A stretch of DNA of 32,000 bases from Candidatus Electrothrix sp. GW3-4 (GTDB lineage Bacteria; Desulfobacterota; Desulfobulbia; Desulfobulbales; Desulfobulbaceae): positions 1,170,001 to 1,202,000 of the forward strand of contig NZ_CP147990.1 in assembly GCF_037902255.1 (NCBI RefSeq), read 5' to 3'. Numbering within the stretch: the first letter of the stretch is position 1; each line of letters opens with the position of its first letter. The notes beneath the pieces are model-generated. The model was not told the origin of the DNA. It worked only from the letters and a program-made list of their open reading frames with translations, and did no database searches. Shown piece after piece: positions 1 through 32,000 of the stretch. The position numbers and the translations under genes were made by a program.

Positions 1-2
1 AA

Positions 3-287
3 TTACCCCGACAATCCTTATCCGAAGTTTCAACAGGTTCAATCCATGCCCCGCGTGGAAAGGGCGACTTCAAACGAATGCATACATTTGATCGGATCGC
101 AACTATGCAGTTCAGCAGCCGGACCTATCTGATGAGATTAAGCAAAGCAGTGCTTACGTACCGGAAGATCGGGCTCACCTATAAAGATATGAGCGACCTT
201 GCCTTGGCAGAGGAATACATCAGCAGTTCTCTCTCCAAAGAGAGCTACGGTGCTGGTACGTGTGTACAAGTTGCAGGATTTGCCTGA
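3..287 (+). CDS. 3' end of an ORF entering from left of the window; function unknown
   Basis: Frame 3 is open from base 3 to TGA at 285-287 (LPRQSLSEVSTGSIHAPRGKGDFKRMHTFDR...CVQVAGFA*). I recognise no motif, so it may be non-coding. Confidence 0.25.
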   Translation, partial: LPRQSLSEVSTGSIHAPRGKGDFKRMHTFDRIATMQFSSRTYLMRLSKAVLTYRKIGLTYKDMSDLALAEEYISSSLSKESYGAGTCVQVAGFA

Positions 288-337
288 TGCAGCTCCTGCT
301 GTCCGCTCAGGCCGGTTTTAGCGAGTAAGATTCACCC

Positions 338-880
338 TTATTTCGTACTCTCAGCAGGGTACTCTGCCCCTTTCCAGGCAAAGATACCGCCAGGATGACG
401 CAGGACCTTGGTGTAGCCCAGTTTTCTTGCCCACATGGCCCCGTTATGACTGCGGGTACATTTGACAAAACCGCAGTAGACCACAATGGTTTTGTCTTTA
501 TCCGTCCCTAACAGAGCTGCATAATCTTCCTGGCTCTTTCCTCTTGTCTCCTTGCTGTCCCAGCTCTCCATGGGGGGGATGGGAAAGAGAAACTGCTTGG
601 CCCCAGGGATGTGGTTTTTCTTGTAGCTATCCTCATACGGCATGGTGTCGATGATCAGGATATCCTCGCCAGCGTCAATGAGCTTTTTTAACTCCTCAGT
701 GGTGATCAGTCCATAATCACCCTGCACGGTCTCGCGGGCCAGCTTGACCGCCCCTTGCTCCTTTTCCACCTCCTTTGCAAATTTGTTTTCGCCAAACCCG
801 AATGCAGAGGCAGAGCTTGCCCCCAGGGTCAGTACGGCGCCAACCATTGTCCAGGTGAGAAGTTTTTTCATATTACGCAT
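338..880 (-). CDS. exported rhodanese-domain sulfurtransferase
   Basis: N-terminal signal peptide MKKLLTWTMVGAVLTLGASSASA. Rhodanese-like core IIDTMPYEDSYKKNHIPGAKQF...IVVYCGFVKCTRSHNGAMWARKLGY with an active-site Cys loop. SD AAGGAGA lies 5 nt upstream of the ATG. Confidence 0.8.
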   Translation of the reverse strand: MRNMKKLLTWTMVGAVLTLGASSASAFGFGENKFAKEVEKEQGAVKLARETVQGDYGLITTEELKKLIDAGEDILIIDTMPYEDSYKKNHIPGAKQFLFPIPPMESWDSKETRGKSQEDYAALLGTDKDKTIVVYCGFVKCTRSHNGAMWARKLGYTKVLRHPGGIFAWKGAEYPAESTK

Positions 881-1409
881 TGTTTTCTCCTTTTGTTGAG
901 AAATTTATTGTTTTCCCGGTGTTCCGGGAGCTATATTTGGATAAAAAAGGAAATGCTGTAAGGTGGCGCAGGCGCATTGCCGTGACGAAGCGGTACCCGT
1001 AGAGAAAGAGACAGCCCGCCAGCATCACCAGATCACGATACACGGCCTGGTAGAGCCCTTGGGCGCCATTATCCTGTTGATCCCCGGAGCCAAAACAGCC
1101 ACAATCCACGGCAAGGCCGAGATGAATGCCATACATGAGCACGGCAATAAAGAGGAGCAGAAGGAGAGTAATGCCTGTTAGACCTCCCCGTAGGTCCAGC
1201 AGGAGAGCAAGGGCTGCAATGAGCTCTGCAACAACCAGCAAGACCGCTGTCGGGAGGACGAATCCCTCCGGGACCAGACCGTAATCGCTGATGGTCAGAG
1301 CAAAAGAGGGCAGTGCAAAGAGCTTGCCAGCAGCTGCATAGAGGAAGAGAGCACTGATCAGCAGGCGGGTGCCATGATAGCCCCATAGCAAGGCAGTATG
1401 GGTTAGCAT
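873..1409 (-). CDS. MauE/DoxX-like integral membrane protein
   Basis: Four hydrophobic helices and the DCGCFG motif typical of the MauE family. Its stop overlaps the rhodanese start by 8 nt (ATGCGTAA). SD AGGAGA lies 7 nt upstream of the ATG. Confidence 0.7.
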   Translation of the reverse strand: MLTHTALLWGYHGTRLLISALFLYAAAGKLFALPSFALTISDYGLVPEGFVLPTAVLLVVAELIAALALLLDLRGGLTGITLLLLLFIAVLMYGIHLGLAVDCGCFGSGDQQDNGAQGLYQAVYRDLVMLAGCLFLYGYRFVTAMRLRHLTAFPFLSKYSSRNTGKTINFSTKGENNA

Positions 1410-1991
1410 GGGGCTGTCTCCTGGTGCGAGATAGGGGCAATAAGGGGTACTCGGCGGAAAAAGGCGCTTTCCCTGTTCGACAGGGGAGGGGGTCTAAGAT
1501 TTGACAGCTTCATCTGTGCATTATCCGGTCATGTTCAGCCTCAGCCTGAATCGGCAGGCATTTCATTCCCGCATCATGAAACAATGAAGCCCAGGTACAA
1601 GGAGTAAGGGCAGGTTCAGGAAAGCAGAAGAGAAAATGCGCGTGCCGTCAGCGCACCCAACCTGGGCGGCCTTGTCAGACAATTTCCTCAGTATCTTTTC
1701 GGCAAGTGCATAGCGTTTTTCGATGGTTGGTGGAAAAAGGATGGTTTGTTTTGGGGCTGTCTATAAAACAGATTGTCTGCGCCGTCAATGGGAAATCTAG
1801 TTCTTTTGGGCGGAACTCTGAGCTGTGTTGCAGGAATCGTGATGAGGAAACCCCGTTGACAAGGGAACAAAGGCTGCGTAAACTCCTACTCAGTAAGAGA
1901 ACTGTATCTCTGACTTGTTGAGCAGACATGATGAGTTGGCCGATCCCCTGTATTGTCGTGAAGAGCTGGCTCTCGTTGATTATTAAGAGAT

Positions 1992-2013
1992 AGGTCGTAG
2001 AGAGGTCGTAGAG
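1992..2013. repeat. perfect 11-bp tandem duplication (aggtcgtagag x2) ending 1 nt before the can start codon
   Basis: Read directly: 1992-2002 equals 2003-2013. The duplication junction creates GAGAGG 9 nt upstream of ATG 2015. Confidence 0.9.
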
Positions 2014-2014
2014 C

Positions 2015-2680
2015 ATGCGGAAGTTAAAAGAGGTTTTTGAGCAAAACAGACTATGGGCAGAAAGAGTACGGGCGTCTGATCCGAGCTTTTTTAAAAAGCT
2101 TTCAGAACAGCAGAACCCTGAGTATCTTTGGATTGGTTGTGCTGACAGCCGGGTACCGGCAAATCAGATTATTGATGCCCTTCCTGGTGAGGTCTTTGTT
2201 CATCGGAATATTGCAAATGTTGTGGTCCATTCTGACTTGAACTGCCTGTCCGTGATTCAGTATGCCATCGATATCCTCAAGATAAAACATATTATCGTCT
2301 GTGGACATTATGGCTGTGGTGGTATTAAGGCTGCCTGGGAGGATAAAGAGCACGGGTTGATTGATAATTGGCTCAGGAATATTAAAGATGTTCAGCGTTT
2401 TCACCAGGATGAACTTGATAACCTCACCAGCGAAAAGGAAAAGATAGATCGTCTCTGCGAGCTAAACGTCATAGAGCAGGTGGTGAATGTCTGTCAAACA
2501 ACAGTTGTGCAGGGGGCCTGGAAATCGGGGCAGGAGCTGGCCGTGCATGGCTGGATCTACAGCATTGAAGATGGCATATTACGCGACTTGAATATCTGCA
2601 TTACCAAGAGCGAAGAAATCCCCAACACCCTGGAGGATGGCCTGTGCTTTACCCGGTATGCGGCAATCAAGATCGGCTAG
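2015..2680 (+). CDS. can: beta-class carbonic anhydrase (Can/CynT type, cytoplasmic)
   Basis: Zn-ligand and active-site motifs WIGCADSRVP and VCGHYGCGGI are present. Length of 221 aa is typical and there is no signal peptide. Confidence 0.9.
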   Translation: MRKLKEVFEQNRLWAERVRASDPSFFKKLSEQQNPEYLWIGCADSRVPANQIIDALPGEVFVHRNIANVVVHSDLNCLSVIQYAIDILKIKHIIVCGHYGCGGIKAAWEDKEHGLIDNWLRNIKDVQRFHQDELDNLTSEKEKIDRLCELNVIEQVVNVCQTTVVQGAWKSGQELAVHGWIYSIEDGILRDLNICITKSEEIPNTLEDGLCFTRYAAIKIG

Positions 2681-2794
2681 CAGGGCAAATGGGCATTCGG
2701 GTCAAGCTGTCTTTTTATATTAGCGGTGTCGAGAAAGGAGTGGTACTTCCTGAACAGGAAAATGGTGGCTGATTTTTCAGGATGTATTGTTTTT

Positions 2795-3580
2795 TCACGA
2801 TAACAATTTGATAATAGACCCGTTTCGCCCTGTTCTCCCTGGCTTGCCCTGCTTTTTTGTTGCTCTGCGAAAAGAGAAAAAATCCTTATTACACATGGTG
2901 CATATTTCCGTTGCCCTGATATGCGCTTCAAGCAAGCCTGCTTCCACCAACTGCCAGCGACTGATCTTCCAAAAATTAAAATAATTATCCGCAACCCGCC
3001 ACTGCTGAAAGGACGGAGGGAGCTCTTGTTCATAATGAATGAATTCTGCACAACAAGGTCCTAAGGAAGGACTGATGACGGCCCGCAGATCTTCAGGAGA
3101 GGTGCCGAAGTTCTCCTCCATCGTCTTAACGGTTTTTGCAATGATATTTGCGACACTACCTCTCCAACCGTTATGGACAGCAGCAATAACCTGGCGCAGC
3201 GGGTCATAAAGGAGCACGGCCTGACAATCTGCCTGCTGAATAAGAAGCCCCACTCCTTTTTGTCGGGTGACCAGGGCGTCGGTACCTTGATATTCATGAT
3301 CACTGTCCAGGCCCTCCACGATGAGAACCTGATCACCATGTACCTGTACGGTTGAGGCCAGATATTGCACCTTCAGCTCTTTTTTTACCTTGTCTCTGTT
3401 CTCCCGGACAGCGGCAGGCTCGTCGCCAACCCCATAACTAAGATTCAGGCTGGTAAAAGGTGATACGCTGACACCGCCCTGACGAGTGAACATGGCGTGT
3501 GGGGTGGTGATGAGCAGAGAGCTATAAAAAAACAGATCAGGCTGTTGGGGAGATTGGTCTGGTCGGGAGCGTTTTTTCAT
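2795..3580 (-). CDS. pgeF: PgeF/YfiH (DUF152) purine-nucleoside phosphorylase / peptidoglycan-editing factor family protein
   Basis: Family motifs LIQQADCQAVLLYDP, AAVHNGWRG and EICTMCN..FFSFRR. Confidence 0.8.
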   Translation of the reverse strand: MKKRSRPDQSPQQPDLFFYSSLLITTPHAMFTRQGGVSVSPFTSLNLSYGVGDEPAAVRENRDKVKKELKVQYLASTVQVHGDQVLIVEGLDSDHEYQGTDALVTRQKGVGLLIQQADCQAVLLYDPLRQVIAAVHNGWRGSVANIIAKTVKTMEENFGTSPEDLRAVISPSLGPCCAEFIHYEQELPPSFQQWRVADNYFNFWKISRWQLVEAGLLEAHIRATEICTMCNKDFFSFRRATKKQGKPGRTGRNGSIIKLLS

Positions 3581-3611
3581 GTGGTTCTTGTCTGGGTCTC
3601 TTTTGGTGGAG

Positions 3612-3640
3612 AAAAAAGGGGAAGTCCTGTGACTTTCCCC
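3612..3640 (-). terminator. intrinsic terminator downstream of the outer-membrane protein gene
   Basis: On the minus strand the hairpin GGGGAAAGTC-acag-GACTTCCCC is followed by TTTTTT. Confidence 0.7.
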
Positions 3641-3706
3641 CGAAAAATATGCCTTCTCAAAGCCAACGCAGTCTGACGCAGTTGATTCTGGCCGGAGGGA
3701 ACAGAC

Positions 3707-5359
3707 CTAGAAGAAGACATCCAGGGTGAGATACACTTGGTCTGCGCTCTCCAGCGGTACCACAGAACCAGACTCGGTGGCCATGTTCAGGGCGGCTGTC
3801 ATCATGGCAGGATCATCTGTGTCATAGGGTTTGGTGATCCAGTCATTGCCGGTGTAATCGTATGCATAATGCTGATATCCCAGACGGACAAAGGTCTTGG
3901 CGTACTTGGAGATCGCCTCTCCGGCAGGAAGGTCGTAGATCATGTACAGCTCACCAACATGGCCTCGGGTTGCCAGCTTGGCCAGGTAGAGATCGTCATG
4001 TCCAGGATTAAAGGCAATCCAGTACTGAGAGCCGTAGTTGTATTCGACACCGATCTTTACACCGAGATCAGAAAAATCGTAGCGAAGGCCAGTATACAGG
4101 GAGTATCCGCTTTCACTGTCCGTGTTTGGTCGCCAATCCGGATTAGGGGTCATACTGCCGTCGGCCTGCATCACCATAGAGGTGGCATAATCGTTGAGCA
4201 TGCCATGACCGCCCGGATCGGTTTTGCTCCAACCGCCGGAAACGAAATAGGTGAAGTCGCCTGCTGTTGCCTGATACACAGCAGAGGTGTGATGGATATT
4301 TCCCTCAGTATAGTTCGCTGTCTGTTCGTCCATCATGGCATTAAAATCATCGTCCAGGAAGTTCGGGTGCATAAACATATTCATAGCGAGAAAGGATTGG
4401 ACATAGAGCAGACGATCCTCTGTTTCCATCACATCCCAACTGAGACCGGCAATATCGGTGTCGTCCAGCGGGTACATGTCCGTGGAACCATAATAGGTTG
4501 CAGCATCCCATTGCACCCCGTTTTCAAATCCCCGGCCATAACAGAAGCGGACACGACCCAATCCCATGCTGTCATTGCCCCAATCGTATTGGTATCCCAG
4601 AGAAGCACCGTCAAAGGCATACTCCATCTGGGCCGAGGCCGTTGCCATACGTTCGTCAACACCAAGACGAATCTGGCTTGGCATGCCGTCTGTGGTCGGT
4701 CGGCGCCCAATGGACAACCATACAGGGGCCCCACCGATATTGGTCCAGTTCACATAGGCCCGATCAACCCGTACGGCGTTGTCAGAAGGTGTCCGGGTTG
4801 AATTGCCGTCAAAGAGGGGCCACCAGCTATTCAGATCGTTTCTGGTATAGCTCTCCATGCCCCAGGTTTTGTACATGGCCAATCGTCCCTTGAATTTAAT
4901 ATCTTCCGTGGCCTTGACCTCCATATTGAGGCGAAATCTATTCGTGAAAAAGGTATCGCTGCTGTACTCGCGCCCACTTTCCTGGGCACCACTTGCAGGG
5001 TTGAGGTAATCAGCACCGGTTGCATTATAATAATCAAGTCGAGAGCGAAAATCGCCGGACCAGAGAAATCGTGCTGCCAGATCCCAGGCCTCGGATCGCT
5101 CGTCAAGAAGATCGTCCATGTCCTCCAGCCTGCTTTCCATATCTTCCAGTGTTTCAGTCATGGCCTGCAATTTTGTATCATTTTCAGCCGCGATCTCATC
5201 TTTACGGGCGAGTTCCCCCTGGAGCTGGTCGACCTGTTGGACGAGCTCTTCAACCTTTTCGTCAGAAATATTCGTCGCTCCCCTTTCACCCCCTGCCATG
5301 ACAGCAGCAGGCAGGGCTATCATTCCGGCAAGTGTCAGTACTGAAAATGCTTTTTTCAT
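3707..5359 (-). CDS. outer-membrane beta-barrel protein/putative porin with N-terminal coiled coil (DUF3373-like)
   Basis: Signal peptide MKKAFSVLTLAGMIALPAAVMA. A roughly 70-aa acidic heptad-like segment (EELVQQVDQLQGELARKDEI...LEDMESRLEDMDDLL). An aromatic/Gly-rich alternating pattern ends in the C-terminal ...YLTLDVFF, with the terminal Phe typical of OMPs. The DUF3373 assignment is from memory of that family's architecture. Confidence 0.7.
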   Translation of the reverse strand: MKKAFSVLTLAGMIALPAAVMAGGERGATNISDEKVEELVQQVDQLQGELARKDEIAAENDTKLQAMTETLEDMESRLEDMDDLLDERSEAWDLAARFLWSGDFRSRLDYYNATGADYLNPASGAQESGREYSSDTFFTNRFRLNMEVKATEDIKFKGRLAMYKTWGMESYTRNDLNSWWPLFDGNSTRTPSDNAVRVDRAYVNWTNIGGAPVWLSIGRRPTTDGMPSQIRLGVDERMATASAQMEYAFDGASLGYQYDWGNDSMGLGRVRFCYGRGFENGVQWDAATYYGSTDMYPLDDTDIAGLSWDVMETEDRLLYVQSFLAMNMFMHPNFLDDDFNAMMDEQTANYTEGNIHHTSAVYQATAGDFTYFVSGGWSKTDPGGHGMLNDYATSMVMQADGSMTPNPDWRPNTDSESGYSLYTGLRYDFSDLGVKIGVEYNYGSQYWIAFNPGHDDLYLAKLATRGHVGELYMIYDLPAGEAISKYAKTFVRLGYQHYAYDYTGNDWITKPYDTDDPAMMTAALNMATESGSVVPLESADQVYLTLDVFF

Positions 5360-5543
5360 GTCGTCCTCGCGTTGATTTTGTTTATAACCATGCTGTCTGA
5401 TCAGGTTGCTGACCAGACGCCTTTAAGATAGAGTGCAAAATATGATAAAGTATAAACGATTGCTCCGAGTGGTTACAAAAAAAAATAAATTTTTTGTATA
5501 ATTTTTTGGTGTCAGTCCGCAGCACAGCAATCTAATAAAGCAG

Positions 5544-5572
5544 TTGACCACTGCGGATAAGGAGAATATACT
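5544..5572 (+). promoter_or_regulatory. candidate sigma70-type promoter for the radical-SAM/hemE/HD cluster
   Basis: TTGACC (5544-5549), a 17-nt spacer, then TATACT (5567-5572), about 60 nt upstream of ATG 5634 in an AT-rich divergent intergenic region. Confidence 0.35.
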
Positions 5573-5633
5573 TCAATTTTCTTGAGCAATAAGACAAGAG
5601 TCATCCTTAACATTATAGCAAGAGTATCAGATA

Positions 5634-6686
5634 ATGAATTTTGAACCGAAATGGATCGCCTGGGAAATCACCCGTCGTTGCAATCTCAACTGTGTGCATT
5701 GCCGATCTTCTTCTGAGCTTGAAATTGCAGGTCATCCTGATTGTTCTTTTGCGGAGGCAAAGCGGGTTCTGGATGATATCAAGTCCTATGCTGATCCGGT
5801 CATGGTCCTTTCAGGTGGGGAGCCCCTTTTGCGCCCTGATGTTTTTGATATTGCGTCCTATGGAACGAGTCTTGGGCTGCGCATGTGTCTGGCTACCAAC
5901 GGTACCCTGGTAACCGAAGAAACCTGTCGCCATATTAAAGAATCCGGCATAAAAATGGTTTCCCTGAGCCTGGATGGCTCCACTGCTGAGGTGCATGATA
6001 ACTTTCGCAACCAGCCTGGGGCCTTTGCAGGCACCATGAAGGCTATCCAGCTCTTTAACGAACATGGGATTCCATTTCTTATTAACTCCTCCTTCACGAA
6101 AAGGAATAAAACCGAAGCGCCGAAAATTTACGAGTTGGTCAAAAAGCTTGGTGCTACGGCCTGGTATCTGTTTATGATTGTTCCCACCGGGCGCGGCGAG
6201 GAGATCATTGAGGAGCTGATTCCTGAATCAGAATACGAGGATATCCTGAACTGGCATTATGATATGGAAAAAGAAGAGCATGAGATGCTGGTGCGTCCGA
6301 CCTGCGCCCCCCAGTATTACCGGATTGTGCTTCAGCGTTCCAAGGCCGAGGGAGAAAAATTCAAACGTCGTTCTTTGAAATTTTCTACTGGTGGCTCTAA
6401 AGGATGTCTGGCTGGTCAGCTGATCTGTCTTATCGATGTTGATGGTAATGTGCTGCCGTGCAGTTATTTTCCCAAGTCTGGCGGCAATATTCGCGAACAG
6501 TCCTTTCAGGATATTTGGGAAAATTCTGAGCTTTTTATGGAACTTCGTAATTTCAAAGGGTATAAAGATAACTGTGGACGCTGTGAATATGTCAACGTCT
6601 GCGGCGGCTGTCGGGCCCGGGCCTATGCCATGACCGGTGATTATCTGGCCCAGGAACCCTTTTGCACCTATCAGCCCAGAAGCTGA
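5634..6686 (+). CDS. radical SAM/SPASM-domain protein of the NirJ/AhbC/AhbD family (possible heme b synthase AhbD)
   Basis: CNLNCVHC (CxxxCxxC) cluster preceded by WEITRRCN. C-terminal Cys-rich SPASM region CLAGQ...PCSYF...[18 protein letters not shown]. The gene lies directly upstream of hemE. Confidence 0.65.
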
Positions 6687-6741
6687 ACAGCTGTTTTCAA
6701 TCTGAAAACTACTCCCATCCCGCCCCCTCGGAGCGGGATAG

Positions 6742-6775
6742 CAGATAATAATGAAAAACAGATAATAATGAAAAA
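6742..6775. repeat. perfect 17-bp tandem duplication (cagataataatgaaaaa x2) abutting the hemE start codon
   Basis: 6742-6758 equals 6759-6775, and the hemE ATG starts at 6776. Each copy carries an out-of-frame ATG. Confidence 0.9.
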
Positions 6776-7798
6776 ATGAACGATACCTTTCTCAAGGCCT
6801 GTCGTGGCGAAAAAACAGCATATACCCCGGTCTGGTTCATGCGCCAGGCAGGGCGCTATCTTCCCGAATACCAGGCTGTCCGCAGTAAACTGACCTTTCT
6901 TGAGCTCTGTAAAAATCCAGAGCTCTGCACCGAAGTTACCCTGCAGCCTATTGATCGTTTCGGTTTTGACGCCGCTATCCTCTTCTCAGATATCCTTATT
7001 GCCATGGAGGCAATGGGCCTAACCCTGGAGTTCCATGAGGGCCGAGGGCCGATCTTCCCGGATCCGGTCCGTTCGCAGGCTGCTGTCGACCGTCTGATCG
7101 TTCCTGACCCGGACCAGACCATGCCCTTTGTTATGGAGACCATCAGGTTGCTGCGCAAGGAATTGAAGGTCCCGCTGATCGGTTTTTCTGGAGCCCCCTT
7201 TACCTTGGCGACCTATCTGATTGAGGGCGGTTCATCCAAGGTCTTTCTGGAAACCAAACGAATGGCCTTCCAGGAGCCGAAAATGTATCATGCCCTGCTG
7301 CAAAAGATCACCGAATGCACGAGCCTGTATCTCCAGGCCCAGGCCCGGGCCGGTGCCCAGGCCCTGCAGATCTTCGACTCCTGGGCAGGTATCTGGGCCC
7401 CGCATGATTATGCCCGTTTTGCTCTGCCCTATGTGCAGTCAATTATTGCTGATCTGCGCAAGATGACTGATGTGCCTATTATCTATTTTGCCAACAACGG
7501 CTCCACCTTGATCAATCATACGAAAACCGCTGGTGCTGATGTACTCGGCCTGGACTGGCGGCTCAATATCGGGGAGGCCGTGCAAATGGTGGGCGAGCAT
7601 GCGGTGCAGGGAAATCTTGACCCCATTGCCCTCTTTTTGCCGGAAAAGGAACTGGAGCAGCAGATCAAAACAATCCTCAACGATGCCAGGGAGGCCAAGG
7701 GGCATATTTTTAATCTCGGACACGGCATTCTGCCCCAGACGGAACCGGACAAGGCCCGGATTGCTGTTGAGGCCATCCATCGTTTGAGTGCGCAATAA
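6776..7798 (+). CDS. hemE: uroporphyrinogen decarboxylase
   Basis: Canonical N-terminus FLKACRGEKTAYTPVWFMRQAGRYLPEY, plus FSDIL, SGAPFTLA, QIFDSWAG and NLGHGI motifs. Length 340 aa. Confidence 0.95.
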   Translation: MNDTFLKACRGEKTAYTPVWFMRQAGRYLPEYQAVRSKLTFLELCKNPELCTEVTLQPIDRFGFDAAILFSDILIAMEAMGLTLEFHEGRGPIFPDPVRSQAAVDRLIVPDPDQTMPFVMETIRLLRKELKVPLIGFSGAPFTLATYLIEGGSSKVFLETKRMAFQEPKMYHALLQKITECTSLYLQAQARAGAQALQIFDSWAGIWAPHDYARFALPYVQSIIADLRKMTDVPIIYFANNGSTLINHTKTAGADVLGLDWRLNIGEAVQMVGEHAVQGNLDPIALFLPEKELEQQIKTILNDAREAKGHIFNLGHGILPQTEPDKARIAVEAIHRLSAQ

Positions 7799-7823
7799 TT
7801 CGGCCGACAGGAGACTGCTCGTT

Positions 7824-8459
7824 ATGCGCGTTCCAGGGGTTGCTACCTGCATTGCTTTGGTGGAGCAATATAAGATGCTGCCAAATATCCGTCGGCACTC
7901 CTTACTTGTTGCCCGGATTGCCGAGCTGCTTGCCCAGCAACTTCATGAGAGGCTGCCAGAAGGCCAGGTCCCTGATCAGGATCTCTGCGTGAATGGGGCC
8001 CTGCTCCATGATATCGCGAAAACGCCCTGCCTGAAGGAGGGGTGTGATCATGCTGCAACCGGGGCAGAGATCTGTCAACGACACGGGTATCCTGAGATAG
8101 CCGAGATCGTGGCTGGCCATGTGATTCTCCAGGACTTTTCTCCAGAGAGATATAGGCAAGGTCTTTTTCTGGCCCAAGAGATTGTCTACTATGCGGATAA
8201 GCGGGTCCGGCATGACACCATTGTTAGTTTGGACGAACGCCTGGAATATATTCTGGAAAATTATGGGGGAAACGACGAGCGCGTTCAGGGATTGATACGG
8301 GATAACTTCAGCAGGTGTGAGCAGCTTGAGGACGTTCTCTTTACCTTTCTTGATTTTTTTCCTGAGCAATTAGACCGCAAGGTTAAACAGCATGCTGGTC
8401 AGAGCTCTTTAGCTGGACTGTCTTTTGAGGCGACTTGCTCAGAGCAGGGCGTGGTCTGA
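7824..8459 (+). CDS. HD-domain phosphohydrolase (YqeK-like)
   Basis: RRHSLLVA...ALLHDIAKT...HAATGAEI...AGH...YYADKRV pattern of HD metal-dependent hydrolases. The ATG at 7824 with AGGAGA 10 nt upstream is preferred over the in-frame GTG at 7788, which overlaps hemE. Confidence 0.7.
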   Translation: MRVPGVATCIALVEQYKMLPNIRRHSLLVARIAELLAQQLHERLPEGQVPDQDLCVNGALLHDIAKTPCLKEGCDHAATGAEICQRHGYPEIAEIVAGHVILQDFSPERYRQGLFLAQEIVYYADKRVRHDTIVSLDERLEYILENYGGNDERVQGLIRDNFSRCEQLEDVLFTFLDFFPEQLDRKVKQHAGQSSLAGLSFEATCSEQGVV

Positions 8460-8694
8460 GGTTGAGAGATTATCCAGGGCCGCCTGCTCAAAACGATTTT
8501 GAGGGTCAATGCCGAAAAATTTCTTTGCAAGCGTCTTGCTTCCCCTTGAAAAAATACGTATATTGAAATGAGTAGGAAAAATACTCCAGCACCTTCCCCT
8601 ATGATATCGTGACAAAGCTCTCGGCAAATGCGTCGACACCATATATCAACATGCCTCGCCAGATAACGAGCAGATAATAACGGAGTAATAAACT

Positions 8695-9444
8695 GTGGAA
8701 ATTTTTTTTCTCGGTGTCGGAGAGACCTGTGACACAGCGCACGGCAACAGCTCCTCTATATTGACAACAAATAATGGAACCAGGATATTACTGGATTGTG
8801 GCTTTACGGTGCCGCACCAATACTTCCGTATTGTAGAGGACCCAACCCGGCTGGATTATATCTGGATCTCTCATTTTCACGGCGATCATTACCTCGGCCT
8901 TCCCCTGCTCTTTCTCCGTCTCTGGCAAATGGGCCGGACAAAACCACTGGCCATTGTTGGTCAGAAAGGTATTGAAGAATGGGTTATGAAACTGCTGGAA
9001 ATGGCCTATCCTACCTTCAGTCAAAAGATCGGTTTTTCTTTTAAGTTTCATGTTATTTCTCCAAGGGCAACTGCTCATATAGCAGGAATGGAGTGGTCAA
9101 CAGCACTGACCCAGCATACGCAGTATAACCTTGGATTGCTGCTGAAAGATGGGAGTAAAAAACTCTATTATAGTGGTGATGGGCGGGCCAATACCCGGGT
9201 GCGAAGGCTCATCCGTGGGTGCGACTTCGCTATCCATGAATCATTCAATATGGTTGACACTTATCCTTATCATGGTTCTATTACCAGCACCTTGAAGTTG
9301 GCCGATGAAATGGATATAGGGCAGGTTGCCTTGGTGCATCTGGAACATAGTCTGCGAAAAAACGAGATTGATACCATAAAACGCATAGTGCAGGACAGGC
9401 CCAATACCCTGCTACCCGTTGCTGGTGATCGCCTGAGTTTCTAA
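8695..9444 (+). CDS. MBL-fold metallo-hydrolase (RNase Z/beta-lactamase-like)
   Basis: FLGVGE...ILLDCG...WISHFHGDH (HxHxDH) ...YSGDG...H motifs. GTG start with GGAG 9 nt upstream. Confidence 0.75.
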   Translation: MEIFFLGVGETCDTAHGNSSSILTTNNGTRILLDCGFTVPHQYFRIVEDPTRLDYIWISHFHGDHYLGLPLLFLRLWQMGRTKPLAIVGQKGIEEWVMKLLEMAYPTFSQKIGFSFKFHVISPRATAHIAGMEWSTALTQHTQYNLGLLLKDGSKKLYYSGDGRANTRVRRLIRGCDFAIHESFNMVDTYPYHGSITSTLKLADEMDIGQVALVHLEHSLRKNEIDTIKRIVQDRPNTLLPVAGDRLSF

Positions 9445-9506
9445 TCCGCCTGCCGCCCCGCTTCGCGGTATCTCCTCTGTAAAACTCGTACAGGAATAGA
9501 ATACAT

Positions 9507-10619
9507 ATGACATCCAGAACCCTACAGGTATTGACAGTACTTCTTTTATCTCTGCTTATCCTCTCCATGGTCCCTGTTGCGGCAACAGCAGGAGGCAGAA
9601 AGCCGCAACGCCCCAAGGCAAAACCTGCTCTCCGCTTTGATGCAAGGGATGACGCGTCACCAAAGTACATCAGGATGGCGGATAACTTTTTTGTTTTTTA
9701 TGACCCTTCCACAGCCATGGCAGTGCCTTATAAAAAAACGGGCATGACCCGCCTGGAGATGTCTAAACAGATTCTCTTGAAGAGTAATGCTGCTATGCCG
9801 GATCTGCGCTGGCAAACAGGTCTTTATCCTCATTGGAAGAATGTGATGTGGCTTCCTGCCTCGCCAGGCAGTTTTCAGCCCTACTATGCCTTACAGAATT
9901 ACGATAAGGATAACTTCGCCAGCGCACTTGGGGAATTGCCGGTGCTCAGTTCCGGGCCCCCTATGCTGCAAATGTCCCTGATGAAGATGGAGTATCTTTT
10001 GGGGCTCCCTGGTCGTACGGAGATCTTTCTCTTTACCAACGGTGAGGATGCCCGTTTCAAGGGGATTGATGAGCCTGCTCCGTTGTTCCAGGCCGAGATG
10101 CTGGCCAGGAAGTACGATATCTGCTACACGATCATCAGCAGTGCAACCACACCAGAGGCGGAGAGATTACTCCATAAAATCGCTGAGGTGAATGACTGTT
10201 CACAGGTGGTTGATTTTGATACCGTTGCTGCTCATCCCGAGTATCTCTTTGGTCGCCTATATATGACACCGGATGGGCTTTTTGACAACGTCCTGTTCGC
10301 TTTTGACAAGGCAAATATCCGCAGGAAATACCGGGGAACCTTGGATCGGTTGGGGAATTATCTCTTGGAACACCCAACCCATTATGCTGTCCTCTCTGGA
10401 TTCTGTGATATTATCGGCACGGAAAAATACAATATGCGTTTATCCCAGCGCAGGGCAGAGCGTGCGCAAAAGTATCTGCTGGATCATTTCCCGGCGCTTA
10501 CCAAGGAACGTATCCTCCTCTACTGGTACGGGTATGCCCACCCGGTTGCCTCGAATAAGACCGTAGCTGGGCGACGCCTGAATCGTCGGGTCACCATCAT
10601 GATTCGTAAGGGCTTCTGA
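9507..10619 (+). CDS. exported OmpA-family (peptidoglycan-binding C-terminal domain) protein with an unassigned N-terminal domain
   Basis: Signal peptide LQVLTVLLLSLLILSMVPVAATA. C-terminal OmpA_C-like segment VLFAFDKANIRRKY...LSGFCDIIGTEKYNMRLSQRRAERAQKYL...GRRLNRRVTI. Confidence 0.75.
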   Translation: MTSRTLQVLTVLLLSLLILSMVPVAATAGGRKPQRPKAKPALRFDARDDASPKYIRMADNFFVFYDPSTAMAVPYKKTGMTRLEMSKQILLKSNAAMPDLRWQTGLYPHWKNVMWLPASPGSFQPYYALQNYDKDNFASALGELPVLSSGPPMLQMSLMKMEYLLGLPGRTEIFLFTNGEDARFKGIDEPAPLFQAEMLARKYDICYTIISSATTPEAERLLHKIAEVNDCSQVVDFDTVAAHPEYLFGRLYMTPDGLFDNVLFAFDKANIRRKYRGTLDRLGNYLLEHPTHYAVLSGFCDIIGTEKYNMRLSQRRAERAQKYLLDHFPALTKERILLYWYGYAHPVASNKTVAGRRLNRRVTIMIRKGF

Positions 10620-10638
10620 GGAAATCCCGTTCCTGACC

Positions 10639-11949
10639 ATGACACCGGATATCCTGCTGACCGACATCTGCCTGCCCGATCCCTTTGGGGATGCGCCGCT
10701 CAAATCCAACTGCTGTCTCGCCATCCAGGGAGACAGTATTTGCCAGATCGGACCAGCACATGAGTTCGACGCGCTTGAGGCGAAAAGAGTTATCAAGGGC
10801 CGCGGCCAACTGGCCCTCCCTGGCCTGATAAATGGTCATTGTCATGCAGCCATGACCCTTTTTCGTGGCTTGGCTGATGATCTCAGTCTCGCAGATTGGC
10901 TGAATAACTATATCTTTCCTGCCGAGGCCAGGTATGTGCAACCGGATATGGTCTATTGGTGTAGTAAGCTTGCTGCCGCTGAAATGATCTTTTCCGGCAC
11001 GACTACGGTTGCAGATGGCTATTTTCATGAGCATCATGCGGCCAAGGCTTTTGCCGAGACAGGTCTGCGCGCCGTTGCAGCCCAAGGTGTTATTGACTTT
11101 CCTGCCCCAGGAGTGCCTGACCCTGAAAAAAAGATTAACCATGCCGCTGAATTCCTTACTCAGTGGCGGAGCCATCCACTCATTCGTCCGGCAGTCTTTG
11201 CCCATTCGCCCTATACCTGCTCCCCAGGTACCCTGGTGGCGGCAAAAGAGCTTGCCCGTTCTGAAAAGACACTGTTTTTTATCCATACAGCGGAGACTGA
11301 ACAGGAGATCTCGATGATACATGACAAACAGGGGGATTCTCCTGTTCGTCACCTCCATAACTTAGGTCTTCTTGATGCCGGGACGGTTTGTATTCATGCT
11401 GTCTGGCTGGATGAGCAGGATTTGGATATCCTTGCCGAAACCGGTGCCGGTATTGTGGTCTGTCCTCAAAGTAGTCTTAAACTGGCCTCTGGAAAAGCCC
11501 CGCTTCAGGCAATGCTTGCGCGCGGTATTCGGGTAGGAATCGGTACAGACGGGGCAGCAAGCAATAACCGCTTGGATTTGATTCGGGAAATGGATAGCTG
11601 TGCCAAGCTGAACAAACTACGAAACCTTGATCCCGTGGCAGTCCCAGCCAATACTCTTGTGAATATGGCAACCCAAGGAGGGGCTGCTGTTCTTGGACTG
11701 CACAGGAAAATCGGACGACTGGAGGAGGGAAAGCACGCAGATATCATGCTGGTCAATCTTGATACGCCCCATCTTCAGCCTGTGCATGGCTCGGACCTGC
11801 CCCTGTATGCAATCCAGGGCTCGGATGTTCAAACTGTGCTGATCAACGGGATTTTGGTGATGCAGGATCGAAAAATCCTCAGCTTTGATCTGGAAGAAAC
11901 CGTTGAACAGGTCCGTCGACTGGCTGAACAGGTAAAGAAAAGTCTGTGA
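10639..11949 (+). CDS. mtaD: amidohydrolase-superfamily deaminase of the MtaD family (5-methylthioadenosine/S-adenosylhomocysteine deaminase-like)
   Basis: LPGLINGHCHAAMTLFRGLADD, FIHTAET, VWLDEQD and GTDGAASNN motifs characteristic of COG0402 MTA/SAH/guanine deaminases. Length 436 aa. Confidence 0.7.
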   Translation: MTPDILLTDICLPDPFGDAPLKSNCCLAIQGDSICQIGPAHEFDALEAKRVIKGRGQLALPGLINGHCHAAMTLFRGLADDLSLADWLNNYIFPAEARYVQPDMVYWCSKLAAAEMIFSGTTTVADGYFHEHHAAKAFAETGLRAVAAQGVIDFPAPGVPDPEKKINHAAEFLTQWRSHPLIRPAVFAHSPYTCSPGTLVAAKELARSEKTLFFIHTAETEQEISMIHDKQGDSPVRHLHNLGLLDAGTVCIHAVWLDEQDLDILAETGAGIVVCPQSSLKLASGKAPLQAMLARGIRVGIGTDGAASNNRLDLIREMDSCAKLNKLRNLDPVAVPANTLVNMATQGGAAVLGLHRKIGRLEEGKHADIMLVNLDTPHLQPVHGSDLPLYAIQGSDVQTVLINGILVMQDRKILSFDLEETVEQVRRLAEQVKKSL

Positions 11950-12324
11950 TGATGGGGGCGACATCTTGCTTGGTGAAGGGCCACCTTGCACAAGCATTTT
12001 AAGCTCATCGAAAGAGCGGGGCTGTTCCAAAAGGTAAAACACCCGTTGCTAGCCATTCGATCCAGCTTTTCGACGCTTTGTCATGTGTCGGCCAAGGGGC
12101 TGGCGATCTCTATTGCTCAAAAAAGAAGGCAAGTGAAGATACCCGCAGATTCATCGGCATGATGATGTCACTTTCAATTATCTTCATTACCTTCCCTTTC
12201 ACAAAACCGCATTTTTTGTCAGGAACTACAGGCGGTTATTTCTTTCTTAGGCGAAAAAGTCCTGTCCTGCAATAAAAAACACTCACCCTTGCCTTTTGTA
12301 ACATCAGATTATTGAATGGAATAT

Positions 12325-12450
12325 TTATGCCTGCGGATGAAATGAAATGTTTCGGCAGTATTCCTTGATCAGTTGGAGTCGCTGTTTGACGGTCATGCGG
12401 AAGTAAAAGGGGCTGAACATCAATATATGGATAGCGTTACGACGTTTCAT
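12325..12450 (-). CDS. possible 41-aa small protein (MKRRNAIHILMFSPFYFRMTVKQRLQLIKEYCRNISFHPQA)
   Basis: Found by hand translation; it is below the ORF-track size cutoff. ATG is preceded by AGAGGT with a 7-nt spacer, and a perfect minus-strand TATAAT (12487-12492) lies about 35 nt upstream. No similarity is known to me. Confidence 0.25.
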   Translation of the reverse strand: MKRRNAIHILMFSPFYFRMTVKQRLQLIKEYCRNISFHPQA

Positions 12451-12730
12451 TTTTTGTACCTCTATTGAACTCTTGTTTTCTGTAATATTATACTATATGG
12501 TTACGGGTATAAAAAGTTATACTTTGTGTTTTTTTGTTTGGCTCTGGGGGCTAATTTCACACCTGCATGTTCGGATAATTTGTTGAGCTTGAGCATCCAT
12601 GGGCTGGCTGTGGCTTGGATGTTTTCTTTTTTCTTTTTTTTTCAAGGTGGTTGATACCTTTTCTTCTCGGTTTTCCTTTGAAAGTGGTCAGTGAAGCCGA
12701 TCAGGATTCCCCTCTTTCATGTTATATTGT

Positions 12731-12748
12731 CCCCCCCCCTTTTTTTTT
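12731..12748. repeat. C9T9 homopolymer tract in a pyrimidine-rich leader
   Basis: C x9 (12731-12739) is directly followed by T x9 (12740-12748). A further T4CT6CT9 tract lies at 12622-12642. Confidence 0.95.
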
Positions 12749-12964
12749 CTTTCGTAGCCCCTGATCTGGTTTTTGGCGATTTTTCCATTTTTATCGTCCG
12801 ATAGTGCTGTTTTCAGCATACTCAGTGTAAAAAAAGTGTGATGGTGTGGCAAAATCAACCATTCGTAGATGTACTCTTTGAATGGAGTAAAATATAATTC
12901 TTACGAAAAAACAAAATACATTTTGAATTTTATCACGTGAATGTAGAGGTAAAGGTGGGATGGT

Positions 12965-13357
12965 ATGAATATGAAAAGACCGAGGCAGCAGAGAATAGAT
13001 TTACCTGACTATATAGCGACCCTCAAAGAGGGGGATTGCGGCTTTACGGGTATATTAAAAGGCGTATCCCTTAACGGATTTCAGGTGGTTTTTTGCCCTG
13101 CGGATGTACAACTAATTTCTGAGCTGAGTCTTTTAGATCCCCTCCCCATTTGCCGCAACAGAAAAATTAAAATCGTTGTTTCCAAAAAACTGGGCAACGA
13201 GAATTATAAGGAGAGATATTGCTCAAACTTGAGGAGAAAACACTATAGAGTGACAGCGTATGCGCGATGGTGGATAGAAAAAGATAATTCAGTGGAGGTT
13301 GGTTTTGAGCTTCCTGTGATTACTCTTGATTGGAAATTATTTATTTCGAGCTTTTAA
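12965..13357 (+). CDS. orphan hypothetical protein, possibly a PilZ-like fold with degenerate c-di-GMP motifs
   Basis: Strong SD AAGGTGGG 5-6 nt upstream of the ATG. The N-terminal RPRQQRIDL...GILKGVSLNGFQVVF resembles the PilZ pattern RxxxR...(D/N)xSxxG but matches neither motif exactly. The gene is low-GC and isolated between long non-coding stretches. Confidence 0.45.
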   Translation: MNMKRPRQQRIDLPDYIATLKEGDCGFTGILKGVSLNGFQVVFCPADVQLISELSLLDPLPICRNRKIKIVVSKKLGNENYKERYCSNLRRKHYRVTAYARWWIEKDNSVEVGFELPVITLDWKLFISSF

Positions 13358-13750
13358 GATGATAATCTTCTGATCTGGTCAGCATGCCTTGCTGCCCTGT
13401 CCTTAGTGCTAAGTCATGACTAAATTTTAGGGTTACCATTTCCGGACCAAATCGAAAGATGGAACAATTACGGAAACGACCAATCCTAAATTTTAGCTTT
13501 TACAGAGCACTGGTTGTTTTTTGATCTTTCCGTAGCGCGTGCCCCCGTCTATTTTTGTTTTGCCCTAACCATTTTCTTCCTCTTGTCTTCCCCTGTTTGG
13601 TCCTGAAGCTCAAGCCCGCAGTCTTGGTCTGTCGCATCCAGTTGATGAGGGCCATAAAAAGGGATATCAATTCATGGAGGAGATCATTTTTTTGTTTTGT
13701 TCGTCATGAGGCGGGCAATAAGCCCATCTGTGCTTTCCGAGAGCCAAAAA

Positions 13751-13786
13751 CAAAAAAAAGGACTTAACGAAAAAACGTTAAGTCCT
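13751..13786 (-). terminator. intrinsic terminator downstream of tRNA-Glu
   Basis: 11-bp perfect stem AGGACTTAACG/CGTTAAGTCCT (13759-13769 and 13776-13786) with a 6-nt loop. On the minus strand it is followed by a T8 run. Confidence 0.8.
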
Positions 13787-13797
13787 TGAAAGCTCTA

Positions 13798-13872
13798 TGG
13801 TGACCCCAAGGGGAATCGAACCCCTGTTTACGGCGTGAGAGGCCGTCGTCCTAACCGCTAGACGATGGGGCC
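13798..13872 (-). tRNA. tRNA-Glu (anticodon CUC)
   Basis: Minus-strand sequence GGCCCCATCGTCTAGCGGTTAGGACGACGGCCTCTCACGCCGTAAACAGGGGTTCGATTCCCCTTGGGGTCACCA. It folds as a cloverleaf with a 7-bp acceptor stem, anticodon loop CU-CUC-AC, T-loop TTCGATT and an encoded CCA. Confidence 0.9.
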
Positions 13873-13891
13873 ATAAAGTGTGAAGAGGTAT

Positions 13892-15541
13892 TTAACCTCT
13901 TTCGCTCTCATTGTCAATGTTGTTTTTTGCTTTTTCTTCTTTTTTTGCCGGGAGCCTGCCAAATAATGTCGTGCTCGCCTTGAGCTCTGCGGCAAGGGTC
14001 TTGGTGATAAATTGTGGGGCACAGCGCCATTGCCAATTATTACTCGCTGTTCCAGGTTGGTTCATGCGGCAGTCGTTGCCAAAACCCAGGATATCCTGCA
14101 TGGGCAGGATAGAGAGCGCGGCCACAGAGGACTGGGCCAGGTAGATCATCTGCTTATGAAAATGACCAGCATCAGTATCCTGACAATTGGCATAACGTCT
14201 GGCTAATGCCTTGGCCTCGCGAGGTACCTCCTTGCTGAGGTACCAGCCCACGGCAGTATCGTTATCGTGAGTGCCGGTATAGACCACGCAGTTGCGGCTC
14301 ATATTCTGGGGCAGATAGGCGTTCTCTGGATCGTCGTCAAAGGCAAAGAGGAGGATTTTCATGCCTGGGAACCCCAGATCATCGCGTAATTTTTCTACAG
14401 CCGGGGTAATGATGCCTAAATCCTCAGCAATGATCGGGAGGTCACCTAGCTGTTTTTTCATCTCTTCAAAAAAGGAGCGGCCTGGACCATCTTTCCAGGA
14501 GCCGTTTAATGCGGTTTCCTCTTCTGCCGGGACGGACCAGTAGGATTCAAAGCCGCGAAAATGATCAATGCGGATAATATCTACAGTCGACAGGATGGCC
14601 TGCAGGCGTTGCTGCCACCAAGTGAGCAGTTTTTTCTGCACCGCTCCTTTGCTTTGCCAACGATAGAGAGGATTCCCCCAGAGTTGTCCTGTGTCACTGA
14701 AATAATCAGGGGGCACACCTGCCACGTGGGTCGGTTCTCCGGTTTGAGGCGATAAAGTGAATATTTCCTGATGAGCCCAGACATCAGCGGAGTCAAGGCC
14801 CACATAAATAGGCAGGTCACCTATGATCTGAATCCCTTTTTTTTGTGCATAGCTATGCAGTTTTTCCCATTGTCTGAAAAAAAGGTATTGCTCAAACTGG
14901 AAATAACGAATCTCCTTCTGTAATTCCTTTGTTGTCCTGCGGATAGCTTCCGGCTGGCAGCAACGGATTTTTTGGGGCCATTGCATCCAGCCTTGCTGGT
15001 GAAACTGCTGCTTTAAGGCCATAAAGAGGCTGTACATTTTCAGCCAATGGTGAGTATCAATAAGCTTTGTGAAAAAACGATCCTGCTCAGCCGGAGCGGT
15101 CTGTTGCTGGAAGGTCTGCCAGGCCTTGTTGAGGGTCCCTTTTTTCCAGGCTGTGACCTGCGCAAAATCGACCAGGAACTCAGAAAAGTTATGCTCTGGC
15201 AGGTCAGCTGTGCTCAGTAGGCCGTCCTGGATGAGCTGCTCCGGGCTAATGAACAGGGGGTTGCCTGCAAAGGCAGAACTGCTCATATAGGGTGAGTTGC
15301 CGAAAATCTCATTTGTCGGACCGAGAGGCAGGACCTGCCAGTACTGCTGGCCACTCTGGGCAAGGAAGTCGATAAAGGCGAAACTCTCCGGCCCCAGATC
15401 ACCGATTCCAAAGGGGCTTGGCAGGGAAGAGAGATGGAGAAGAACACCAGATGATCTGGTGTCTGAAGAAAAACGACTTTTTTGCGGGGAGGCCGGGGGG
15501 ATCTGATCCGAAGTCTCTGATGTATTCATAAGCGAGGTCAT
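13892..15541 (-). CDS. malQ: 4-alpha-glucanotransferase (amylomaltase, GH77)
   Basis: RSSGVLLHLSSLPSPFGIGDLG, RIDHFRGF, IIAEDLG and VVYTGTHDNDT motifs, preceded by an N-terminal extension of about 30 aa. Confidence 0.9.
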   Translation of the reverse strand: MTSLMNTSETSDQIPPASPQKSRFSSDTRSSGVLLHLSSLPSPFGIGDLGPESFAFIDFLAQSGQQYWQVLPLGPTNEIFGNSPYMSSSAFAGNPLFISPEQLIQDGLLSTADLPEHNFSEFLVDFAQVTAWKKGTLNKAWQTFQQQTAPAEQDRFFTKLIDTHHWLKMYSLFMALKQQFHQQGWMQWPQKIRCCQPEAIRRTTKELQKEIRYFQFEQYLFFRQWEKLHSYAQKKGIQIIGDLPIYVGLDSADVWAHQEIFTLSPQTGEPTHVAGVPPDYFSDTGQLWGNPLYRWQSKGAVQKKLLTWWQQRLQAILSTVDIIRIDHFRGFESYWSVPAEEETALNGSWKDGPGRSFFEEMKKQLGDLPIIAEDLGIITPAVEKLRDDLGFPGMKILLFAFDDDPENAYLPQNMSRNCVVYTGTHDNDTAVGWYLSKEVPREAKALARRYANCQDTDAGHFHKQMIYLAQSSVAALSILPMQDILGFGNDCRMNQPGTASNNWQWRCAPQFITKTLAAELKASTTLFGRLPAKKEEKAKNNIDNESERG

Positions 15542-15710
15542 TGAAAAGATTTTTAAAAAGAGTTTGTGCAGGAAGCAACGGGTGGAGGTACTCTTTATTT
15601 GCTTTTTTTAAAAAAATATACTATACAATACCCTCTTGTTCATTATAAACTTAGAGCAGTAATATTTTTTCTCTATTTCATAGATTCAATGCGTAGGGGG
15701 TTGTAGGCAG

Positions 15711-17030
15711 GTGCTGGCAAGTATCAAGGAAGACCTTCTTAAGGCCGGAAAGGACGAAGGGTGTATAACCTTCAGTCATCTCAATGAATTATTACCGGAA
15801 GATGTAAAAGATCCCGGAGCCATTGAAGCAGTTTTCGATTTTCTCAATGCCCATAATATTGAGATCGTCACTGTTGAAGACTCGGGAAAAAAAAGAACGC
15901 TTTCCGGTGAGGAGTGGACCGGGAAGGAGGAATTTCAAGACGACGATGAGCACAGCGGGGTTGCTGTTGCTGAAGAGCACGAGTCAGAAGAGACCACAAC
16001 CACTTACCTGCGGGAAATGGGCCAGTTTGAGCTGCTCACCCCGGAAGAAGAGGCGCATTATTCCAGGGCAATCCGGGAAGGTTTTAATGCCATTATTTGT
16101 GCTGTTCGTGAAGATGCATCAAATGTGCCGGAGATCAAGAGCCTGATAGATCGGATTGATCTTTGGGAACGACGTGATCCTACCTTAAAACCCAAGAAAC
16201 AGCAGCTCAACTATATGCGCAAATGCGTGGAAAAAGCTGCTGCCAATCATCAGGAACAACGTGAGCTGTTTGAGCTGCATACCCGATTAGGGGCCTATAA
16301 CCGCTCTATTGAGACGGCAAAGGATTGTATGATCCGGGCCAACCTCCGTTTGGTGGTCTCCATTGCCAAACGCTATATGCATCAGGGCCTGACCCTGGCC
16401 GATCTGATCCAGGAAGGCAATCTGGGGCTGATGCGGGCCGTGTTCCGTTTTGACTACACTAAGGGCAATAAGTTCTCCACCTATGCCTCTTGGTGGATTC
16501 GCCAGGCCATTACCCGGGCGATCCTGGACAAGACCCGGACCATCCGTCTGCCGGTCCATTTCCTGGAGCTGCGGAGCCAGTTCTTTAAGGCCTTCTACTC
16601 CTTGCTGAAGGAATTGGGTCGCGAGCCGACTCCGTCGGAAATTTCCGAGATGACGGATCTGCCCATGGATAAGATCCTGGCCATCCTGGAGGCCTCCCGG
16701 GAGCCGATTTCTTTGGAAACACCGGTGGGGGATGATGATTCCACCCTGGGGGATTTTCTGGAGAACTCGGAATCCGAGTCGCCGTACGATACTGTGCAGA
16801 ATCGGGAGCTGGCCGGTCGGGTGACTGAGGTCCTCTCCACCCTGACGGACCGGGAGGAAAAGATTATCCGGCTTCGTTTCGGGATCGGCGAAAAGGCCGA
16901 GTACACCCTGGAGGAAATCGGGAAAAAATTCAATGTGTCCCGCGAGCGTATCCGTCAGATTGAGAAAAAGGCCCTCAATCGCCTGCGCCACTCCAGCCGG
17001 CGGGAAAAACTCCGCTATTTTCTCGACTGA
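15711..17030 (+). CDS. rpoD: RpoD-family (group 1/2) sigma-70 factor, compact 439-aa form
   Basis: Region 1.1-like N-terminus (GCITFSHLNELLPEDV), region 1.2 YLREMGQFELLTPEEE, region 2 NLRLVVSIAKRYMHQGLTLADLIQEGNLGLMRAVFRFDYTKGNKFSTYASWWIRQAI, and region 4.2 YTLEEIGKKFNVSRERIRQIEKKALNRLRH. GTG start. Confidence 0.8.
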   Translation: MLASIKEDLLKAGKDEGCITFSHLNELLPEDVKDPGAIEAVFDFLNAHNIEIVTVEDSGKKRTLSGEEWTGKEEFQDDDEHSGVAVAEEHESEETTTTYLREMGQFELLTPEEEAHYSRAIREGFNAIICAVREDASNVPEIKSLIDRIDLWERRDPTLKPKKQQLNYMRKCVEKAAANHQEQRELFELHTRLGAYNRSIETAKDCMIRANLRLVVSIAKRYMHQGLTLADLIQEGNLGLMRAVFRFDYTKGNKFSTYASWWIRQAITRAILDKTRTIRLPVHFLELRSQFFKAFYSLLKELGREPTPSEISEMTDLPMDKILAILEASREPISLETPVGDDDSTLGDFLENSESESPYDTVQNRELAGRVTEVLSTLTDREEKIIRLRFGIGEKAEYTLEEIGKKFNVSRERIRQIEKKALNRLRHSSRREKLRYFLD

Positions 17031-17067
17031 GACCTGTCGAATAGTAACTTGTTCTTGTTGTTCGAAA

Positions 17068-17097
17068 AGCCTCTTCCTTTGGAAGGGGCTTTTTTTG
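17068..17097 (+). terminator. intrinsic terminator after the sigma-factor gene
   Basis: 10-bp stem AGCCTCTTCC/GGAAGGGGCT with a 3-nt loop, followed by TTTTTTGTTTTTT. Confidence 0.8.
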
Positions 17098-17193
17098 TTT
17101 TTTGCTGGCTATTCCAGTCATTCTTGTGTATTCGTTGAGGCTCTCGCTGAGCTTTTTTCTCGTTATAATATTAACTTTTTTTTTGCATTTTCA

Positions 17194-18288
17194 ATGGACT
17201 CTCTCATACAGCAGGCCGGATTGGGCGATATCCTTGCCAAGGTCCGGGCCGAAGAACGTCTCTCTTTGGAAGATGGCAAACATCTCTTTGCCTGCCCTGA
17301 TATCCTCGCTGTTGGCTATCTTGCCAACATCGTGCGGGAACGCAAAAACGGCAACCAGGCCTTTTTTATCTATAACCAACATATTAATTATTCCAATATC
17401 TGTACCAATCTCTGTAAATTCTGCGCCTTTGGCAAAGAAAAAGGTGATGCGCTGGCCTATGAGATGGGGATTGCAGAGATCAAGGACAAGGTCAGGGCGC
17501 GGCAGAACGAGCCCATCACCGAGATCCACATGGTGGGTGGCATTCACCCGGACCTTCCCTATTCTTATTATCTTGAGGCCCTGCGCGGAATCAAAGAGGT
17601 TCGACCGGAGGTCCATATTCAGGCCTTTACCTGTGTAGAGATCCAGCACCTGGCTGACCTGAGCGGCCAGTCCGTGGGGGATACCCTGGAGGAGCTGAAA
17701 GCGGCAGGGCTGGGCTCCCTGCCCGGCGGGGGGGCCGAGGTCTTCAGTCCCCGCATCCGGGAGATGACCTGCCCGGACAAGCTGAGCGGGGAAGGGTGGT
17801 TAGAGGTGGCCAAGACAGCGCACCAACACGGCCTGCACACCAATGCCACCATGCTCTACGGCCATATTGAGACCATTGAGGAGCGGCTGGAGCATCTGGA
17901 TGCCCTGCGCCGGACCCAGGATGAGACCGGGGGCTTCCTGACCTATATCCCCCTGGCCTTTCATCCCAAGAACACTGCCATGACCGAACATGCCCGGACC
18001 ACGGGCATGGAGGATCTGAAGAATATCGCGGTGGCCCGTCTGATGCTGGATAACTTCCCCCATATCAAGGCCTACTGGGTGATGATCGGGCCCAAGTTGG
18101 CTCAGGTGGCCCTGTCCTTTGGTGCCGATGATCTGGACGGCACGGTCAAGGAGGAGCATATCACCCGGATGGCAGGGGGGGAGAGCGAGCAGGCCCTGGG
18201 GCATAAGGCCTTGATCCGGCTGATTAAGGAAGCAGGGCGGGAGCCGGTGGAGCGGGATACCCTCTATAAGGTATTGGGAAGGTTTTGA
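17194..18288 (+). CDS. mqnE: futalosine-pathway radical SAM enzyme, MqnE-like (aminodeoxyfutalosine synthase; MqnC paralog not excluded)
   Basis: HINYSNICTNLCKFCAFG (CxxxCxxC), GGGAEVF, NATMLYGHIET, QDETGGFLTYIPLAFHP and FGADDLDGT. The start is set at ATG 17194 (MDSLIQQ...) because the upstream in-frame extension overlaps rpoD and its terminator. Confidence 0.7.
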   Translation: MDSLIQQAGLGDILAKVRAEERLSLEDGKHLFACPDILAVGYLANIVRERKNGNQAFFIYNQHINYSNICTNLCKFCAFGKEKGDALAYEMGIAEIKDKVRARQNEPITEIHMVGGIHPDLPYSYYLEALRGIKEVRPEVHIQAFTCVEIQHLADLSGQSVGDTLEELKAAGLGSLPGGGAEVFSPRIREMTCPDKLSGEGWLEVAKTAHQHGLHTNATMLYGHIETIEERLEHLDALRRTQDETGGFLTYIPLAFHPKNTAMTEHARTTGMEDLKNIAVARLMLDNFPHIKAYWVMIGPKLAQVALSFGADDLDGTVKEEHITRMAGGESEQALGHKALIRLIKEAGREPVERDTLYKVLGRF

Positions 18289-18535
18289 GTTAGGGAGGCG
18301 CCCTCCTTTGGTGACAAGGTGGGGCAATGAGTAAGCGGTGCAGAGAATTTTACATTATTTGATTTCGTTGTCCTTAACCCGGCCTACGCAACGGGTTCTT
18401 CTCTTCCGTCACAGGAGGGGAAGGGCTGTCCCTCAGGGGATCATTTTGCGGCACAGGGGGAGAAGAACTCGTTCCCAAGGATGGATGTACGTGGCGATTG
18501 CACCGCGCTGAAAAGATGATAAGGGAGATCTTTCC

Positions 18536-19138
18536 ATGGAAAAGCTTATGAAGTTTATCAGTGATTTTGCCCCATTTATTGCCTCATATCCGGGATTCGT
18601 CAAAGTACTCTTCATCTTGTGGGTTTTTATCAGCGCAGCCCTCTTTGTCTCGCTCATTCTGGCTCGTTCCTCAAACCCTCCAGCAAAGGAAGTAGCTACC
18701 GGAAATTCGAAACGATCTGCTGCGTCAGCACGAGACGTTTGGATGATTATCGAAGGTCTCGAGTTTTTCGCAGCCCGCCCTGGCGCCCAGGTGCGGGTGA
18801 CCGCAAATGTTAATGGTACAAATTTTTTGTACCCAAGTGTTGGGGGGATTGAGTGGCTTGAGGTGGGACCGTCTATGTCATCTCAGGTCTATCATCTTCC
18901 ACCTACACGTGAGCGTTACCTTGTTCGATTCGAGGCGGAGGTGAGGATACCAGCAAGAGCAGGCAAAGAAGAAATATTGGGAAAACTTACAAGCGTAAAA
19001 GAGGATATTATAGCAGCGCAAGGCGACATCCCTTTCTCTGGAAAATACATTTTGCATACCTTTGACCCTGTCCATATGGCTCGTGGTGCGGAGGCCAGGG
19101 CGATGCTGCTGTACCGGCTCACCTATGACCCTAAATAA
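18536..19138 (+). CDS. hypothetical N-terminally membrane-anchored protein
   Basis: SD GGGAGA 9 nt upstream of the ATG. One TM helix (FVKVLFILWVFISAALFVSLILA) is followed by a roughly 150-aa domain that looks beta-rich. I recognise no motif. Confidence 0.55.
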   Translation: MEKLMKFISDFAPFIASYPGFVKVLFILWVFISAALFVSLILARSSNPPAKEVATGNSKRSAASARDVWMIIEGLEFFAARPGAQVRVTANVNGTNFLYPSVGGIEWLEVGPSMSSQVYHLPPTRERYLVRFEAEVRIPARAGKEEILGKLTSVKEDIIAAQGDIPFSGKYILHTFDPVHMARGAEARAMLLYRLTYDPK

Positions 19139-19280
19139 ACTTTAATTGAAAGCTGTTTTACTCTTTACTACAGAATCTTTAAGGGAGAAATGAGCCGAAG
19201 CGGTAATAACGGCTGAGATGTTCACTGAGTAAAAAAACAGGCCCGCCCTGAGGGCTTTGCAAGCTAAACAGGCAATCATT

Positions 19281-19871
19281 ATGCAATCCAAACTAAAAAA
19301 CCTCTTTTTCTATGTGCCCCTGGACATGAGCTTTGCCAGCCTTGTTGGCAGGCTCCTTATCCTGGCTATCCTGCTTATCTGGGGCTGGAAGCTCATTTTT
19401 GCATCCATCGCCTCCAATGCGGCCGGAAAGAGCCTGCTCCATCTGGTCAATACCCCCTTTCATGAGGCGGGCCATATCTTCTTCCGTCCCTTGGGCTCGT
19501 TCCTCACCTCGCTGGGCGGGACCCTGGGCCAACTCCTCATGCCCCTGATCTGCATGGTCGTCTTTCTCCTCCAGACCCGGGATACCTTTGCAGCCGCAGT
19601 GGGGCTGTGGTGGTTGGGCGAAAACTTTCTCGATATTGCCCCCTATATCGGAGATGCCAGGGCCGGAGTCCTCCCCCTGCTGGGGGGCAACACCGGCCAC
19701 TCCTCTCCCTATGGGTTCCATGACTGGGAGTTTCTCCTTACCGAGACCGGGCTCCTCCGCTATGACCTGACCCTGGCCCGTCTGTCCCACGGCTTCGGCA
19801 GTGCGCTCATGCTCCTTGCCCTTGCCTGGGGTGGCTATATCCTCTGGAAGGCCTATAACGAAGCGCTTTGA
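19281..19871 (+). CDS. polytopic membrane protein with an HExxH motif (putative M50B-like zinc metallopeptidase)
   Basis: FHEAGHIFF (HExxH) lies at the end of the first loop, with at least 4 hydrophobic helices. ATG 19281 is preferred over the TTG at 19257. Confidence 0.5.
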   Translation: MQSKLKNLFFYVPLDMSFASLVGRLLILAILLIWGWKLIFASIASNAAGKSLLHLVNTPFHEAGHIFFRPLGSFLTSLGGTLGQLLMPLICMVVFLLQTRDTFAAAVGLWWLGENFLDIAPYIGDARAGVLPLLGGNTGHSSPYGFHDWEFLLTETGLLRYDLTLARLSHGFGSALMLLALAWGGYILWKAYNEAL

Positions 19872-20074
19872 TGAGCGCTTCACCAGAGAGCCTACCCGCA
19901 ATACCCCAAAGGTTGTATGATAAGAGGGGACGAGTAGCCCCCTTTTGTAAACAGCAAGGCGGCTCATTCGCCTCCCCCATACATAACCATACATAATACA
20001 AAAGAAATAAAGAATCCACCCCCCCGGAGGGGGTGGTTTTCCATGACGAAAGAAAGAGAGACTCCCGCGCAACC

Positions 20075-21934
20075 ATGAATAAACAAGGCATCCCCGCAAC
20101 TAAGATCCAACCCTACGTTTTTCTCCTTCTCTTTCTCCTGTCTTTTTCTTTGGGCGCCTGTGGCCCCAAACCTATTCCAGCCGGTTCTGCCGAGGCAAGA
20201 AAAGAAATCCAGCCGGGGATCTCCTCACCCCTGCTCCATTATCCCTCTGATCTCGACCCGCTGGAAAAAAACAAGGCCGCCCTCCTGGATATTGGCGAGG
20301 AGGCCTTGTTGTTGCGCATTCATCTCATCCGGGCTGCTCGTCGCTCCATAGAGTTGCAAACCATTATCTGGATCAACGACGAAAGCGGTCGGTTGCTCAT
20401 GTACGAGATGATCCAGGCTGCCAAACGAGGGGTCAAGGTCCGCCTGTTGGTGGACCATTTTGTTTCGGAAAAGCATCCAGAGGTTGCTGCCTTCCTGGCC
20501 ACCGTGCATCCTAATCTCCAGATCAAACTGTACAACCCGGTTGTCGGCCTTTTTTCAGGAGAGCGCATCTATCCCTCCATCCTGGATCAGCTCATCCATC
20601 TCCTGACCGGCTTTAACCGGGTGAATCAACGTATGCATAATAAGGTCCTTGTGGTGGATGACCAGGTCGGGATTACCGGGGGCCGCAATAATCAGAATGC
20701 CTATTACGATCAGGCCAGGGGGATGAATTACCGGGACAGGGATGTGCTGGTTGATGGCCCGGTGGTCGGGGAGATGCGCAAGAGCTTTGATGCCTTTTGG
20801 GACTATAAGGATTCGGTCCCGATCCAGTCCCTGGTCGATTGGCAAGAGGAACTTGAGGACGGGACCTTGAAAATCTGGTCGACCAAGGGAGACTTTGCCT
20901 TCAATGGCCTGTTTGAAAAACTCTTTGTTGAGGCAAATGATCCGCAACTCATTAAAGAGAAATTTGTCCGCCACCTGCACCCTGTTGAGCAGGCCTCTTT
21001 TCTTGCTGATAACCCAGGCAAGAATAAAAAACGATTTTTTTGGCGTTTTTTTGGCGCAGGCAAGATAACTCGGGAGTTAGCTAAATTGGTTTCCGATGCC
21101 AAGAAGAGTATCTTTATCAATACCCCCTACCTGATCCTGACAGAGCCAGCTATTTATCTGTTCAAGAACCTTGTGAAAAAACATCCAGAGATCGATATTC
21201 GTATCGCCACCAACAGTCTGGCAGCCACAGACTGTTGGCAGTGTTACGCCTTATCCTTTCAGCTGAAACAGGTGATGTTGAGTGATCTGAAGTTCAGGGT
21301 CTATGAGTTCAAACCTCTGCCCGGGGATATGCGGACCTACATGCCCAGCTTTGATGTCTTGCGTTCAAGGGGCCTGACCCCTACGGAGAAGGAAGAGCTC
21401 GAGGCAGCAAACCTGATTCCAGCAAGGCCAGCGCAGGGCCTGCAACGGCCTCCCTTACCAGGGGAACCCTATTTTGCCCTTCATGCCAAGTCTTTGGTCA
21501 TTGATGATGAGATAACCTTTATTGGTTCGTATAACTTAGATCCCCGCAGTGAAAATCTGAACACTGAAGTGGGCCTGGTTGTCCGGGACAGGGCATTTGC
21601 TGCCCTGGTCAAAGCGAGCATTCAACAAGATATGCTCCCGCAGAACAGTTGGGTGATTGCTAAAAACAGATATCCACTCGGCTTAGACATCCCCAATGCC
21701 CTCCTTGGAGAGTTCTCGCGCCTCATTCCCCTTGTCGATCCTTGGCCGCTTCGTTATGCGGGCTCCTATAATCTCAAAAAGGACAAGGCCCCCCTGGATC
21801 CTGGGCAGAGGGATTTTTACGAGCATTATGATTATGTAGGGAGTTTTCCTGATGTGCCGCCTGAGCGGACAGGCAAGATCCTCGGTGCCCTGACTACCAA
21901 GACCTTATTGGGGATTGTGAAGCCCTTGTTGTAA
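20075..21934 (+). CDS. phospholipase D/cardiolipin-synthase-superfamily lipoprotein (two HKD motifs)
   Basis: Lipobox FSLGAC after a hydrophobic leader. HKD motifs MHNKVLVVDDQVGITGGRN and LHAKSLVIDDEITFIGSYNLDPRS. ATG 20075 is preferred over the GTG at 20033. Confidence 0.8.
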   Translation: MNKQGIPATKIQPYVFLLLFLLSFSLGACGPKPIPAGSAEARKEIQPGISSPLLHYPSDLDPLEKNKAALLDIGEEALLLRIHLIRAARRSIELQTIIWINDESGRLLMYEMIQAAKRGVKVRLLVDHFVSEKHPEVAAFLATVHPNLQIKLYNPVVGLFSGERIYPSILDQLIHLLTGFNRVNQRMHNKVLVVDDQVGITGGRNNQNAYYDQARGMNYRDRDVLVDGPVVGEMRKSFDAFWDYKDSVPIQSLVDWQEELEDGTLKIWSTKGDFAFNGLFEKLFVEANDPQLIKEKFVRHLHPVEQASFLADNPGKNKKRFFWRFFGAGKITRELAKLVSDAKKSIFINTPYLILTEPAIYLFKNLVKKHPEIDIRIATNSLAATDCWQCYALSFQLKQVMLSDLKFRVYEFKPLPGDMRTYMPSFDVLRSRGLTPTEKEELEAANLIPARPAQGLQRPPLPGEPYFALHAKSLVIDDEITFIGSYNLDPRSENLNTEVGLVVRDRAFAALVKASIQQDMLPQNSWVIAKNRYPLGLDIPNALLGEFSRLIPLVDPWPLRYAGSYNLKKDKAPLDPGQRDFYEHYDYVGSFPDVPPERTGKILGALTTKTLLGIVKPLL

Positions 21935-21980
21935 GCCTTACGGTGACGATGACGAGGTGAGGAAAAGAAGAGGGGGCTTC

Positions 21981-22793
21981 TTAGCGTTCTGCCTTGCTGA
22001 TCAGGGGAATCGTCTGACAGGCAGGGTTTGCATACTCCTCCAGCTTAGCCACCAGGGAGCCGATCAGGATCTTTGCGCGGATCTCCACCGGGATCCGGCA
22101 GGCATCATCGGTCAGCCAGAAGACCGTGTCCCCGTCCTTATCATATAAGCCCTTAAACGGCATCTCCGGCATCACCTTCAGGGTATTTCTCGGGCCAAAA
22201 ATGGTTTTCTTCTGCTCCTTGCCCAGCACCCTCACGGCGACCTTATGGTGCTCTTTGTCGACAAAGGAGGGGATGAGCTGCTGCTCCTCCTTTTTTAGGC
22301 GCAGGGCCCGGGTGATGAAAAAGGCAGAAAATTCATTATAGGCTGGCCCGGTCAGTTGGTAGAGCGTCAGCGGGTTTCGGTGCTTCCGATACCTGGCCTG
22401 AAATCGCTCCTGATCATAGAGGGTCAGGCGCTGTACCTTCCTGTTGCCCTCTTGCTGCTGGACCTCATAGCGGGACGGCAGTTTCAGCGGACCCTGGACA
22501 AGGGTGGTAAAGGTATCGTTGACCGGATAAAAGAAGCGGAACAGGCCGTAATCTCTGACCCGGGCCCTGATCACCAGTCCTTCTCCAGCAGGGTTTGGGG
22601 TGACGGTCAGGATAAGATCACCGATCTTTACCCCGCCTGACCAGGAAATAGCAAAATGCATGCGCTCCATGCCGGAGTAGATCACGGCAAGGGCCTGGGG
22701 GGCCAGGGAGAGGGGGCGCTCTGTAGCAAGCAGAGGGGCTGGCCCCCAGAAAAGAAGAAGGAGGGTCAAAAAAGCCCCGTGTTTTTTTATCAT
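21981..22793 (-). CDS. exported DUF3108-like protein
   Basis: Signal peptide FLTLLLLFWGPAPLLA. The overall pattern, including the C-terminal FWLTDDACRIPVEIRAKILIGSLVAKLEEY, matches my recollection of DUF3108. Confidence 0.55.
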   Translation of the reverse strand: MIKKHGAFLTLLLLFWGPAPLLATERPLSLAPQALAVIYSGMERMHFAISWSGGVKIGDLILTVTPNPAGEGLVIRARVRDYGLFRFFYPVNDTFTTLVQGPLKLPSRYEVQQQEGNRKVQRLTLYDQERFQARYRKHRNPLTLYQLTGPAYNEFSAFFITRALRLKKEEQQLIPSFVDKEHHKVAVRVLGKEQKKTIFGPRNTLKVMPEMPFKGLYDKDGDTVFWLTDDACRIPVEIRAKILIGSLVAKLEEYANPACQTIPLISKAER

Positions 22794-22867
22794 ACGCTGT
22801 CGAATCTTATTTTTTTATCTTTGCGTTTTTTTGTCTATCCTTGCCTGTTTTGTCCCTGTTTGTCAAG

Positions 22868-22902
22868 AAAAAAGGGGCGGACTCCTTGTGGAATCACGCC
22901 CC
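22868..22902 (-). terminator. intrinsic terminator downstream of the exported carbonic anhydrase
   Basis: On the minus strand, GGGGCG...CGCCCC (6-bp GC stem with a structured loop) is followed by TTTTTT. Confidence 0.55.
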
Positions 22903-22956
22903 TTTGGCTCTAAGCCGGTGACAAGGTCATCGTCACCCTGGTTATGGCACGGGAAA

Positions 22957-23742
22957 TTACTCCTCGCCTGCCATCTTGTCCATTTCCCGTTTAGGATCTT
23001 TCTCGACCTTTTCCAGGATCTTGCTTACGTCCTCTTCCGGCAGCCACTTGATTTTACCGGTAGCTACATCGTAGATCGCACCAACAACCTTGGCCTTGCC
23101 TGTCTTGACCAGCTCACGGGAAACCGGGCTCTTCATGAACAGATCTTCCACACCCTGCCATACGTTCTCCTCAATAGCATAGGGGATAACATCAGCTCCC
23201 TTGGCCTCGGGATGCTCTTTGATCGCCTTTTTTACTGCTGGTTCGATGTTGTCAACCAGGGGCGGAATATTGATCTCCAGGGCATGACCGTGTCCCTGCA
23301 CCTCATTGGTTACCGCAGTAACCGCGCCACATTGGGTGTGCCCCAGGACAACAAAGACCGGGGTGTTGACATGGGCCAGACCGTACTCCACAGAACCAGC
23401 CTCATCGGTGTCAATCACGTTACCGGCAACCCGGATAACAAAGACATCCATGATACCTGCATCAAAGAGACGCTCAACCGGTACCCGGGAGTCGGAGCAG
23501 GTAATAACTGTAGCATAGGCATGATCGCCCTGATCCTCTTTACCTGCCTGGATCAGGCGTGCAGCATCTGTGTGGGGATGGTTGGATTTGCCGCTGACAA
23601 AACGCGCATTGCCTTCCTTGAGCATCTTAATTGCCTCGTCCGGGCTCGGTTTCTTGGCCTTTGAGTTTGCCAAGGCAGGGGCAGCGGCCAGAGTCAGCAC
23701 GCAGCAGGCGCCGACAAGGGTTTTCAAGATTGACTTTTTCAT
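22957..23742 (-). CDS. beta-class carbonic anhydrase with signal peptide (periplasmic)
   Basis: Signal peptide MKKSILKTLVGACCVLTLAAAPALA. CA motifs ITCSDSRVPVE and VLGHTQCGAV. Strong SD AGGAGAGG directly upstream. Confidence 0.85.
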   Translation of the reverse strand: MKKSILKTLVGACCVLTLAAAPALANSKAKKPSPDEAIKMLKEGNARFVSGKSNHPHTDAARLIQAGKEDQGDHAYATVITCSDSRVPVERLFDAGIMDVFVIRVAGNVIDTDEAGSVEYGLAHVNTPVFVVLGHTQCGAVTAVTNEVQGHGHALEINIPPLVDNIEPAVKKAIKEHPEAKGADVIPYAIEENVWQGVEDLFMKSPVSRELVKTGKAKVVGAIYDVATGKIKWLPEEDVSKILEKVEKDPKREMDKMAGEE

Positions 23743-24246
23743 TACCTCTCCTTCTTACTAGAATTAAGTATTCATTGATCTGCCGAACAACCCTGTTCGA
23801 CATAATTGGGTACTGAATCTTCTTCTGAGAGCTCTGCGATGCGTTGAACAGCCTTTGGATCGCAGGAAAGCTATGTTGACAAACCGATGTTTGACAAAAC
23901 GAAGGGCTTTTTAAAACAACATCTGCCACAGAATACAAAACAGCTGTCTTCTCAAAGAGATATTGAAAAAGAATATTATATATAGCGAGACGGTCGAGAA
24001 TTGTCAAGGGGGGGAATGTTTTTTATCCCGGCCTGTTAAAAAAGATTCTCGCTCCTCACCATGCAGGGGCGGGCGTAACCTTATCTGCTTGGCCGGAAAA
24101 ACAGGGAGAAGGGATTGGGGTGGAAGGGCCAGTGGCTTGGTTCCATTGACAAAGCAAAAACTCTCTGCTATCTTTTTCCGATTCCGCAAGGAGGGGTGTT
24201 CTCCTCCGTGTTCTCTTAACCTTATCGTCTTATCGGTCTTCAGCCC

Positions 24247-24762
24247 ATGCCTGGTCATCCTGTTCATCCTCCTGTCCATATCGTCTTCCAATTTCTTAAG
24301 CAAGAACAGCGTCCTGCTATCCACCTCCATGAAGGACTGCTCCGCAGCCAGGTCCTGATGCTCTTGGAGGAGATCGATCGGCCTGCCAGCAGCGTAAGCA
24401 TCGTGTTTATGGATGATCCGGCCATGACCGCCTATAACCAGCAGTACCGCTCCAAACCAGGGCCGACCAATGTCCTTTCCTTTCCAGCAGCAGAGGGGCT
24501 GGATGAGCTGGAGGGTCTTCTGCCGGAGGGGCTGGCAGCAGATGAACTGGGGGATATCCTTATTTCCGTTGAGACTGCACAGCGAGAGGCCCGGGAAAAA
24601 GACATCTCCCTGCATCAGCGCCTGACCGAGTTGCTCATTCACGGTCTCCTCCATCTGATCGGCTATGATCATGAGATCTCAGACCAGGAGGCCGAGCGGA
24701 TGTTCAGCCGGGAAAGGTCCCTCTTTTGTGCAATCCACCATCACCAACCATGGAGAAAAAAA
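24247..24762 (+). CDS. ybeY: endoribonuclease YbeY (rRNA maturation factor); the frame has no stop codon and continues in-frame into pdxJ
   Basis: [31 protein letters not shown] and the Zn-binding [11 protein letters not shown] motif. There is no in-frame stop before ATG 24763. Confidence 0.75.
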
Positions 24763-25488
24763 ATGCCCAAACTCGCCATTAATGTCGACCATATTGCCAC
24801 CATCCGTCAGGCCCGAGGGGGAACAGAACCGGATCCTGTCCATGCCGCTGGCATCTGTGAACTTGCTGGTGCCCAGGGGATCGTGGTCCATCTCCGGGAA
24901 GACCGCCGTCATATCCAGGATCGGGATGTCCGTCTCCTCCGCCAGACCGTGAAGACCCGGCTTAATCTGGAGATGGCCAATGTCAAGGAAATCGTCGAGA
25001 TCGCCCTGGAACTCAGGCCGGACATGATTACCCTGGTCCCGGAAAAACGGCAAGAACTGACCACCGAAGGCGGCCTGGATGTGATCGGCAATGCAAAAAA
25101 GCTGCGCAAGACCATCAAGCGGATGAAAGAGGCCGGGATCCCGGTCTCCCTTTTTATTGATCCTGATACAGAGCAGATTGAGGCCTCGCAGGCGCTTGGG
25201 GCGACCTATGTGGAGCTGCATACGGGCCGCTACTGCGATGCAGAGACAGAAAAGGAACGAGATAAGGAATTTCGTCTGATTGAACAGGCCGCTGAACAGG
25301 CCTTTGAAGCGGGCCTACGGGTCAATGCAGGTCATGGCCTTGATTACCGGACCACCACCCGGATTGCAGCCATTCCCTTTCTTGAGGAGCTGAGCATCGG
25401 CCATGCGGTCATTGCCCGCGCGGCCTTTGTTGGCCTGGATCAGGCGGTGCGGGAGATGCAGGCCTGTATTGACCGGGCCGGGAGATAG
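24763..25488 (+). CDS. pdxJ: pyridoxine 5'-phosphate synthase
   Basis: [59 protein letters not shown] and NAGHGL motifs. Length 241 aa. GGAG lies 7 nt upstream of the ATG. Confidence 0.9.
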
Positions 25489-25538
25489 GGGCAGGTTCTT
25501 GTGCCTGCCCGGAAGAACAGGGCGACCGCCGGTCGCCC

Positions 25539-26525
25539 CTACAAGGTCTTTTCCAGGGCCGAGATCTGTTGGTTATCGCCCAGCACGATCAGGATATCAT
25601 CCAGGTGAATCTCGGTATCCGGGCCAGGATTAAAGATCATGGGGATGTCTGGCCGTTTAATGGCCACGACAATGATATCGTATTTGCTTCTGAGCCCGGA
25701 TTGCATCAGGGTTTTATCGACAAAGGAGGCATGCTCTGTGATCAGGAGCTCTTCCATACAAAGACCCAGTTCACGGGCCTGCATGGCCAGGTCGAGGAAA
25801 TCAACCACTGTGGGCCGAACAATGAGCTGGGCCATCCTCCGGGCCCCAATGGAGTAGGGCGAAATCACCTTGGTGGCGCCTGCCCGTTCCAGTTTCTTGG
25901 CAACCCCAGGGGTACCGCTGGAGCGGGTCAGGATAAACAGCCCTGGATTTATCCCCCGGGCGGTCAGGGTGATATAGAGGTTATCCGCATCGGTAGAGAC
26001 TACGGCCACCAGACCTCGGGCGTTCTTGATCCCGGCCGCCAGCAGAATATCATCGTCCGAGGCATCGCCTTGCAGTTCAATATAACCGAGATCATCAATT
26101 TCCCGGATCACCTCATCTTCATTTTCAATCACCACAAAAGGACGGTTGTTCTCCCGCAGGATTGAGCAGATCTCCTGGCCGATCCGTCCGAATCCGCAAA
26201 CGATATAATGGTCATGTAACCGTGTCATTTTCTTGTGCATCTTTCTCCTCTCAACAAAACGTTGTAACCCCCCTTCAACCATGGCCTCGGTGATCTGGCT
26301 GAACATGTACATCACATAGCCCACCCCGGAAAAGATCAGCAACACCGTGAACAGCCGACCACCCGAGGTGATCGGGGCGATATCTCCATAGCCAACTGTA
26401 CTGATGGTGATAATGGTCAGGTAGAGCCCGTCAAGGAAGCAGGTGTCTTCCAGGAACATATAGCCAGCTGGGCCGATGACCAGGAGGACCAATAAGGGGG
26501 CGATAAATAAGATATACTTCCGCAT
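25539..26525 (-). CDS. two-TM K+ channel with cytoplasmic RCK (TrkA-N/TrkA-C) domains (MthK/Kch-like)
   Basis: Selectivity filter TISTVGYGD. Rossmann motif YIVCGFGRIGQEI and a C-terminal TrkA-C-like region. ATG 26525 is preferred over the TTG at 26546. Confidence 0.85.
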   Translation of the reverse strand: MRKYILFIAPLLVLLVIGPAGYMFLEDTCFLDGLYLTIITISTVGYGDIAPITSGGRLFTVLLIFSGVGYVMYMFSQITEAMVEGGLQRFVERRKMHKKMTRLHDHYIVCGFGRIGQEICSILRENNRPFVVIENEDEVIREIDDLGYIELQGDASDDDILLAAGIKNARGLVAVVSTDADNLYITLTARGINPGLFILTRSSGTPGVAKKLERAGATKVISPYSIGARRMAQLIVRPTVVDFLDLAMQARELGLCMEELLITEHASFVDKTLMQSGLRSKYDIIVVAIKRPDIPMIFNPGPDTEIHLDDILIVLGDNQQISALEKTL

Positions 26526-26694
26526 TTTTTGAGACCAGCATGGCAAGGTCAGACATGATTGGTAAGCGCAGGAAGACCTTGGAGCAAAGAATTCCTGGTG
26601 AAAAAATCAGCCCCATTATGAACCATTCTTTCCTTTCTCACCACATTAATTGACAAATCATTTTTGACAGTGTAAAATACACCCCGCATTAATA

Positions 26695-26782
26695 GCCCGG
26701 ATGGCGGAACTGGTAGACGCAAGGGACTTAAAATCCCTCGGTTCTTGTAACTGTGCGAGTTCGATTCTCGCTCCGGGCACCA
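26695..26782 (+). tRNA. tRNA-Leu (anticodon UAA), class II with long variable arm
   Basis: GCCCGGATGGCGGAACTGGTAGACGCAAGGGACTTAAAATCCCTCGGTTCTTGTAACTGTGCGAGTTCGATTCTCGCTCCGGGCACCA. Acceptor GCCCGGA/TCCGGGC, anticodon loop CT-TAA-AA, T-arm GCGAG-TTCGATT-CTCGC, encoded CCA. Confidence 0.9.
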
Positions 26783-26792
26783 GAAATTTCAA

Positions 26793-26827
26793 GGGGTTAC
26801 GGCTTTTCGGCTGTAACCCCTTTTTTT
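26793..26827 (+). terminator. intrinsic terminator after tRNA-Leu
   Basis: 11-bp stem GGGGTTACGGC/GCTGTAACCCC followed by TTTTTTT. Confidence 0.85.
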
Positions 26828-27095
26828 GTGTTTTTTTCCGTGGTGTGGTTCCTGTTAACACCCAGCCCGCCCCTTGGGGCGGGACAACAAAGCATAAAAG
26901 AAGGGAAGCCTGTTCGGGCTTTGCCGACCACTTTCATATAAAATCAGTCAAGATATGATGGGATGTATCCCGCCTCAATCTGTACCATAGCCCGGAGGAT
27001 CGAGGGGGGTAGGGCGGGGATAAGCGTCATTATTGCAAGGCCTGGATGGCCTCCAGGGTGTTTTGCAGCATGCCCTTGCCATATAATAGCGACGG

Positions 27096-27360
27096 CATAC
27101 TTTTTAAAAATGGGGCCTTCTCTTTAAAAATATGGTCGTGGATTTTTAAATTAGAGCTCTTCTCTTTAAAAATATGGTCGTGGATTTTTAAATTAGAGCT
27201 CTTCTCTTTAAAAATATGGTCGTGGATTTTTAAATTAGAGCCCTTCTCTTTAAAAATATGGTCATGGGTTTTTCGATGAGAGTCCTCTCTCTTTTAAAGA
27301 GGGTCATGATTTTTTGAATTAAAGCCCTCATTTTTAAAAGGCGAGCCTTGTTTTTTTTTA
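27096..27360. repeat. 42-bp tandem repeat array (3 near-identical, 2 diverged and 2 partial copies)
   Basis: Unit is cttctctttaaaaatatggtcgtggatttttaaattagagct. Copies at 27117-27158 and 27159-27200 are identical, and 27201-27242 differs by 1 nt. Copies at 27243-27284 and 27285-27326 are diverged. Partial copies lie at 27096-27116 and 27327-27360. Confidence 0.95.
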
Positions 27361-30300
27361 AGGTGAGAAGGGGACAGGAGGGGGTGAGGTCTCTATTGCT
27401 TCTTGGCCGAGTTCAGCATTTTTGGCGAGATTTTCAGCCAAACGCTCGATGGTCCACTCCAGACGTTCTTTGATGGCCCCTTCCTGGCCTGGTACTTGAC
27501 AGGGTTTCAGGTTGGCGAGGATATCTTTTAGTCTGGGCAGGTCATCCTGTTTGCCGGTGTATTCCAGGTTCCAGAGGGCAAGGTCGATGGCCTGGAAGGC
27601 GGCATAGGGGAAAGGGGAAGGGAGATCGGCAGGATCGAACTTTTGGTGGGCGTTGATGATCTTGGCGATACGGGTGGCGGTAGGTTTGGCACCCAAGGCG
27701 TAAACAGCTCCTTGGCGGACGTGGTAGAGAGGATGTCGGAGTAGGTCAATACCGGTGGTTTCAGGGGCGATGCGGGTTAATGCAGTGGCAAGGCGGTATT
27801 CGTGGTGTTCCCAGTAGGCATCTTCTTTCATGTCCACTTTCTCGGTTTCATCTCCTGTGTCAGCGCTCTCATCGTCAGATTCTCTTTTTTGATCCCGCTG
27901 CATCCTCCACGCCGCCTTGGCTTCTTCCAACTTCCTCAGTTCATTTTCGATATATGCTTGGGCTGGCTTATATTTCATACGACCGAGCCATAACATACAA
28001 AGCGAACGAAGCGCATCGTCTTCGGGATGAGTAAGTTGTTCGGTCATCAGCGTGTACAGGTCTTCGGCACAGGCGTGGCGATTCGTTTTACCGAGGGCAT
28101 CAATGGCAGTTACGCGAAAGCAGTTTTTTTGCTGCGGAGAGGCGATGATATTACGAAGTACAGTGTGGATTTTCTGGTCAAGTTCAGGGAAATCTGCGGC
28201 CTTCTTGTCGCCGCGAAAGGAAATAAAGCGACCTAAGGCGGTGAGGGCAGCTACGCGGAGTTCAAGATGGGAATGATTGGTCAGAGCAAGCAATCGATCT
28301 TTCTGTTCCTGGAACCATTCTGGATGGTATGCTGCGATGTTACCTATAGAATAAATCGCGCTTGATGTTACTGCTGGATTAGAATTATTTATAAGTCTAG
28401 AGAGTAGTTCAGCAGCCTGCTGAGTATAAATATGACCAAGAGTTTGTGCAGCAGCAATCTTTTTATTATCATATCCCGAGTCAATCTGCTGCGTTGCTTT
28501 TTTGAGTTTTTCTTCTTGCCACTTAACAAGCTTTGGAGAAGAATAATTCATCTTAAGGAGAGCATATGCCGCTGCCTGAAAAATGAAATGCTTGCTATCC
28601 AGGTCAAGATATTTAATGAGGTCAGGAATAGCCGCTTTGACACGTAAATCACCAAGGACTTTGATTGCCGCCTGCTGCACTTTTAAGTCCTCATCATAAA
28701 GAAACTCATAAAGGCACTTCACGATTGCGGGTGAGGCCGAGTCGGCATGCAGATTGCCAAGGGTATAGATTGCCTGTTCTTGCAAGCCAATATTTTTATC
28801 CTTAAGATATTGAACAAGTTGCGGGATTGCTGACTCGGCATGAAGATCACCGATATTTTTGATCACTGTCCAACTTACCTCTTTATCATTAATATATTTG
28901 AGGATATCGGGCGCTGCCGATTCGGCACGCAATTGACTCAGAGCTAAAATTGCCGCCCATCGGATATGATCATATTTAATATCAAGGTGCTGAACAATAC
29001 GTGGTAGTGCCGATTCAACACGCAAGAGGGCAAGTGCTGTGATTGTCACCTCTTGTACTTCTTTACTTTCACTATTAAGGAATGTAATCAGCTTTGGACT
29101 TGCCTTTTCTGCACGTAATTTTCCAAGAGCTTCGATCACCGCTACTTGTAACCTTTCCTTGTCAACAGGAGAAAAAAAAGATTTACTAAGGACGTTACGT
29201 TCTTTCTGCTCTGCACTCTGTTCCGTATTGTCAAGGAGTTTAATGAGTTCTTCTGTAGCTGATTCTGCAAGCAGGCTGCCAAGAGTTTTGATTACTCCCC
29301 ATCGTATTTCTTTATTTTCATCATCAAGATAAGTAGTTATTCTAGGGGCAACAGAACTGATACCAAGATCGCCAAGCAAAATGATCGCAGCTAGTTTTCG
29401 CTTCTCATCCTTCTCATCAAGGCATGCAATGAGTGCAGGACCTATTGATTGAGCAGGAAAGTTCTGGAGAGCGGCTTGTATTCTGTAATCTATATTGTAC
29501 AAACCGTTATTGCCTCGCTGAAGATAGTGGTCAAGGTATTCGGTGATTTTTTGGGGTAGTAATTTGTCATGCAAATCACCTAGAGCTAGAATTGTCGTTA
29601 GTTGCATCTCGTTATCTTCATCATTAAGATAGGTTGCTATCTTTGATATCTCCGACTCGTCGCCCAACTTGCCAATAGCATGGATTGCCTGTATTTTTAA
29701 CTGACTTTCATTTCTTTCTGTAATTAACTTAATTAGTTGAGGGATTTTCGATTTGGCGTTTAGCTTTTCAACTGCAAACACTGCCCATCGTTGTACCAGC
29801 AACTCACTATCTTTAAGACGGTTCTCAATTTCAGGCAGAAATGACATTTCACCAAAGGCCATAGCTGTTTTGATTGCCTCTATTCGTAGTCCTGAATTTT
29901 TATCTTTAAAGAATTTAGAAGCATATTCAAGCACAGATTCGTCATGTAAGGCAACAAGAGCTTGGATTGTTGTTTTCTTGACCTCTGGGTCTTCTTCATC
30001 ATTAAATTTCTTGAGGATCTTCGGAATAGCCGATTTTACTTCTATACCAACCAATGCTTGAATTCCTGCCTGCTGAACTGGTATATCGTCGTTTTGTTCG
30101 AGCAGAGAGTCTATTATGTTGACAGCTTTTTTTGATCTCACCCAAGGCAGCTGCTTAAGCAAACGTATTATCTTCTTGCTTGGATCATGCTCCTCATGCT
30201 CCAAAATTTTGTTTTTCAGCGTGTACCCTTCCTGGTATAGGCCATCCTGCATATAAAAAGCAAAACGATCCAGCATAGGCAGATGGTATATCAAGTCCTG

Positions 30301-31803
30301 CCGAGTCTTCGTTGCATTATTAAGCATATGCTGATTGAATAATCTGTCCGCCTCAATCTCCTGACGGGAAAAAGATGTCTCGTACTGGAAGGTCCGTTGC
30401 CCGAACAGATCCTTTTGGTCGATATCCCCTTGATACAGCTCAATTCTATCAGAAATGGATTTCTTCGGACTCAACTGGAGATAACGACCGAAATAGTTTG
30501 TTTGAAACGTGTTACCTATGTATATGAGACTGACAATAGTCAGAACTGCAATACTTCCACAAGCCAGCCGCCTAAGCCGCTGCCTTGCCTTGAACCCCCG
30601 ATTCCAGCTATCAATAGATTCCGAAAAAATATCATGATACAGCTCATACCAAAACTGCTCACCCCGCATCTGCCGCCGCAGAATCGCATAATCCTGCAAC
30701 CTATCCAAAACCGGCTGCAACTCCTTCTCATCAACCCTGGCCAACTCAGCCAAGCGCTCCAAAGGATGGGCAATCTTGATCGCCCGCGTCCCCACCAGAT
30801 GGTCAAAGGCTGCTGAGGCAAGGGCCTGCTCTTGTTTACTGAAGAGACCTATCTTGCCGAGAAAATACGAATTCAGTATCCCCGCTGTCCTTCCGGCTTT
30901 TTCGTAGGCCGCATGAGTAATCTGCTTGAGCTGATCATCTCGATGCCCTTGCCATAATTCCCGACAGACAATCTGTAGATGCGGCGGTTCCACCAGCAGG
31001 GGTAACTCTTTTAACCTCATTAAATTCTGCACCCCGAACTGCCGTTCCTGTTCCCGCTTGGCCAGATCATCCAGCACCTGATCCAGTAGGGCCTCCTGAT
31101 CTTCTGTCTGCGGCGCAAAACAATAGCCCGTTGCTTTTAACGGCTCTTCAATGGCCAGGCGGGCCTGGTCTCGAGTCAGTTTTTCAAGGCGAAAGTAATT
31201 GTCAAATATACCAGGCAGGGTGTTTTTAAAGCTGTTCAGTTCCAGGGCAAAGTCTTCACGCATGGAAAAGACAAAGGAGGCCGCCAGATTGCGGTCAAGG
31301 ATTGCTGCACTCAGGTCTTCAAGAAAGGGCTGGAATTCAGGTCGAAAACGCTGGTAGTTGAAAAATTCTTCAAACTGGTCAAGGAGGAGCACCTGTTGGC
31401 CGGTGCTGAAGATGGTGCAGGCCCGCAGGCTCTCTTGAAGAGAGAGTTGAGCAAACTGTTTATCAAGCGCGGCTCCATTATATTTTTCCCGAAAATGGTT
31501 ACTGATGGTTTGGCGAAGGGCTGTTCCCGGATCCGTGGCCCAGTCGCGATGATAGATCAGCTCTGCATCCTCATCCCTATTCAGCACCGGCATAATCCCG
31601 GCCCGCAGCAGGGAACTCTTGCCCACACCGCTGCCAGCCAACAGCAGGGTCAGCCGGTTGGCGTGAATTTTGTCCAGGAGGATACTGATCTCCTGGTCAC
31701 GACCAAAGAAACGATCCTGTTCGTCTTCCCGGAAAGGGCGGAGGCCGATATAGGGCTCAAAGGCAGGGGAGGGCATCTCTGCTTTCTTTTTTGCTGAACT
31801 CAT
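27358..31803 (-). CDS. 1,481-aa P-loop NTPase (STAND/AAA-like) - single TM helix - HEAT-like (PBS-lyase type) repeat protein
   Basis: N-terminus FEPYIGLRPFREDEQDRFFGRDQE. Walker A LLLAGSGVGKSSLL (aa 54-67) and Walker B-like QVLLLDQFEEFF (aa 136-148). Hydrophobic helix RQRLRR-LACGSIAVLTIVSLIYIGNTF at about aa 405-433. From about aa 560 to 1300 there are many ~31-aa repeats of the form A(I/L)xALGxLxxxxAxPxLxxxLxDxxxxV(R/Q), followed by an acidic patch ESDDESADTGDETE. Confidence 0.85.
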   Translation of the reverse strand: MSSAKKKAEMPSPAFEPYIGLRPFREDEQDRFFGRDQEISILLDKIHANRLTLLLAGSGVGKSSLLRAGIMPVLNRDEDAELIYHRDWATDPGTALRQTISNHFREKYNGAALDKQFAQLSLQESLRACTIFSTGQQVLLLDQFEEFFNYQRFRPEFQPFLEDLSAAILDRNLAASFVFSMREDFALELNSFKNTLPGIFDNYFRLEKLTRDQARLAIEEPLKATGYCFAPQTEDQEALLDQVLDDLAKREQERQFGVQNLMRLKELPLLVEPPHLQIVCRELWQGHRDDQLKQITHAAYEKAGRTAGILNSYFLGKIGLFSKQEQALASAAFDHLVGTRAIKIAHPLERLAELARVDEKELQPVLDRLQDYAILRRQMRGEQFWYELYHDIFSESIDSWNRGFKARQRLRRLACGSIAVLTIVSLIYIGNTFQTNYFGRYLQLSPKKSISDRIELYQGDIDQKDLFGQRTFQYETSFSRQEIEADRLFNQHMLNNATKTRQDLIYHLPMLDRFAFYMQDGLYQEGYTLKNKILEHEEHDPSKKIIRLLKQLPWVRSKKAVNIIDSLLEQNDDIPVQQAGIQALVGIEVKSAIPKILKKFNDEEDPEVKKTTIQALVALHDESVLEYASKFFKDKNSGLRIEAIKTAMAFGEMSFLPEIENRLKDSELLVQRWAVFAVEKLNAKSKIPQLIKLITERNESQLKIQAIHAIGKLGDESEISKIATYLNDEDNEMQLTTILALGDLHDKLLPQKITEYLDHYLQRGNNGLYNIDYRIQAALQNFPAQSIGPALIACLDEKDEKRKLAAIILLGDLGISSVAPRITTYLDDENKEIRWGVIKTLGSLLAESATEELIKLLDNTEQSAEQKERNVLSKSFFSPVDKERLQVAVIEALGKLRAEKASPKLITFLNSESKEVQEVTITALALLRVESALPRIVQHLDIKYDHIRWAAILALSQLRAESAAPDILKYINDKEVSWTVIKNIGDLHAESAIPQLVQYLKDKNIGLQEQAIYTLGNLHADSASPAIVKCLYEFLYDEDLKVQQAAIKVLGDLRVKAAIPDLIKYLDLDSKHFIFQAAAYALLKMNYSSPKLVKWQEEKLKKATQQIDSGYDNKKIAAAQTLGHIYTQQAAELLSRLINNSNPAVTSSAIYSIGNIAAYHPEWFQEQKDRLLALTNHSHLELRVAALTALGRFISFRGDKKAADFPELDQKIHTVLRNIIASPQQKNCFRVTAIDALGKTNRHACAEDLYTLMTEQLTHPEDDALRSLCMLWLGRMKYKPAQAYIENELRKLEEAKAAWRMQRDQKRESDDESADTGDETEKVDMKEDAYWEHHEYRLATALTRIAPETTGIDLLRHPLYHVRQGAVYALGAKPTATRIAKIINAHQKFDPADLPSPFPYAAFQAIDLALWNLEYTGKQDDLPRLKDILANLKPCQVPGQEGAIKERLEWTIERLAENLAKNAELGQEAIETSPPPVPFSP

Positions 31804-32000
31804 GATTCCATCTCCTGGGCAAGTTCCTGAACAAAGGTCCTGAGTGCAAGGTCAAAGGGCTGCACATGGTTGTCCTGCCAAAAGGCGTGGGCAAATGGGG
31901 AAATATCTTTCTGTACAGCAAGGGATACAGCGCGATGATCCCGCTGCATCTGGATGGATTTGACCAGCAAACGTTCTTCCCAGCTCTCTGGATAATGGCC
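31800..32000 (-). CDS. 3' end of an unknown ORF translationally coupled to the NTPase gene (truncated by the window edge)
   Basis: Hand translation of the minus strand is open from 32000 to the TGA at 31800-31802 (...RESWEERLLVKSIQMQRDHRAVSLAVQKDISPFAHAFWQDNHVQPFDLALRTFVQELAQEMES*). The stop overlaps the downstream ATG as ATGA. Confidence 0.6.
   Translation of the reverse strand, partial: GHYPESWEERLLVKSIQMQRDHRAVSLAVQKDISPFAHAFWQDNHVQPFDLALRTFVQELAQEMES

What the first reader, a model, noticed from the sequence alone, without database searches (positions are those of the whole stretch)
27358..32000. Giant NTPase-TM-HEAT protein, ATGA-coupled to an upstream ORF and lying just 3' of tRNA-Leu: candidate uncharacterised STAND-type system (truncated)
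Seen in sequence:
- A 1,481-aa ORF opens with PYIGLRPFxExExDxFFGRD, then Walker A GSGVGKSS and Walker B-like LLLDQFEE.
- It has a single hydrophobic helix preceded by RQRLRR at about aa 405-433.
- About 700+ aa of ~31-aa ALGxL...AxPxL repeats follow.
- Its ATG overlaps the TGA of an upstream ORF that is still open at base 32000.
- The locus begins about 580 bp after the 3' end of tRNA-Leu.

Established knowledge, recalled rather than searched: an N-terminal (P)(Y/F)xGLxxFxExDxxxFFGR(E/D) segment plus a GxGKSS P-loop is typical of STAND/AAA-like NTPases. These are usually fused to superstructure-forming repeats (WD40/TPR/HEAT) and recur in bacterial signalling and conflict (defence-like) operons, often with the effector encoded separately. 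tRNA 3' ends are common island insertion points.

Inference: this protein carries no effector-like domain, so the partner or partners upstream (off-window) may supply it. By the positive-inside rule the ~1,000-aa HEAT array would be extracytoplasmic, which would be very unusual for such an array.
Basis: partly seen in the sequence, partly recalled or inferred. Interest (0 to 1): 0.75.

Follow-up and report, generated by a model that had tools for sequence, protein, structure and literature searches.

The report
Membrane-anchored STAND ATPase with SIR2-like partner
This is a two-gene, NLR-like "conflict" module of a cable bacterium, made of a membrane-anchored STAND ATPase with a fast-evolving HEAT-repeat sensor and a partner built on a catalytically degenerate SIR2 fold; it is an uncharacterised variant of a known kind of bacterial immune or cell-death switch.

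Summary
The 1,481-aa ORF (27358-31803, minus strand) is a Pfam nSTAND1 NTPase (E=1e-44), followed by one hydrophobic helix (aa 413-431), a small beta domain and a HEAT solenoid of about 730 aa.

An identical public contig extends the window. The ATGA-coupled upstream gene encodes a 475-aa protein: a coiled-coil hairpin, a helical linker and a SIR2-fold domain. That domain lacks the catalytic Asn and His (His→Arg), as almost all of its family does.

The gene pair held in 12/12 assessable loci found with the partner and 4/4 contexts of distant NTPase homologues, spanning several phyla. In relatives the partner's N-terminal slot carries trypsin, CHAT, caspase, TIR or EAD adaptor domains. Here it carries a "DLETRxEExxRL" coiled-coil motif, which also sits on a separate TIR protein in Thiothrix.

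About 89% of homologues keep the helix, with a strong positive-inside bias (N-in). Clean helix-less variants also exist, and "nSTAND1+TM+repeats" is already tabulated in Kaur et al. 2021.

The tRNA-Leu site holds other mobile cargo in sister Electrothrix genomes.

Verdict: a real, uncharacterised STAND system and a new variant of a known kind. Function and topology are inferred, not shown.

The parts
27358..31803 (-). Gene for the 1,481-aa nSTAND1-TM-HEAT protein (whole ORF, including the stop codon at 27358-27360)
   Evidence: ORF list. Pfam nSTAND1 E=1e-44 and HEAT_2 E=4e-66. 1,175 homologues.
30625..31755 (-). nSTAND1 NTPase module (aa 17-393). It contains the N-terminal PYxGLxPF...FFGR motif, Walker A (31612-31635), Walker B (31366-31389), SMREDF (31249-31266) and a winged-helix region with the invariant WYELYHDIF motif, which is 'MHD-like' (30625-30651).
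   Evidence: Pfam match to aa 17-393. Invariant columns in the 47-sequence alignment A5: G59, G61, K62, S63, S64, D142-E146, R182, H390, D391. Coordinates. AlphaFold2 pLDDT is about 85-93 across the domain.
30511..30591 (-). Basic stretch KARQRLRR (aa 405-412) followed by the single hydrophobic helix LACGSIAVLTIVSLIYIGN (aa 413-431), the predicted N-in/C-out membrane anchor
   Evidence: Kyte-Doolittle mean 1.89. A helix is present at the same place in about 89% of 121 family members. K+R counts are 5.3 in the N-terminal flank and 1.6 in the C-terminal flank, with N>C in 117 of 121. AlphaFold2 pLDDT is below 50 for aa 413-430, so the segment is not modelled as packed against the rest.
30316..30501 (-). 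Conserved juxtamembrane small beta domain (aa 435-496; motifs YLQLSP, IELYQG, YET, IEADK)
   Evidence: AlphaFold2 strands E440-444, E453-458, E471-479 and E491-494. Conserved columns G459, E475, R480, E484 and D486. The domain is retained in helix-less homologues.
28114..30315 (-). HEAT/ARM solenoid (aa 497-1230), the fast-evolving presumed sensor
   Evidence: Pfam HEAT families. AlphaFold2 helical pairs. Foldseek matches to CAND1, karyopherin-beta, SF3B1 and PP2A-A. Only 28-30% identity to cable-bacterial homologues whose NTPase domain is 70-81% identical.
27361..28113 (-). Conserved C-terminal region (aa 1231-1481) with an acidic low-complexity insert and terminal HEAT-like helices
   Evidence: 50-63% identity to cable-bacterial homologues, well above the central array. 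Conserved columns W/R/R, HPL..VR.GA and EWTI in A5.
31800..32000 (-). 3' end (last 66 codons plus TGA) of the partner gene. The full gene encodes 475 aa (L001:964-2391): coiled-coil hairpin, helical linker and a catalytically degenerate SIR2-like domain.
   Evidence: Sequence. Contig L001 is identical to the window over 4,789 bp and extends 2,190 bp past base 32000. Pfam SIR2_2 E=3e-12. AlphaFold2 pLDDT 86.9. Foldseek matches to KomC, ThsA, DSR2 and Avs5.
31800..31803 (-). ATGA stop/start overlap (translational coupling), with AGGAG 10 nt upstream of the ATG
   Evidence: The same 4-nt overlap occurs in 8 of 13 loci in the table (including this contig) and in Thiothrix L017. Aminicenantes L016 has an 11-nt overlap.
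26695..26782 (+). tRNA-Leu(taa), which marks the boundary between conserved core genes on the left and a strain-variable region holding the system on the right
   Evidence: ARAGORN. A terminator-like hairpin follows at 26791-26822. The same tRNA next to the same K+ channel gene abuts an integrase island (L021) or a duplicated tRNA-Leu plus toxin-antitoxin cargo (L020) in other Electrothrix genomes.

Best explanation
The locus is a two-gene NLR-like (STAND) conflict module carried in a strain-variable region next to tRNA-Leu of Candidatus Electrothrix sp. GW3-4.

**Gene 2 (in the window)** is the switch and sensor. It has a cytoplasmic nSTAND1 P-loop NTPase with a winged-helix 'HD' motif, a single signal-anchor helix, a small juxtamembrane beta domain and a long HEAT solenoid. 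The solenoid is the rapidly diverging, ligand-recognising part.

**Gene 1 (mostly off the window)** is translationally coupled to gene 2. It has a constant C-terminal module, made of a helical linker and a SIR2-fold domain that has lost the catalytic Asn and His. It also has a variable N-terminal slot.

**Inferred mechanism.**
1. The HEAT array recognises a trigger.
2. This releases the NTPase to exchange nucleotide and oligomerise.
3. The oligomer organises the SIR2-like constant modules, which act as a docking or assembly scaffold rather than as an NADase.
4. This activates whatever sits in the N-terminal slot by induced proximity.

In most relatives the slot holds a trypsin, CHAT or caspase protease, or a TIR domain. 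In this locus it holds a coiled-coil hairpin with the motif (D)(L)ETRxEExxRL. I infer that this works as a homotypic adaptor that recruits an effector encoded elsewhere, or that it assembles itself.

**Shown here:** domain identities, loss of the catalytic residues, gene-pair conservation, slot variability, conservation and charge bias of the helix, and variability of the insertion site.

**Inferred only:** the trigger, oligomerisation, the docking role of the SIR2-like domain, the N-in/C-out topology (HEAT outside) and the defence or cell-death role.
For: **STAND identity.**
- nSTAND1 scores 154 bits, E=1e-44.
- Walker A, Walker B, R182 and H390-D391 are invariant in 47 homologues.

**Partner fold.**
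- Pfam SIR2_2.
- A family profile hits the KomC SIR2 NADase at E=3e-11.
- The AlphaFold2 model has pLDDT 86.9.
- Foldseek matches KomC, ThsA, DSR2 and Avs5 at E down to 3e-9, with target-normalised TM-score 0.70.

**Catalytic loss.**
- In the profile alignment, KomC 'TTNYD' aligns to 'SAAYD'.
- KomC H146, the residue mutated in the deposited KomC(H146N) structure, aligns to an Arg that is invariant in the 27-sequence alignment.
- Across 191 family domains the His column reads R120/C23/L13/N5/H4 and the Asn column reads A62/G37/S28/C17/T14/N6.

**Pair conservation.**
- An nSTAND1 gene lies directly downstream, or within about 1 kb, in 12 of 12 assessable loci found with the partner.
- A SIR2_2-bearing gene lies upstream of 4 of 4 distant NTPase homologues, from Gallionella, Aminicenantes, Thiothrix and Desulfococcaceae.
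- The ATGA overlap recurs.

**Variable slot.** Among 94 representatives: Trypsin_2 in 11, TIR_2 in 9, CHAT in 9, EAD7 in 7, caspase in 6, plus EAD2, EAD8, EAD9 and SEFIR.

**ETR coiled-coil motif.**
- 31 of 155 N-terminal regions contain ETR, against 7.9 expected from composition. About 24 of them have it in the same context.
- The same motif lies in the C-terminal tail of the separate TIR_2 protein downstream of the Thiothrix system.

**Sensor divergence.** NTPase domain 70-81% identity against 28-30% for the HEAT array.

**Helix.** Present in about 89% of homologues, with K+R of 5.3 against 1.6 in the flanks. AlphaFold2 does not pack it.

**Taxonomy.** The family is carried by filamentous or multicellular bacteria: cable bacteria, Beggiatoa, Thiomargarita and Thiothrix. 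This matches the habit association reported for nSTAND1 and related systems (PMC8195603, PMC7159879).

**Accessory status.**
- The neighbouring K+ channel is 86-91% identical across Electrothrix, whereas the best NTPase homologue is 50% identical.
- The tRNA-Leu site holds different mobile cargo in other genomes.
Against: - There are no experimental data for any member of either family, and no hit to any validated defence system in PADLOC. The only hit is generic HEAT similarity, with the partner at E>0.1.
- This locus shows no enzymatic effector, and no ETR-motif effector lies in the 34 kb available. The module could be incomplete or decayed.
- How the partner contacts the NTPase is unknown.
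- Helix-less homologues with the same partner type exist, for example P0112 in L018. Either the HEAT array can work in the cytoplasm or the sensing compartment differs between members.
- Neighbourhoods of related loci are not obvious defence islands.
- AlphaFold2 inter-domain confidence is low (pTM 0.44).
Confidence: 0.6

Rival explanations
1. The SIR2-like partner is itself the effector. It would be an NAD+-consuming enzyme with a non-canonical active site (Arg or Cys in place of His), activated by the STAND oligomer as in Avs5 (SIR2-STAND), ThsA or DSR2. The N-terminal proteases and TIR domains of relatives would then be additional effectors.
For: The SIR2 fold is intact and modelled with high confidence. 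The closest structures are all defence NADases that act through oligomerisation: KomC, ThsA, DSR2 and Avs5. The domain is under strong constraint, with invariant G, R, G, E, P, Y, W, E, R and W positions. A few family members do keep His (4) or Asn (6).
Against: Both canonical catalytic residues are replaced in nearly all members. The GAGxS NAD loop is degenerate, reading GQELS or GxE/D. In the solved relatives, the deposited inactive mutants are at exactly this His: KomC H146N and DSR2 H171A. The constant module is combined with many alternative enzymatic heads, which is the pattern of an adaptor or scaffold.
Confidence: 0.17
2. It is a transmembrane receptor for self or environmental signalling rather than anti-invader defence. 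The periplasmic HEAT solenoid would sense a cue in the periplasm (which in cable-bacterial filaments is described as shared between cells; recalled, not checked), such as damage, neighbour state or envelope components. It would then drive developmental or altruistic cell death or proteolytic signalling through the cytoplasmic NTPase and partner.
For: The positive-inside bias predicts the HEAT array outside. The family is concentrated in filamentous or multicellular bacteria. Several related loci sit among metabolic genes, not defence genes. Periplasmic sensing by STAND or DGR-target proteins has been proposed for other multicellular bacteria (PMC10907252).
Against: Helix-less variants with the same partner exist. 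The HEAT array diverges at a rate typical of antagonistic co-evolution. The locus is strain-variable and next to an integration hotspot. The effector repertoire (TIR, caspase, CHAT, trypsin, EADs) is that of conflict systems (PMC8195603).
Confidence: 0.15
3. The hydrophobic segment does not span the membrane. It would be a buried or amphipathic or oligomerisation helix, and the whole protein would be a soluble cytoplasmic STAND like Avs proteins.
For: Several homologues lack the segment cleanly while keeping both flanking motifs and the partner. Many family helices are rich in Gly and Ala, for example LAVGTAAVLIAGGLLFAGN.
Against: Only hydrophobicity is conserved, not sequence. Kyte-Doolittle means reach 2.7. 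The flanking charge asymmetry holds in 117 of 121 members. AlphaFold2 leaves the segment unpacked at pLDDT below 50. Independent annotators call a TM at this position in 412 nSTAND1 table entries.
Confidence: 0.08

Closest known systems
nSTAND1+TM+repeat proteins of the 'counter-invader' systems catalogued by Kaur, Iyer, Burroughs and Aravind (eLife 2021, PMC8195603; Pfam PF20703)
   Same: Same NTPase clade. Same order of NTPase, single TM helix and superstructure-forming repeats: 'nSTAND1+TM' occurs 412 times in their source data. Same association with caspase, trypsin, TIR and EAD modules and with multicellular bacteria.
   Different: Their tabulated post-TM modules are beta-propeller (278), TPR (22) and FGS (4). 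'nSTAND1+TM+HEAT' occurs 0 times, and 'Trypsin+SIR2' and 'SIR2+nSTAND1' occur 0 times. In their examples the effector or EAD is usually fused to the N-terminus of the NTPase. Here it is on a separate, translationally coupled protein built on a SIR2-like constant module.
Avs5 / SIR2-STAND antiviral STAND (e.g. EfAvs5, PDB 9jap; AVAST5 filament 9nc9)
   Same: A SIR2-fold module working with a STAND NTPase and a C-terminal sensor. The partner's SIR2-like domain matches Avs5 SIR2 structurally (Foldseek E=8.5e-7 to 3e-4).
   Different: In Avs5 the SIR2 domain is fused to the NTPase; it is described as an active NADase effector (recalled from the literature, not checked here). Here the SIR2-like domain is a separate protein, lacks the catalytic Asn and His, carries other effectors or adaptors at its N-terminus, and the NTPase is nSTAND1 with a membrane helix. 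No PADLOC Avs model matches.
Defence SIR2 NADases KomC (Kongming), ThsA (Thoeris) and DSR2
   Same: These are the best sequence-profile and structural matches for the partner's C-terminal domain. All of the matched structures are oligomeric or filament assemblies.
   Different: Those enzymes keep TTNYD Asn and the catalytic His (KomC H146, DSR2 H171). This family has Ala/Gly/Ser and Arg/Cys at those positions. They are not paired with nSTAND1.
EAD-coupled effector recruitment (Kaur et al. 2020/2021)
   Same: Family members carry EAD7, EAD2, EAD8 or EAD9 in the same N-terminal slot. The ETR coiled-coil motif is shared between the partner N-terminus and a neighbouring TIR protein in Thiothrix, as in the 'EAD-coupling principle' (PMC7159879).
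   Different: The ETR coiled coil matches no Pfam EAD model. Its adaptor role is inferred from one neighbourhood and from motif recurrence only.
EACC1-caspase two-gene membrane system (Kaur et al. 2020)
   Same: A two-gene, membrane-associated conflict system of multicellular bacteria. Some of its caspase proteins contain nSTAND1+TM+beta-propeller.
   Different: EACC1 is a small single-TM protein. The partner here is a soluble 475-aa SIR2-fold protein. This is not the same system.

Membership tests
STAND NTPase, nSTAND1 clade (Pfam PF20703) | Profile match above the curated threshold | tested here: met
   154.1 bits against a cut-off of 27.1, E=1e-44, aa 17-393 covering profile positions 1-340 of 379.
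STAND NTPase, nSTAND1 clade (Pfam PF20703) | P-loop Walker A GxxxxGK[ST] and Walker B hhhhD followed by acidic residues | tested here: met
   GSGVGKSS (aa 57-64) and LLLDQFEE (aa 139-146). G59, G61, K62, S63, S64 and D142-E146 are invariant in 47 homologues.
STAND NTPase, nSTAND1 clade (Pfam PF20703) | Winged-helix module after the NTPase with a conserved His-Asp ('MHD-like') motif | tested here: met
   In WYELYHDIF (aa 385-393), W385, E387, L388, H390, D391 and F393 are invariant. AlphaFold2 gives helix 359-371 plus a beta hairpin at 375-388. That the His contacts nucleotide is inferred by analogy.
STAND NTPase, nSTAND1 clade (Pfam PF20703) | C-terminal superstructure-forming repeat array | tested here: met
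   HEAT_2 E=4e-66. The solenoid appears in the AlphaFold2 model and in Foldseek matches.
STAND NTPase, nSTAND1 clade (Pfam PF20703) | Nucleotide-dependent oligomerisation switch | not testable with these tools
   Needs biochemistry or cryo-EM.
SIR2 NADase/deacetylase (defence-type SIR2_2) | SIR2 Rossmann-type fold | tested here: met
   Pfam SIR2_2 47 bits against a cut-off of 24.5. Foldseek matches to KomC, ThsA and DSR2 at E of about 1e-8, target-normalised TM-score 0.70.
SIR2 NADase/deacetylase (defence-type SIR2_2) | Catalytic Asn (TTNYD) and catalytic His (xxHG) | tested here: not met
   The partner has SAAYD and KLRG. The alignment to KomC places Ala on the Asn and Arg on H146. Family-wide, His is kept in 4 and Asn in 6 of about 175 domains.
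SIR2 NADase/deacetylase (defence-type SIR2_2) | GAGxS NAD-binding loop | tested here: not met
   LGQELS in the partner. The second Gly column is E or D in 125 of 167 domains.
Avs5 (SIR2-STAND) and other validated anti-phage systems | Match to curated defence-system models, with SIR2 fused to the STAND | tested here: not met
   PADLOC gives only a generic HEAT-ARM_XIII match for the NTPase protein and nothing below E=0.1 for the partner. The SIR2-like domain is on a separate polypeptide.
tRNA-linked genomic island | Adjacent to a tRNA 3' end, with strain-variable content at the same site | tested here: met
   The system starts 575 bp from the tRNA-Leu 3' end. At the same K+ channel/tRNA-Leu junction, L021 has integrase, AlpA and primase, and L020 has a second tRNA-Leu copy and toxin-antitoxin genes.
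tRNA-linked genomic island | Integrase and a direct repeat of the tRNA 3' end at the far boundary | tested here: inconclusive
   No repeat of 11 nt or more of the tRNA, and no integrase, in the 2,190 bp available beyond base 32000. The far boundary was not reached.

The most novel reading that the evidence does not exclude
A catalytically dead SIR2 fold has been re-used as a universal 'constant module'. It would plug interchangeable death effectors or coiled-coil adaptors into a receptor-like bacterial NLR. The ATPase of that NLR would be cytoplasmic, while its hypervariable HEAT solenoid of about 1,000 aa surveys the periplasm of filamentous, multicellular bacteria. This would be an outside-in NLR with a pseudo-enzyme adaptor.
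Probability: 0.3. Interest if true: 0.8.

Novelty: new variant of a known kind. Interest (0 to 1): 0.55.

Why it matters
STAND/NLR switches are a shared logic of immunity and programmed cell death in bacteria, plants and animals. This locus adds three testable twists.

1. A SIR2 fold may have changed from enzyme to scaffold. This pseudo-enzyme adaptor sits in the same position where Avs5 has its SIR2 domain (described as an active NADase; recalled, not checked).
2. Effector exchange is modular. Trypsin, CHAT, caspase, TIR, EADs or an 'ETR' coiled coil can sit on that constant module.
3. The membrane helix, if it spans the bilayer as the charge bias predicts, puts a very large, rapidly evolving HEAT sensor outside the cytoplasm. 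Bacterial NLR-like proteins could then monitor the periplasm.

The family is concentrated in cable bacteria and in giant or filamentous sulfur bacteria. It therefore bears on how multicellular prokaryotes contain infection or damage.

If the simpler readings hold, it is one more uncharacterised member of the nSTAND1 conflict-system repertoire.

Tried and rejected
- **EACC1 identity.** I checked whether the partner could be the EACC1 component mentioned alongside nSTAND1. EACC1 is a small single-TM protein, so I rejected this.
- **PADLOC.** Scans of both proteins gave no known defence system.
- **PDB sequence searches.** The partner alone found nothing useful; only the family profile reached SIR2 structures. 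The NTPase domain alone gave no hits.
- **Foldseek on the 1,200-aa model.** Eukaryotic HEAT solenoids dominated the results, so it said nothing about the NTPase.
- **First genome scan.** I repeated it with the closer set A2.
- **Structure prediction input.** I repeated the job with the identical database protein P0121.
- **Extending the host genome.** A look-up of P0121, intended to extend the 4.6-Mb genome, found no record. The host's own K+ channel contig ends before the system. The island's far boundary therefore stays unknown.
- **att-like repeat.** A search for a repeat of tRNA-Leu found none of 11 nt or more in the available sequence.
- **GC content as a transfer signal.** The low GC is confined to the HEAT-coding part (0.44). 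The NTPase part (0.52) and the partner gene (0.50) match the core, so composition is not evidence of recent transfer.
- **Recent repeat expansion.** HEAT units are only 61-73% identical at the DNA level, so there is no sign of recent expansion.
- **tRNA adjacency as a family trait.** No tRNA lies in 17 related loci.
- **Literature.** Searches for the SIR2-like/nSTAND1/HEAT pair found nothing relevant.

Full report
**1. Observation**

The 1,481-aa ORF at 27358-31803 (minus strand) exists as described. It carries these motifs:
- PYIGLRPFREDEQDRFFGRD at aa 17-36
- Walker A GSGVGKSS at aa 57-64
- Walker B LLLDQFEE at aa 139-146
- KARQRLRR followed by the hydrophobic 19-mer LACGSIAVLTIVSLIYIGN at aa 405-431

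A long HEAT array follows (Pfam HEAT_2 E=4e-66 in 10 stretches). The ATG overlaps the TGA of an upstream ORF that is open to base 32000. tRNA-Leu(taa) lies at 26695-26782 (+), and the ORF's stop codon starts 575 bp after its 3' end.

**2. Identity of the large protein**

Pfam assigns aa 17-393 to nSTAND1 (PF20703, 154 bits, E=1e-44). Kaur et al. 2021 defined this STAND clade (PMC8195603).

In a 47-sequence alignment the following are invariant:
- the P-loop residues
- D142-E146
- R182 (SMREDF)
- W385, E387, L388, H390, D391 and F393, in a WYELYHDIF motif that resembles the MHD motif of NLRs

AlphaFold2 on aa 1-1200 (mean pLDDT 84.4) gives these elements:
- an NTPase and helical region followed by a helix plus beta-hairpin (winged-helix-like) module
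- an unpacked, low-confidence segment exactly at aa 413-430
- a small beta domain at aa 440-494
- a continuous helical-pair solenoid from aa 497 onward

Foldseek matches for the model are CAND1, karyopherin-beta, SF3B1 and PP2A-A. PADLOC recognises no known defence system.

**3. The off-window partner**

A look-up by exact protein sequence found a Logan contig, L001. It is 100% identical to the window over the 4,789-bp overlap and extends 2,190 bp past base 32000. The upstream gene encodes 475 aa, and its last 66 residues are those visible in the window. The same protein is annotated in Candidatus Electrothrix sp. GW3-4 (P0121), which identifies the host as a cable bacterium.

Evidence on the partner's fold:
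- Pfam finds SIR2_2 at aa 297-457 (E=3e-12).
- AlphaFold2 (pLDDT 86.9) shows a two-helix coiled-coil hairpin (aa 11-104), a helical bundle (aa 112-183) and a Rossmann-type domain (aa 193-466).
- Foldseek matches that domain to the defence SIR2 NADases KomC, ThsA, DSR2 and Avs5 (E down to 3e-9).

**4. The SIR2-like domain lacks the canonical active site**

A family profile aligns to KomC at E=3e-11. In that alignment:
- KomC 'LFVGAGVS' sits over 'LCLGQELS'.
- 'TTNYD' sits over 'SAAYD'.
- 'IKFHGD' sits over 'YKLRGG'. The His here is H146, the residue mutated in the deposited KomC(H146N) structure.

The Arg is invariant in the first 27-sequence alignment. Across 191 domains gathered from two database searches:
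- the His column reads R120/C23/L13/N5/H4
- the Asn column reads A62/G37/S28/C17/T14/N6

Other positions are invariant, including the G, E, P, Y, WE-R and W450 columns. The domain is therefore constrained but is probably not a canonical NADase.

**5. The two genes are a conserved pair**

- Scanning one genome per species with the partner alignment returned 13 loci. An nSTAND1 ORF follows on the same strand in all 12 that extend far enough.
- Four distant NTPase homologues (27-35% identity) each have a SIR2_2-bearing gene upstream:

| Source | Locus | Upstream partner |
|---|---|---|
| Gallionella | L015 | Trypco1, then Trypsin_2-SIR2_2 |
| Aminicenantes | L016 | CHAT-SIR2_2 |
| Thiothrix eikelboomii | L017 | SIR2_2-only (471 aa), plus a downstream TIR_2 protein |
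| Desulfococcaceae | L018 | SIR2_2-TIR_2 |

- The 4-nt ATGA overlap recurs in 8 of 13 loci in the table (including this contig) and in Thiothrix.

**6. Constant module, variable head**

Among 94 representatives of the partner family, 93 hit SIR2_2. Their N-terminal regions carry the following domains:

| N-terminal domain | Members |
|---|---|
| Trypsin_2 | 11 |
| TIR_2 | 9 |
| CHAT | 9 |
| EAD7 | 7 |
| Caspase | 6 |
| EAD2 | 2 |
| EAD8, EAD9, SEFIR | 1 each |

About half of them match none of these N-terminal families.

The window's partner belongs to a subgroup of about 24 of 155 members. These have an N-terminal region of roughly 190 aa carrying the motif (D)(L)ETRxEExxRL near residue 35. 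ETR is present in 31 sequences against 7.9 expected from composition.

In Thiothrix the partner has DLETHIDEKIRLE. The separate TIR_2 protein encoded just after the NTPase ends with YDLETREEEKMRLE. I read the coiled coil as a homotypic adaptor, parallel to the EAD-coupling principle (PMC7159879). This rests on one neighbourhood plus motif recurrence, so it is an inference. No second ETR-motif ORF occurs in the 34 kb available here.

**7. The helix and topology**

- A hydrophobic 19-mer lies directly after the NTPase in about 89% of 121 family members (Kyte-Doolittle mean 1.4 or higher). Its sequence varies, but the flanks are constant in character.
- The 15 residues before it hold 5.3 K+R on average and the 15 after it hold 1.6, with N>C in 117 of 121.
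- By the positive-inside rule this predicts NTPase inside and HEAT outside. The NTPase also needs cytoplasmic NTP and the soluble partner.
- AlphaFold2 does not bury the segment.
- Seven or more homologues (P0063, P0074, P0076, P0077, P0084, P0099, P0112) lack the helix cleanly and join WNExYK directly to YHLRLS. P0112 still has a SIR2-like/TIR partner. The helix is therefore an optional module, and the sensing compartment may differ between members.
- The architecture is not unusual for the clade. The source data of Kaur et al. 2021 contain 'nSTAND1+TM' 412 times, with beta-propeller 278, TPR 22 and FGS 4. They contain no 'nSTAND1+TM+HEAT', 'Trypsin+SIR2' or 'SIR2+nSTAND1'.
- A 2025 preprint also mentions 'transmembrane STAND ATPases' as sensors of protease-Pepco modules.

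**8. Evolutionary rate**

Identity to cable-bacterial homologues differs sharply by region:

| Region | Identity |
|---|---|
| NTPase domain | 70-81% |
| C-terminal 250 aa | 50-63% |
| Juxtamembrane domain | about 43% |
| Central HEAT array | 28-30% |

HEAT units are old at the DNA level (61-73% identity). The central array is the fast-evolving part, as expected for a recognition surface.

**9. Genomic setting**

To the left of tRNA-Leu lie core genes:
- a TrkA-type K+ channel
- a YbeY-PdxJ fusion
- DUF3108
- a PLD-type gene
- a radical-SAM gene
- sigma-70
- MalQ

The K+ channel is 86-91% identical across Electrothrix species, whereas the best NTPase homologue is 50% identical. The same K+ channel/tRNA-Leu junction differs between genomes:

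| Genome | Locus | Content beside the K+ channel / tRNA-Leu junction |
|---|---|---|
| CP138355 | L021 | Phage-type integrase, AlpA and primase directly after the tRNA |
| Electrothrix sp. Rat3 | L020 | Two tRNA-Leu(taa) copies bracketing a PhdYeFM/ParE pair, then Fic/SocA and PIN/MazE |
| YB6 | L022 | Synteny broken |

The site is an integration hotspot, and the system is accessory cargo there. I found no integrase or att-like repeat in the 2.2 kb beyond the window. None of 17 related loci has a tRNA. GC content is not diagnostic.

**10. Mechanism proposed**

Confidence is 0.6 for the overall model.
1. The HEAT solenoid senses a trigger.
2. The nSTAND1 domain exchanges nucleotide and oligomerises.
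3. The SIR2-like constant modules are organised on that platform.
4. The N-terminal head is activated by proximity. In relatives the head is a protease or TIR domain. Here it is an ETR coiled coil that presumably recruits an effector in trans.

Shown: domain identities, loss of catalytic residues, pair conservation and coupling, head variability, helix conservation and charge bias, differential divergence, and site variability. Inferred: the trigger, oligomerisation, docking, topology and biological role.

Rivals:
- an unconventional active NADase (0.17)
- a self or environment signalling receptor (0.15)
- a soluble protein with a non-membrane helix (0.08)

**11. Comparison and novelty**

The NTPase protein is a member of nSTAND1 and fits the tabulated 'nSTAND1+TM+repeats' architecture. 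It works like an NLR or Avs system, but it is not Avs5. The SIR2-like domain is separate and fails the catalytic-residue test, and no PADLOC model matches.

I found no description of the HEAT version with a SIR2-like constant partner or of the ETR adaptor motif, either in the searchable literature or in the Kaur et al. 2021 tables. I class it as a new variant of a known kind, with no member of either family characterised experimentally. Interest is moderate at 0.55, and higher if the outside-in topology and pseudo-enzyme scaffold are confirmed.

Noticed in passing
window 27116-27339: A 42-bp tandem repeat of 5.3 copies (85-97% matches; unit CTTCTCTTTAAAAATATGGTCGTGGATTTTTAAATTAGAGCT). It fills much of the spacer between tRNA-Leu and the stop codon of the nSTAND1 gene. 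Its function is unknown. It may be a remnant of an element boundary or a regulatory or terminator array.
   Followed up: no
window 24247-25488 (+): A single 413-aa ORF fuses the endoribonuclease YbeY (aa 46-160) to the pyridoxine-5'-phosphate synthase PdxJ (aa 175-408). The same fusion is called in other Electrothrix genomes.
   Followed up: partly
L001 157-618 (-), about 1.8-2.2 kb beyond window base 32000: A hemerythrin-domain gene is divergently oriented from the partner gene. Its GC content is very low (0.34, against about 0.52 in the core genes), so it looks more foreign than the STAND pair itself.
   Followed up: no
L020 8762-8848 and 9750-9837 (Electrothrix sp. Rat3); L021 8339-9833 (CP138355): At the orthologous K+ channel/tRNA-Leu junction, one genome has two tRNA-Leu(taa) copies bracketing a PhdYeFM/ParE pair. 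Another has a phage-type integrase, AlpA and a Toprim/DUF3987 primase right after the tRNA. This points to an integration hotspot.
   Followed up: partly
L017 10188-10787 (Thiothrix eikelboomii): A 199-aa TIR_2 protein is encoded directly after the nSTAND1-HEAT gene. It ends in the same DLETRxEExxRLE coiled-coil motif found at the N-terminus of effector-less SIR2-like partners, including the window's partner.
   Followed up: partly
homologues P0063, P0074, P0076, P0077, P0084, P0099, P0112: These family members lack the hydrophobic helix precisely, and the flanking motifs are joined directly. The membrane anchor therefore seems to be gained or lost as a cassette.
   Followed up: partly
L015 3148-3459 and 5493-5870 (Gallionella): A Trypco1 gene precedes the Trypsin_2-SIR2-like gene. 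A DUF559/MTES_1575 endonuclease-like gene is inserted between the partner and the NTPase, breaking the usual coupling.
   Followed up: no
homologue list and partner list: Two nSTAND1-HEAT paralogues share the same recorded contig length, suggesting they lie on one contig. This holds for Planctomycetes (27,866 bp: P0012 and P0017, with partner P0145) and for an Electrothrix chromosome (5,089,909 bp: P0013 and P0020). It suggests local duplication or multiple systems per genome.
   Followed up: no
window 12001-14000: GC content dips to 0.42 around tRNA-Glu (13798-13872), away from the finding.
   Followed up: no
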